This document shows, one piece after another, positions 1-64,000 of a DNA stretch of 64,000 nt. The notes beneath the pieces were generated by a model. It worked only from the letters and a program-made list of their open reading frames with translations, was not told the DNA's origin and made no database searches. The DNA is from Klebsormidium nitens (Eukaryota > Plantae > Klebsormidiophyceae). The DNA lies in contig DF237191.1 of NCBI GenBank assembly GCA_000708835.1, forward strand, positions 65,930 to 129,929. Reading direction: 5' to 3'. The translations under genes and the position numbers were made by a program. Numbering within the stretch: position 1 is the stretch's first letter; each line of letters opens with the position of its first letter.

Positions 1-3000
1 GCACATCTTACCCCCCACCTTTTCGAAGGATCGCCATATTTGAGCGAAGACAAGCAGGAACTTAGATGAAGACTGGATACAATCGAATGGCGCATCTCAC
101 CCGCGCGCCTTGCCGCACCCGCACGTCGACGCCCCTGCTGTCGATGGAAATGAGCGCCGCGTCGTCCACTTCCTGGCCCAGCTCCTCCGCGAGGTGCCCG
201 CACAGGGGGTCCGAAAACTCGTTGTTCAGCACCTGGCAAGAGCAAAGACAAACAGCATCAGCTTCAAAGCTGGAAACCAAGGCCATTACTTTGTTCCATT
301 TGTAAAGCATCGTGCCAACACACCACCTAAGACAGGATAGGTCTGCGGCCGTGAACGCGGTAAAATTTTTGAAGGAGCGTCCGCGCATTCTGAAGACTCA
401 AGTCTCTCTGAAGGTGACCTGGTTTCTCTGTTTTACAGGACCGGAGACACCGTTCTTAGCACAGCAATGTCCTTCGCCCAAAAGGACGTTGAAGACGCTC
501 TTATACGAATAACCCATTTGTTCTGTGATAAGGACGGTCCAGGCTCAGGCGAAAAGTGATTGATAAAAGCCATTTGCATGTCGACTCTGCTGATACTACA
601 AAAATCTCGAGAGAGTTCCATGGGCGGACAGAAAGGGGTGGTGCAAAATCAGGAACGAAGAGCAACAGGAACTGAAATATTGCCCCGTTATCCAGACGGC
701 AGAAGTGCAACCAATCCAGCACGTTTTACCCCAGAAGCAGTGAGTGACGTAGCTTTGCTGACGCAACATAGGATCAGATCTTGTCTGCTAATACGTGATG
801 CTAAGATGTGAACTTTGACCAAACTCCCGCCTGGCAGTGCTGTGAACTCCTCCGTTCTCATTCGCGACTTCCCTACGTACAAACCCCCATGCTTACCTGG
901 AGCGTCTCGCTGACGTTCGAGGCAGCGATGATGTCCGGTTTCGCTGCGGAGTATTCCTTGACATCGACCCAAGCGACCGTCCCAAAGCCCCCTACGAAGT
1001 AGATATCGCTGCACGCGCAAAAAGGCAGCGCTTAGTATCAACAAACACTTGACGCTTTGAAGACTCGATAAAAACTTCCACAATCGGGTTAGGAACATCC
1101 GGTCATGTGCACACAGCCCGTCCGTTTGAGTGAAGGTCGGTGGCAGAAGCTGAATAAGGGTTCTAATCTTTGAAACAGTGAGCACCTCTCTGTTCGCAGA
1201 GCATTGACATAACAACAATGATAGGTACGCACCCGTCCGCTGATGCTGTTTACGAGGAAGGAAGTAAGCCATGCATCACGACACAAGCAAAAACTTTTGG
1301 GAGCATTTTGAAAGGGTTGAAAAAAGGACAATTTGTCCAACTGTCCGCTTTCTATTCCTCCGAGCAGCCTGCGCTTTCCGACAGCAACTCACCTAATATT
1401 AGCCATCCGGTAGAAGTAAAAGTTGCCCCACTGGAACGACGCCCCGTGGTTGTGCTTGGCGCTATGCAGCTTCTGTGCCCATTCCTGAAACAAAAGAGCA
1501 AGAGTCAACACGAGCAAGGGTGGAGCTTGGTAAGGCTCGCAGGGCTCTATTGGCCCGCCTGCCTGACCATTCACCGAATCAGAAGACAGAGCCGTCATCT
1601 TCTTCACGCCTCGTCTGCAAGTTGAACCGCAGTCGGACGGAGCCCCATGTCCGAAGGTCGAGATCGGCCGGGGAAGGAATGCCCCTAGACCTCCACACTG
1701 CGACCTTGCCCGCACAGCACACTAAAATTCTTGCACTCCGTCAGCGACTGGTAAAACCAAAGGTCAGGTTCTCAACCGCTCATTTTAAACAATGCGCGAG
1801 AACACGACAAGCATGGCAGAAGACTTTGCATCGACCACCCTCTGCGGTCGCCCTTTCTCACCTGCTGTTCCTGTGGCAGTGGGTACACGTCACCAAAGAT
1901 GGTCACGCGCGCGTTGGCGAGCCCGGACCAGCCTGGAATCTGAACGACGAGCGTGCACCGGGGGTCGGCCAAAATGTTTCGGGTGTGGATGGCGAGAGGG
2001 GAGAGGGAGAAGATCGGATCTGCACCAGATGAATGCGGCTAATCAACGTAAGTCGCGATTATGATGAGTGTAAATGCTTTGGGGTGGAGGAGTAGAGGGA
2101 TTTGGTTCTGTTTTGCAGTAAATGCGGATGAGGCAATGTAACAATACGAGCTCTCCAAAACGACGCACCAAGTTGACGACAAGCTGTGTGGCTGATTTGA
2201 CAAGAAGGAAGTTACCTGGACCAAAAGCTAACGTCACCACAAGAAAGTCACTGCGTCTACAGGATATGCAACAACTTGTCCATTGGCCTCAATGGATCTG
2301 AAACTGAGACTCATGTAGTCCCATGGTTCTTACAATCATTGCCAATCGCGAGGATCATCAAGGAGCCGTAGAGACTGCACCTAAAAGGGTTTCAATATCG
2401 CTGTTGCGTACTCAACAGGACAGTTCGAAGTAGAAAGAAGGAATTGCAAGACGTGAAAAGCGAAACACGAGTTAACCCATCTGATATGAGAGCTGCATTC
2501 CTTATTCTCTAGAGAGTCAAGAAGGTAAACGCATCAATGCTTTTACCCTGGACGGTCAAAGAGAGAAATGTTTGCTGAAGGGGTACCAACCAATGTCGGG
2601 TTGATACCTAGGGCTTCAATCGACGACCCAGAGTCTGAGACTTCGGAAAAAGTCCCACGATGTTTCAGTCATAGCCGTCAGGAAGAGATTACGAGCAGAT
2701 GCGCGTGCTTTCTTAGCTGTCACTTCAGAGAAGCATGCTGAAACGCTTGCAAATTTCCGGGAACATACTGGCAATTGCGCCTCGGTAAAGTAGTAGTGCA
2801 GCCATGAGTCAGCTAATACAATCATTATGAATTGGGGATGATTACAGTAGAACATCGCCCGCGTTTCAGTCATTCGCGAGTACTTCCATCGGCAGGCCGC
2901 CTCTTTCAAAGTCGTTTGCGGTCTACAGAATCACCAATAAGGAAAGAGAGTTTTGCAAACCATGATGACGATTAATGGGAACCAAAGAACGAGTTGCAAA

Positions 3001-5703
3001 TGAGCAGACAGCGTCCATGAATGATCCTCGTCGACGTCGGTGCCCGTGCCCAATTCGAAAAGCTGTGGGAATGCATCCTTGTAGTATGTGACCAGGGTGA
3101 GGGAATACAAAATCTGAACGGCAAATACTGAGACCGAAGCAAACCTTGACACCAACGCTCCGCAGTGTCGGGACAATCATAGCCAGACTCGAGGGAAAGG
3201 CAGAACCCGAAAATTTAAGCTGGAAAGGCCTCCTGATCCCACAATCTCTATCCAGCGGCGTGTATCAAGTACGACTCTTTGCTCAGAAGCATCCGCGAAG
3301 AGGACACAGAGCAGAGTCTGCAGCGCGTGCATGGTGTGGAGTAAGTATTGTCAAAAAGCGCATCCTTTCGAGCGATGCATGGCTCTCGCCATCTTCGACC
3401 AATAATGCACATGAGCAGTTTCAAGCAGACAGGACCAGAGTAAACCAACTGGCTTCGATGCGGATAACACTTGGCGTTGACCAAGCCGCGCAAGGGGGGA
3501 AGTCATCATTGCCAACGGTGCTTTGGAGAGTTTGATATGCTCGACTCGCGCCTACTCAAAAGATTGACACTACTGAAGGACGTTGGACGTCATTTGATCG
3601 TCTAGCTAGGAAAAAGGAGCGTCCCGCCTATGAGCCCCAAGCATGATGCTCCCGGGAATCGAGACAAACTCCATTGCTTTTTGTTCCTGCTCCTTGTCAC
3701 ACAAGCATTCGCTGCGTGGTCGTCAGCCCCCTCAGGATTTGAAAGCTTATGCAGGTTTGGCGAAGCCGCTGACAACACAAGAGGGGCTGCCGCGGTGATA
3801 TCTGGGGGGCGGGGACCCAAACCGAAAAGCCCAGAAAGTAAAAGAAAGTAAGAGGGGCTGCCGCCTTACGTCCTTCCTCGTCGGTTGTGAAGTCCACCAG
3901 CGAGCCAAAGGGGTAGCCTCGCCTGCGGTGGTGCATGCGCGACATCACAGTGCACAGGTGGGCGTACTTGGCCTGCAAAAACCACCCAGAACATTCAGGA
4001 AAGGGGACGCTAGACATCCATCGATGACCTGCGCCATCGACTGTTGGCGATGGACCAAATTACGGCCACTCGCGGACTGACATCTGGCACCATGTTTATC
4101 CAGACACTTCTGTCGCAGGGGCAATACAAGAAAGATACGGAGGTGCCGGTGTTGTCAAGGATAACTGAAGACAGAGATCCTAGGTCTGCCAAGGGGTACC
4201 AACGACCAGGATCGCAGTGCAAAAGATCGCCCCCAAGAACAATTCTGAATTTCACTGATGTGGAATATGCAAGTCGCCAAGCACACCTGCCGCCACAGCC
4301 ACCCGAACACCGCTGTGTAGAGCGCAGCATTTAGGATGAAATGTGGAAGACAGCTTTTCATGTGTAATGAAACTTGGCTCACCTGAGCAACCAGGTTCCG
4401 GACAGCTACCGCAGGCGGGGGCAATCCATGCGACGACGTGGCACTTTGCACCCCCCCTGAAATGGGGGTACGGAACAGACCAGACCTGCCTGCATTTGTT
4501 GGGCTTGGTGGCCCCCCCTGCTTGATTGGGGGTGGGCTGGGAACAGACAAATGGTTGGGGGAGTCTATGGTTCGCAGCTGGTAATAAGCCTGCAGACAGA
4601 ATTAGCTTCGATGAGGGCAGCATTCAGCAAACGGACAGGCTAAAGAAGTCCACAATAACTGCATTTCTTTCTTTGTGAGAGGTTTGAGAGGACACACAGA
4701 GCATGTACCAGAAGGGAAGTATGCTCTCAACAACCTCCTGGTCTAGGAAGACGATCAGGCAGACTGGATCATGCTAGATGATCCCTCTGACCCACCTTTC
4801 AGGCCTGCATTTCTGAGATGCGCATCAGTCTTGGAAAATTCAAAGTGTGACACAATACAGGTATAATGCTTGATCAGTGCACGATCGCTTTGCCACCAAT
4901 GGGTGTTTTTCAACAAGCAACGATACATCGGTGGCAAAAACACAAGCTACCAAAACTCCTCGCAGTTCAAACAGACTGACAGCCTGAAACATTCTCCAAC
5001 ATCGATTGCAACTTATCGTGAGCATTTCACCGAATCCTGCAGCAGAACCGCTACAGCGCAATGTTGATCCTGAGACCTCTGAGAGGACAAGTTTTCCACT
5101 CGCTCGTCTTCCTTCATGAGCGAGCAAAATGAGTTTGCTTTGGAGCTGGTAAAGGTGGTCGAGGATACGTGCCAACCGCTCAAATAAGTAGTTAGAAGCT
5201 CAGAGTAACTAAAATGTCTCTGTGCCTCATTTACAAAGTCACATTACCATCAAGAAGGGTGGTGCGAAATTCTGAAAGAGTACATTGCGGCTTATTGGGA
5301 AACACAAGCTTCAGAGATGTGAAACTTGAAGAAAGTCCAGCAAATCACTCACAACTTCAGGCGTCGGTTCCAGGAACTCAATCGGCAAGTCTGCCACACC
5401 ATCCGTGTCGTCCGAGTCCTCCTCTCCTTGGGCCCTCGCTCCCGTGCTTTTTGAAACCCTAACCCGTCCACTCGATCCCCTCTCCGCGTTTTGCGCCCAG
5501 CTAACCCCCTGGACTTCCCGCCCGAAAAGAGAGCTCCTCAAAGGGGCGAGCTTCTTTGCCCCCGTGGCCCTGTAGAGGTGCGCGCCAAAATCAGGATTGG
5601 CGGAGTTGTAAGATGTGGATGCCCGGCTTTCTGCCTCGTGGGAGGCAGCAGAAGGGTTCCAGGCAGACACGTGCGGCTGAAGGGCGACGCGAGAGGCCGC
5701 CAT
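1..5703 (-). CDS. Pyridoxamine 5'-phosphate oxidase family / HugZ-like FMN-binding split-barrel protein (Arabidopsis At1g51560/At3g21140-like) with a probable plastid transit peptide; the 3' end runs off the window
   Basis: GT-AG exons at ~5326-5703 (Ser/Ala-rich transit-like start), 4383-4489 (GLFRTPISGGVQSATSSHGLPPPAVAVRNL), ~3870-3972 (YAHLCTVMSRMHHRRRGYPFGSLVDF), ~1864-2019 (HPIFSLSPLAIHTRNILADPRCTLVVQIPGWSGLANARVTIFGDVYPLP), ~1394-1477 (QWGNFYFYRM), 897-1008 (DIYFVGGFGTVAWVDVKEY) and ~101-230 (VDDAALISIDSRGVDVRVRQGA). These motifs match the plant family as I recall it. The phase mismatch between exon 1 and the 4489 exon implies an unresolved small exon in 4500-5300. Confidence 0.88.
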
Positions 5704-5769
5704 GGCGCTGCTGTACTTGTCTCCGCCTGAGGCTGAGGCGCTGTTTCTTCCTCTGAAGCTTAAAGCTTC

Positions 5770-5890
5770 GCGCGAGTGGACGCGCGCTTTACGGCATTTG
5801 GGCCGCGGCCGCCAAGCCTACAGGCCCGCGGCCGCCCCTACCGCCCGGGCGCGGCCCGACGACCTACAGTAGCCGCGGGGCCCAGAAGAA
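5770..5890. promoter_or_regulatory. GC/CpG-rich promoter-like island upstream of gene 1
   Basis: Very GC-rich stretch (gccgcggccgcc, cccgccgggcgcggccc) just upstream of the ATG at 5703. Similar islands precede other genes in the window. Confidence 0.4.
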
Positions 5891-6185
5891 TTCAAAATTT
5901 TATTAGGATGTTCGAGGACCACAGTTCCCACTTAGCCAGACGTTCGCTGCCTTCAAGCTCAGGGCGCAAAGGAGAATCCAGACAAATCACGAATGACTAA
6001 GACGTTACGTAACGTGCACTACTCGCAGCTGTTCTGTCGATGGCTTCTGTTCAATCTGTTCTGACACTGGGAAGGCAGGAAGCTCGATGGGCGGCGCCAT
6101 GCTTCGTCGGCGAAAGCCTTTGATGCTGTCGACTGGGACCTTCTCGTGTCAGCTAAGATGGGCTCGAGTCTGTTACAGCAGTTTG

Positions 6186-6470
6186 TGCCCGGTTGCGATC
6201 GATAGATAGGGTCAATTTAACTTTAGTTTTGGCTGAATCTAGTGTAAGTTTAGGTACGTTTCCAGATTAGTTGACGTATGATCTTGGAGGGCATCTCAAC
6301 ACGTGGAAGATTCTCGCACGTCGGATGGACCTGCCCAGAGCCTCTACGGCTCGATGGTCACCCCTTTTCTACCTCGCCGGCTGAGATGTTAGATGACGTC
6401 AAAGCAATAGCTAAAGATTGGCTGATATTTAGTATCTAAATAGACCCTATCTATTGATTGCAACCGGGCA
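6186..6470. mobile_element. MITE-like element bounded by ~34-bp imperfect terminal inverted repeats
   Basis: tgcccggttgcgatcgatagatagggtcaattta (6186-6219) against the reverse complement of 6437-6470, tgcccggttgcaatcaatagatagggtctattta: 3 mismatches in 34 bp. The interior is non-coding. No clear target-site duplication. Confidence 0.6.
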
Positions 6471-7013
6471 GCTTGCCCCGAAAATGCTGTAGACTCCCCC
6501 GTTGACGAAGCATCAATCCGCTAATTTAGTCGTATGATGTGTCTAAGATAGGATCCGTATCTAGAAATGCTGACGTGGAAAATCAAGTCTTGTGTATAGT
6601 CCGCACTGACTTGAGAGTTGTCGGCCTCAGGCCTGCTAGGCCGCGCACCCGTTGATGGCGCTTTCAACAGAGTAGGTTCTGCTTAACTTATTTTCGAGAA
6701 AACCTGGTACGTACGTTCTGATAAGCAAAAACTCGAATATACTTTGCAGACTATACCTTTCGCAGAGATCTCTTCCGAGAAGCGCACATTGACAGGCGCA
6801 GAAAAAGCCATGCAGAGAGATCGCCGTAGCTGGGGGCAGCTGTAGATTTTGGCGGGAAACACGCAGGGGCGTAAGACGCCAGTTGAAAGTACCGCGCTTC
6901 TGAAGAAAGTCCACTGCAACTCTTTGCACTCCTGCAGAAACGACTTGAACGAATCAACCGGTTTTTTAACCAACAAAAAAGTCTTCTTCTAACAGCAACA
7001 CAAGCCCATCAGC

Positions 7014-10000
7014 ATGCAAGCGGCGCAGCCAGGAGCAGTGGCTTTCCCGCAAGGTGTGGTTCCGGGCGGAATGCCTTCACAGCAAACGGACGAAAGAGAA
7101 CAGCTTGGCCAGGCGTTTGTTGATGCCTCGCATACAGCGGCACCTGAACTCGGCATGCAGGGGCAATTCGCAGGCATTGAGCAGAGTTTGTGGAACCAGA
7201 TCACGCAATTGGTGGGGAGCGAAGCTGGGGAAATGTTACGTGGCAGTCTGCTCCTCTCGCCGAACCAGGAAGCCGTGAGAAAGTTTCTGTTGGCCGGGGG
7301 GGTGGCTCAGACTCCGACGCAGCAGGGAGAGATTCAGGGGGATCAACCAAGCATGCAATGGCAGGCAGGTTGCGGAGCCCAAGAACCGCCGTCCGCGTTT
7401 CCGATGCAGGACGTTCCGTTTGAGCCCTCGAGCGGAGCCGGAACCGGGAGCCAAGAGGCGTCTCTCAGCGCATGGGAACTAGGAGGGCCGCCAACGGATG
7501 CAGTGACGTCAGGAGAAGCGGTGACGTCAGAGAAGCATCTCGAGCGCCAGAATGCATTCAGAATTCCATTCGGCGGGCACACCTTCGATTCGGAAGCCGT
7601 TCCGCAACCCCTCCACCTTGAACCTCTCAGTCCCGACGGTCGGTCTCCTGAGAATACCCAAGCAGTTAAGACTTTCCAAGAGGGACAACAGTGGGTAAAC
7701 CTCCAAAGCGGTCAGGAAACCGTGCGCCAAGGAATGGGTGGCCACTTTGCTAACGTGGCAAGCACTCAGGATCCCATCAACGTCCAATCGATGCCAAGCC
7801 CCAAGACTGCTTCGAAGGGCGACGCAACATGCGGTCCGCAAGGGGAGGTGTCCCCTCTGGCTGCGCTGCTGCGCACCTTCATCGCGACCGGCTTCGAGCG
7901 ACAGCCCTCAGAGAGTGCGCCTCAGGGCGGTGCTTTCGGATTTACTCCCCCGGCCCCTTCAAAGGGCTTCCCGGCGCAGACATTTCCTGCGCAAAAGCAA
8001 CCGGGGGGGCAGCCTTCTGTCCTCGGAGAATTGGGAACGAAGCAATCGGAAGAAGCGCGAAACATGCCTCAGGAAAACATTCTGCCCGAGCAAGTTTTAA
8101 GTGGGGTCTTTTCGGGTCAGCCGCTGCCGAATCCAAACGGAGGTTTCCCGAGGGATCCCTCTCAAGGGGGCAGCCAGCAATACCAGCCGGGGCAGTTCTC
8201 CGGTTGGCAGTCTCTAGCCGGCCAGCCTCCCGGAGAACAGAATGTGACGGGGGGTCGGCAAACGGTAGAGGCGCTCGGTGGGCAGGGTCCAACCGGTGGG
8301 CGAACACCGGTTGGTGGGCAGTTCTCGTTCGGTGGGCCGTTTTCGCGCGGTGGGGAGTTCCCGGGTAGTGAGCAGATTCCAGTTGGACAAGATGGGGAGA
8401 AGAGTCGTATCGGCTTCCAGAACGACCAGCGTCAAAGCGGAAATGTCGAGAACGCAGGCCTTCCAAGTGGGCACTTCTTGAGTGCTGGGAGTTCTGGTGG
8501 GCAGTTCGCCGGGGCGTATCTGCAGGCAGGGGGTGCAACGTCTCAGGTAAACCTTACATTCGTTATCCTCTGGCAGAACTTGGCAAGAACCGCGGTTGAG
8601 AGAAATGAAAACATGGAAGATTGACTCTAACGATAGCCTTTCAAAACAGCCTCTAGACCTGGATACTCACCGCCGATGCTGTGATTTGTGGACGACTTTC
8701 TGTGGACACTTTGCAGAAGACTACTACATTGTCCATCTTGCAGCACTTTATAAATAGAATTTTCAAACGGACTGCAACCACATCGTTTCAGAAGCCTCGT
8801 GGTAATCGAATTTCCCGTCTAGTTTTAAAGTCGAAAATAGGGCACAGTTTTGTCTCCTCTTTCCGACGACGTTACACCGTTCTGCAGGCCCCTTTTCCCG
8901 GCGGTTCATCACCTTCCGGACAAATTCCAAGAACTCCAGGAGCGTTTCCGAGCGGGCAACCTCCACAAATTTTCAATGAAGCGCCTCTGCAGACACCTTT
9001 CCCGCCCGCTTTTGCCGCGTCGAACCCGGATACCCAATTGGGGGGGCCGTTCACTCCGTCGCAACAACCCACTCCGCAGCGCGTTCCGGCCAGCGGACCA
9101 ACGGAACTGTACCCCGCTCCAAAAGCTCCGACTCAGATCGTTCACCAGCACTTTCAACCGGCACAAAGCGTCCCGGCGAATCCAAACCTGCTGTCGCCGA
9201 TAAGCCTTCCCGCCGCACGGGGCCCTCTCCCGGATATGCGGCGCGGGCCCCTATTCTCACAGATGCAAGCCCCGCCTTTTTTCCCGGGTCAAGTAAATCT
9301 TTACCCGGGTCAAGTTAATCCCGCCGGACCCGCCGCCCAAGGTCCAATTAGAGCCCAGTTCGCGTTCGCAACACCGTTCCAGAACGCCTTCCGGCCAAGC
9401 GGTTACCAATCGGCGCAGTTTCCGGTGCCCGGTCCAAGCCCCCAGTTCTTTCCACGGGGCCAACGACCGGCAACTTTTCGCCGGCCAGCCTCTGTGCCCC
9501 CGAACGTTCCGTCGTTCCGCCCGGGGGAGCGCTTCCGTCCGTCCGGTCCGCTGCCGCCCCAGAATGTGGCCTACCGAGGAACTACGTGGCGAAGTGACGG
9601 ATGGACTCCCAGGTTTGGTCCCCCGGGTGGAGGTTTCGGGAGAGGGGCCCCCAGGGGAGGAAGAGGGTGGCGCGGGGGTTCGCGCTTTCGAGTGCCTGAT
9701 AGAGGGAATCAGCCCGAGGTGAGGAATGCTTGGAACTTCTGGACATTCTAAGTCTTATGTTTGATAAGACAGGTACTTCAGATTGAAAAAGACCATAATC
9801 ATCCAAATGAAGTACGTGATCTGGTTCTAGATTTCGTAGTCTGCGCCCCAACAGCATCGACGTTCCGACGGGCTTATCCTTGCTCCAATGGCGCATGTTG
9901 GCGTTCAAGTGTCTCGTTGTTTGCATCGAGACCCATCTGTGCCGACTCTGCATTGGTCCTCTGATGTTCCAAGGTTCAAGTGGTGTCATATCTCTCTATA

Positions 10001-10941
10001 GGAAGTCGAGTTGGTCATGTTACATTTTTGAATCTTTCTTTATAAACAGATGATTGGCTACCTTTGACTGACTGGTTGAACCATTGTCTCGTCGTGTGCA
10101 GCGCCCGGCGTACGGACCGCGTCCGCGGTATGTACCGTACGTTCGCAGCGACGTCCTGCTGCGTCAGCGCATGACCTTCGAGCACGTGCCCCGAAAACGT
10201 CAGCACGAGGAGGAGGAGGCGGCACGTGACGAGAAGCGCGCGCATGCGCCTGACGAGAAGAACAAAGACGAAATCTCGCTCGAGAGCAGCGCGGAATCCG
10301 TGCAGAAAGATAAGAACAGGGGCGGAAGCGCGGAATCGGGTGTCGTCGAGAAGGCGAAAGACGAAGACCGCGAGAGAGAAGAGCCGGGGAAGCAAGAAGA
10401 ACGGGGGGCGAGCGAATTGCCCGGTAAAGAGGACCGGGTGGTTCCAAAGCGGACGCATGTCAGGTTTTCGGAGGAGCAAGGGGGAGCGGAAACGGCGGAG
10501 GAGCAGAACGGAACGGCCGGAGAGGCGGAAGGAGAACCGGTGCAAAGTCCGGCGGTCGTGAATGCTGTTCCTGGAAGGGGAGGACATGAAACAGGAAAGA
10601 AAGCAGTGGCCTTCACGGAGAGAAGTGAGCTCACCAGAAACGGGCAGGAGCGGAACGCGGATCCGACCGGAACCCGGAACGCGGGTTCCGGTCAGCGAGC
10701 GGAAGGAGCATTACCTGGGGCGCCCCCCGTCCAGAATGCTGTGTCGAACGCACTCCCAAGACCGATGCAACCTCAATTTCAAAAAGCAGCAAACAGGTAT
10801 ATGTCGCAACGGGGAAAAGTCGGTGTGGACGGAGCAGCAGCGGATGCGCATATGCCGCAGCGAAACAAAGCGGCGGGAGCAGCCGTGACGTCGTATACGG
10901 GTCAGGTTCTGGAAGCCGCGGCGCTTTTGGGTGCGATTTGA
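7014..10941 (+). CDS. Large intrinsically disordered P/G/Q-rich protein with an RGG box, function unknown (~1070 aa)
   Basis: Three long ORFs join in phase 0 at canonical sites: 7014-~8546 (TCTCAG|gtaaac), ~8888-9718 (ctgcag|GCC ... GAG|gtgagg) and ~10101-10941 (gtgcag|CGC). Contains GFGRGAPRGGRGWRGG. An acceptor-like ctaacag at ~6995 suggests an upstream exon, and the C-terminus is uncertain. Confidence 0.7.
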
Positions 10942-11820
10942 GGTCCATGTGAAGGTCCACATCGCTGGTAGATAATGAACATAGGCTAGGTGAGCATGAG
11001 ATATAGTGCTACATGTCATAGTCATCTGAAGCGGCTCAGCTACTTTCTTTCTCCATTCTGTAGCGCGGACCTGAGTAGTCACAAGATGTAAATCTCCTAA
11101 GATGCTATATCCTCATGTCTATAATTCAGTCTGCGGATGCAATGGTGTCCTACGGAGGATTTTGAAAAGTTGCAAACCCTCCATTTCAATCATGAGGATT
11201 GTTGATTTTGGGCAATTGATCGACAGGTTTGCATTCTCCACTTAAAAGCTGTATATCATCGCAATCCAGATATGATCATGACGCAACTTGTCTCTGGGGC
11301 CCACATTGAGATCTCAAACCCCGAAGATTGGACGCATGCAGAGTTCTGCTAGTACCAATAGCATTGTACGTGGCATGTGTGCACCTGTCGACCACTTATC
11401 TCAACTACTCTCATGCTAGGCTTTCAAGATTCTCGTCGACTTGCAGATACACGTATGACAAATCTCCTTATCTTATGCAACATTGCTCCCGTTGAGTGAA
11501 TCTAAAATGAACTTTGAAACAAGTAGCTGCTGTGGCTGCAAAGCCTGAACGCTCCCGAGTTCCGCAAACACTGAGTTTCTACAATCATTTTGCATGCTAT
11601 AATATGGGCAATGATTCGCTTAAGAACAGATTGGATTGCAGAATGCTGGTCAACATCTGCTCATAGTACGTTCTACTGTCATAAGAATCACCACCTTCAC
11701 TACACAAATACTCCACCTGATCTGCACACTGTTTTCAAGCGCAGAAAGTGGCTCTACATTGGTAATTGCCCCTGCCTCTTATAATCCAGGTGACTGATCG
11801 GGAATTATTACCCGGCTCTT

Positions 11821-14800
11821 TCATGGCTTCCACTCCCTGTAGTTCTTAGGCGGAGTCGGCTTGTTCTTCATGACATCTTCGACCTTCTCAATCACCTCGG
11901 ACGTTAGCTTAGGCAAGAACTTGAGCGCTTCCTTGTTCTCCTCGAACTGCAAACGATTGCATCAAGAGCTTGGGGTGAGGAATCGGTCACGATCGTGGGC
12001 AGCATGAGCGTCAAAAAAAGGCCCGTTTATCTTGATCAGAAAAGCAGAAGCTTATCAACTCACTGACAATTGAATCCGCAAACCTGTGATTATCATGTTA
12101 CTTTACATAAAGGCGGGTTTCTCCTCGCCCCTCGTAAGTCCGAAAAGTGGAGATTCTCGAGAATACGGAACGTCTTCGAATAAACCAGCGCTCAATCGTC
12201 TCTATGAATACAATGTAGGCCAGAATAAGACAAGAATCAGAATCTATGCGACCTAGCAACTTCGTCCGGTTCCGCTTTCTATACGATCCGCCTACCTGTT
12301 CCCGCTTGGAGGCGCCCGTGAGAACCGTCGAGACGTGCGGGTTTTTGAGCACCCACGCGAGCGAGAACTGCGCGAGCGTGGCGCCAATTTCTTGCGCGAT
12401 CGGCTTCAGCTTGTCCACCTTCTCCAGATTCTCTTCCGTCAGCAGGCGCTCCCTCAGGCTCTGCAGATGCAAAAAGGTAATTAGTCGCGGTCTGCATGTT
12501 GGGATTCTGGTTCAAAGGAAGTAGCACCACGGGCTTGAGATTCCAGCGGAAAGTTTCAAGCCGACAATGGACTTCGACGAACAGGACAAGGAGGATTGGG
12601 CTCGCTGCTGTGGTTTTTGCAACACTCCATATGCAACAATAAACTCGTTCAAAGGCCTTAAGAATTTGTCCCGAAGGTCCCGGCTTTCCTATCCATCACT
12701 TCGTCTCTAGAGACCTCTTCTTTTGCGGATTTCGAAGCGACGAGGGGCGACCTCATCAGGTATCGGAACAGCACATCTGACCAATATGTGATCTTTGTTT
12801 CGCCAAATCTGTATCGTTTCTATTTTGACCACTTCTGTCGTCACTATGACGCATTCGAAGGCGTAGAGGGGCAGCCCTCAGACCCTTGCTAAAGCGCCCA
12901 CGATTACGATTACGAGGGTGAAGCTGTTCAACCTAGGATCTGCATCCAAGCGACCTCCCAGATCCGTCATTTCAAGCGCGTAGAATTCCCAGGTTCTAGG
13001 GTACTGAAAACAAATACCCGGACAGCCTCACCTTGTACGCGTCGAGAGACAGGCGGGATCCCTCCGGGATGTGGCCCTTGGAGTACTTGCCCGTCAGCAG
13101 CCCGGACGCGAGCGGAGACCACGTGGTCAGACCCAACTTGTACTCCTCGTACAGAGGTTCGTACTCCACCTCGACCTGGGTACCAAAACTCCAAGCATAT
13201 CAGAGATTTCGTTTTTCTTCGTGGGTGCTTTGCCAAATATGGGAGTAAGACCAGGCAGCCCCGCGGCTCCAAGAGCCCCGGCTTGTATATTCCATCTTGG
13301 GAACCAGATCAAGGATTTGGGGTTCTACCTCCGCTACAGACACGGCGTCTTGAGCTCCATAATTCAGCGGATGAAACGGAAAGCTGTCCATTTTTTCAAA
13401 AGACGTCAATAGAGTCGGTACGTACGAGAATTTCGATCAAAATGACGAACCAGAATGAGATGGTCTGCCGAAACATTCCAGCCCTACCCTTAACAAATAA
13501 AAGAGCCAGAACAGCTCGAAAAGCTGACTGTGGTTAAAGACTCCCCTCGTAATCGACTAATGATCGGCCCAGAGCTCCTTCGACCGCGATGAAAAAGATC
13601 GTCATACTCATCCTCTTCATTAAACTAAGGAACCGTCTACAAATCTTGATTTACCATTTCCTGACTCCTTTTTCTCTTCATGTGCGGACGTGTTACGGTC
13701 GGACCTCTATCGTCATTTTAGGGGAGTAAAGATCCTTACAATCGACCGTTCAGAACATCCTGACAGGCCCTTGCCAGCTTAGAGCTGCGCACGCTGTGTG
13801 TTTCACATCCTGTCTTTGTGGAATAAATTTTACTTCAGCAGCTCCACGAAGTCCCACCAAGCCTACTTTGATCTTGTGTATAAGTTTCTTGAACACTGAG
13901 GTTGTTTTCAGTGTGCGCGCGCATGAACTGCTCACCCGGGCCCTGTGGAACAGATAGCTCTTAGGCTGCTTCATCCATCAGGCCTAGACTGATACAGGGA
14001 TCCTGAAATCTAAAGATTCATTTGTGCGCGCGCGCGCGCGCGAGCGGCTCACCCTGTCCCTATGGAAGAGGTTGTACTCTGGCTGCTCCACCACGGGCCC
14101 AATCAAGCCCAGCCGCTTGGCAATCCCCCACGCCGCTTCGATCTGCTGCGCGGACCACTCGCTCGTGCCCCAGTAGAATGCGTAGCCCTGAAAATGAGAG
14201 ATTTTTGGAGCCATTTGAAAATGGGGTAATCTTTGCGTATTCTGCAAAAGCGGAGGAGCGGAGACCCGTCTTCTGTACTGCCCACAAAGGACCTTGAGTT
14301 TCTGAAAAATCCTACGTTTGCGCCCTTTCCCCGCTTGCGAGAATTTCTCGGACGTCCATTTGAGAGTCGAGGCGCAGTATCTTCACGCTCCCTGTATGAC
14401 CGAAAGAGGGCTCAATACGAAACCGAAGATTTGTGATTTTTGGATGCTGCAGCAAATGTGGGTCGCATGGTCTGTCCGAAGAGGTAATCGCCGCGACGCG
14501 GCTCCCCACGGTGATGGAATATGCGACCCCCCAGCCACGGAGGCCCGAGGGCCTGCCACGTGGCGGGTTTTGATCTGTGACGTTTGCGCTGGAACATACG
14601 GCTTGGAAGCTACGCCGCTCCACAAGCGCAGGGCCGTCAGCCAGGCTGACTGACGACCCCCGTCACAATATTCACTCGTCCCTAGGAGAATCCTTGAGTT
14701 TCTTGTCGGGAAATTTGACGGCTCTTATTGCAGCATGCCAAAGAAACCGGTGGCCTTCGGCAGTGAATGGCCTTGTGGTTGCCAAAAAGGTTTGCTGCGA

Positions 14801-17130
14801 CTTTGGTCGCTGTCATCGCCGGCCTTCTTTGCATGTAGGGACACGCAAAGGTGTTCCGTCAAACAGGAGCAGGAACAATTCTCAGCGAACGCATCTTTTA
14901 TGTCTCACTTCCGAGGACTGAAAGGAACCTTAAATCCCGTCAGCCGCTACACACTCCTCATGAACCATATGTAGATTCTAGATTTATAGTTCATAAGACT
15001 CAATGTTCAGTTAGTCTTCTTACCTTGTCGATGATGTGGTTGAATGCGCGCACAGTCTCCTCGATCGGGGTCGTGACGTCAGGCCGGTGCGCGTAGATGA
15101 CGTCAAAGTAGTCGACCCCGTACCGCTTAAGCGACGCCTGGGTGCCCTCGATCACGTGCTTCCGGCACAGGCCTCTGCGCAGAAAATGATAAAACTTCGT
15201 TGTGAGATCGAATTGAAGTTCGTGGGTTGTTTCCCGAGCCGCCCTTTGATTGCTTAAAATTTTGGAAGCGTCAGGTTCCTTGCTTTCAGGCGAAAGCCTG
15301 TGCGCACGTGACGGGCGTCGTAATTGCGTTACCCTTGAAAGCAGATGGAATACACATGCCATCCTAAAATTAACCTCAAGAAACACCCCCAAAATGCGTT
15401 CACTACGTTCGTTCGGCTTTGGAGGCTCAACATCCCGAAACAGTCAAGACAGAAGATTTCTTCGACTTCCATTTTAATGCACATTCCAGCAGAAAAGCGC
15501 CGACGAGATTCTCGAGCCATCAACAGAGCAGAAAAACTTTCTGAAACTCATTGAGATGATCCTCGATGCAATCTATTTTGGATGATTATCGCAAGTCTGT
15601 CTTCCTGGGCATTCTTTCTCTGTGCCACCGATCGTGCGAGGCACCACCAAATCTCTCAAGTCCCGAACAAGCTTGTAAGCATCCTGCGGGCCCTCTAAAG
15701 CAAGTTTCTGCGCCACATTCAGCATCTGAGGGCAACGGAGTCTCACTTCTCATTGGGGGCTTCGCCGCCCCAGAAGATCTTGGTGGTGAGTACCAGCTCA
15801 GAGCGCTTGATGTCCAGCTCTTTGAAGGCCTGGCCCATCACCTGCTCCGCCTTGCCCCCCGCGTACACCTCAGCATTGTCTGCAATTAGGCCCAACCGGA
15901 GGAAATTATCCTTTAATGAAGAATAACTACCACCGAGAGAGGCAATATATGCCTGGTGTAAGGGGAATCGTTTGACCTTGCCATGGGCAGAATGAAGCGG
16001 AGCCCTATTAGACGCAAAGTACCACCATTAATTACAGAAGCACAACTAGTGTAGCCTTCGTAAGGTTCCTTTCCACAAGGTCGGCACGAGCACCGTTAAG
16101 TATATGGCTTCTGATAGGTCATGGCAAGAAGCTTTTGACAGAAAATGTACTGATGCCGGCGCCGTTTGTTGAATCACTGAAAACACCCTTCGCTCCACTT
16201 GAGGAAATCGTGAAAACAATGACGACGGACAACAACGACAACTAGGACGTGAAACCTGATCCACAAAGTCGATATTGAAGGACTTTTGAAGGAAAGGACG
16301 AGGTGACTGACCGAAGAAGTTGACTCCTGAGTTAAACGCATCCTGGAGGATCTCTTTGGCCTCCGGGACCTGGGAGCATCGAGATGCGAGGTCAAGGTCC
16401 AGCAAAAAATACTCAGATTTGCAGAGAAACGAAGTCGGATGCTTTCTTTCAGAACACTTGAACACAGAAATAGATTCAATCAGTACAGCAGGGCGCGAGA
16501 AGTTACCTCTACATGAGGAATCTATCATCGAGCATTTCCCCCGCAATATTCACAGAAAATGCGAATCGATGCTATGTTTCGCCGAGGTCAGCTGTCAGGC
16601 TCACCTGGACTTGGTTTCCAAATGTAACCTGCGGACCGGAGAGACTAGTTACGAACTTGTCGCGTCGCCATAGAATTGTCTGCATCATTCCGTTTCCATG
16701 ATTGCTTTGATTGAAGCTGCCTCTCGTCGAGATAACCGCAAAGGATGATGACCAGCAACCAGTGAACGTCCATGCAGAATGCTGCCAATCAGCCTTTCGC
16801 TTCTCGCAAACTTACTTACCCAAGCACCCAAACCGAGGGCGCTCACTTTAAGGCCTGCATGCATAACGAAAAGACTAATCATTGATCCACATTATGCCGC
16901 TTACACAGAGTTAGTCGTATATCAGAGCAGACGAAGCACGCAATCGAGCAATGTCGCTCGACACGGGCGCAGAGTCATCAAACAGTAGACAGATACTTCA
17001 GCAGACCGTCTTTATCGGACAGAACACTCATTCAGGAATATGCATTCATCATGCAGACCTTCAGATTGACAGGCAGCAATTCTGTTCCTTGCTGGATCTT
17101 ACCTGTGTTCCCTAGGAACCTGTACTCCAT
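11821..17130 (-). CDS. KAB1: Voltage-gated K+ channel beta subunit / aldo-keto reductase family 6, copy A
   Basis: 10 exons: [10 protein letters not shown] / [11 protein letters not shown] / VTFGNQVQ / [19 protein letters not shown] / [20 protein letters not shown] / [28 protein letters not shown] / [24 protein letters not shown] / [17 protein letters not shown] / [18 protein letters not shown] / [24 protein letters not shown]. Confidence 0.95.
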
Positions 17131-18606
17131 CTCGAGGATCTTGCGGACCGTGCTTTGGCACATGCGATTGAGCCGTTCATAAAATGGACAAGGAGAATAA
17201 GCCCTGGTTCCTCCAGCTCCACAGGACCACTTGCAGCTCAACGGGACCCTGTAGAAATACTCCCCAGTCAATCGATCACTTGGTCGAAACGAATGCTTCT
17301 CTGGGCCAGTCTACGGGGGCGCCTCTTCGCAAGCTTCTCCAGTGCTCTGCATAAGTTCAAGCTCAGGCGGCCAGGGAGGACGTCAGGAAGCTCGAAGCTG
17401 CCCCATGTCGGCCAAGCTCAAATCGACTTTGCCAGTAGATCGACATGCGCGATGCGAGGGCCGACAATGCGCGCGGCGCGCCGTCTCCTTCAGGCGCGCG
17501 GGCGCCTGCAGGATCGATACTGGCAACTCTCGTGTGACCTAACGGGCGTGTGAACTAGTCTCCATGCAACCCGGGCAGACAAACTAAATTCCTAACCGAG
17601 ATAATCACGCGCTCCGCACCCATTGCCATCCCAACCCACCCTAACCACCTTACCTACCCCACCCGTCTCCCGGGCGCCTATTTTAGGTCACACGCCTGTA
17701 AAGTCACATGCGAGAGTTGCCAGAATGCAGGCTCGGCGCGGCCCGGGACTGGAGACCGTACCGCGTGCACCCCGCCCATATGCGTATGCTGCATTGACAA
17801 CCTGAAGCACTGTCTAGAGCGGGTAAGGGCGGGTACGTTTAGTCAATTAGAAGAACCAGTGGAACGCTCTTGGAACTGATGACGTGGCGAACTTTATGTT
17901 TGGAATGTGGCCTTGGCGTTGCTCGATCGCGACCAACCGATGATCGAGAGCGCCCTCTGGCCCCAATTAAACATTCACGTTTTCACCCCAAAAAACACGT
18001 TCCTTTCAACACCACTGTGCATGGGTCCGATCGCGAGTCATTCTAAGCGATCAAACTTCAGGACAACTCAAGAGCTTCATGAAACAAGAGAGGACCTTGA
18101 CATGCGCGGTCCGGCCCGTCACGGCAAAATGAACGGTACCATTTGTAAAGAAGATAGATTTAAGTATTTCCCGTACACAGTAGAGGATTTTGCCGTGATA
18201 CCAGCAGCTACAATAGATCAACTAGCATGATAGGCATTCATTGCAAACTATGATACCCGTACCGACGTACCCCGGTGTGAAATAAACTTGCTTCAGCAAA
18301 ACTTTGGCACGTGGCCGGGCTGCAATGACAAACATACTATGGTATAGCTTAGCGCTGACGGGACTGGACAAGGGTCTGATCTGACGCGTCATGCAAATCT
18401 TACTATTAATCGAAGCATTCCGGGAGAACCTTATCGTACATTGGAAGCTGACTGTCACAAAATCTCGGATCTAGAATATTGTGAGCGACTGTGGTTGTCG
18501 CGTGCAGACCTTCTGACTTGGATCCAACGCACGCATACAGTCAACATATCTAATCAAGGAGCAACCCTTTCCAGCAGATAAGGACCAGCCGAACTCTGCC
18601 ATCCCG

Positions 18607-21600
18607 TTACTCTCGGTAGACCTTTGAAGGAGTTGGCTTTGTCTGCATGATCTCGTCGATCTTGTCCATGATCTCAGGTGTCAGCTTGGGTACGAACTTG
18701 AATGCTTGCACGTTCTCTTCAAACTGCGGCAAGTGAGAGACAAACCCAGTTGGTATATCTTCACCTTGGCTTCGAGGCGCGGATCCCCAGGCCGACAAGA
18801 AAGGCTTACATCATTAAATTGACGCACTCAGTCTCAAGAGCGATCGAAACCTTCGCTCGGCGCTGAGGCCGAAACACAATCTGTTCGACCCGATGCCGAC
18901 ATTACGGCCACCATACCATCTTCCCAGCCCTGCTTTGAACCACCCGTTCAACTTCCAACATTTTCAGAAAAGCACGAGAGGAAGCAATGCGTTGCGGACA
19001 GGTTCGGGCCCGAAAGCGCCTGTATCAATAGAAAGGGCTTGCACGACGTTCGACAACTCATCAACGAAAGCGAGATCCACCCACCTGCTCGGGCTTCGAG
19101 GCACCCGTGATGACCGTCGAGACGTGGGGGTTCTTGAGCGCCCACGCGAGGGAGAGCTGGGCCAAGCTGGCGCCTACCTCTTCAGCGACCTTCTTGAGCT
19201 TGTCCACTTTACCCAGCTTCTCCTCCACCAGCGACCGCTCCCGTGAGCCCTGCACGAAGTGTTTGAATTGTTAGAATTCATTCAGAGAATTCAAGTGCGC
19301 GCACACTGGGGCAAGAATCAGCAGTGAAGCTTTCCTGTTGCAATTGACACGACTTCGAGATGATAAGGAAGTCTGTGATGAGCCGAGGCAACGACCGCAA
19401 GCTGGCGGAAATGTTGGAATACATAGGATGACGCAGATTACTGGTCGACTCGTTGACTTCAGTGAAGGCGAAGCTTGGGAAGAGCGACTCTGGCCTACAC
19501 GCGCCCCTCTTATCGACTCAAGTATTGTGTCCCGTTGGCAAATTCCGCATAGCAACTTGAAGGTCCTCGACGTTCCTCGAGGTCAAGGCCAAGTTGGGTG
19601 CGTCAGTGTTCCAACAATTTGATGCAAATAGCGAAGCTTCCGGCAATCAGGCCGCTCCCTGCCGACAGTGTCGTCCTCTCACCTTGTGAGCCTCGAGCGC
19701 AAAGCGCGAGCCTTCGGGGATGTGGTCCTTGGAGTACTTGCCCGTCAGCAAGCCAGACGCAAGCGGGGACCACGTGGTGAGGCCCAGGCCGTACTCCTTA
19801 TACAATGGAGCGTACTCAACTTCAACCTGAATATCAGCAGCAAGGAGGGCAATCAGACCTTAGGAATCTGCTGTTCGAGTGTCCACAATCGTCCTGTGGT
19901 GCGTAAACTCGATCCAAGCTTGGCCCTCTGGGAAGCTGTGAAAGGACCGATTGCTATAACGTTCCAGATAACGGGCGCGGTTAGGCTGGGAGTTAGCGCG
20001 ATCCGGGCTGCGAAACGCACACCGTTTATGGATTTTTGGAGGCCTGAGACTGGACGGCAAGTTTCTTCGACGAAGGAGAACGTAGGGGAGATTCTCCCTC
20101 CATTTTCAGCCTCCGATAGGTCTCCACCGCGTGGCAGGCACCTGGCAAAATTCGTTGCACTGGTGACGTGTCAGGCTAGCTCTCAATGATGTTTTGTGAC
20201 TGCTCACCTTCTCTCTTGCAAACAAGTTGTACTCTGGCTGCTCCACCAGCGGTCCGATCAGATTGAGCCGCTTGGCAACGCCCCAGGCTGCTTCGATCTG
20301 TTGAGCGGTCCACTCACTCGTGCCCCAGTAGAAGCAGTGACCCTGCAAGGGGTCGAGCATCCAGAATTGCTACACATGTTACATGTTCAAAGCTTCGAAG
20401 TTTATATCCAATTTTAAGACTTTTGACTGCGCCTCACAGCAATCTGGGATGAACTGAATTCGCTCGATTTTGAATTCAAGCGAGGCCCGGACTATTCAGC
20501 TCCCATTTGAAGAACGGAAAATGGGTGAAGTGCCAGAGACGCTCTGGAAAGAGGTGAGGGAATCTGCCAACCACGAGAGCTCTCTACTCTCAATCAGGCC
20601 CTTCAGTAACGTATTCAAAGGGAGAAAAACCTCGATTCTGTTTGCCAAGCGCAGAGTCCGTGATACAAATGTCAGCCCTATGCCCTCGTTGGCCTCCACA
20701 AAGCTGAGAAGAAATTCCCCAACCAACATGGAGGTAGAAGGCAGGTCGAATGTCGACCAATTCGACGAATCGTCTCTCTGCCCACCTTTTCAATGATGTG
20801 ATTGAACGCCCTGACGGTCTCCTCCATGGGGGTTGTGACGTCGGGCCGGTGAGCGAAGATGACATCGAAGTAGTCGACTTGGTATCGCTTGAGTGATGCT
20901 TGAGTTGCTTCAACGATGTGCTTGCGGCTCAGACCCCTGAACACAACAGGAGTGATGTCCCTAAGATCACTGTCCTTCAGATAGTCCCAAGCTCCAACAA
21001 CGTCTCTGCGATCTGCAGGGCTAATTCAGAAACCTCCACAACCTTGAGATAGCAGGAGCGGAACAAAGTTTCGACAAAAAGGCAAAGTAAGATAAGAGTG
21101 CAGAGCAGTACAAGTAACTTAGACGTTGGGGATTTGAAGGGCAGGTATAATCTGACACCGTTGATGCGCTCACTTGTCATTGGGTCCTTGGCCTCCCCAG
21201 AATATCTTGGTGGTGAGGACCAGATCGGACCTCTTGGTGCCCAGCTCCTTGAAAGCCTGGCCCATCACTTCCTCCGCCTTGCCCCCGGCATATACCTCAG
21301 CATTGTCTGCAATTAAACATCCAACGATAACTTGAGACACAGTGAGAATCAACCCCCGTCACTGAACTACCTTGAAACTTCCAACGCAATCATATATCCA
21401 ACGATAATTTCAGACGCAGTGTGAGTCAACCCTCGTTACTGGACTACCTTGAGACTTTTCTGCTGGCCATCATGGTGTTCTAGTATTTGCTGCATTCCAG
21501 TTGATCCAGTAAGGGTCTTGGTTTACTGACCGAAAAAGTTGACCCCAGCTTTCAATGCTCCCTCCAGGATCTTCTTGGCCTCCGGAACCTGTGAAGAGAG

Positions 21601-22286
21601 ATCAAGAGCGCAGTCGATCATACCATTTTAAGTGCATGTAGTGAGAAGGACCAGAGAATGACCATCACAATTCAATAGTCAGGCAAAGAACTAGCACTTG
21701 TCCATCATTACATGCAGGGGATGCGACCTGAAGTTGAAAGTCTTATTGCTTGTTTGATTTTTCTTCACCAAGTAAACCAGGTTCAGTCACATACCTGGAC
21801 CTGATTCCCAAAGGTAACCTGCACAACAGCAAATCTGGTTGAGATAGGAGCTTCAGCACCGTAAGCTCATGTCACAGAAAGCAAAACAGTTGATGACAAA
21901 GCTTGGTATAGCTTGTACGACTCTGCAAAGGGGGATAAAAAGAGATTGACATAGGACCATATACAACACGTAAGATCAGCACATCAGGCACACAACAATG
22001 AATCTGATCGTCCAATTCTGAATGCAGCATCACTCACCCAGGCGCCAAAGCTGAGGGCGCTAACTTTCAAACCTGTGAATGTACAAAGACAGCATAGCTC
22101 AGATCAATAGGCACAAGGTCCAACTGAAGCCCGTAGCAGCAAAGAGACATATCAAGGAAGCAACATCTATATAAAATTGAAGGGAGCAGAGAGGTGGAAG
22201 CAGTAATATCCAGCCTTTCATGGCATTCCAGCTTGCACCACTCTCGCATCAATCATACCTGATCTCCCAAGAAACCTGTACTCCAT
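18607..22286 (-). CDS. KAB1: Voltage-gated K+ channel beta subunit / aldo-keto reductase family 6, copy B (tandem paralog)
   Basis: Same 10-exon structure: [10 protein letters not shown] / [11 protein letters not shown] / VTFGNQVQ / [19 protein letters not shown] / [30 protein letters not shown] / [15 protein letters not shown] / [11 protein letters not shown] / [17 protein letters not shown] / [18 protein letters not shown] / [21 protein letters not shown]. Confidence 0.95.
21319..21458. repeat. Two-copy ~77-bp tandem repeat in a KAB1-B intron
   Basis: atccaacgataacttgagacacagtgagaatcaacccccgtcactgaactaccttgaaact (21319) against atccaacgataatttcagacgcagtgtgagtcaaccctcgttactggactaccttgagact (21396). 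Confidence 0.75.
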
Positions 22287-23635
22287 CTTGAAGAACTTGC
22301 AGCTGTTGAGCTTCTATGGTGGTGCGCACAATTGCAAGTCAGCCACCTTCTTCTGGGTCCTCTTTGCTCCAAGAGACTTGCAAGCAATGGGCACCAGCAG
22401 AGTAAGCGCAGCGCAACCAGGGGAAGGACGCATGCAATGCTGCATGCAAGCCGCCAGCTGAATGCACGCTAGCGCCGGCGCGCAATGGTGGGCGGCCGCG
22501 AGTCTCGCAGTTGGCGGCCGCGCCGCTGCACGCGGCGCTGCGCATAACGCGTGTCCACGCTGGCGCTGCTGCGATCAGACTTAAAACGCAGTATGCTTCT
22601 CCGAGTAAGATTCAGCCTGCTCCAGTGAGACACCGCCCTGAACGTTGGCCAGGCTGAGTGTGAGGGTTGCACTAGTGCCATCTCACTGCCTGATAATTTG
22701 GCACCGATTGTCTTTGGCATAAGCCGTACCAGTCGCTTCAATGCCCACCAGAAGCTAGCCTTGTGCTCACTTAAAGTAAACGTCAACTTCTCATGGTTTG
22801 GCAACCCAATGCTCCGTGCAAGCCGGCGGACCAGCTTTTCCACAAGGCTTCAATTCCTGCCGCTATTGAATGGTTTTCCGCAAGGAGTTGATTGACTAAA
22901 GCATGTCGTCCTTGATATCTTTGCAAGCTGACATTGGTGCAAGCACGACACAGACATCGAGCAGCCATCTACTTGAGCTAGACACCGTGCCGATCTCGGG
23001 CAGCGGCTTCAAGTAAAAGGCTGCACACGTAAGTTCAATTCGTTCACCGACAAAACGGCCGTCATGAAATGCCTTTTGTCTGCTTTGTTCACGGCAGAGC
23101 CGGCGCAAAGGAATCCAAGGAGGACACGGCGTAGGGCCAGGTTCAGTTGTGCTACGCCTTAACGGGTGAGCAGTTCAGTTCGTATCTCGACAAAAGCCTA
23201 CTAAGAAGTATCATGCAAGTGGACGTCATTGTGCCAGCTTCACTTTTTACATCGCACTCGAATGTTATGAAAGTTTGGTTTGATTTTGTCGGATCAGAAA
23301 CATGACGTTTCAAGAGCCTTGTTGCAGCTGCCAAGCTGTTCAGCTGAATGACCGGACTCTATTCGAGAGAACAAAAAAAGCACAATTTCCCCTAGATTAA
23401 TCTGCGGTCTGCGCAAACTCAGTGCTAATACTATCGCATCTCAAGACGTCGAGCCCGTACACCACATGAACAATCCGTGTCCAGGCGCATACATTTCTAG
23501 CGGGAAGCACCCACAAAGACCCAGGCTTTCTTTTTTTCCAGGGGTCAGTCTCTCACTATCGACAACCAAAAGTCCTTCCTAGCCCTGCCTAACGATCGCA
23601 ATGGACCGACTCCTTATAAGACATTAGAAATCCCA

Positions 23636-26600
23636 TTAGGGTCCGGGTCGAGGTATAGCAGGGGACCCGGTATTGGTCGGGCCTGTAGCATACGTCAGGC
23701 CTATCCCCGTGATTGTCCTGTTGTAAAGCGGCTGAATGGGCCGGTTGTTTGTCCGGGCTCCGCCCGAGACCCCAGCAGTGGCGCTCATGAGAAGGATGAT
23801 CTGCGCCTGGGAAGCATAGCGCGGCTTGGTCGTGACGTACCTGCAAGCACGAGAAATGGGCGCACGTGCGAAGCTCAAATCCTGACCACATGCATATGAA
23901 CGAAGAGCGCCCTTCATAAATGTTGTGGTATTGAGCATACGAAGCTTCGAGAATAACGAATCCTGATGCAAAAGTCTATGCGGAAAGGGTGTACCAGTCC
24001 GCATTTCTGACGAGAACTCTCCCAAGTCCTTGAAAGCGAGCGTGAAGGCATGCTTATCGACGCGGTGAAGCGAAATCTGAGACGCCAATATAAGTACGCC
24101 CCTCATTGATATGCACGCGTTGGAAGACGCTAGCTAACTAGAACAAGCCACCTGCTTTACAATGAAGTTGCAATTGTTTTCCGTCTCACCAGGTGACGCC
24201 CTCAGTGCAGGGGGGCTGCGTCAGGCTGCCAACATAGGTGACGTAATCAGCGGGCCCGTTGGGAACCGTCACGCTCGTGAAGTCCAGTACCCTGCCCGTG
24301 CTGACGTTAGCCGGGCCTCCGGCGACGAACGGAACGATCCTGAAAAAGGAAGATAAGCTTCGGAATCTGACACTGTGGGCGCGTAGATGCCGTAGAACCA
24401 ATTTCACAACGCAAGGATTCGCTTTGTTCAAGTGGCATCACAAGCAAACGCAGGACCATGTCCGTCTGACCAAAAGATGGTGGTTGCAAGGTCGAAGTGG
24501 AAAAGATGGAACCAATTTAGGGTACTCGTGACGACGTGTGTTCGGTTATCCTAAAGAGCGTCCTTTCGAAAAAGCCTCGTTCGATTCCGTCGGGACGCAT
24601 CTCTCTCAGACGTACTCAATAAACCCTTGTAAAGCTTTATCTGACGGTGTGAAACCTAGTCTTGGCGCGGCAGCACCATCGTTCTGGCAGCCACTGCTTT
24701 GTGCTTTCGGGCTGTTGGGGCCAACCTCCACAGCACTCTGGTCGAACATAAGGGAGTCTAAGGTCACGAGTCCAAGACTTACTGGTCTAGCAACAGGTCG
24801 GGAGAGGTATTGCTGGAGAGATAATTGCATGAGAATATGAGCTCGCGATTTGAAAGACTCACCGGGCTGAGAATGGTTCGGCCGAAACATATTTGAAATG
24901 GTAAAATGCACTTACAAAAAACAACATAGCAGAAACGGAAAGCCGCGCTCAGGGTTCAAGCAAAAATTCGACCGATAGTGAGAGTAGGAGGTTGCGGGTC
25001 CAAAGGCTCACTGGTTCAAAAAGGGGTCAGGAGCGAAGTCTTCGGAGAGGTAGAACAGGATAGCTAGCACCGCGATTCTCTGGCCGGTCGCCGTCGCATC
25101 GCTCGACGTGCTGAGAAGGAAAGAGCGCTCGTTTGGTACGAAAACCGCTAGGAGATATCGTTTACAAAGAGAACAACTTTCAGTGGCTTTGACTCATTCG
25201 CTCCGTTCACCATCTTGACCCCCTTGCTGTACATAGCCTGGTACTGTGTATCTTCGACGCTTTTCTGCTCAATTGACGGGCAAAGAACGTCTGATGGGCG
25301 ATCACCCATTTTCGCTGGACTTCCTGATGTCGAGCAGAAGGCGCGCCGGTGGAAATACCAACAATCGTCGACAGAGGAACGAGCCCTTGGATGTCCGCTT
25401 GTGTGGACTCGCTGTCGTATCTGGTGCAGCAATGAGAAAGCCCTCGAATGCGCAGCTGTCGAGAGCGTAGTTCTTTCCTGAGCGCTGTTCAACAAGCCTG
25501 AGAACGTCCCCACGTAACGCTCTGTGACCACGTTTGGAGTCGGACGAGCGCATCTTTGACAACCGTTGTGGACGACGACAGCTGAGCCACTTTGTTTCAC
25601 ACTGCCCAGGGCTTGAATTTAAACCAATCAATGAAGCGAAATTCACCTGTGCACGTAGTGTGCCTCGAGCGTAGCGAGCTGTCCGTCAAGGGAGTGCTCT
25701 CCAACCTGGTGGAAGTGGATGTTGTGCAGATAGAACACGCTGCAAGCGTTGAGCAATCCAAAGCAAGGCGTTAGCAGGGGCGCTCTCTACCCGAAACGAG
25801 AGCAACGTAGAGCGAACCACTGCTGAGCGAAGGGAGGACCAGTATTCCAAGCTTCAAAGAAAAAGCAGCTCGCGATTAGACAGTGCGTCCTCGTAGCTGA
25901 TCAAGCACCGAACGTACCCTGTAAGGAGGCCTTGTTTTCTGAATAAAGGGTTTGAGCAGTCCAGGGCTTACGAATGAGACTCAAGGGCCTCATCAAGCGT
26001 TGGGCTTGAGCGTCGTATCCGGAGTCTCGCGCGGGCACTCCTTTTGTCTCACACGTTTCCTACCTTGTTCTTACTTATTGGAGGTCATGCTCCTCGCACC
26101 GGTTTGGAAGACAGTGACACTCATGGTCAAGGGCCTGAGTCGGGTAACCAATTCGAAGACGCGACTTACGTGCCGTCTGCCGCCGTCAGCGTGCTGTTGT
26201 TGTTCACCGGAATGATGACCCATTCGTTGTATGGAACTGTGTTCACCGCATAGTTGATCTGAGGCCGGTAGTCAATACGAATCGGAGGGGAGCTGGATAC
26301 GCCCGCAGACGCTGTGGAGATGTCTATGGGGGACTGCTGACGCCCAGCCTACGAAAAGAACAGAGACATGAACGAAAACATTGTCAGTAGAATTTCAGGA
26401 TTATGCGACATCTTCGGGTGGAAGATGACAAAATACTAGAACAAGGAGACGACAAAGAAAGACGACGTACTCAGATGGAAAAAGCGTCGAGTTAGGTTCA
26501 GCAGCACATGATTGATGCTGCCGTCACTATGATTTGGCTGCGGCATGGAATACATACAACACGTCACGTTGACTTGTTGGGGCAGAGGAGTGCTTCCTAA

Positions 26601-27349
26601 AGGGACAGGAGGAAGGATGCAATGAGTCCTGAAAGAAAAGGATAGAAGAAGGTTACGGCCCAGTTACGTTACAGTGGCCGAATGACTCAAGTGTTTTGGT
26701 AGCGCCCAACATTTCGTCGGTGTAGCAATGACCAAAAAAGATATGGGGTTCGACTCTCCGGTTCTCCTTCGGGAACTCAGTTGTGGTGGTCACAACCTCG
26801 AGCTACAAGCTCGGGTCTGCAAACTGTCGGTTCAAACCCGGCCACCGACATCTCCTCCCTTTTGCTTATCCTCTTTTCATTCCGTGAGACTATTCTCTTG
26901 TGTTTGATAACGTAACCCGTTTTTGGTAGCGAGACCGGTGTTGTTCTGGTAACGTAACCCAGCCAGGGGCAAAGGATCACACGCAGACGAGGCGTTTGAC
27001 CAGATTTGCCAGGTTAAAGGGAAGCTCACTCATTTGGAAAGCCTGCCTCTTCCACTGCAAAAGGGTACTTCACCAGGGTTAACCAAACTTAAAGTCAGAT
27101 TATCGCTGAGAGTTCAATGGTGCTTCTTCAAAAGCTCACCGTGCAGAGGCCGCCCCAGTCGGCTCCTGACTGCGAGTAGTTGAAGGGCTGTCCAGGTGTC
27201 ACGGGTGCCAGCATGCGCCGTCCAAACCTGGTCCCTGACCCTTTAACGGCGAGTTTGGTAGCACACGCATTGACCTGTTCAGTGAGTATGTGGACTACTA
27301 GGCCGAAGAGGACGACGCTGATACAGAGCCTCGGTTTCGCGTGCGCCAT
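23636..27349 (-). CDS. Alpha-carbonic anhydrase with an N-terminal signal peptide (secreted/periplasmic type)
   Basis: Six phase-compatible exons: 27140-27349 (hydrophobic leader, FNYSQSGADWGGLC), ~26170-26348 (GRQQSPIDI), ~25653-25743 (HNIHFHQVGEHSLDGQLATLEAHYVH, the three Zn-ligand His), ~25011-25110 (IAVLAILF), ~24188-24337 (YVGSLTQPPCTEGVTW) and 23636-~23841 (NNRPIQPLYNR). Confidence 0.93.
26716..26850 (+). ncRNA. Non-canonical tRNA-like structured RNA (135 nt, two T-arms), antisense within carbonic anhydrase intron 1
   Basis: Perfect 7-bp terminal stem GTCGGTG/CACCGAC plus discriminator-like A. T-arm GTCGG-TTCAAAC-CCGGC, second T-arm TGGGG-TTCGACT-CTCCG, D-like arm GTTGTG-GTGGT-CACAAC and anticodon-like arm CTCGAG-CTACAAG-CTCGGG. 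TTTT lies 10 nt downstream. No expression evidence is available. Confidence 0.6.
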
Positions 27350-28751
27350 GTTTCTGCACCAAGGCGTAGAATCAAGAATTGCGCGGAGAAGCCCAGGTCC
27401 CTTCCTGAGATAGCTGTGCTCAGCTAAGCACCTGATGAGACCAAGGTGCGACCGGCGCCGCTTCCACCCCAGCAGGTTCAATGTAGGCAATAATCTCCTC
27501 AAAGGAGGGATTGCATGCTTGTGTTGCAAGCAAACGGACTGAAAGCCTCTGCCTGGCCGACACCGTGTCGGCAGTCTTGATTCGTGTAGCTACACCTCCG
27601 GTTGCGGCAGTATATCTTCCGTGGCGGCAGTCTCGGATCCTCGTCACGGAAAGAGCTGACCCTTGCAAGACCCTTGCTGACTCTTGCTGATCCTTGCATG
27701 ACGATTTGCAGGGTATCGAGGAAGCTGCTGCATCCCCTGTAGCAATTGCTTCCTTTTCTCGATCGAGTTCGTCAACGTTGGGAGTAATCTTGACATCCCG
27801 GGGCCGGCGATGATTTAGCCGAATCAAAGTGTGAACTGTTGTGATGGTTTGCTTCGGTCTCATACATGATGCATTTGACGAGTGCGTCACTCTCCAGCCA
27901 CCCATCGATGCTAGCTAGGCCTTATCGTTAAAGGAAGTTTTCTGCGGGCTTCATGTGTGTCTCCAACCCGCGACTTGACTTCAGCGTCGAAGATTCCAAC
28001 AGCATCTTCCGCGACTAGCTCGAGCGAGGAGGCCCCCTCTAACAATGACGCGGGGTTAGCCTCGAGCCCGCGCCGTCTCGTTGACGTCTCCGACGACTGT
28101 CTTCAATTGCCCACCGTAGGTGGATATATCGACAGTCATTGACGAATGCAGTACGTGCTGTCCAATCACGCATGATTACGCTGTAAAGTTTCGAACTTAG
28201 TGGGGAGATATCCTCGGCTTCGATCAATCAATGTCAGGCGGTCAACGCCTATGCATCATGTGCAAGAGAATGCGGAATTAGAGACCATCAACCAAAGATT
28301 CCCTTAATATCATCGAATCCGTGCCCCTTTCGAGGGCCGGCGCTGAGCGAAAGCGACTGGATATGCACAATAATCACGCCGACTTAGTGCAGAGCCGCCG
28401 AAGCAACAATCAACGCGCGAATCATTGTGCGTGAGCCGGCCCGCGCTTCCCGCCTTTCAGTGCATGTGGCAGCTCCTTCATGAATCAACGGTAGACCGGG
28501 ACATGCATACAAAGATGATCATGAAATGAATCGGGTTTTGAGTTGGGGAAGAAAGAAACGACAAACGTACGAAATTAGGGGAGTGACTCAAGGCATGTTG
28601 CCAGTTCCAAACAATCATCTACCATATGACCAGATGCATCGCGCACGCGAGCGACTTCTTAGAAAGCAGCGCAATCACCATCAGTATCCTGCCATCACTA
28701 TCCTTTTCCTCGAGGTCCAACGTCTCGCCACACACGCCGGATCAGCCACCC

Positions 28752-31700
28752 TCAACCGTTCTCTACTGTGCCCGACTTATGCTTGGGCGTAAAGCTAAAC
28801 CCAGCGGGTGCCGGCCCCAGCAACATCTCGCTGATGCGCACCCAGTCCGCGGCGTTGTCGCTGGCCATCATGATTTCCAGGTCGCTCCGGCCGCGATACG
28901 CGGGCGGCCGCCACGCCATCTTTTGCGGCAGCACCTCGAGCAGCCCGGCGGGGACGTAGCGGTGCAGGTAGCTGAGCCACTCCAGCAGGAAGCGACGCGT
29001 GGTCTCGACACCTGGCAGTGGAGAGAAAGAATGTCCTTTAGGATCAGCGTCGACGAGAAGAAAGGAGGGGACCGAAGGTGATTCAGAACCGCCCACATGC
29101 CACATTCGAACCCATTTTTGTTCGCTCATCGGAGAAGCCAATGTTTTAAAGATGGGCGAGGAGCAAAATCTAAGATTGATTGCAACGCTGGCAGTCCCTC
29201 AACAACCGGCTCTTCTGGTCGACGCAGAGCCTGGAGGTCAGTAGTTGGCCGAAGGGCCGCTCTCGAAAAAGCAGCGCAATCTAAAATAGAGAACGCGATG
29301 TGGGGGTTATTGACTACTGCGAACATGCATGCGGCACGAACTAAGCGGCCTTTCTCGGAATTTGGTACTTCGCTCTCTGGTTGGTGAAAAAGAGCCGAGA
29401 AGCGCAGAGAAGCGTCAAGAGGCGCATGTCTTCCTGTGCGTAAGCTCGTTTGCGGCCTTGTAAGATCCTAGAAGACAATAGCATCCCAGACTAACCTCCA
29501 AACAGCAATTGAAAATTAGCAGAACGGCATCCGGAGCAAGAGCGGCGCGTACAGGAAATACGTGGCTCATTCTCAAGGTCTTACCTTTGTCGTCTGAGCC
29601 CCAGTGCTCGATGCCGAACTTGCAGTACTGCCGGAGCAGGTCCAGCCGCTCGCTCGCGCTGATGTCCCAGTGACGCTGCTCCTTGATCTCCGTGAACAGC
29701 CACGGCTGCATGACGAGTGCGTGACGTCAAGCGCCACGACCATATCTTACGCATTTACTAGCAGCAGTCAGAGCTAGATTCGCTTTGAACTCAATGGACG
29801 GGAATATCAAGGAAGGGAGATCCGTCTCCTATCGCCTTACTGCCGAATGCAAAATATGTTGGGAGGAATCTCCGGGGGTTTTCGCTGAAGCTGCAGCGAC
29901 CAATGTTGCTTGCGTCAAAGCTCCAAGGTTGGACCAAGTTTCAGTGCGTTTGCTGAAAAACACCAGCACTCCTTCAAACAGAAGGATGAGACACCTTTTA
30001 TCCCCCAATCTTGGACGGACGGAAAAATACAGGAGACTACTGAAGCAGCCAATCACCGAATATAAAGCCCCATAACTTACCTTCGGTCAGAAAAGCCTTT
30101 ACAAAATAGCACGCACCTTCCCGCCACACCTTAGCTTGGCTTAAGTACGAACCTACCTTCACCAGCGCCCCCCTCGCGATCATACACGTGGCAAGCTCGG
30201 GGGCCTCGGCCACGTGGGCGTTGTAGTCCTCGAAGCTCATGACGTCACCGTTGCCGATCAGTTGCACCCCCTTGGCGGCTTCTGCACATCGTGCGATGTA
30301 CGACCAGTCCGCCTGCTTGCTGTAACGCTGCTGCCTCGAACGGCCGTGGACCGTTACGGCGGCAGCTCCCCACGAGCTCAACTGTCGGGATGAAAGAGTG
30401 GGGTGTTAGATCAAGAAATTGAAGATCGGGAAAAGCCATAACAACCTTGAAACCCGCTGCTTCGAAGCTAAGTAATAGCGCAAAGGGCTGTCTGCAGATC
30501 ACGCAGGCAGCTCAAAAGCACGCAGTCATGACGGTGAAATAGAAGGGCATGGGCCTAAGAAAATAACGCAACTTGCAGACTATTGATGTCTCCTGAGCAG
30601 GGCGCACTGGGTCCCATCGTTGCTGTGCCACTCGCTCACGAGCACAATTTCGCTACAAAAGATCTCACAAAAACAATTCGTGTTGGAGCGACCGCTTCAG
30701 AATTGATTGTCTCAGCAAAACGCAATGAATCGATGCCGCCAAAATGGCCCACTCGCAGAAACCACTTTCTGGCTTAGTAGAACAAAAGGCCCAATCCTAA
30801 CTTTCTAACCGGCAGAGATGTCAAGCAACAAAATCTTCCAGGAAAGGCAGACTTTGAAAGCACACCGTTGGGCAGTACCTACGTCGAAAACAGATTACCC
30901 GGGGCATGAAGCGGCGCGCTAGCCTCTTATGCACAAAGCCCGTGCGACTCCGATGGTCGCTGACGCCCGCAAGAAGCTCGCGCTTTGAACGACTCTCGGG
31001 AAAGCGAGATCTGAAAAGAGCACAAGACTGGACCGTCTTCACAAGTATCACCTGGGGCATGAAGAGGTGCGAAGTGGCTTGCTTGTCCAAGAACCCCGTG
31101 CGGACTTTGATGGTCACCGGCACCCGCGACGCGGCGACCGCGCACTTGACAATCTGCTCGATGCGCTTCGGCTTCAGCAGCAAGTGGGACCCGGCGCCCT
31201 GCAAAGAAGATTAAGTAGAAACTTGAAAACTGGGAACGCTTTGAGGAAGCGAGACCTTCCTCTTGTTGGCCGCCAACAATCGAGAGTTAGTAGCCTGCAA
31301 GAAAAGTGCACTTATCAAAGCTGCCGGAACTTGAAGAAAAGGGAGTTGACAGGCCAGTCCGGAAAACGTGTTTGCAGAGATTGGAGAGGCGGCCAAGAAC
31401 GTACCAAGACGTTGGCAAACACCTTACTAGGGAACATGACTCTGGGGGCTTTTTTGGATCAGAAATCTGGAGTTAATTCTCACGCGTTCAGATGTAGCCG
31501 TGAAACGCAGGTCTTGTTGCCAAATCGCGGTTCTCATCCCGGTGTGGGTCAGCAAAGACTCATAAAAATGATGAAAAGACAGAGACTGGACGCAGCTTGA
31601 TCAGAAAACGAACCAAATGCAGGCCACAAGGAAGCGACCCTACGCATGTATTTGGAGGGAGAACTTGCTTCTCCGCCGGCAGAACAGACTACACTCAGTC

Positions 31701-34700
31701 CTTTCGACCCCATGTCACTGAATACAAAAGCATTGACCCTAACCCACATAGCTGTTTGTGTGGATGCAGTGGAGAGTTCCAAACCTGAGTCCACGAGCAA
31801 GTGAAGGAAGACCTTGAATCTCTTCCTCCCCACCTTGTTGACAACTAGATCGATGGGGCACCCCATGTTGATGTCCACGAAGTCAACGGAGCACGAGTCC
31901 GTGATCATCTCCGCCGCGCGCGCCACGTGGTCCGGCTTGCTCCCGCAGATCTGCACGCCGAACACCGCCTCGCTCGCGTGCCGCCGCAGGAGCGCCCACT
32001 CCGACTGCTGGCCCTGCGATCGAGAAGCGGGTGTTTCTCAAGGGTTCTACAGTTGTGAAGGACAGGATCGTGAGATACCTTTTGAATGTTCAGTGCGAGG
32101 CTATGAGTGCTCGGAGCGATGCAAACTGCGGACCTGCGATTGCTGAGGACATGTAGGAGAGCATCGTAGCACGATGCGATCGAGATCGGCCAATCTCGAA
32201 TCTAGAGACGCAGGATTGTAAGTGTGCTAAAGCGCCCGCTTTCCACGTATTGTGTTGGCTGCAAGATATAGGAGAGACGTCCGCTGAATCTGTACGTCCA
32301 GCCGTTTCAGAATCGAAGCTTCGATCAGGGCATTAAAGGGGTCTGGTCCTAAGGATGCCAGCTTCTGTGCCAGCCTGGCGACCACCACAGCCTTACCTGC
32401 AGCAGGTTGGTCGCCATCGCCATCTCCCCGCACGTGATGTCGGCGCCCAGCCCGAGGCAAACCCGACGGAACGGCAGATTTCCGACCTGCGAGGATGATG
32501 GGAAAAATAAAACGCGAGACGCTGACTGGAAGGGCGACTTTCTGCAACGCGTGGGGGGTGCGCATAGGATGCAACATGTCAAATGATACTCGCCAATGCT
32601 CAATGTTGAAATTGTAAAAGGCTCAGGTGCTGAAATAATGAACCCTGGTATCATCCAATGAAAAGATACAGACGGGGCGACATGAGCAGAGTCGATTGAG
32701 TTCTAGCTATCTAGCTACCAGGACGGCAGGCTATTCTGAGACAAGTAAAGATAATCATCCAGACCCTTTTGTTATAGCCGCCATTCTGAACAAGTAGACA
32801 GTCCATACAAAAGTTAAAGTCTGCAAACTCAGGGTAGCAGAAGTCGCCGAGACTCGAGCCACGAAAGCACATGGGGTCAACCGATGAAGCTGCAAACGAA
32901 TCGAACGCTCTTGATGTTACTCGACGGGTGGTCCTATGATACGGACTTGAAGCAGGGGACAGTATAAAGTCAAACAAAGTGCAAGTCAATCCAGACCCCT
33001 CGAACCCCGAACCTCAGTAAACTAGGGCTTACGGTGGTCAGCGGTGCGAGGTACAGCTTCCCCCGGAAGTCAATCGTCCGCTTGCCTCGCCTCTCGACAC
33101 CGAGGCCCTCCGCCCCGCCCCCATTCACATCCCACAACTTTGTCGGGCCCACCTCCGTACCAGCTCCATTTTCAACCAGCTTCGCTCTCTTTGCTGTCGG
33201 TTCACTTTCTCCGTTGACTTTCCGTTTGCCCTCTTCCGCTGCTTCCGTTCCTTCTCTGCCTGCCGGATCAGCAGAGCCGCTCTCCTCTGCTAACGGGAGC
33301 GCTGATCCATCCACACTTCCTGCTTGCAAGCCCGCACTGTCCATCTGGGGTTCGGCTTTACTCGGCTCAACTTTACTCGGCTCGGCCACTCCGTTTGTCT
33401 CTTGCGCTACGCTGGCCGCCAGTGCTTCGGAGGGAATGTGGTGGTCAGCTTTCGTCTGGACGTGTGCGGGCTCGGATGGACCTTCTTGCTCCATGTCACC
33501 TGCAACGCCTTCCTCCTGCGATTAAAAGGAGAAGGGCATTGACAACGGACCGCTGGTCTCAGTATCTGATAGTATCCCACGATCGAGAAAAAGTCGAATG
33601 GCTTGTTGAAAGCCGGGCAGACAGAGTAAAGAACTCCTCAGGCATATTTGGCTGGCAAAAGCGTAGGTGCCTCGCAATCACGAACCCGAAAGAACCAAAA
33701 ACAAGGACTCGAGACTGAAGGGATATGCACCGTTGATAGAAAGGCAACGGCTGGCTTCGCTGGCTGGTTGAAATTCATCTGCAAGGCTCTAGACACAAGT
33801 ATAATGAAAACTTTAAAACAGATTGTCACTTACGAGATAACACCACTGTGGTACGGCAGCTTCCGAAAAGTGATGCCTTGTTGAAATCCTGTCCTGATAA
33901 CCATCAGAGACGTCAAACGTTCCATCCAACCAATTGCTCACGTCGAAGCAACGGCTATCACGGATTGAGGCTAGCAAAACTTCATGAATTTCCCACCTCT
34001 AGTTGTCTGCCATGGTGGCTGATCTGGATCCCCAGCTGCTTGAGGGCAGCTGAAGCGCGCGGGGATGCAATCTGCTGCTTCCACAGCCTCTTCTGTAGAT
34101 CCTTGTCTAAACTGTTCACCTCGTCCCTGCAACAGAAAAAGGAATCGTCTCGTGGGCCTAGATTGAAACAGAACCCAGTAGAGAGGGGCTGGTTGCTTAA
34201 ATAAGGCTCGAACCTAGTCATGAACAGCTCTATGACCAAAATGGACTGGACACTAACCTAGACATCTGCGCGCTCCGCATCCACACCCACCTTGAGCCCC
34301 AAGCTAACTCCATCCTTCCCCCGGGCTGAGCTTACTTTTAAGGAGTCGAGGCTTTTATTGACACCCTTTCAAGGTGGCAGAGGAGTAAAGTCCTACACAT
34401 ACTTCCTGTCGTCACTAAGAGAACTGTGTCAGAATTTCTCAAGAATGTCCAAAACGCATCTCTCCCGGATTCGAAGCAGGTAAAAAAGTCCACTCTTGGA
34501 GAGTAATTTAAAAGCACGCATCACTTCTCTGGGGAAGTTTTCGTTCTTTAGAAACTATTCAAGAGCAAGTTGTGGTGAGTCACCTTGGCACAAACACCCC
34601 GTCACCGGGCCCCTTCTTAGCGGTCCCCCTGAACACAGGCTTCCCATCCTCCACTGCAGGCCCTGTGTTGTGCTTTGTTGCATAGCGGCAAGCCACTCCG

Positions 34701-35961
34701 AAGGGGCACGGCTCATCAGATGCAAACGGACAGGGCCCCTCGAGATCAGCTGCCTTTTTCTCCAAGAACAGTGTAAGGTCATGACTGAAGCGGCACTGAC
34801 TGCCGTATGTGCAGGCGTTTGAGTTCCCCGTTCGAGCGACCACTCCGCACACGTTGGTCTGCAAACAATTGGAGCGCTTTGTGCCGTCAGTAGTGCACTT
34901 TTAGAGGACGTCACATACAGAAAGTTGCCAGGTATCTTTTTGAGATGTCTTCGCGTGAGTTCGCAAACAGCGCCCAGCCCTTGCAGCTGGACGCGAGCAT
35001 CTTGGAGGAGGAGCATAACTTGCAATTGGTGGTACAATCCTCAATGATTCTCTAAGTAATGTGATGCACCAAAGAGACTCTTGATGGAATATTTGGCAGA
35101 ACATCTGCTCACACCAAGGTCCCAGAATAGTGACAGTACTGGTGTCGCCAGCAAAGAAATGATGCTCAAAGTCTCCAAGGTCCTTGGCCAAGCAACCCCA
35201 TATGCGATTTGGCAGTCCGGTTATTAAATGAAGAATCTACTTTGTTTGTCTCGATAAGGTAACAAAAAGCAAGCATGGGAATGAGGGGCACTGCAGGCCA
35301 AAGATATCTATGAGCCTGGACAATTATCAACAATGAACCTCGTCTACCAACACTGGCCGATGTTGCACTTCCTTGTCAAAAATTGCCGAAGCCAGAGGGC
35401 ATCACACAGGATGTGCATCATTTCCAGCAGACAAAAATCGCTTGCTTGAACAAGTCCTATTTCAGTCTATACACCACCCGTTGGACAACAAAGACAATCT
35501 CACATAGACAGCGATCTCCCAGGGTCGGGGTTTACCTTCTTGGCCTCAGCCCTCGCTTTTTTCATCGCCCGCTTGCTCAGCTTAGATCCAGATACCTTCG
35601 CACCGTCCGCGGCTCCTTCAGCTGACTGCCCGGTGTTTGCTGCTCTCTCCTTCTTCCAGGCATCTCTCTCTTCTGGCGTCCACAGAAACTCCTCTCTTAC
35701 AGGGGCAATGCCACGAGCCAGCTTTTCTTCAAGGGAGAGGGGTGGACGAACAGGCTTGACCCCATCAATACCAACCCCATTCACACCACCGTTCTGCTCC
35801 TTGACAGCAACTTCCTCTGTCGCAGACGGCTGGATTGCAGTGACATTCTGCATCAGCGATTCTGGGAGCAAGCTCTGATGACTGGTGGTCGCAACCGTCA
35901 CCACTTCAGTCACTTCGGCCTCACCAATCCTGCCACCTGCCGCCTGCGCAGGCTCTTCCAT
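28752..35961 (-). CDS. DUS3: tRNA-dihydrouridine(47) synthase DUS3-like (CCCH zinc fingers plus Dus FMN domain)
   Basis: Ten exons including [12 protein letters not shown] / CPFGVACRY (CCCH region), [149 protein letters not shown] and [25 protein letters not shown]. Confidence 0.95.
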
Positions 35962-36688
35962 TTCCTGAGGCAGAACACCACCTCCAATGCAATAGATGAC
36001 CGATGGTGGTGCTATAAACTACTATGATAGTATCCAATGTGCCAGACAACTTGTTTCTCTGTTTCGTCGCCCTTCCTCACCCTTCCTTCTGCCCCAAGCA
36101 TGCCTCCTTCCACTTGCTCAATTGCCATACCGTTAGTATTTGGAGACCAGCCATCGTGGCAGCAGACTGTCTTGTAATAGGATTCAGGAACTGTGCAGGC
36201 GGGGTACTTCGAAGTTCTAGAATCTAGACTACCTGTGTAAAGAGACTTGGAACCATTACCGGCTTCAGCAAACGGTGCACGGCTGTCTTGCCGGCGTTGT
36301 TGTCTGATACACACGTCTGGGCTAAGAACGCGAGCACCGGGTACCCCACGTTAGCGGCAACGGGACGGTTGATCAAGATGCAATATCATGTTGAGGAAAC
36401 TTGAGGCCCAGGCGGGGGCCCCGGGGGGGGGCGCACGCGAGTCGTTTCTCACCTCCGACTCTCCGAGTTCGCCGAGCGCCGATTCTATCCGCGCGCGCGC
36501 GCGCGTCCCGAGTCATCTCATGTGCTGATTAGACGGAGTAGACCAGAGTAGACCAGCTGCTCATGATCCCTCTTCAGCTAGCTCAAGCCTCAGACAAATT
36601 GAAGCCACAAAGAAGAGCGCTTAGCATTAGTGTAGGTGAGTACGTGCATGACGGCTTTGCTCCCTCGAGCTGGCAGGTTTGCTGCAGG
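35962..36688. promoter_or_regulatory. Short bidirectional promoter region shared by DUS3 and the SDR, with a G-run and (CG)n tract
   Basis: Head-to-head ATGs about 730 bp apart. ggcgggggccccggggggggg at ~36410-36432 and cgcgcgcgcgcgcgcg at ~36490-36506. Confidence 0.45.
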
Positions 36689-39425
36689 ATGGCTGGACCG
36701 AACAAATGCCGCCGATACGAGGGGAGAGTGTGCATAATTACAGCATCAACAGCAGGGATCGGGCTCGGAATTGCGAGGCGGCTTGCACAGGAAGGAGCTT
36801 CCGTCGTTATATCGTCCAGGAAAGAAAAAAACGTGAATGATGCAGTTGCTCAGCTCAAAAAGGAGGGGCTGGAGGCCTTTGGAGTGGTGTGTCATGTTGG
36901 GAGCGCTGAGCACAGGAAGAAGCTGATTGATGAAACAATCCAAGTGAGCCTTCTGTAGATATAGGAGGCTCCAGCAAAGCCTTCTATGCTGTGTTCATCT
37001 TTCAGTCTTACAAGTATTCTACTTTTGTTGCCAGCTTACTGGCCCGAATCACCAGGAACTGATTTGCAAGCCTTCCTGCAACTTCTGGCGTAAACTGTAG
37101 TAACAGATTGCAATCTACCGAGGCTTGAAAGGTTTGACTGTGCCATGCATTGCATGTGACATTTTTGGACATTCGAGTTGTGATCAGTCAAATCTTGAGA
37201 TAGTGGTAGGACTTTTGAAAGCTCCAGCATTGTCTGCATCTGGCACAGGCACACTCCCTAGAGACAGTCACCCAACCACTTGGTGGTAGTTTTTTTTTTT
37301 TCCTGATACAGCGTTTGGAAACAGATTGCCAAAGCTGCGTAAAGTTCTGTCTTTCTGCTCAGAGTAAGGTCAGAATCATGGATGATATCAGCATCCCCCT
37401 CATTTCTTAGTCCATGGAGACTTTGCGTCTGTGCATCCTGCTTTGCGATGAAGGCACTGAAAAGGCAGATTTTACTCCCTGCAGTTATTGTGCCTTTCAT
37501 GATTGCTTGGGCAATCAAATGTTTTAATAGTTTGGCTTGGACATACCTCATGAAAGCGTGAAACATAACTCACAGCGGTTACTTTCTGGAATGCAGAAGT
37601 ATGGCAAGATCGACGTGTTTGTTTCCAATGCTGCTGTCAACCCCGGCGTCGGTCCCATACTGGACATGGCAGAGTCGCAGCTGGACAAGATTCTGGAGAT
37701 CAACGTCAAAGTTTCGGTCCTCCTAGTCCGGGTAAGTTAGAAGATTTCATAACGGCTTTGGCTCTTGGCAGATGCTTTTAGAATGACAGACAACCAGAGA
37801 AGGAGTGCAATTGACGGAACCAGTTGCAATTGCACTGACAGAGAGAGTGGAAGAAGTTGAGCCTACCGTCAGTATCCGGTCAAGATAGAATATTGTCATT
37901 TGCTGCTATCTGGGGGTGGCGGTCTACCATACGTGCCGTAGTGTCAGCCTGATATCAAAGGCACTTTTTGTTATTGTCTCAGCAGTGCTCCCAATCTCAA
38001 TGCACATGTCTACACAAGAGCCCTGTAATACCGGGAACCATGTGCTTCAGTATCTTGGACAAGGACTCTACTGGTTTCGTTCCAACCATCCAACCTAGGA
38101 ATTTCATCACACCAAAAGGTTCAGAAAACAAAATCCACCCAAGCAGCTCCCAAGCAGCTGCAAACATCTGCAGGAAGCAATCCAGCACATCCCGTCTGGC
38201 GGAAGTGTTATCTTCACCTTCTCATTGGCCGCATTCAACCCCTCAGCCCCACTCGCCTTCTATGGCGTCAGCAAGACTGCTCTTCTCGGGGTCACCCGGG
38301 TAAGTCACACCTCAGACTGAGCACCCGTTTCTTGAGTGTTGCAGGAGGCCGCCCCACACATCCCATCAGGCGGTAGCATCATTCTCATCTCGTCAATCAC
38401 AGCCTTCAACCCGGGGGCGCCTCTAGCTATGTACGCAGTCAGCAAGACGGCTCTGCTAGGGCTGACGAGAGTGAGCGTTTCTATCGAAAGGAACTTTTCC
38501 GGAATGTTTTGAAAGACCCCCTTGGTTTCTTTGCAAGGGGCCAAGCTTCATTGCTAGAAGGAAGTCATTAGACGAGATGTACCCTCCGTCCTTGCTCTTG
38601 ATCGTAGTGTGAAAGTTGGGCTCCATTCCTGCTCCCAGTCTTAGTTGAATTTGTTTTGAAGCTATCCTTTGTGGTCTGATTGGAGTAGGGAAGTTGGACA
38701 ACATGAAGTCGTCATGGTCGACCTTTCCTAAAGTTCATGCCTTAACATGTATCTCTTGTAGCATCTCGCTGCCTTCGTCGTACTTTCAACCTCGAGCACC
38801 CTTTCTTTTGCAGGGCCTGGCGGCTGAGCTAGCTCCCAACGTCAGAGTCAACTGCGTCGCCCCGGGTATTGTGCCCACGCACTTCGCAAGCGCTCTGGTA
38901 GCCAACGAGGCCTCGGTGAGTGGCCGTTCGAACCTTGGCTTCGACTGGAATGACTCAATGCGTGGGGTTAGATAGTGACTACTACCGTGGTGCCTTGGCA
39001 GAGAAAATCATGCCACGAAGGGGAGTTTTGTGTTAAGAAGACGCATTAAACAATGTATACATAAGATGAAATCGTATCCTGTTGCTCAACCGGACCGAGT
39101 TTCGTGTCCCTCCTTCATTGCTTTCTGAAAGTCGCTTGAGGCTCCCACTTAAGGCAGGGGTTTTTGCAGGAATCTCAGAGATCATCTGGTGCGACTGCTT
39201 GGATGGTGAGCAGAGGGTTACACCATTTCTATTGCAATGCATGAGGCCCTGATTAACTGCTCTACGTATATGCAGAAGAAAGCCATGGAAGACCAGACCC
39301 TGCTTAAAAGACTTGGGACGCCCGAAGACATTGCAGGGGCGGTGGCCTTTCTAGCCTCCGATGATGCCGCATACGTAACAGGAGAGACCGTGGTTGTGGC
39401 TGGAGGGACGCAGTCAAGGCTCTGA
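36689..39425 (+). CDS. SDRA: Peroxisomal short-chain dehydrogenase/reductase (DHRS4 / Arabidopsis SDRA-IBR1 type) with a PTS1 signal
   Basis: Exons 36689-36943 (IITASTAGIGLGIA), 37597-37731 (VSNAAVNP), alternative exon 3a 38174-38299 or 3b 38345-38470 (YxxxK), 38814-38915 (VRVNCVAPG) and 39276-39425 (RLGTPEDIAGAVAFLASDDAAYVTGET..QSRL*). Ends in SRL. Confidence 0.94.
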
Positions 39426-39926
39426 GAGACGTCGGAAGCAACGAGTAACGTTTGAAGGTACCGCTTCCTAACGAAGTCCGAGAGTCCGAGTTCCATGTAT
39501 ATAACGGGTATATTACGTTGATATGAATCTGGCACGCTCACACTGTAAGGATTTGTCGCATGCAGAGTCTGCTGGTACAAAGACATCTAAGGATAATCAT
39601 TGAGGATTAAAAGAAGGGCTTGCGCGCGGAATCGGACAGAATGATCCTGACAGGTCTTTTGCATCACGCTTTGCATCACCGCTGAGCGCCACCACAAAAA
39701 GCCTACACCTTATGTTCATGTAAGATTGCTCAAACCGAAGCCTGAATGGTTGAGCTCAGAAGGAGCTTGATTCAAAATGGAGTGTCAAAGACTCTACTGA
39801 ATACACGAATATCCTACAAAAATCAGATACCATCAGATTCTTGGCGGCCGCATCGTCTGACAGTCATGGAGTCGAGGAGGGGTCGAGAACTACATGGTAG
39901 GCTCTAGGTACGTCCTTGCACGCATG

Positions 39927-40740
39927 TTTTGACACCTTTAATTATAGTTTTAAGTGCCACCCGGTAATGACACAGTTTATTCGTCCCCTGATTGGCCAAA
40001 ACCCTTACCGAAGACCACGTTGACCAGCATTCAGTACAACCTTTGCAGTCCCCTCAACCTAGATCGATACAACGTTACAATCTGCACCGTTCGATCCTCA
40101 TCGACGGCTTACACTAGCCAATATTGAGGTTCTGACCTTACTCTACCTGATGCCGGCCGGTCTTCGCTCAGCCACGTGAAGACGGTTTTAAGACCCAAAG
40201 AGGCAGTGTCGATATACAGTATAAGGATTCAACCAAACCCACAAACTCTTAACACCCCACCAAGGGTCTGAGCTTATTAACCTGCTGACCCACCACCTTA
40301 ACTCAGCTTGAAACCCAAGTAATTATAAGGTGCTTTTGACAATATCATCTCGAGTACGCCCGGTAATGACACATTTGATTCGTCCTCTGATTGGTCGGAA
40401 CCCTTTACCACTGACTTCGTTGACCACGAAGTCACCAGATTTAAAGCGCACCCCACCCTAGATCGAAGATTCAAATGATCGACACCGTCAAGCTTTCAAT
40501 CGAACGGCAGAGAAGTACACCATTCGAATGCATCGCAGGCTCCGATACTAAGGCAACCCTAATCATAACTCGTGTCGGCCGGTCTCTCCTAACCCATGAA
40601 GGTTAACCCTGAAACCCCAGAAAGAAGTGTCAGTTTGAGAACAAAATTTGCCCCCACTTCATATGACAAATGTCGGAGCTGATTAGCCAGGTGACCCAGC
40701 ACCTTAACTTGGCATGAAACCCGAGTAAGGTGGCCATTCT
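39927..40740. repeat. Diverged two-copy ~400-bp tandem duplication in an intergenic region
   Basis: cccggtaatgacaca..ttcgtcc.ctgattgg at 39960 and 40359. tgaccca.caccttaact..gc.tgaaaccc.agtaa at 40286 and 40692. Other collinear blocks (cctagatcga, cggccggtct) keep the same spacing. Confidence 0.7.
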
Positions 40741-41885
40741 CTTTAGGTACCTACCTATTAGGTATATGAGCATTATATAAGATGTTCCAAGTCGTGCAAT
40801 GTTTCTGCAAAGCACGTGCCAATCTGCCCGGGCCGACGTACGGACGGCCGCCGCTGCTCAGCCTCCTCTCCTGGTCCCGGGCCAGGCTGAGCGGTCACGG
40901 TGCCCGGTCGGACTCGCGCGAGGCCTCGCGGTATTAGGTACCTAGGTAGGTACTCCGTACTGCTCCAGTCTCCATAGTTATCCGGGATCGGGGTTGCATG
41001 GCCGGGAGTCCGGCACCCGGGCGGCCGGGCCGGCCCTCGATTCGCGCACTTTGTGGGCCTCGCGGCCGGGGCCCCGGACCGGGACCCCCCCGGGGCCCCT
41101 AGGGCACTGAGCAGTGAGCAGCCTAGCTGGATGTGCACCGCCGTAAATTTCGATGCGCTGGTCACAATCAAAGTCCTTCTACGAAAATTAATTGGCGTGT
41201 TCAAGGCCCAAGCTAGTGTACTTAATGTACCCCAACACGTGGTTGAGACGCAGCTGCCAGCACCTTGCAAGCTTATATCACAATTAATTCACAGCTCGGC
41301 AAAGGTACACCGGCGCAGGCGTCCCGGACTTCTCGGCCTTGTCTAATGGTATGTACGTGCACATGCTAGGTATGTACTGTGTACACTTGGGACGGCACCC
41401 TTAAAGACGAACGAGGCAGGGTGCAAGGCTTGAGCCCCTGGGGCCTGTACGGTAGGCTGTCAGCCACACTGTAGCTGTGACGGTAAGTTGACGTACACCC
41501 CTTGAAATTCAATGCAGCCACATCAAGTGGGCAATTGCGCTTGCATCACAAACTGATCTGGTGCCGCTTGTTGAACATGTTTTCCAAATTCATCTCTAGA
41601 GTCTACAGCATGCAGCTGGCGCAGGCAAAAGAGACGGGGTGCAACGTACTGCTTTCAGACGCGCAATCCACTTTCCTCCTTGCAAAGATTTTGAATCGAG
41701 TTTGCTGTGACATTGCCAACAATTTTATCCTCTGTTAGCAGTCAAGCCGGCGCAAGCAACGTATAACCTATGCGCTTCTTGCTTGAATGAGGAATGAAGT
41801 AAATGAAATAGGTAGTAGTAAGTCCTCCGTCCATTGCAGGTGTTGGAAGACACTGTAGCGAGCGCTGATCTGCTCCGGAGCAACG

Positions 41886-44800
41886 ATGCAGCTCCTCACA
41901 GCTATCGATGCGCTCTCTCTCTTCCTCGCCCCTCGGGCGGCGCGCGCGGTGCTCGCAGCGGCAGCAGTGTCCCTGGCTCTCTCTACCTTCATAACACATT
42001 CGCTTAGCGCTGGTGACGTCAGGGCCCTGCCGTCCCTCCAAATGGGCGCCAGACTGGTGACGCAGCTCCTGGCGCTGCGGCTTGGCCTTGTTCTCTCAAC
42101 GCTCCTCCACGAGTGGGCCCATTTGGCTGCTGGCGCCGCCATACTCATCACCCGCAAGGCCTTCTGGCTGGAGAAAAACGCACTTGCAAGGGCCTGGTTC
42201 AGCCTGAGCAATGTGCTGGGAAACGTGCCTGTTTCTAGTTGGCTCGCGTGTCTTGTGCCCTTTACCCCCCTCCCAGAAAGCGTGCAGCCTGTGGTGGTGC
42301 TTAGAGGAAAGGGGGCAGCAGAATCTGACAGTCAGTCAGGCCACAAGGGAGGTCATGCTGAGACGGGGTTTTTAGATGCTCAGGACACGTTCGTTCGCCT
42401 TGGGGGGTGGTTTGTCTCCGGAGTATGCTGCGTTTTGATGTGGATGGTTGCGCACAAAGCAGGTGAGAGTGGGTAGCTGCCACTCAATGCCTCTAAGTCT
42501 TGAGTTACTTTTCTGCTTTGCAAGACCTGGCGGTTTTTCCTCCGGCTGCATCCACTGTAAGATGCATCTCAATGCTTCATGGAACCAGGCAAAGAGGTGT
42601 GTTGAGAAGAAAGTAGTGCTGGCTGGATCTATATTGTCTGAAAGACTTGCTCAACACCTACATCCTGTGTATGCAGCTAGAGTGGATGATAGAACCTTTG
42701 GTCGGACCCTGATGCTTCAAAAATAAAAGAACAAGCACTTGACTCAGGCCACATAGCTCTTTCAAGGTTGCAGACGATAATCCAGATGAGTCATCGGTTT
42801 ATTGCCCCTGTTGAAGTAGTCTCAGCTAGGTCATGCGATGAGAATGGTGTTTTCAAAAGTACTTGTTCTGAAACTTACAAAGTACGTCAGAGGATCAAAA
42901 CCCTTAAAACTTGGTATGCTTTGCGTCTTGTCTCCCGCGGGTCTAAACATGTGGCATCGGTTGACTGCGCAGATGGAAACCTGTGGGGCCTGTTCGTCAG
43001 CAATGTGCTAAAGGTAAAGCCACAGAAGTTTCATGCCCAAACTATCTCAACATGCTGAAAAGTTTTGAGCAAACAATGTGCTCTGACCGCAAGGCTTTAA
43101 GCAATGAGTTCTAGCCTGCTTCTTCAATCCCTAATTCTGGCTTCACTCTTTAGTACAATTCTCCGCAACTGCGATGCTCCGTGCTATTGCTTTCTATAAC
43201 AAGGCTTCAAAGCAACCCACATGATTTGAAGGAGGAGTCTTAGGGTTTCCACATTCTGGAGTGATAAGCTCATCAAGAGTACAAGCAGAGCTGATGTTCA
43301 CGGACCTGCAGAGGTGAAGTCGCTGCCAGCAAGTCATTGCGTAGGTCTAGAAAAGGGAATCTGAAGGATGTCTGAGCTTCCAAAGGAGGAATCCAGATGC
43401 TTGGCGAAACAGCATCAGAACCGGGAAGTGTTTCCAGATCCACTACTTCTCTATATGTAGGGCTGTTTGTACACTTTCGCCGGCGCCTGTGCGAGCGACC
43501 TCTACGAAGTCCTGACAGGTAGCGCCACAAAGGGCCACTTCCGCTGCGGTAACTTTGGGCTCATCCTGGTGAAGAGCGTCCGCGAAGGGTGAGCCTTGGG
43601 GCCTCTTCAAAAGTGCTCTTTCATTTTTGCAGCCTCTTATCTCTCTCATTTTGGTTATTACTCTAAAGATAAGACCTGACTCAGCAAACTGGTGCACTCT
43701 AGCGAGATCCCCTTTTGCGGACCTTACTCTCGCTAAAGAAAGGGACCCACATATCAGCCGTTCTTCTGCGAGGAGAGGCGCGGCCGCTTTCATCAGTCAA
43801 CTTGCACATGCTAAAGCTGATTCGATCGGAGAGTCAAGCGAAACATATCGGGCTACACGAACTGCCCCATTGATCATATCCCAGGTTTTCTTTGAACCAC
43901 ACAAGCCATAACGGTTCCCTCAAGCACGACCTACCGTAAACCGTGAACTCCTCCTTATCAAAGAGAACTTTGATTGGCAGACCTCAATCATTCTCCGAGA
44001 ATGCAAGCAAAAGCTGCCTTCTCCACTTGCTTTGCAGGGCGAAGCAGTTGGATATCTTTGCGGCACTGTCGAGCATGTGCGGCATTTCCAGTCAGCGGGG
44101 AGGCCAATCGGGCGGGCTCGTGACGTACGTCAAGAAGTCGGACACGTGCACCGTTGGCGTGCGTGCGAGGATTGTACCCTCCAAGAGAGTGTCCGTGGCT
44201 GACAAGGTGCAGAGAACGACTGATCTAGACGGAAATCGCTTTATATCTGTCACAAAAACCGAAGAAACGATTAGACAAGTGAACTGCGTTTTGAGCGGGA
44301 TTCTTGGCACAAACAAATAAAGGCATTGAGGAATGACAGACTGATAGGTACATTCAAGTTAGCAGCGAATAATGAACCACTGAGATTTGCCGCGTACAAT
44401 TCCTTCGAACTGCGGCAGACTTACACCTGGTCGAGATCCGAAGCGGTCTTTTTGGTTGCTGAAATCCGGAGAGGCCTTCGTCAGGTTTCTTCCTGAACCA
44501 CCGCAAGTTCTCCTCCACATCGCAAAAAAGTCATTCCCGCCGTTTGCCAGAATCACTCATATGACGACCATGCTCATCTCGACTTCTTCAAACTCGACCA
44601 AAACCTACCCCATTAAGACGAGTCTGTCTGAGAGGGGACTGACTCGTGATTACCGCAGACCGTGAGTGAAGAGATCCCTGTCATTTCCAGAAAACATTCC
44701 TCCGGCTAGCTGTGTCAAGGTAAACAATTCCTGTGGCAGCTCCTCTCAACACTCCGGCGCCTCATCTGGTGGGAGAAGGCCAAGGCGAAGCTCACTGGCC

Positions 44801-47800
44801 ACGTCAGCACCGAAGAAAACCCGGTGCAGATGTTCCTAGGGCACACGCGCTTTGCAACCTCGAGGTACGGACAGAATGAACACCTTTCTCTCGATATCCC
44901 ATTTTATCAGAATTACGGCCTCGTTGGAAAATGTTGACTTTTGAAGGTCGTCGTCACGGGCAGCATGCAGTGGACGAAGAGAAGATCCTGAAGTATCCCA
45001 TTTCGCCTGCCCACTCGATTTGGCCTTTGAAACTTTTGTGTGCCTTTTCTTTGCGCATAGCTCCCGATATTACGGCCCGGGTCAGGAACCTTTCAAATGC
45101 CCAGAAGTTTATTGGAGTTCTTCAGGTAGGATGCTTGGAAGAACGACGACCTCATGTCACGCTTCCAAGACGATCAAAATTCTCACTTAAGCCGACTTGC
45201 CTAAAGCTTATAGTATAGTATATAGTTTGCGCCCTGCAACAGCTTATACGTTTCACTTCGAAACCCTGCACCTCATTTCCGGGGGGGCCGGCGTAGCACC
45301 CACGTCACTGACCGTCAGGCAATAAGGGGATGAACAATTTCGCAGGAGGGTCGGTTCGAAGCTTCTGCTGACGTCACTCGTCCGGTGACGGAAAGTTGCA
45401 TTCAGTCACAATCAAGTCACCCTTGGATCATTCTTCACACATACGCCGACGCCCTCATTCAACCATCCTCTAACCCAATTCACTGACCCTCCTCTTTCTC
45501 CCGCAGCATTCCCAGCCCCAACGAGTCGCACCCGCACCAATGGTCCCCCCCCCTCCCCGTCACGCACTGGCAGCACCCCCCCTCGGCGCAAGTTCCCACG
45601 CCCGCCGCCACCCAATTTAGCCTATTTGTCACCCATAACGGCGACTTTGAGTTTTGGAACCTGTACGGTTCGGACCGGACCCACAACGAGATGGCGGCGT
45701 TTTTGGAAAAGGCCCTGTGCCGGCCGGCGCCGGCGCAGTGTGACAGCGTTGTCGTGGCGGGAGTGGTGGAGCTGCTGCGGACACAGGGCCTCTGGGGAGC
45801 AGCGCTGCGTCTCGCCTTCTTTCAAGTGAGCGCCAGACCGGGTCTCATGTATTCTTTGCTCCACGAATTTGGTTCTGTATGATTGATCTGTTTGCTTTTT
45901 TTGACCTCTTCTGAAAGCCGACGAAAATAGGTCGAGGTGTCGCTTTTGTTACCCAACTTAGAGTTTTCAAGTTGGTTTCATGAATCCTTGAAGGGCGAAG
46001 GCCACTCTTGCGTATGAAGAAGTTAGAATCAGCGATTTCAAAACCTGCGACTGAGCAGAAGCATACCGCCGCCTAGACGTTCGTCCTTCCAAACTGTGCC
46101 GAACCCTGTCGGTTTTATGCTTGAATTGTAGAACACTGTTCTCAAGCAACTTTCCAATTTGGACAGTCCACTTCCTGGTTCAGCATTGGCCGCCCCTCTT
46201 TCCCACGTCAAAATGGGCCAATCTTTTGGTCTCGCAAGCTCCCTGATCCATTATTTGTGCCTTTGCCTTCACGTCACGGTACAAACTCGGACCTGGAACG
46301 AGCAGTGTGAGCAAATGTGGCTTCTTTGTACTGATTCTTGCGTACTGTCCGGGTATTACAGACGGTGGTTACCAATTTCTCGGACGTCCTCGACAGCAGC
46401 AATGCAGGCCTTGTCATCCCGGACGCCGCCGCTCAGAAGGCTATGGCCGCTGTTGCCGATGCCGCTTACAAGGCCTTTTTAGAAGGGGCCCAGGAAACCA
46501 CCCCCGACGAAGAGAAGGGCGGGAAAGGGGCGGCCGGCTATGAAGACGGAGAGGGCTTCGCCCGTACGCTATGCCAGGAAATGCGCGCAAACGGACCAGG
46601 TGAGCCTTCGGTAAACATAGATATGAGGTTCTTTCTGCCCAAAATTGGCGTGCAGACGGCCAAAGTAGGGCGCCGATTCTCCCATTACTAGCGAACACTC
46701 AGAAAACCCCATGAATGTTCTTACATGGCATAAGGATTTTCCTTCAGATTCGTTGCTTTCTTGAAAAGAAGCTCTTTTTGTCTGGTCGCAGCTCCCTTGA
46801 AGGCCCTGCCAGAGGCGCAGCTGCAGGCGCTGTGCAGCCAGGCGGTGGTTAACTTCACCGAGAACGACTTGTACACCGCCGTCAAGAAGTTCCTCTTCCG
46901 AGCCAAGGTGAGAGCCAGCCTCTCAGAACTCTGCTCATAAGAGTCCGACGGGTTCATTCGGGCAGCAGAGCCGTGCACAAAAGCGCAGAAGGTGAACCTC
47001 TGCATAGCACGAATACCGAAACGTCAGAAGTATCTCGCCGAGCGTTGAGGTGAGGAATATAAGGCTGAGCGGGTGCGAATTGCAGAGGGTTTGGCTCGTA
47101 AACAAAAAAGAATCGCAACGACAAAGTCGTCTGCCCGTGTCAGATATAATAGAGGGGACGCTTCAATGTGAAACCTGGGCCACTGTGGATATGCAGATGC
47201 ACTCTTGAAGAAGCCCAACATAGCCCGGCCCCATCTCTCGCGTTTGTGATGTGCTCTAAGTCCTGACCATCAAAGAGACGCTGAATGACGTAATACTGCC
47301 TGGTAACACGCACGGAGTCTTTCCGACCTGGCAATCAATGGGCGACTCTAAGGGAAGCCTCGCCTGCTACAAAGCTGCTTTCGTGCTTCATGAACGTGGT
47401 GTCAATTCCGGTGCTGCTCCCTGCAGGGATCCTTTGGGCTGGTCGTCACCACGAGCATTGACACCGATCGCGTGGCCATGGCTGCGTTGAACCAGACCAT
47501 GTCTATGGGCTTCTCGAAGGAGTACCGAACAGTCCTCTACAGGTACTCTTGTCCGAGAGTCTGATTGGCTGGTTACTGCGTTTTGCATTACTCTGGTCAT
47601 TTGATGCCTAGGTATTTGCCTCAGTCAGCTTCCTCAGAAGATCTCGGGAGCGAGAATGCTTCACTGAGAGCCTGAAGCCAGATACAATAAAACAGGCGCA
47701 CAGACTGAACGGCTGATTTGCACACCCTTTGCATGGCCGCCGCCGAGAGCCATTGTGATTAACTTTCACAGATCTCTACAAAATCTGGACGTCCGAGAAT

Positions 47801-50800
47801 GTTTTCATCATCCAGCATCACGCTAACAGCTTCCAAAGCCCACGGAATCTGAACCATTCTCTGCTCCCCGGACTCTGACGGCCAATCTTTTCCCAGTTCC
47901 GAGGCGTGCGGCCTCAAATCGTTCCTGCAACCCGCGGGGAGTTCGGCCACTGTCTCTGAAGACCAAGTGACTCATGTTTTCAACCTCGACGAGGGTGGAG
48001 GGGAGGTTCTGGAAGTCGTGCTTTTGGATGAGAATGCCCCCAAGGGAAGCACGGTGACTGGCGCCTTGTTTCAGGTAAGTACGAGCAAACGCTGTGAGAA
48101 TTTTCTACAAGATGTGTGGGAAGCCGCATCCCTTGAATCCTTTCTGCGCATTTGGGCTACTGAGAACCGGCCCCAATAAATGTAAGCGAGCGGTGAGTCT
48201 GTCTACGAAGCCAGAGGACTTGCCGCTTGACCATCGAAGTTTTCGTATCTCCAGTCGTTGGACGAGTGGATTCTTGGAATTTAGAGTTGCGCCCCTTCGA
48301 AACGAAGCAGGATTGCTTGATCATGCGGCGTCGCGGATTTACCGAAGCAGACCTCCGATTGACCGCTCTGGTGTCCTCGCTTCTCCAGAGAATCGTTCCG
48401 CTACGTTGACACTTTGCACTGCGGCGCCGAGATCGGGTTTTGGACTGTCATGAGTACGCTCGTCGCCTTGAGAAGCTTCGGTGTGGCCGCCATTTCGCCG
48501 ACGGCAACTACGTAGACATGGGTACTTCAAAAGAGGTACAGAGAAGAGCAGACGGTCCTGGGTGGAAGCCACGTGTCACAATGCAAAGATTCCTATCTCA
48601 GAGGAGTGCCACGTGTCACCCATGCAGTTGAACGACTCGTTACAGAGCGGCGCAGCCCTGGCCGCACCCGTGACCGACCAAGCCGCCTTCCTGCACGAAA
48701 CGACCGGCTTCGACCCCTTTGAAGGCACCGCGGCAGCGGCAGGCGATGCCTACGTCAGCATGAAGGTGTACCGGCTCAAGGACCAAGCGACGATGACGCA
48801 GGTACGACTTCGTTCGACTGAAACAATCGTCTGTTGCTCGGGAAACTACGACGTGTTTGCTTTCTCCAGATTCTAGGGATACAAATTAGACAATTGTCTC
48901 GGGTTTAGGCAAATCGAGTAGGGCACAGGTAGCGAAGAAGTGTATCTTAAGTTTAGATGCCTTTGACACCCATTCGGCGCTCACTTTCAACCTCCTTTCC
49001 CTGCCTCGTGGGAACACGTTCGGTTTACGAGATTCTCAGAGCGAGCGACAATATTACGTTTGAAAACCTTTGCATCGAAAGGTGCGCAATGTCTCGCGCT
49101 CCTAAAATGATCTGACGCTGCTCATGCCCTATGTTCTCGAAACGCTGCCCTATGCTTTCAAAAGACATCCAAAATGTTCCACTGTAAGCATCCAACTCTG
49201 AAGCCTCGGAACACCGATAAATCTGCAAGAAAAGTCTTCAAGAGCAGCATCGCGGCCTCGTGCTTCTGGCAAGCTATCTGGCAAAGCTGACTCTCTACTT
49301 AGCCGTTCGTTTCCCCTGTGTAGGCCGACTTCATCAGCTCTGGGCGCTTCACCGCCGTGAGCGATAACGAGTACCTGCCGTTCAAGATCCCGCCCCCAGT
49401 TAAGGACGTCGTGGGCCAGGACATTGCGGTAAGAATAAGTCTCGGTTTTAGTACTTTTAGTTTTTGCAAAGTTGCGCTTGAGGAACGAGATGAAAAGGGG
49501 AAGGACGCACTTTACTGAAACCCCAGAAATTAACTACCTGCTCCGCACCCTTTCCCACCCATCCCGCGAGCTGACCCCCCCCGTCCCCCGGACACTGACA
49601 TTTTTCAGCTTAGCTGTGACATCGGTACTACTGCGGGAAAGAACAGCAGAAGATGGTTCTGCTCATAAGCACTCTCGGTTAAGTGCTTTTTATCCGGGGT
49701 TTAACCAGGGTCGGCTGGTAGCAAGGCCCCTGGCCCCTGGCCGCTAACTAGATTTAGTAGGAACCAAGCAGCTTCGTCGCACTGGAGCCTTTCATTTGGC
49801 CGTGGAAGATCCACCGTTGCTTTGCGCAGAATTTGGCGTCGCGGAAACTGCTTCCATGCAAACTTCTTTGGAAGCTCCTGGATCAACTTATTGCGCGTTC
49901 TTCAACCGAACTTGAGCTTTGAAGGCTTACAGATCCTTTGAATTGAAGCTCTTTGACCTTTTTTAGCCTTCCAGCCCAACGGTTCCAAGGAGACTAGCAA
50001 AACATGCTTCGATGATTGCAGGGACCATTCTATCGTCGAAAGAGGAGAACTCTCTTGCAAGGACTGTGGTGTTCGGAAGGAGTACAGGCGCCTCTAATAC
50101 CCGCCAGCCGCCCGTGCTAATTTCCGCCTCCCTGTCCCATAGGATATCCCCGCCGTCATCTCGGAGATCCGCGCGCAGTGGGCGGACAAGCTGTCCCTCA
50201 ACCGGCGCACCGCGGCCGCGTTCTTCGACGCGCTCAAGGGGCGCGTGCTCGAATACCACCGCGAGCACAAGCGCGAGATGGTGATTGACGTCGTCATCAC
50301 GGGATGCGAGAGCAGCCTCTGGATCGCGGAGCAGTTTGCGTCCGACCTTATGAACAGTACGTCGGCATATCCAAGACCGCTCGTCTTGTTCATCTCTTGA
50401 GCTGACAGTGGGCTTGGGGCTTCCGGTTGAGACCAGAATCAAGATGCAGTCCGTAGGAAGAAATGCGATGCCCTCATAAGACCGTGAATAAGATCTCCTT
50501 GCCAACAGAAGGAAACAGTTCTTGAATGTCGCTGTTCATGTTTTTCCGACGCTGCGCTCGATATTTGACGGCCAATCCCGCTCCATTCCGCACGTGCCAA
50601 TTTCGCATTCCACGGGTATAAGTCCTGCAGAGATTCTCTCTCTTTCAGTCGTCCTGGAATGTACGCTGATGTACGAGCTTCCAACCTGATTCTGAAGTCG
50701 TCCTTGAGAAGGCTTGTCAGAATGGTACTTGTGTCGGAAGGCCTCTATGCTCAGTTAGCCTCCCTGTTCTATCTTCATCCCCACCCTGCAATACTGCTAC

Positions 50801-53800
50801 AGCTCCAACTCAAGATATCGTTGGAATCATGTCCTTAACTAACTCATCCAGGTCTTGGCCCACTGATAAAATGAACCTATCCATGGCCCAGTAACTGAAG
50901 ACGTGCAACCTCGTGCCCCGCAGCGTTCCCCAGCTCTACATCAAGGCCATTTCGTCCAACAAAGCCACCAAAGCAATACCAGAAAAAGCTGCAAAGGTAT
51001 CATTATCCGATTTGCATGCAACAAAACCGTCAACTTTTCTGCCCCGCAGTGTTCCCCCAGCTGTACGTTGCCGCCATATCGTCGAACAAGGTGATCCAGA
51101 TCCTGGGCAGCAACAAGGGGCGCATCTCCGCGGCCGGCTTCGCGTTCGGCAGCCTGGCGCAGTACCTCGACACCGCCGTCGTGCTCTGCATCTCGCAGTC
51201 GGGGCAGACCTTCCCCACCCTGCACGCCACGCGCATCCTCCTCAAGCAGTGCCCGGGGTGAGTCCCCGGTCGATAGCACAGTCTCTGCGAAAGAAGCTCT
51301 CGGCGCTCTGAATTACGGCGAGGTATCTTTTAGCTCGAGCTCTTTACCGCGTGGCTAGGCGTTTAAAGCAGATTCTGCACGCCACGCGCATCCTCCCTCA
51401 AGCAGTGCCGGGGTAAGCTACCGGTCGATGGCAGCGTTTCTGCCGAAGAAGCTCTTCGCGCTCTGAAAATACGTCGAGGTATCTTTTTAGCTCGAACTCT
51501 CTATCGCGTGGTCAGGCGCTTCGATTCCGACCCTGCACGCCGCGCGCATCCTCCTCAAGCAGTGCCCGGGGTAAACCACCGGTCATCATACAGTAGACCT
51601 TCATTTTCGAAGCACCCGTTGGCATGTCGAGAAAAACTCCTTATCGTGTTCGCGGGACGGTCGCTTCCAATCGCAGACACGAACTTCAGAGCCCTGCAGT
51701 ACGCGTGTGGAACGTCAAAAACAGAGTTTCTTTTCGACCTGGCGCCTTGTTCTTGTTTCTGAAGATGTAATTTCCGATTTACCTTTCAATTTTAGGTCGT
51801 TGACTTTCTGGGCAATCATTGAGGCAACCTCATAAGAAATGAAAACTTTTCGGTCGTCTTTCTGAGTTCGTTTACTGATTAAGGTCCTGAGTCCACGCGC
51901 GGCATAACAGATGCACAAACGAAGCGTCATGAAACTTGCGCCTAATCGTTATCGAGTCCTTCTTTCTGCACAATACTCTTCCAGATTCAACCCACTGAAC
52001 CAGTTCTCGGAAACACCAGAGAATAAAGAGCGAACAGGAAAGCAGGGTCTAGCAAACCCATCATCTTTTCCCATTTCCCCAGGCGCGTGTTCGTGTGCGT
52101 GGGCATGATCGACAGCAAGATGAGCGAGGTCGTGGGCCAGAGCAGCACAAAAGGCGCGCCCTTTTGCGCGCGCATCTTCACCAACTGCGCGGGCTGGCGC
52201 GTCGCGGAGCCCGCCAGTGTCTCGTGCGTGGCGACCCATCAGACCCTCACGGAGCTCATGCTCTTCCTGGCGCGGCAAATGCAGGTAAGCGGCGCAGGAA
52301 ACTTGTCCAAGCGACGCTTGATCAAGAGGGCGCGCCCCCCCCACCTTGCTCTACGGCGACACAATAACCTGGACACCTGACAGAGTGTCGCTGCGAGTCT
52401 GAAAAAATGGAGCCCCCGCTATCTGATCGCGGGGACAAAGGGTGTTATGGTGCCCTCGGTTGACAAGCGTTGATGTGCTTCCTTTCGTCAGCGGAACGGT
52501 CTCTGGCTTGGGACCGGTTTCTGATCTTAGAATTGCCGCATCATAATGGTGTCCTTTATCTGCGGGTTTCCTTTGCTTTATTGTCAGATTTTGTCCTGCT
52601 TTGAAAATCTTTGAAGATCTTTAAAGTTTCGCAACATGTCAGCCCGCTTATGATACAAACATTCTGGCCTTGCGGTCACTTTGCCAATGCAAAGCAACTC
52701 TGTTAGTTAACAGTCTTCCAGCCTTTCCGTTTGACATCACCGGCCTTCTCAAAGAGCACCCCGTTCTGGTTCCTGCAAAACCCTGCATAACCCCGCTGGT
52801 CATCTTCGCACATTGGATATGGAATCGCATCCGCTGGGCATGCGGATGAGCATCAAAGACGTCATTCTCACAAACCTGCAATTCCGTGGTTATCCTCGCC
52901 GGTTAGCGTCGGCATCGCAAACCCGCTGGCATGCGGATGAGCTTCAGAACCTTAAAATCCTACAAACCCGGCATATCCGTGGTTATTTCGCAGGTTAACT
53001 TTGGCCTCGCAAATCCGCTGGGCATGCGGCTGAGCATCAAAGACGTGCGGGATGTGGAGGCGGTTAACCAGGTGTTTGGGGTGGGGGTCGGCGAGCTGAC
53101 GGGAGAGAACCCGGACGCAACCGTCTATAAGGATCTCATAGCCCAAGGCCGACACGTAAGCGATCCTTTCATTTCCTGTTCCGGTTTTCTTTATCTGTTT
53201 TGCATTCAACACAACGAATTGAATCCTAGAGATCATTGAGGAGGCTATCTGAATACAGGCAACTGCTACACAGAAGCCAGCGCGTGAGCGATTCGCATTT
53301 CTGGAGTTCCGACCTTTACGGCCTGGGTTCATACCTCTCATGAAGCTAAGCTCTGCACTCCATAGAACCCAAATCGCCGCGACCGTTCACAGAGACAATC
53401 TACAAGGTCGCGCACATATCCGGTGACTAGAGTCCTGGAAGACAGGCGGACGATCTGGCTCGTTTGACCATTTTCAAAGAAAGATCTGGGAGGTCTAAGA
53501 GAGTCGCTTTCGCCCACGGATCTGACCCTGTGGTTAGCAACCTTAATTGAATCGTAAAACCCTGTCCGAGTTGCTTTTGCTCCGGCCGCAGTGGGGGTGG
53601 CACATCCTGGAGGGCCCCATCGTGTGGCTCATGTGCGCGGCTTACATCATCGGCACCGTGACGTCACACTTCCCGCTGTTCCACGACATCTGGCTGCTGC
53701 TCCAGCTGGGCTTCGGTAAGGTTCCGTGCGATCGACGCAAGGGCTGATAACCCCAGAGCGTCCTGTGAATCTCCGATTGAGAAGCTCTGTTTGCAAACAT

Positions 53801-56800
53801 CACATAAGGAAGAAACCCCAATCATTCCGCTCCGTCTAGTGGAGGATATCAGAAATTACTCATGACCGCTCTCCGGAGTGATACGATTGTGTAACCCAGA
53901 TACTCGGGAGTACTTTCCAGACCTTCGAATTGCAAAGGCCAAACCTTGGAGAAGTCTCCAGTTGCAGGTGGCCTGCCTGAAGGACTATTCCCTCGGCGCC
54001 TCAAGATTTGGGCTTCTCAATATCTTCGATAGCTAAGACGCTTGAGTTCCAAGCCTCGTCGTTTGAGTGTTCCGTCACTCAAGGTTTGGGCTGGGTCGTT
54101 GCTTGCGAAGGAGCCCATATTTCGCACTTGATTGGACGAGCCAAGATGGCCCCGTATCTGATGACCACTTTGTTTTAGGACAGAAACAGAAATATCAGTC
54201 GACGCAGGAGACGAGGTCAAAACGCACCTTGTTCCTGAACTTGCAAGATGAGTAATCCAGATTTCAACGGTCCAAATCTTCCACTCGCAGGCGGCCCCGC
54301 GAAGACGACCCTGTTCTGGTGGGCGTCGTTCGTGGACTCGCTGTTCTACCTGTTCCTTCCGCTCATGATGACGCTGCTCCTGCGGCTGGTCCAGCGGCGG
54401 AAGCTGCTCGCGCGCATCGGGAAGCGCACGCTTGTCATCTGTGACGTACCGTACGTGCACCAGCTGCTCGAGATCTACGTCTCCAAGCTCGTGAGTCTGT
54501 AGCATTTTCTGGCCCGGGTATGCTTTTTGCAACGACTCAAAGCGATGGAACGCTTTGCGTGACAGTCTTCTAAAGCTTCGTACAGGACTTTCAGGCTGCG
54601 CGACGCCCAGCTGATGTGGTACCCTTGTGTGTGCGTCCCTTGTGCGCGTCACCTAATCAGGAGGCGCTGGATGATGGGAGAATTGCGGAGGGAAGGGCGA
54701 AAAGATCAGCTCTGTATTTGAGAAAAAAGTAGGTGCCCAGAGGCCCCAGGAGGTATCGAACAGCTCGGATGCGATGTGCGTGAAGATGGACAAATTACAA
54801 GCAAGTGGTAAGAGTGGCGGGCTTTGATCAGGAGAGCTACTGGACGTTGGTATGGTGCAGAACTGATCGAGGAGGTGTAGATACCAGAACGAGAAGGCGA
54901 GACGAAAGCTCAACTCAAACGTAAAGGACCGGGAAGCTGATGGGATTCTTAAAACTTGTGCAGTTTGCGCTGAGCTACTCGATTGCCAGCATAGACGTGC
55001 ACGGGGCCAACCCCCTGGACCACTTGGTACACCGCTTTACGCACCGGGTCACCAGGTGAGGACGTTTGCGAGGAATTTTCTGGTACCTGGGTCGCATTAG
55101 ATTTGGAAGGAATCTGAAAAGCGATTTGGATTTCAATCGAGATCCAAAAAAATCGCACTTGCGAAGACGCGAGAGATGCATCGACAATCTGATTTGAATT
55201 CTCCTTTACCTGCTCTCACATCGAGATACATTCAATCTTGAGGGGCTTTAGAGGCTTAGGGTTTCAGCCTTTGCAGGGCGGTCGCCTTTAATTTGACTGG
55301 ACTTTTGTAGATCCTTTGCGCTCGTAAAGAGACCATAGGAGCATGCTTGCCTTTCGGAACTTTTTCCTGTGCAGTGCTTGGGGAAAAGAGAGATCGAAGC
55401 GCAAGCTCAGAAAGGTTTCAAAACCTTCCTTGTAATGTTCTCGACGTCATTCTGTGTCACTTTGCAGAACTGGATTGACGGAAATGTTTGCTTACTTGCG
55501 CAGGGGAGTTCTTCTTGCTGTTGGGAGACCCGACGGTCGCTTCACCACACAGACAAAGAGTGAGCACAGAGCGATTGTAGTGACTATCTTCGGTTTTTCT
55601 GCTTCTTTCCTTTGCCGCCTGCCATTGTTTTCAAATGTTTCGGATCGTCAAGACGTGCGGTACTATCCAACGATGTTTGCCGCTTCGATGCACGCGCTTA
55701 CGTAGAGTGGCGCAGAACGCTGTGGCGTCACCATCTGATGTGAAGCGTCCTATGGAGCATCCGGTCAATCCGCCCACTTGCAAGCATTTGTCTTAAAACT
55801 CAATGCAAAATTCGTTTCCTCATCTTTTCCACGGTTTCAAAAAGAAAGTGTCGGTGGAGATAGAGTCTTTCTGTTGTCAACAAGTACACACAAACCCCTT
55901 GACCACGTTTCCGTCTGCTTTCTTGTAGACGAGGCCTGGGTGCTTATGGCCCTGCTGCAAGCGAAGAGCATCGTCAACCTAGGGGTTGGGGCGGAGACGC
56001 TGACTGTTGGTACGGCACACAGATCTGTTTGTTGAGAACTTTGATCCGAAACTATTGCCACTTTCTTGTTGTGGTGCAAAGCACGGTTCTGCCATGTTCG
56101 GACGCAGATTCGTGCTACTTCCCTTGCGCAGTGACTCTCAATAGAAGAAAAAAGTGTTCTGACAGCCGATAAAGAGAGCCGAATATGTCTCACGAGCTTT
56201 GCTAGCAGCCTGAGCACTTGCAAGATCCTTGCTCCTGACTCTGTCAGCTGTCAAGTCATTGCATACTTAGCCGATTCCGCAATCAGATCTCCTATTGCTG
56301 ATCGCATATCGCTGTCCATCCTTGTATGCAGGCCATAACCTGTACTCCGTCAAGATGATCATGGATAAGCACATCACCATCCCGTCTCGTCGCCCAAGGT
56401 TCATCTGCGAGGCGATCTTGGGGGATGCCGAGGCAGAGCCGGTAAGCGATGCTTCGAGTAAAAAATCTCAAGCGGCTTGGAGCCCTTTAAAACGCTTGCA
56501 AGAAGATAAACCCCCAGAGTACGCGCTTTTATAAAGCTATGAAAGGTGTCTAATCGCGGATTTGCGCTGGAAACCACCGAACGAGGGCCGGTTTAAGCGG
56601 TCTATCCTCTCCGAAACGTCTGGTCACTGGAGGTGATACGTAGCGCCTTTGCGAAAGAAGAACGATCAATCAGCGAAGGGTACTCAATCTGCACTATTCT
56701 GCTCTGCATCCGAATCGAAGCATTCATCCACCGAGCGCCCGCGAACGTGATCTGAAACGGTCAATGGCGTCACTCGAGTGCCCGACCGAAATCTCAAAAG

Positions 56801-58986
56801 GAAAGCGGGGCTACTAAGATTGAAATGACGGTTAACCTTAGTTAACCACCGGTTCCCCGTCCCAGATGCGCCTGTCGGCCCGCCAGCGCGCCATCACCGA
56901 AGGACAACACGGCGACGCCTCTTTCTACGACGACATCAACAAGAGCGTCGTGGGGGGTCATCTGCTCGACTCGGCGCCCGTCAGAAAAGCCCGCCGCCGC
57001 ATCGTGAGGCCTAGGCCCACGTTTCCTTTTGAACTCTTTGCTGCGTGCGTTTTCTGGAGCGCTACTTGATTGGGGTCTGCCCATGGAAGCTTCGACTTCG
57101 ATTCGAGCCGCTGTAGGCCTTGCGTCGCCGCCTTAAACTCAGTCACAAAAGCGACCGCTCCAATTGGGCTGCGTACTGCTCCTACAACTTGAAACCGGGG
57201 TCAACAAAGCAATCAAAGGACCGTAGTTGTTGGCAGCTCACCCGATTCCGCTGATAGGTGGACTGCCGGTCCGCTTTTCCTCCGTTGCAGCAGCGTCGTT
57301 TCCATTACGTATCCAAGTCACCCTGAGCTTTCTCCGTCTCCTGCTGGCTCCTTCTGCAGAAAGCCCAGCTGAAGCAGAACGCGCTCGCGCACACCCAGAG
57401 CGTTCGCCTCACCGGGGAATCCGTTCCGGTCCTCAATTCCGAGGGGCTGCCCGTGGCGGAAGCCCCCGAGGAGCGGAATCAGCTCCTGAGCACTCTCCCC
57501 GCGGAGGTCCAGGCCATCTTCGACTCGCAGGCGCCGCTGGAAGAACTGGTGGACAACCGGTTCCTCTCGCTGCAGCGCTACATTTCGTTCCTGGTACGTT
57601 ATGCGTTTCGTATAAGAGCCCAGAAACGAATATCAGTCCTTTGCGGGGTGGGACTAGGAAGGCTGTTCAAAGACAAGTGCTGCGCAGCTCTTGCGGCGGG
57701 GCGAAAATGAACCGTTCACTTTTACGCCTGGCAATCTAGTTGCGAGGGCTGGATGAGAACTCGGCAGACGGGCCCAGATACAGCCTTTTCGACTCAAATC
57801 ATTTTCCCTCGCCGAGAATCGTGAAATTTTCTGCGGAACCTTCCATCATTGCCGTTTCTGGTGTCCTGAGCGTCTTGCCCATACGTCTCCCTCCGGAAGC
57901 AACTCTCGGGGACCGACCTTCTCTGTTTGTTCTTCGTATTCTTCATCGCCTATTAAAAGGACGCACTGTTTGCGGACTCACTCCCTGGCAAAATTCGAAC
58001 GGGCACCTCCAATAATTCCTCTCCAGTTATGTTCTCTTTACCGTGTGCCCGTTCCCTGTGCACCGTTCTTACAGCCAGCGGACCAGCGTCTCTGGTCATT
58101 CCTCTCCCCGGGCACCGTTTACGACAGCACCTTTCTCTTCTCCGCTTTTTTCCCGGGCACCAGTCTCTCCGGTTTGCCGGTAAGTGGTCAGCTGTGTCCT
58201 AACCTGGAGATTATTCCTGGGTAAATTCCAGGTGATTTTCCACGAGATGGCCCGCCGAGTGTCCTCCTTTTGGCCCCTCAACTTCGACATGCACCGCAGC
58301 CAGTCCGAGCTCCGGATCGCCACCACCGCAGGTGAGGATCGAGGCGGAATAGCGGAACAGCGGAATGATTGAACCGCGGGCACGCTATGTACCTTATAAG
58401 CACAAGTTGTGGAACACGAAGGGAAAATGATTAACGATTCGCGCTGTGATGTAATAACGTAAGGCTCCGTTACCGGTAGAGGTCTGAGTATTCTCCCACG
58501 GAAATACCAGCTTGTGTTCGACGGCTTGCAGTGTTTCGAGACTCTTTTTGCGACTCTTGATTTGCAAACGCTTGATTCTGAGGGCCTCGTCTTGAGATCG
58601 TCTCGAGTGAACCTCGGCGTTCCGTTTGCCGGTTCCGTGCAGAGGAAACGGAATGCTCTTTCCTCAACCCCTGATTTCCTTGGAGTGGTCTAGGATACTG
58701 TTGCCCACAGTCGAGAAATCCCGAGCTGAAATTGCTGACGTAAATGGTCCCTTCTTGGTTTGCCCCTGCAGCCCCGGTTTCCGCGGCGGAACTGGAGCGC
58801 GAGTGGGAGGAGAGCCAGGATCCGGCGGAAGACGACGACACCCTGGCCATGTCCTTCAAGTCCGTCAGCGCACATCTCATGAGCGTCACGCGCCTCGGCA
58901 GCCGTAGCAGCTCGCTACTGCGCGAAATGAAGAAAGTCAAGGAAGAAATGGACGCGGCGGAAGCCGCCGCGTCCCCCGCCATGTGA
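41886..58986 (+). CDS. ~1470-aa membrane protein: HExxH (M50-like) domain, class II glutamine amidotransferase (Ntn) domain and SIS-like domains (GlmS/GFAT-like, function unknown)
   Basis: 26 GT-AG exons that chain in frame: 41886-42461, 42973-43013, 43459-43589, 44039-44206, 44740-44863, 45507-45825, 46370-46610, 46791-46906, 47429-47541, 47898-48075, 48628-48801, 49324-49428, 50143-50356, 51050-51257, 52083-52284, 52994-53155, 53592-53715, 54291-54490, 54964-55055, 55504-55559, 55929-56009, 56332-56441, 56866-57003, 57360-57593, 58232-58331, 58772-58986. Motifs: HEWAH, CGNFG, RGGQSGG, GHTRFATS, NESHPH, THNGDF, CDS, GSFG, TGCESS, SQSGQT, AEPAS. Confidence 0.85.
51219..51585 (+). repeat. Three-copy ~155-bp tandem repeat spanning an exon 3' end and donor site
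   Basis: ctgcacgccacgcgcatcctcctcaagcagtgcccgggGT recurs at ~51220, ~51376 and ~51533. The first two copies continue with near-identical intron sequence. Confidence 0.85.
52783..53045 (+). repeat. Three-copy ~92-bp tandem repeat spanning an acceptor and exon 5' end
   Basis: cgca(a)(a)tccgctgggcatgcgg(a/c)tgagc(a/t)tca recurs at ~52826, ~52917 and ~53008. Only the last copy keeps tttcgcag as an intact acceptor. Confidence 0.85.
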
Positions 58987-60126
58987 CCGGAATGGCCGGA
59001 AATGGATTGGACCTTTAGCGGCTCGGAAGAGGGCGTGCGTCAGAGGCCGGAAACGAGTTGAGATAACCAAGCTTTAAAAGGGGCATATAAGCACAGGGTT
59101 ATCTCTAGATGTTGTCATAGGCACCACGCATCCGCTCACGTAGATACTGCTTGCACATTTATGGACATTTGCGAATGACCGCCGAATGTTAGCTAGCCTC
59201 GCTAGCTGCCTCGCTACCGAGGCAGTCGTAAAGTGGTGTGCTTGAGTTGCCTGGCAGGGTGGTGAGAGCCCAAATAGCGTTTGTTTGTAGGACCCAGTGC
59301 CGATGCTTAATGGGTCCTAGGGCCCAGACCCGTCCTAGACTTAGAGCAAGAACCCTAGCTGCGAGGTCCTGATTAACTGAAACTTCACCAAAACTCAAGC
59401 AATTTCTTGGCGGAAAACATTATCCCGATAGCCTAGCTCATGGTCAGCTGCAGTCCCGACCCTGGTAATCATCACTGCATTGTTGGAAGATAGCGGGTTG
59501 CATTCCTACGGCACATTGACAATTACGTAGATGGAGTATTGGGGGTTGTCTCTGTTGAGGCGAGGCAAGGTCGGGACTTCATGTTTAATTCTACAAGGCC
59601 GTACCACATAGGTAGCACGAGCGCCCAAGAAGACACTATTTAAACTTTTAAGATGCGTCCTAGATTGTGCTACAGAAGTAGAAATCTGACGTTCCGGATC
59701 CCTCCAAGTCAGGGAGCAGGAAACGGCAATGGTCCCCAACGACAATTCTAACACCCGGCTCATGGGCAGGGCTTGCTAAGAAAGCAACTTGTGACCCATA
59801 TTTGCATAAAAGCTAGTCGTATGACGCCGCCCCTTGCTCATACCTTTGACTAAACGGCGCGGTCCGATCAATTCGAGACCTTCAAATCACCTATCTTAAT
59901 CTGCTTTCAATAATCATCGATCCCCTATTTCTATCACTTAGCATCAAAGGACACTAAAGAAGTTAAGATAAATCGCAACCAATTCTGAAGACTCGGAAGT
60001 CGCGGTCTATCGTAACTGACTATGTTGACTTTAGTGCAATGCGGAATTACCGGGCATATTCACGTCTTTGCCTGAAAGTAGCGGGAACCGTATTTGGGCA
60101 AATTACAATAACACATCGATACCCAA

Positions 60127-63100
60127 TCACTCCTTTCGCATATACTGCTGCATCGGAACCTGCTGGACAGGATGTGAAGCATACGCCTGGTAGCCTGCAA
60201 GAATTAAACACAAACATTTGAACATGCCATCTTCAGGATTTAAAGAGACAGTTTTACGGCCAATGAAGGGAAGTCGCGATCCGGGGTCTTTGTTGGTGTT
60301 TCGATAATATATCGCCCACTTACAGCCTTCCCTTTCGAGGGGCACGCGTACTCAGTCATGTTGGCAGCTTGTCAAGGCTTCGAAGGCATTGAATATATTT
60401 TTAAGGCAACGTATTTGATAAGGAATGGGGAAGTGCAGAAGACACGAGACCGGATGCACCTCAAACGCGCATATACCTTTGGAGATCTCTGGCATCTTGA
60501 TGCAGTATAACCGGCCAGGGCTTTTTTAAAGCAAAGCATCACATGCAACGTCGATGACGGAGCTCGCCGGGACGGAGCGACAATTCTGTCTAGAAACCAG
60601 GCCGAACGACGTCCTTGCAATTCCGATCGTTTGGGGTCAGGTGGACCGGAAGTCACAAAAGGAGCGAGGTCCTGTTCCGCTCACCCTTTGCTGGGTCGAT
60701 GCCACGGAGCTGGAGCTCGCGGTACTGGAGGGGATAAGCGGACACGGATGATGATCAGTTTTCAGCGATGCATTACCATGGACTTGCGACATTACTTTGG
60801 CGGGCTTGCTACAGAACGATCTGACTTGCGCTACTGCTCTTCGAGCATGGCCTTCCAAGCTCAATCGATCCAAAATAGTGCTTGCATGTCCCTTCCACTC
60901 TGAAAGCAACGATTGGGCTGCGTGACTCGACATTTGTAAACCAAAACTCGACATTCCTTGTGGATCAAGAAACCGCCAGCTATTCCTGGTTTCTGATTTC
61001 AAGTCTAGTTACAATCATGCTGGAAACAAGGGCGACGTACTGCTCTAGAAGCCACGTGGGCCGTTACTGGCCACGTAGCTCGAATCTCTCCACAAAGTGT
61101 AAGTCCATTTGCGGACACCTCTGTGTCAGGTTCCGATACATACAACAGTTGAGTGCAATACCAAGCCGCGACTGCCCTTTGCTTACCTCCTGGATGAAAG
61201 CGCAGCACCAACAGCAGCTGTACGAGAAGTGCAAATGAACGAGCTTTAGAGTATTGTTTAAGCGAAGCGCATTCTCTAAAATTAGCCAGACATTGGCGCC
61301 ACGTTCAGGCAAACCATATGATTTCGAGGCGCAGCACTTTCGTGTGCGGCGTTCATGACACGAGCAGATTTCCGTGTCGGTCTCCCTACACGTCACGTTA
61401 TTAACCCTCAACGAGACCAAGTAGAACGGATGGGAGCAACCTCGGAGAAAGCTGCAACAGGCAGCGAAAGAGGGTTACGAAGCAACTAGAGAGGTCATGA
61501 AAGAGGACAAGGGTGCGGATGATGCCGCTTACCAGTGCACGCAGACGTCGTTGCACGGCTCCTCCTGCACACGATGAAAAGGTTGAGCCTTTGATATGAG
61601 CCCGCTTGCAGCCCCGGCTACAAAGGCGAGGACTTGGGGACACCGAGTCCGACCTTTGTTTATGTACTCCTTTCAATCATTGACCAGGCTAGCAGCACAG
61701 CATGATTTGGCACTCCCGGAAGCGAAGGCAGACGGACGAGGGACTTGAAACAAGCAGGAAAGATGGCGGAGCAGGCCATCATGTACCGAAAATTAGATCA
61801 GAGGGGACACACTTTGCGGCTTTAATAAGCGAAAGGCGTATAGGCTTCTTTCATATCTGTCTTATGATTCTTTACTGGATCGGCCCTATGGATTTCAAGT
61901 CTTTCGTTGACAGTGTTGCCACATCAGTGGAGATTGCAAACAGCGGGCAGGAAAGAGGAGACCCATTGAGAAAGCGGTCGGCCTACGCAGTACTACAAAC
62001 CCAGGTGTTGGCATGGAAGAAAAGGCGAGTCTCGACCACTACAGCAGTTCAGAGGGCTTTCTAGTTCAAACTCAAAGAACCCAGTAAAAGCAGCAATGCT
62101 CCCCTTGCAGAAATTCCTACTGAGCACCGATTGAGAGCTTTCCAAAAAGAAGAATGTGCATTCAACCGAGATGAAGCAGCTTCTGCCACCAAAAGGCGAC
62201 ACAATGTGACAGTTGTGGCTCACTGGCAACCCGAAGCGAAGGCGCAATTTCTTCCTGTAGGTGCAGGAGTAGAAACAGCTGCAGCCTGCAGGAGAGAGTG
62301 TGATCCACATTAGCCTCTCAGGTATGCAAACAACTTCCAGTCACACAACGCAGGAAAGAAGTATGAGATAGTGGTCAGAAGAGGCGTTTCGGATTTTTCA
62401 CACGAGTGTCAAACTGCCTCCGCTTCAAGGTGTCGGGATCAAAGCACTTTTTCAATGATTGCAGAAAAAACCATGTGGAGCAGCAGGGGTAACATTTGGT
62501 AATAAGTTGAAAGGGCATTTCAAGACGTCAGCTTTTTGCGGTGAGGCCACACGAGCTCAGTGGTGCTTGATTGCCATTTGTGGGTATGCCCCAAACTAAC
62601 TTACTTGTGACGGCCTCGATCAAGCAGCAGATCGCGGCGGCGGTTGCACAGGCTGCAAGACAAGGGTGCCATCTTAGCGATCCTTAGACTCTTGTCAAGT
62701 ATGAAGGAAAGCAATGTAATGCAGTACCAATAACCACATTGACACTCTGTCTGCTCCAATCAGAGGGGTGCATTATAGTCCTGCAGGTGATGACAGCACT
62801 CTAAAGGATCCTTCAGGACACGGAAAGAGCTGAAGCTGTACTGACAATGTGAGCCAAAACATCATAGGGCATGAGAGGGAGATGCCCTTTTGAGATTACT
62901 TACATGTGACTCCATTGTCGATCACCTCTGCGGTTTGTCCAAAGGTGATGCAAGGCACGAAGCAGGTGACAATACCTGCGAGAAGCAGAGACAAGTTAGG
63001 TCTTCAAAATTGCAAAAGACCAAAGTTTAGCTCACTAGGGTGAGGTCCCCAGTATTGCTGTGCCAACCCACTGATTAGCATTCTTGTAGAGGTCTTTCAA

Positions 63101-63889
63101 TGCTCAACACAGGCCTGATCTTCTGGAACTCTTATCTGAGTAGATTCATGGGAATTCCAGAAGCTCTTAAGCTCTTACTATTGTTCCTCATGTCAGATAG
63201 GGAGAAGCCTTCGATTTTGATGTGAGTGACGTCATATGCACATCTCACGCATTATCTGCTACAGTTTACTGCTCTACATATGCACAGGGACAATCTTTCA
63301 ATCATGATGTTTGCTAGATTTGGTCTGTAAGCAACGCCTTTTAAACAGTGCACAGGTTGGCTCAAGCGAAGACCAAAGCTGGGAAGGATTAAGGTTAAAA
63401 GAACTGTTATGTCCCCGTCCAAAGAAAGACTTCGGCCATTAAGATTCGCCAATAAGGGGGAAATGACACCATTGTTAAGAATATTAGATTTACGCGACAA
63501 ACATCATGCACATGAAGCTGAATTACATCAAAAGATGCCGCACGGTTTGACTATCAGATCATCTTGTCCTTGTCAGCTTGCCACAAATTCTTCACATTCT
63601 GAGGTTCACAAGAAACGGGTAGGGACGTCAAGATTCACTAGCAAGGGCACAGCACGAATCTAGGGCAGCTAAGAAGCTGATGCTGATTTTGGGTGCTAGA
63701 CTCACAGAGGCCGCAGTCCTCGAAACATCCGAAGAAGCCGGCCTGCCACTGGCTTGGTGCAACCGGCGCGGGCGCTCCATAGACAGGAGGTGTCGGGACT
63801 CCATACATGGGAGCTGCAGGCGGTGGGAGCCCCGCTTGCACGGGCTGACCTTGAGGGTAGGCCCCTGTTGTGGGAGGATAACCCGCCAT
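60127..63889 (-). CDS. PLAC8 / plant cadmium resistance (CNR/FW2.2-like) Cys-rich protein
   Basis: Eight phase-compatible exons: MAGYPP..QWQAGFFGCFEDCGL / CIVTCFVPCITFGQTAEVIDNGVT / SCATAAAICCLIEAVT / SCSCFYSCTYRKKLRLRFGLP / EEPCNDVCVH / CCCWCCAFIQE / YRELQLRGIDPAK / GYQAYASHPVQQVPMQQYMRKE*. Confidence 0.92.
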
Positions 63890-64000
63890 TGGTCAGAGGT
63901 CTCCTTGCGACTCTAAATTTGTAGGGGGGATCCTGAATTTATGTCTCGAAGGACAAAGCAGAACCTGTTGATGATCAAGTCGGATCATAGGTTGTTCACA

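Follow-up and report, generated by a model that had tools for sequence, protein, structure and literature searches.

Intron 1 of an alpha-carbonic-anhydrase gene of Klebsormidium nitens harbors a 135-base element (26716-26850, plus strand) that is, in our estimation, probably a functional, structured, non-decoding tRNA-derived RNA gene. All positions refer to the window, which is the whole stretch of DNA analysed here (64,000 bases). Because a related alga, represented by the contig L097, keeps the element almost unchanged, it is very probably a working tRNA-derived RNA. Its sequence architecture, its conservation, its relationship to tRNA and its genomic context are described below, together with the alternative explanations on which each of them bears.

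Architecture and predicted fold

The first-pass annotation had described six helices and two T-loops, as well as a TAGC motif, an upstream CAA and a TTTT run. By direct reading and with RNAfold, all of these were confirmed at the coordinates given there. The parts of the element are as follows.

26716-26722, plus strand: 5' strand of the outer acceptor stem, GTCGGTG; seven perfect pairs with 26843-49 (probability ~1.0), invariant in L097
26723-26724, plus strand: U8 and A9, directly 3' of the outer acceptor 5' strand
26725-26733, plus strand: 5' strand of the closing helix, GCA-AU-GACC; predicted to pair with GGUC-UGC at 26814-20 (RNAfold 0.8-0.9 in both species)
26734-26743, plus strand: A-rich single-stranded linker AAAAAAGATA; L097 differs only by one base in the length of the A-run
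26744-26760, plus strand: inner T-arm (A), TGGGG/TTCGACT/CTCCG; in L097 TGAAG/TTCAACT/CTTCG, loop purine R57 retained
26761-26776, plus strand: acceptor-like hairpin GTTCTC-CTTC-GGGAAC with a CUUC cap, running on directly from T-arm A
26780-26796, plus strand: D-like arm GTTGTG-GTGGT-CACAAC, a 6-base-pair stem and a GUGGU loop with GG; probability ~0.95, invariant in L097
26797-26815, plus strand: anticodon-like hairpin CTCGAG-CTACAAG-CTCGGG; 6-base-pair stem kept in L097, tip variable
26816-26825, plus strand: variable-region-like linker UCUGCAAACU, its first five bases in the closing helix; invariant in L097
26826-26842, plus strand: outer T-arm (B), GTCGG/TTCAAAC/CCGGC, B-box-like and fitting GGTTCRANNCY; invariant in L097
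26843-26849, plus strand: 3' strand of the outer acceptor stem, CACCGAC, followed by the discriminator-like A26850

The minimum-energy fold of the element (-49.5 kcal/mol, z = -3.2 against shuffles; RNAfold) contains every helix listed in the first-pass annotation, each with a probability of 0.87-1.0, and separate RNAfold runs on each of the two species gave the same seven-helix fold. The closing helix, whose strands are 100% conserved in L097, is also present in the RNAalifold consensus. It turns the interior into a five-way junction in the thermodynamic folds of both species, and in these predicted folds it competes with the two outer pairs of the anticodon-like stem. According to RNAfold, the anticodon-like loop closes to an ACA triloop here and to a GNRA-type GCAA tetraloop in L097. 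T-arm B is contiguous with the 3' strand of the outer acceptor stem and, as in canonical tRNA, the acceptor has 7 base pairs, the T-stem has 5 base pairs and the T-loop reads UUCRANY. Since several G-U pairs (including U26765-G26772 and U26827-G26841) and both T-loop consensus sequences fit the plus strand only, this strand appears to be the functional one.

Conservation in a related alga

L097 is a 15.6-kb Logan contig (SRR23617307) of a related alga, on which the synteny of the tRNA-dihydrouridine synthase 3 (DUS3) gene and the carbonic anhydrase gene is retained. It was reached by a search with a 174-codon DUS3 exon, which returned three related proteins, one of them on L097. The orthologous element lies at 8930-9064 on the minus strand of this contig, in the same intron and again on the strand opposite to the carbonic anhydrase gene. 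By BLAST, the part of intron 1 that can be aligned to L097 is limited to window positions 26644-26850 (9144-8930 of L097, minus strand). The element itself is 93% identical; its 135 bases differ by 9 substitutions and two 1-base indels.

In a global alignment, identity in 40-base windows is 0.85-0.92 across the element and 0.8-0.9 across the flanking exons, and it falls to 0.3-0.55 over most other intron sequence, the conserved flanking motifs excepted. Over five exons, identity between the window and L097 at codon positions 1, 2 and 3 is 91.5%, 91.8% and 74.6%, respectively. The element thus changes at the pace of first and second codon positions and far more slowly than near-neutral sites. 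A 59-codon ORF overlapping the element was considered as a coding sequence and rejected; the two 1-base indels in L097 shift its frame, and the element is therefore non-coding.

The locus had been proposed to encode a non-standard, tRNA-derived RNA with two units of T-arm and stem, and the conservation of its structure bears this out: 35/35 of the proposed pairs are standard in both species, two of them changed on both sides and one converted from G-U to A-U. Compensatory changes, for which the first-pass annotation had suggested a search, are represented by the two double-sided pair changes, namely G26746-C26758 in T-stem A, which is A-U in L097, and G26761-C26776 in the capped hairpin, which is C-G in L097. 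G26747-U26757, also in T-stem A, is A-U in L097, and the purine at position 57 of T-loop A changes from G to A. The remaining three substitutions and a C insertion turn CU[ACA]AG into GC[GCAA]GC at the tip of the anticodon-like hairpin, so that all nine substitutions are confined to the inner unit or to this tip. Both linkers are invariant apart from the length change of the A-run in the A-rich linker.

When the pairing partners were slid by 1-3 columns, only 34-52% pairing was obtained, compared with 35/35 in register. Random placement of 9 substitutions changes at least two pairs on both sides with P = 0.006; a shuffle control was non-significant (139/500) and has little power with two sequences. 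Because only two sequences are compared, covariation supports the structure in a way that appears real but thin. The outer acceptor stem, the outer T-arm, the D-like arm, the anticodon-like stem and the closing helix are invariant, and covariation therefore neither supports nor refutes these helices. Nevertheless, all pairs (100%) of a structure drawn from a single sequence are retained in an ortholog that was found independently, where two of them have changed on both sides, and because of this the element is more than chance. As judged from the two genomes, the comparison demonstrates purifying selection on the predicted RNA structure.

Selection might also act on the DNA. In this explanation the locus would be a TFIIIC-bound insulator or an intronic carbonic anhydrase enhancer, and the RNA would be irrelevant. 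TFIIIC sites with a B-box alone are known, and the conserved flanking ACGT-core motifs GTTACGTTAC and ACGTAACCC resemble transcription-factor sites and extend the conservation past the RNA. However, it is RNA pairing, and not protein-bound DNA, that would be expected to produce the double-sided compensatory changes and the G-U to A-U change seen in two helices, and conservation spans all 135 bases, beyond the B-boxes. We consider a purely DNA-level unit very unlikely.

Relationship to tRNA

ARAGORN at default settings reported 0 tRNA genes in the element, with introns allowed or not, in agreement with the earlier statement that it does not fold as a standard or intron-bearing tRNA. Likewise, 0 family matches to the element were obtained with Rfam at gathering thresholds, and the layout accordingly lies outside the described Rfam families, as had been claimed. 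In a permissive Rfam scan the sole match was tRNA-Sec (RF01852), with 20.1 bits and E = 0.11 against a threshold of 47 bits. A resemblance to tRNA-Sec geometry had been pointed out before; it is weakened by this score of 20 bits in the present genome and by the lack of any score in the ortholog. Identification as tRNA-Sec was rejected: the triplet is ACA or GCA instead of UCA, the acceptor and T stems have 7/5 pairs, the 10-base linker is stemless, and the ortholog has no Rfam score. Vault and Y RNAs were rejected as well, and with them the suggested vault-RNA-like identity, as their Rfam models gave no match in the window or in L097 even at E = 10.

When 26725-26779 or 26723-26777 was deleted in silico, ARAGORN called an 80-base tRNA-Cys(ACA) at its default threshold. 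A covariance model built on the two sequences gives weak, full-length alignments to ordinary 72-75-base tRNAs from unrelated metagenome loci. The ARAGORN call after removal of the insert and these weak alignments indicate that the underlying topology is that of a tRNA plus an insert: a complete cloverleaf is interrupted after position 9 by 55 conserved bases. A single D-like arm and a single anticodon-like arm are common to two alternative acceptor/T-arm domains, the outer one free-ended and the inner one closed off by a tetraloop. In its 3' part, the insert forms a second T-arm that runs directly into a tetraloop-closed acceptor-like helix, which makes a second, capped 'minihelix' or elbow, and its 5' part is predicted to be able to pair with the variable region, closing the five-way junction.

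The same topology could be read as a decoding tRNA gene (Cys-type, ACA or GCA) from which a non-canonical intron of 55 bases, separating positions 9 and 10, is spliced to leave an 80-base tRNA. The default-threshold ARAGORN call after deletion of 26725-26779 favors this explanation, the L097 triplet GCA is likewise Cys, and ectopic tRNA introns are known from some algae (PMC3728597, PMC13578239). However, according to an EMBO J review, only canonical 37/38 tRNA introns are found in most streptophyte algae (PMC13578239). Furthermore, the supposed intron carries compensatory changes and is conserved as well as the supposed exons, and no bulge-helix-bulge motif could be drawn at the two junctions. 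The anticodon-like loop itself is not kept: it reads CUACAAG here and GCGCAAG in L097, positions 32, 33 and 34 differ, U33 (near-universal in tRNA) is lost, and the loop folds shut in both species. For these reasons a decoding tRNA was rejected, and ACA, which the first-pass annotation had read as the central triplet, does not hold up as an anticodon. Recognition by CysRS requires U73 and does not fit the discriminators, A in the outer unit and C in the inner unit, so that cysteine identity was rejected too. Overall, an intron-bearing decoding tRNA is quite unlikely.

A circularly permuted tRNA gene is another possible reading. Here, T-arm A and the 3' acceptor strand would be placed upstream of the 5' acceptor strand and the D and anticodon arms; the transcript would pass through a circular intermediate, RNase P and RNase Z would open the CUUC 'acceptor loop', and a tRNA-like leader-trailer clamp would be provided by the outer stem together with T-arm B. 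Permuted joins of 26771-26815/20/25 followed by 26734/40/44-26770 were called tRNA by ARAGORN at its default threshold, a 4-base-pair helix GACC:GGUC stands beside a bulge at the would-be junction, and intervening sequences of 1-74 bases as well as permuted tRNAs in green and red algae are documented (PMC3978253). But this bulge is one-sided and has 2 bases, not 3, and the second 3-base bulge is absent, which falls short of a proper bulge-helix-bulge motif. The variable region would have to hold the junction, a location that is not among the described types (PMC3978253). In addition, the anticodon loop differs between the two species, a C would occupy position 8, and the perfect, invariant T-arm and 7-base-pair acceptor stem in the leader-trailer would be left unexplained. 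We therefore give little credence to a permuted gene.

Potentially, the two units could also be parts of one precursor, a 'tRNA within a tRNA'. Either the outer ends and the CUUC loop would be cut by RNase P and RNase Z, or the splicing endonuclease would free the inner unit as a circle, and the outcome would be a permuted tRNA or a tRNA-like complex of two pieces with two acceptors. This route is unlikely in our view; if true, a nested or permuted precursor would be the first such tRNA-type gene in the streptophyte lineage ancestral to land plants.

Genomic context and transcription signals

The claim that the element lies antisense within a carbonic anhydrase intron was substantiated by reading of the splice sites and by a Pfam Carb_anhydrase match (E = 8e-7). 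The element occupies the middle of intron 1, on the strand opposite to the gene. Exon 1 ends near 27140, reading ...FNYSQSGADWGGLC, and exon 2 starts at 26348, reads GRQQSPIDI... and has a frame open to 26169; further exons carry HFHQVGEH and YVGSLTQPPCTEGVTW. The host gene, its neighbor and the sequence features around the element are the following.

~26349-27139, minus strand: host intron 1 of the alpha-carbonic-anhydrase gene, with a GT donor near 27139 and an AG acceptor at 26349; same arrangement in L097
29400-35961, minus strand: multi-exon DUS3 gene (Pfam Dus), directly upstream of the carbonic anhydrase gene
26651-26675, plus strand: upstream block GAAGGTTACGGCCCAGTTACGTTAC, 41-65 bases before the RNA start; 24/25 bases the same in L097 amid unalignable intron
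26657-72 and 26949-64, plus strand: 16-base inverted repeat GGCCCAGTTACGTTAC with 3 mismatches, bracketing the RNA gene; left arm inside the upstream block
26905-18 and 26947-60, plus strand: two copies of the motif ACGTAACCC, downstream of the RNA and inverted relative to the upstream block
26694-26704 and 26921-26931: perfect 11-base direct repeat TTTTGGTAGCG, flanking the element
26860-26863, plus strand: TTTT run, 10 bases past the RNA end; in L097 a TTTT lies ~20 bases past its copy

The zf-CCCH_DUS3L domain was found on the ortholog DUS3. The adjacency of a tRNA-modifying DUS3 to a tRNA-like RNA gene is probably a coincidence. Elsewhere in the window, three long consecutive ORFs of 536, 356 and 285 codons (7014-10941, plus strand) gave no Pfam match; they are unusual for an intron-rich genome and may represent a mobile element or a lineage-specific gene.

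Some of the flanking sequence is conserved together with the RNA. The left arm of the inverted repeat is identical in L097, and the right arm there (GTGACGTAAC) still makes 10 pairs, one G-U included. The first ACGTAACCC copy, 55-68 bases downstream of the RNA, is retained as GGTGACGTAACCC. These flanking motifs may be promoter or factor-binding sites, or the arms of a long-range stem, and the upstream block GAAGGTTACGGCCCAGTTACGTTAC is a possible promoter element.

With respect to internal signals, TAGC is found at 26723-26 (positions 8-11) and CAA at 26707-09 (-9 to -7). In the two-species comparison, the CAA at -9 was not conserved in L097 and no conserved TATA-like box was found at -30. 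The A-box at positions 8-18 (TAGCAATGACC) is poor compared with TRGCNNAGTGG, and a better A-box-like stretch lies in the D-like arm. The B-box of T-arm B (GGTTCGANTCC consensus) is good and is conserved in L097, as is the downstream T run, for which a Pol III terminator is a possible function. Because B-box-like T-loops, an A-box-like D region, a downstream T run in both species and a conserved upstream block are present, we infer that the element may be transcribed by Pol III.

The tRNA-like A- and B-box sequences, together with the perfect direct repeat TTTTGGTAGCG on either side of the element (from 26694 and from 26921), would also suit a functionless sequence, either the remnant of a tRNA-derived retroposon (SINE) or a tRNA pseudogene. 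In L097, however, the second copy of this repeat is absent and the first matches at only 7/11 bases; as the repeat is not found in the ortholog, it is no target-site duplication. The element is, moreover, far better conserved than third codon positions and the surrounding intron, every stem substitution preserves the pairing, and no A- or T-rich tail is present. Apart from the ortholog, no further copy was detected with the two-sequence covariance model in the window and in L097-L101 (~135 kb). The suggestion of a dimeric tRNA-derived SINE was therefore not upheld, given the lack of a second copy in the window and these five related loci, the orthologous position, the purifying selection and the TTTTGGTAGCG repeat missing in the ortholog. 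A relic of either kind is highly improbable.

Relatives were also sought more widely. A metagenome scan with the three-loop pattern GGTTCGA..GGTGGTC..GGTTCAAA returned 96 loci, none of them homologous by BLAST, and the covariance model found only ordinary tRNAs among these 96 loci. The pattern was too strict, because T-loop A of the ortholog reads AGTTCAA. Scans of viral and prokaryotic collections with the invariant core gave no match, exact look-ups of the ORFs overlapping or neighboring the element found none on record, and neither carbonic anhydrase exon 2 nor a non-coding upstream ORF, used as queries in protein searches, led to close relatives. Two further, more distant Klebsormidium-like genomes are present in JGI metagenomes 3300060284 and 3300060285 (contigs L098-L101). 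On these contigs the DUS3-carbonic anhydrase synteny is absent, being lost after DUS3, and no element was found in the DNA examined; the carbonic anhydrase loci of these two genomes lie beyond it and might carry additional orthologs. A primer-binding-site-like complement of the RNA 3' end was not found in the window.

Discussion

We propose that the locus is a free-standing, plus-strand small RNA gene, nested antisense in an intron, which would give rise to a tRNA-derived, non-decoding product of ~135 bases. After transcription by Pol III, RNase P and RNase Z would trim the transcript to the ends of the outer tRNA frame, and CCA might then be added. As a stable tRNA mimic, the product would present tRNA-binding proteins with two T-loop/minihelix surfaces and would have no adaptor role in translation. 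It is conceivable that such a mimic binds or titrates proteins that recognise the tRNA elbow or the acceptor-T domain.

The element shares a 7-base-pair acceptor, a 5-base-pair T-stem, a UUCRANY T-loop, a discriminator, U8, GG in the D-loop and a hairpin at the anticodon position with canonical class I tRNA, and its cloverleaf is valid for ARAGORN once the insert is removed. In contrast to canonical tRNA, it has a conserved, structured 55-base insert after position 9 and an anticodon loop that is not conserved, and the intact element is not detected by ARAGORN or Rfam. Position 3:70 of the element is C-G, in contrast to the G-U of alanine identity. With tRNA-Sec (RF01852) the element has in common that 6 base pairs make up the stem of both the D arm, whose loop is of the UGGU type, and the anticodon arm. 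tRNA-Sec genes have external promoters, which the upstream block of the element recalls. However, the element has no UCA, no long variable arm and no G73, and its acceptor and T stems are 7/5 rather than 9/4.

In bacterial YrlA the acceptor-like stem is capped instead of open, like the inner unit of the element. YrlA (bioRxiv 10.1101/312249) and the tRNA-like domains of tmRNA are non-decoding and copy the geometry of T-arm, D-arm and acceptor, as the element does. There is no sequence relationship to these bacterial RNAs and no Rfam match; the element differs from them in combining two tRNA-like units, and its outer unit has free ends that are predicted to be processable. In the permuted tRNA genes of Cyanidioschyzon, Ostreococcus and Micromonas (PMC3978253), too, the T-arm and 3' acceptor strand come first, and the 5' acceptor strand, D arm and anticodon arm follow after a very short intervening loop. 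Unlike these genes, the element has no canonical bulge-helix-bulge and no conserved anticodon, and it is enclosed by a second complete acceptor/T-arm frame. None of the families compared has all of its defining features in the element. The selenoprotein machinery and tRNA-Sec of streptophyte algae have been described (PMC6627142, PMC7539508, PMC13578239), and a double-elbow RNA is not described in these three papers. From its sequence, the element appears to belong to the tRNA-like non-coding RNAs, with an architecture that would be new among them.

In tmRNA, YrlA, mascRNA and viral tRNA-like ends, reuse of the tRNA fold gives access to the processing enzymes and binding partners of tRNA. A molecule with two T-arm/minihelix units, maintained by selection in an alga closely related to land plants, would be a new architecture among non-decoding tRNA-shaped RNAs, and such a double-elbow RNA could reveal a new partner protein or an uncommon route of processing.

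What the first reader, a model, noticed from the sequence alone, without database searches (positions are those of the whole stretch)
41886..58986. GlmS-like amidotransferase whose catalytic Cys is masked by an N-terminal HExxH (M50-like) membrane domain: a possible self-activating enzyme
Seen in sequence: exon 1 encodes hydrophobic segments with HEWAH (42108-22). Exon 3 has ASDL followed by FRCGNFGLIL (Cys codon 43545-47). Downstream come RGGQSGG, GHTRFATS, NESHPH, THNGD and DS, then SIS-type TGCESS and SQSGQT, and additional hydrophobic helices (exons 53592-53715 and 54291-54490). Established knowledge: class II (Ntn) amidotransferases such as GlmS, PurF and AsnB need Cys as the free N-terminal residue, their GHxR, N-xHP, HNG and DS motifs bind glutamine, and the SQSGET loop of GlmS binds sugar phosphate. 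Here the CG motif lies about 235 residues inside the chain. Inference: the Zn-peptidase-like domain, or autoproteolysis, cleaves before Cys to switch on a membrane-anchored sugar-phosphate aminating enzyme or sensor. The C-terminal DMHRSQSELRIATT aligns loosely with GlmS DVDQPRNLAKSVT, with Arg at the catalytic Lys position, which suggests different chemistry. I recall similar uncharacterised proteins in cyanobacteria and algae, which hints at lateral or endosymbiotic origin (unverified).
Basis: partly seen in the sequence, partly recalled or inferred. Interest (0 to 1): 0.8.

Follow-up and report, generated by a model that had tools for sequence, protein, structure and literature searches.

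The report
Amidotransferase fused behind membrane protease domain
This green-alga gene encodes a large membrane protein whose catalytic cysteine, which must become the first residue for a GlmS-type glutamine amidotransferase to work, lies 234 residues inside the chain behind a small site-2-protease-like zinc domain; the fusion is kept across many algal groups and may be a built-in activation switch, but cleavage is untested.

Summary
The window is Klebsormidium nitens, and the gene is deposited as "putative type II glutamine amidotransferase".

- **Transcript:** spliced RNA contigs from four studies join exon 1 (HEWAH) through a 41-nt exon 2 to exon 3 (ASDL…RCGNFG). An in-frame stop lies just upstream of the ATG at 41886.
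- **N-terminal domain:** about 60 homologues were found, all with a named source from eukaryotic algae. In the 32 with a full N-terminus, H75, E76, H79, D219 and C235-G-N-x-G are invariant.
- **Glutaminase fold:** the predicted fold after Cys235 matches GFAT-1 and GlmS (Z 21.8 and 19.4).
- **Protease-like fold:** residues 1–234 form four or five membrane helices. Their best matches are site-2 proteases (M50, M50B, DUF3267), by PDB profile search, two structure searches, per-member Pfam scans and language-model features. Each match is weak; together they agree.
- **Docking:** in the model, the three residues before Cys235 pair with the domain's only other β-strand, as an S2P substrate would.
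- **SIS half:** supported only weakly.

Self-activation by the protease domain is the best reading (about 0.45) but is inference only. No cyanobacterial relatives were found. First readers of this scan noted the same architecture on another piece of this genome (a paralogue).

The parts
41886..58986 (+). Whole coding region: 26 exons, 1473 aa. Exons: 41886-42462, 42973-43013, 43461-43588, 44038-44206, 44740-44864, 45507-45825, 46362-46599, 46792-46907, 47427-47542, 47897-48074, 48628-48801, 49324-49428, 50143-50356, 51050-51257, 52083-52284, 52994-53155, 53592-53715, 54291-54490, 54964-55055, 55504-55559, 55929-56009, 56332-56441, 56866-57003, 57360-57593, 58232-58331, 58772-58986.
   Evidence: Joints of exons 1-9 come from RNA contigs. 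Exons 1-24 reproduce deposited protein P0001 exactly. The last two exons come from homologue tblastn, splice sites and the match to the family's C-terminal consensus.
41840..41885 (+). 5' UTR part of the first coding exon. It follows an acceptor AG at 41838-39 and holds an in-frame TGA at 41856-58. An upstream non-coding exon is spliced on.
   Evidence: RNA contig with a 27-nt loose end before 41839; sequence.
41886..43544 (+). N-terminal membrane domain, aa 1-234 (exons 1, 2 and the start of exon 3), S2P/M50-like. Helices 17-41, 49-89 (HEWAH), 162-191 (GGWFVS) and 196-225 (ASDL); β-strands 136-138 and 232-234.
   Evidence: AF2 model with pLDDT 80 and pTM 0.75. PDB profile hits to RseP and SpoIVFB. 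Structure matches to SpoIVFB, RseP and mjS2P. Atlas M50 clusters. Pfam M50, M50B and DUF3267 in other family members.
42108..42122 (+). HEWAH (His75, Glu76, His79): the putative zinc site and catalytic Glu, inside a membrane helix.
   Evidence: Invariant in A2. Aligned to HEFGH of E. coli RseP and of A. aeolicus RseP.
43497..43499 (+). Asp219 of ASDL, the putative third zinc ligand, near the C-terminal end of the last helix of the domain and 16 residues before Cys235.
   Evidence: Invariant in A2 and at least 90% conserved in A1.
43545..43547 (+). Cys235 codon: the predicted Ntn nucleophile. The putative scissile bond is Arg234|Cys235.
   Evidence: C-G-N-x-G is invariant in 39 sequences. Aligned to Cys1 of E. 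coli GlmS.
43545..48074 (+). Class II glutaminase domain, aa 235 to about 655 (exons 3-10), with a family-specific helical insert at about aa 455-570.
   Evidence: VIA Z 21.8 to GFAT-1, 19.4 to GlmS and 17.7 to PurF. Foldseek E 2e-5.
50143..56441 (+). SIS-like half, aa about 763-1245. It includes TGCESS (50299-50316), SQSGQT (51193-51210) and the family motif DHLVHRFTHRVTRG…GRPDGR (55018-55540).
   Evidence: 31% mean column identity in the family. PDB profile top hits are SIS proteins at E 0.12. Pfam SIS in 9 of 31 members. Atlas features point to SIS.
53592..54490 (+). Two conserved hydrophobic helices (aa 1029-1047 and 1078-1096), inserted between the two SIS-like parts. They would keep the enzyme in the membrane after any N-terminal cleavage.
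   Evidence: Hydropathy; conserved in homologues.
58232..58331 (+). Conserved C-terminal tail exon (…FHEMARRVSSFWPLNFDMHRSQSELRIATTA), missing from the deposited protein model.
   Evidence: tblastn of ten homologues, up to 71% identity. Splice sites.

Best explanation
**Architecture.** The gene encodes the precursor of a membrane-anchored, GlmS-like class II (Ntn) glutamine amidotransferase. Residues 1-234 form a minimal site-2-protease-clan zinc metallopeptidase of four or five membrane helices. His75, Glu76 and His79 lie in one membrane helix and Asp219 in the last. This domain is fused directly in front of the catalytic Cys235.

**Proposed mechanism.**
1. The segment just before Cys235 lies in the peptidase's substrate groove as an added β-strand.
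2. The zinc site cuts the Arg234|Cys235 bond, in cis or between protomers.
3. The cut creates the free N-terminal Cys that class II glutaminases need. The enzyme stays in the membrane through its two C-terminal helices.
4. Ammonia from glutamine is then passed to an acceptor bound by the divergent SIS-like half. The acceptor is probably a phosphorylated sugar, but it is not established to be fructose-6-phosphate.

**Shown:** the transcript structure, conservation of the fusion and its motifs, the glutaminase fold, and the S2P-like fold and sequence signal.

**Inferred:** zinc binding, proteolytic activity, the cleavage site, and the acceptor.
For: **Transcript.** Spliced RNA contigs of four studies join the HExxH exon to the Cys exon.

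**Conservation.**
- HExxH lies 94-260 residues before CGNxG in 39 of 45 homologues from green algae, haptophytes, diatoms and a cryptophyte.
- H75, E76, H79, S178, D219, C235, G236, N237 and G239 are invariant.
- The annotated Gonium model lacks the domain, but the exons for it lie upstream in the genome.

**S2P likeness.**
- Four of the eight PDB profile hits are S2Ps, at E 0.058-0.69.
- SpoIVFB, two RseP structures and mjS2P all rank in the top 12 of 48,161 chains (Z 5.6-6.5, 130-140 residues aligned).
- The two best ESM-Atlas shape matches are Peptidase_M50 clusters.
- Pfam M50, M50B and DUF3267 are the commonest weak hits among members.
- hhalign puts HExxH, the β-loop strand and the next helix in register with RseP.

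**Docking and topology.**
- The 250-residue model has only two β-strands, 136-138 and 232-234, so they must pair with each other. That places P3-P1 on the loop that hhalign aligns to RseP's GGYVKM segment.
- Helix order puts HExxH, Asp219, the β-loop and the linker to Cys235 on the same membrane face.

**Glutaminase.** The fold and all glutamine-binding motifs are intact, so a free Cys is needed.

**Natural control.** The one member without the domain, from Diacronema, starts Met-Cys-Gly-Asn.

**Precedent.** TmcP is a four-helix DUF3267 S2P-clan enzyme shown to be a site-specific leader peptidase (PMC13712780).
Against: - No experiment or proteomic datum shows cleavage.
- Ntn enzymes with propeptides are generally thought to process themselves (my own knowledge), so a protease is not required.
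- Each S2P match is weak on its own: Z under 8, E above 0.01, and nothing from Foldseek. The K. nitens protein itself hits no Pfam family.
- The LDG and Pro hallmarks of M50 are replaced by (T/S)DL without Pro.
- Model coordinates could not be read, so no distance from the scissile bond to the zinc ligands was measured.
- Residues 236-249 have pLDDT under 50 in the 720-residue model.
- A whole protease domain kept for a single cut is costly.
- The Diacronema case is one sequence, on a very long branch, with an unverified gene model.
Confidence: 0.45

Rival explanations
1. Ntn autoproteolysis. Cys235 attacks its own preceding peptide bond, as in other Ntn hydrolases. The S2P-like domain is thereby released, or stays associated, as an independent intramembrane protease with other substrates. 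The fusion would couple the supply or activation of the protease to folding of the amidotransferase, or simply co-target the two.
For: The Ntn fold and nucleophile are intact. Short propeptides of PurF and glutamate synthase are removed without a known protease (my own knowledge). The peptidase active-site residues are invariant, which fits any active protease role. The residue before Cys varies (F, L, H, R, W, Y…), as expected if no protease specificity is needed.
Against: It does not explain why the domain is always directly upstream of the Cys, with a short linker (median 18 residues from Asp to Cys). It does not explain why the pre-Cys residues are modelled on the peptidase's β-loop. It does not explain why the only member lacking the domain has Cys right after Met.
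Confidence: 0.25
2. No cleavage. The protein is a regulated intramembrane protease whose GlmS-like part is a metabolite-sensing module for glutamine or a sugar phosphate. The module would be analogous to the CBS domain of SpoIVFB or the PDZ domains of RseP, and would control cleavage of other membrane proteins.
For: S2Ps commonly carry a regulatory domain (my own knowledge). Diatom-clade members add EF-hands, which suggests signalling. The SIS half has lost recognisable GlmS catalytic residues and gained its own invariant His/Arg motif.
Against: Every glutaminase catalytic and glutamine-binding residue is invariant or nearly so, which is not needed for binding alone. The Diacronema member keeps the GATase and SIS parts without the protease.
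Confidence: 0.15
3. The HExxH domain is a non-proteolytic membrane anchor or metal-binding module, a pseudo-protease. The Cys is exposed by some unrelated cellular protease.
For: The M50 hallmarks LDG, Pro and GPxxN are altered. All database matches are below family thresholds.
Against: His, Glu, His and Asp are invariant across lineages as far apart as streptophytes and diatoms. Pseudo-proteases usually lose such residues. The C-terminal helices already anchor the protein.
Confidence: 0.1

Closest known systems
GlmS / GFAT (glutamine–fructose-6-phosphate amidotransferase)
   Same: The class II Ntn glutaminase fold matches (Z 21.8, rmsd 2.7 Å, 238 residues to human GFAT-1; Z 19.4 to E. coli GlmS). 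Cys aligns to Cys1, RGGQSGG to RGYDSAG, and GHTRFATS…HPH to AHTRWATH…HPH. The glutaminase is followed by a SIS-like half with an SxSGxT loop.
   Different: - The Cys is at position 235, behind a membrane domain.
- Two membrane helices split the SIS-like half.
- No Pfam GATase or SIS hit for this protein, and no GlmS hit by profile at E ≤ 1.
- By hand alignment of the family consensus with GlmS (my own reading), Lys485 looks kept, while Glu488, His504 and Lys603 are not evidently kept.
- The family has its own invariant DHLVHRFTHR…GRPDGR motif and a long C-terminal extension.
Site-2 proteases, MEROPS clan MM (M50: RseP, SpoIVFB, mjS2P; M50B; DUF3267 such as TmcP)
   Same: HExxH lies inside a membrane helix, followed by a β-loop, a second helix and an Asp in a later helix. 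The domain has a four-helix core like most DUF3267 proteins (PMC13712780). Fold and weak sequence matches agree.
   Different: It is fused in cis to its presumed substrate. The Asp motif is (T/S)DL rather than LDG, and the upstream Pro is missing. GWxxS replaces GPxxN. It is below every family threshold. It occurs in eukaryotic algae only. No activity is known.
Ntn amidotransferases made with a propeptide (B. subtilis and vertebrate PurF, bacterial glutamate synthase large subunit)
   Same: The catalytic Cys is internal in the precursor and must be exposed by removal of what precedes it (my own knowledge).
   Different: Those propeptides are roughly 10-40 soluble residues with no enzyme motif. 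Here the 'propeptide' is 94-380 residues, membrane-embedded, and carries an invariant metallopeptidase site.

Membership tests
Class II (Ntn) glutamine amidotransferase | Four-layer αββα Ntn glutaminase fold | tested here: met
   AF2 model residues 240-714 against GFAT-1: Z 21.8, 2.7 Å, 238 aligned. GlmS 19.4, PurF 17.7, EgtC 14.1, AsnB 12.8. Foldseek E 2e-5.
Class II (Ntn) glutamine amidotransferase | Nucleophile Cys at the position of Cys1, plus glutamine-binding Arg (GHTR), Asn-Gly (HNG) and Asp (DS) | tested here: met
   hhalign puts Cys235 on GlmS Cys1 and GHTRFATS…HPH on AHTRWATH…HPH. C235, G236, N237 and G239 are invariant. R342, H390-N391-G392-D393 and D426-S427 are invariant in the 10-sequence alignment A5, and R342 and S427 are at least 90% conserved in A1. 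HNG and DS were assigned by motif, not by the hhalign segment.
Class II (Ntn) glutamine amidotransferase | Cys is the free N-terminal residue of the mature protein | not testable with these tools
   In the precursor it is residue 235. N-terminal sequencing or proteomics is needed.
Class II (Ntn) glutamine amidotransferase | Match to a curated family model (Pfam GATase_2, GATase_6 or GATase_7) | tested here: not met
   No GATase family at E ≤ 1 for this protein or any of 39 members. The public name presumably rests on another profile.
GlmS-type isomerase (two SIS domains) | SIS fold and family model | tested here: inconclusive
   Pfam SIS appears in 9 of 31 members (best E 0.0047) but not in K. 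nitens. PDB profile top hits are SIS proteins at E 0.12. Atlas features score 0.82-0.87 for SIS clusters. hhalign reaches only 2% probability.
GlmS-type isomerase (two SIS domains) | Catalytic Lys485, Glu488, His504 and Lys603 of E. coli GlmS | tested here: inconclusive
   By hand alignment of the family consensus to GlmS, an invariant Lys fits Lys485, Ala falls at Glu488, and His504 and Lys603 are ambiguous. No significant alignment covers this part.
Peptidase M50 / S2P clan (MEROPS MM) | HExxH inside a transmembrane helix | tested here: met
   HEWAH at aa 75-79 lies in helix 49-89, pLDDT over 90. It is invariant and aligned to the RseP HEFGH.
Peptidase M50 / S2P clan (MEROPS MM) | Distal Asp ligand in a later membrane helix, within the NxxPxxxLDG motif | tested here: inconclusive
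   Asp219 is invariant, in helix 196-225. However, the motif is (T/S)DL, with no Pro or Asn upstream.
Peptidase M50 / S2P clan (MEROPS MM) | S2P core fold | tested here: met
   8vjl Z 6.5 over 130 residues, 7w6z 6.3/136, 9j83 6.1/140 and 3b4r 5.6/138 are all within the top 12 of 48,161 chains. 3b4r scores Z 6.6 from the larger model. The Atlas top two are M50 clusters, TM 0.44/0.59. The Z values are middling for helical proteins, and Foldseek found nothing.
Peptidase M50 / S2P clan (MEROPS MM) | Match to a curated family model above threshold | tested here: not met
   K. nitens has no hit. Among 39 members, M50 appears in 8 (best 0.024), M50B in 6 (best 4.3e-4) and DUF3267 in 1 (0.0084).
Peptidase M50 / S2P clan (MEROPS MM) | Zinc-dependent intramembrane proteolysis | not testable with these tools
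   Needs biochemistry.

The most novel reading that the evidence does not exclude
A site-2-protease-type intramembrane zinc peptidase acts on its own polypeptide to create the N-terminal nucleophile of an Ntn amidotransferase. This would be a protease-gated way of switching on a glutamine-using membrane enzyme. It would be conserved from streptophyte algae to diatoms, possibly calcium-regulated there through EF-hands, and would have an acceptor chemistry different from GlmS.
Probability: 0.4. Interest if true: 0.85.

Novelty: new variant of a known kind. Interest (0 to 1): 0.72.

Why it matters
Class II amidotransferases are textbook enzymes whose nucleophile is exposed by Met removal or by loss of a short propeptide. 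Site-2 proteases are known as trans-acting signalling or maturation proteases.

A conserved fusion of the two, with the protease directly in front of the nucleophile, would be a new maturation logic for Ntn enzymes. It would also be the first S2P-type domain dedicated to its own chain.

The family is widespread in ecologically dominant algae: green algae, haptophytes, diatoms and cryptophytes. Land plants did not appear among the named hits. It has no Pfam assignment and I found no literature on it. It therefore marks an unstudied, probably membrane-bound, glutamine-dependent step in algal nitrogen or sugar metabolism.

The hypothesis is directly testable with tagged constructs and point mutants.

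Tried and rejected
- **Pfam on single exon pieces and on whole P0001:** nothing.
- **Word search with exon 1 alone:** nothing, because of the length window.
- **Foldseek of the N-terminal model against PDB:** only helical-bundle noise.
- **Profile of the whole C-terminal half against PDB:** swamped by calmodulins, because diatom members carry EF-hands. Redone on a trimmed alignment.
- **hhalign against single E. coli GlmS and RseP sequences:** register-consistent but low-probability alignments.
- **First genome-contig scan with A1:** Redone with A5.
- **A paralogue inside the window:** none.
- **Bacterial origin:** rejected for lack of any credible prokaryotic member. Only two peptide patterns were scanned, so this is not an exhaustive exclusion.
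- **Mutually exclusive exons as the source of the RNA loose ends at 45766 and 46895:** rejected, because the sequences are not in the window.
- **Literature searches on the fusion:** nothing.
- **Tree placement of the Diacronema member:** unreliable, end branch 2.46.

Full report
**What is there**

The window is from the streptophyte alga Klebsormidium nitens. An exhaustive HMMER search with exon 1 returned a 100% identical 1418-residue protein (P0001). NCBI names it [quoted passage not shown].

| Motif | Window coordinates |
|---|---|
| HEWAH | 42108-42122 |
| ASDL (Asp219 at 43497-43499) | 43491-43502 |
| Cys235 codon | 43545-43547 |
| RGGQSGG | 44096-44116 |
| GHTRFATS | 44839-44862 |
| NESHPH | 45520-45537 |
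| THNGD | 45631-45645 |
| TGCESS | 50299-50316 |
| SQSGQT | 51193-51210 |
| Hydrophobic exons | 53592-53715 and 54291-54490 |

**Is the N-terminal part really in the same protein?**

Yes.

- Contigs of public runs from four separate studies were laid on 41700-47699. They show eight GT..AG joints that chain exon 1 (to 42462), a 41-nt exon 2 (42973-43013), exon 3 (43461-43588, carrying ASDL and RCGNFG) and exons 4-9 (boundaries checked). Spliced joints can only come from RNA, so the gene is expressed as read.
- The first coding exon begins at 41840 after an acceptor AG. An upstream non-coding exon is spliced on, seen as a 27-nt loose end.
- The exon holds an in-frame TGA at 41856-58 before the ATG at 41886. 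The reading frame therefore cannot start further upstream, and nothing suggests a start near the Cys.
- Some contigs cover introns (42466-42774, 44475-44704). I take these for unspliced precursor RNA.

**Gene model**

- The deposited protein maps to 25 exons with exact translation.
- Its last exon (58075-58221) is not supported. Ten homologues instead match 58226-58330 in another frame, at up to 71% identity.
- With the acceptor before 58232, the donor after 58331 and the acceptor before 58772, the model becomes 26 exons and 1473 residues, ending at 58986.
- The resulting tail, …RIATTAAPVSAAELER…, fits the family consensus …RIATTASPVSGADVR.
- Exons 10-26 have no read support here, because the one read-laying run was used on the 5' part.

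**The family**

- Word and profile searches found about 60 relatives. Named sources are Closterium, Mesotaenium, Volvox, Gonium, Chlamydomonas incerta, Pycnococcus, Chrysochromulina, Diacronema, Thalassiosira and Hemiselmis. The rest are unnamed transcriptome and metagenome entries.
- No ordinary GlmS or PurF came up at E ≤ 0.001, so the family is distinct.
- A tree of the SIS-like half splits a green clade from a haptophyte and diatom clade.
- No Pfam family is precomputed for any member, except EF-hands in the diatom clade.
- A pattern scan of 185,579 prokaryotic species genomes gave one locus, in a "Verrucomicrobiaceae MAG". Its 1203-residue ORF carries HETCH…ATDL…FRCGNFG. It loses similarity exactly at the …YVSKL exon boundary of K. 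nitens, and its neighbour is a type III glutamine synthetase broken into pieces. I read it as a misbinned, intron-poor alga. No cyanobacterial relative was seen.

**The glutaminase domain**

- An AlphaFold2 model of residues 1-720, built from a 39-sequence alignment, has mean pLDDT 77.
- Foldseek finds GFAT-1, GlmS and PurF at E 2e-5 and weaker.
- The VIA second look gives Z 21.8 (2.7 Å, 238 residues) to human GFAT-1. It also gives 19.4 to the E. coli GlmS glutaminase domain, 17.7 to PurF, and lower values to EgtC, AsnB and GltS. The matches cover model residues 240-714.
- hhalign against E. coli GlmS puts Cys235 on Cys1, RGGQSGG on RGYDSAG and GHTRFATS…HPH on AHTRWATH…HPH.
- C235, G236, N237 and G239 are invariant in 39 sequences. 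R269, H340-T345, H355-P356-H357 and S427 are at least 90% conserved. H390-N391-G392-D393 and D426 are invariant in the 10-sequence alignment A5.
- The fold and catalytic set of a class II Ntn glutaminase are therefore present. Yet no Pfam GATase model matches at E ≤ 1.
- An insert at about residues 455-570 is family-specific.

**The N-terminal domain**

Conservation:
- In 32 sequences with a complete N-terminus, H75, E76, H79, S178, D219 and the CGNxG residues are the only invariant columns.
- HExxH lies 94-260 residues before the Cys in 39 of the 45 members that have at least 100 residues there. The six exceptions start inside or after the HExxH helix and look truncated.
- The annotated Gonium protein starts five residues before the Cys. 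The genome upstream nevertheless encodes …ALHELAHVAAA…, …VRHAGWVAS… and …AIASDLLG….

Five kinds of search point to the site-2 protease clan:
1. **PDB profile search.** Four of the eight hits are S2Ps: A. aeolicus RseP (0.058), E. coli RseP (0.29), K. koreensis RseP (0.4) and SpoIVFB (0.69).
2. **Exhaustive structure alignment.** A separate AF2 model of residues 1-250 (pLDDT 80, pTM 0.75) was aligned to 48,161 PDB representatives. SpoIVFB (Z 6.5, 130 aligned), K. koreensis RseP (6.3, 136), A. aeolicus RseP (6.1, 140) and mjS2P (5.6, 138) all fall in the top 12, with the longest alignments in the list. mjS2P also appears at Z 6.6 from the 720-residue model.
3. **ESM-Atlas shape search.** The two best matches are Peptidase_M50 clusters, one of which also carries M50B and DUF3267.
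4. **Per-member Pfam scans.** The commonest weak hits are Peptidase_M50 (8 of 39, best 0.024), M50B (6, best 4.3e-4) and DUF3267 (1, 0.0084).
5. **Language-model features.** The nearest named clusters are DUF3267, M50 and M50B, at scores of 0.76-0.79, which count as a lead only.

Additional points:
- hhalign against E. coli RseP puts HEWAH on HEFGH, the PVVVL strand on GGYVKM, and GGWFVS on GPVANF.
- Each result is weak, and Foldseek alone finds nothing. All agree, however, and I accept "S2P/M50-like" as the fold.
- Membership in M50 proper is not established. The LDG and Pro hallmarks are replaced by (T/S)DL, and no curated threshold is reached.

**Geometry, as far as it can be read**

- In the 250-residue model the only β-strands are 136-138 and 232-234. 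Since DSSP strands need a partner, they pair with each other.
- Residues 232-234 are P3-P1 of the putative Arg234|Cys235 bond. Strand 136-138 lies in the loop between the HExxH helix and the next helix. This is the position of the membrane-reentrant β-loop on which S2Ps bind substrates by strand addition (my own knowledge of the RseP and SpoIVFB work).
- Helices 162-191 and 196-225 are joined by four residues. The β-loop, the C-terminal end of the HExxH helix, Asp219 (six residues from its helix end) and the linker to Cys235 are therefore all on one face of the membrane.
- Residues 236-249 are poorly defined in the long model, as might be expected if the segment has to move after cleavage.
- This fits substrate-like docking of the pre-Cys segment. 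It does not prove cleavage.

**A natural control**

- The Diacronema lutheri member begins Met-Cys-Gly-Asn-Leu-Gly.
- The roughly 600 bp up to the neighbouring TatD gene contain stops in frame and nothing like the N-terminal domain.
- So where the domain is missing, the Cys sits where Met removal exposes it, as expected if the domain's job is to expose the Cys.
- It is a single, very divergent sequence (end branch 2.46) with an unverified model.

**The C-terminal half**

- It is the best-conserved part, with 31% mean column identity and 44 invariant columns.
- The evidence for SIS is weak but consistent:
  - the two best PDB profile hits are SIS proteins, at E 0.12 over the SxSGxT loop;
  - Pfam SIS is the commonest hit among members (9 of 31, best 0.0047);
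  - language-model features point to SIS and GlmS clusters at 0.82-0.87;
  - hhalign puts ISQSGQT on LSQSGET.
- Two conserved hydrophobic helices (aa 1029-1047 and 1078-1096) lie between the two SIS-like parts.
- The second part carries an invariant …K…DHLVHRFTHR..RG…GRPDGR… motif that GlmS lacks.
- By hand alignment the Lys fits GlmS Lys485, but Glu488 falls on Ala.
- The acceptor substrate is therefore open.

**Mechanism and rivals**

| Reading | Weight | Main basis |
|---|---|---|
| The S2P-like domain cuts before Cys235, in cis or between protomers, and so activates a membrane-held amidotransferase | about 0.45 | Invariant zinc-site residues, constant position just before the Cys, the modelled docking, the Diacronema case, and the TmcP precedent (a four-helix DUF3267 S2P-clan enzyme shown to be a site-specific leader peptidase; PMC13712780) |
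| Ntn autoproteolysis, with the protease serving another role | about 0.25 | Ntn enzymes with propeptides are thought to process themselves |
| An uncleaved protease with a metabolite-sensing GlmS-like module | about 0.15 | S2Ps often carry regulatory domains; EF-hands in the diatom clade |
| A pseudo-protease anchor | about 0.1 | Altered M50 hallmarks; matches below threshold |

Nothing here shows cleavage.

**Novelty**

- I found no paper on this fusion.
- Databases name only the amidotransferase part, and the protease-like domain is unannotated.
- The components are known kinds. The architecture and the implied activation logic are not, hence "new variant of a known kind".
- First readers of this scan noted the same architecture on another piece of this genome (s1-332526). 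RNA loose ends at 45766 and 46895 come from a similar transcript that is not in this window, which is consistent with a paralogue.

**Limits**

Noticed in passing
window 58075-58986: The deposited protein model (P0001, 1418 aa) ends in a 147-nt exon at 58075-58221 that no homologue supports. It misses the conserved exon 58232-58331 and the final exon 58772-58986. The corrected product is 1473 aa.
   Followed up: yes
window 45766 and 46895 (loose ends of RNA contigs): In all four runs a contig matches 45766-46895 (spliced) at 95% or more. It continues on both sides with different sequence (…HCDSVMIGGL before, ANAKGSFGLA… after) that is absent from the window. It is probably a paralogous transcript that shares a near-identical stretch, possibly by gene conversion.
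   Followed up: partly
L002:1-8717 (JAIYDP010000129.1, 'Verrucomicrobiaceae MAG'): This contig, filed as bacterial, carries a family member whose ORF runs into an intron at the conserved …YVSKL exon boundary. Head to head with it is a type III glutamine synthetase split into several ORFs. It is probably a misbinned green-algal contig. The glutamine synthetase neighbour may or may not be meaningful.
   Followed up: partly
L005:2515-4063 (Gonium pectorale LSYV01000002.1): The annotated Gonium protein (P0014) starts five residues before the Cys. The HELAH, GWVAS and ASDL exons lie 0-1.5 kb upstream of its annotated start, so the model is truncated.
   Followed up: yes
L004:3300-4060 (Diacronema lutheri JAGTXO010000006.1): This family member begins Met-Cys-Gly-Asn and has no protease-like domain in the short gap to the next gene. 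It is the only such case seen, and it sits on a very long branch.
   Followed up: partly
homologues P0017, P0019, P0020, P0027-P0029, P0031-P0036: Members of the diatom-containing clade carry a pair of EF-hands between the SIS-like half and the conserved C-terminal tail. K. nitens has none. This hints at calcium control in that clade.
   Followed up: no
window 54482-55540 (aa 1130-1175): There is an invariant family motif, SKLFA.SYS…DHLVHRFTHRV.RG…GRPDGR, rich in His and Arg and with no counterpart in GlmS. It may be a metal or phosphate site that defines the unknown acceptor chemistry.
   Followed up: no
window 42466-42774 and 44475-44704: Short RNA contigs lie wholly inside introns 1 and 4. 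They are probably unspliced precursor or retained introns. They were not examined for any separate small transcript.
   Followed up: no
window 43551-43553 (Asn237): The third residue after the putative cut is an invariant Asn (CGNFG), where GlmS and PurF have Ile or Val. It is family-specific and might matter for recognition or processing.
   Followed up: no
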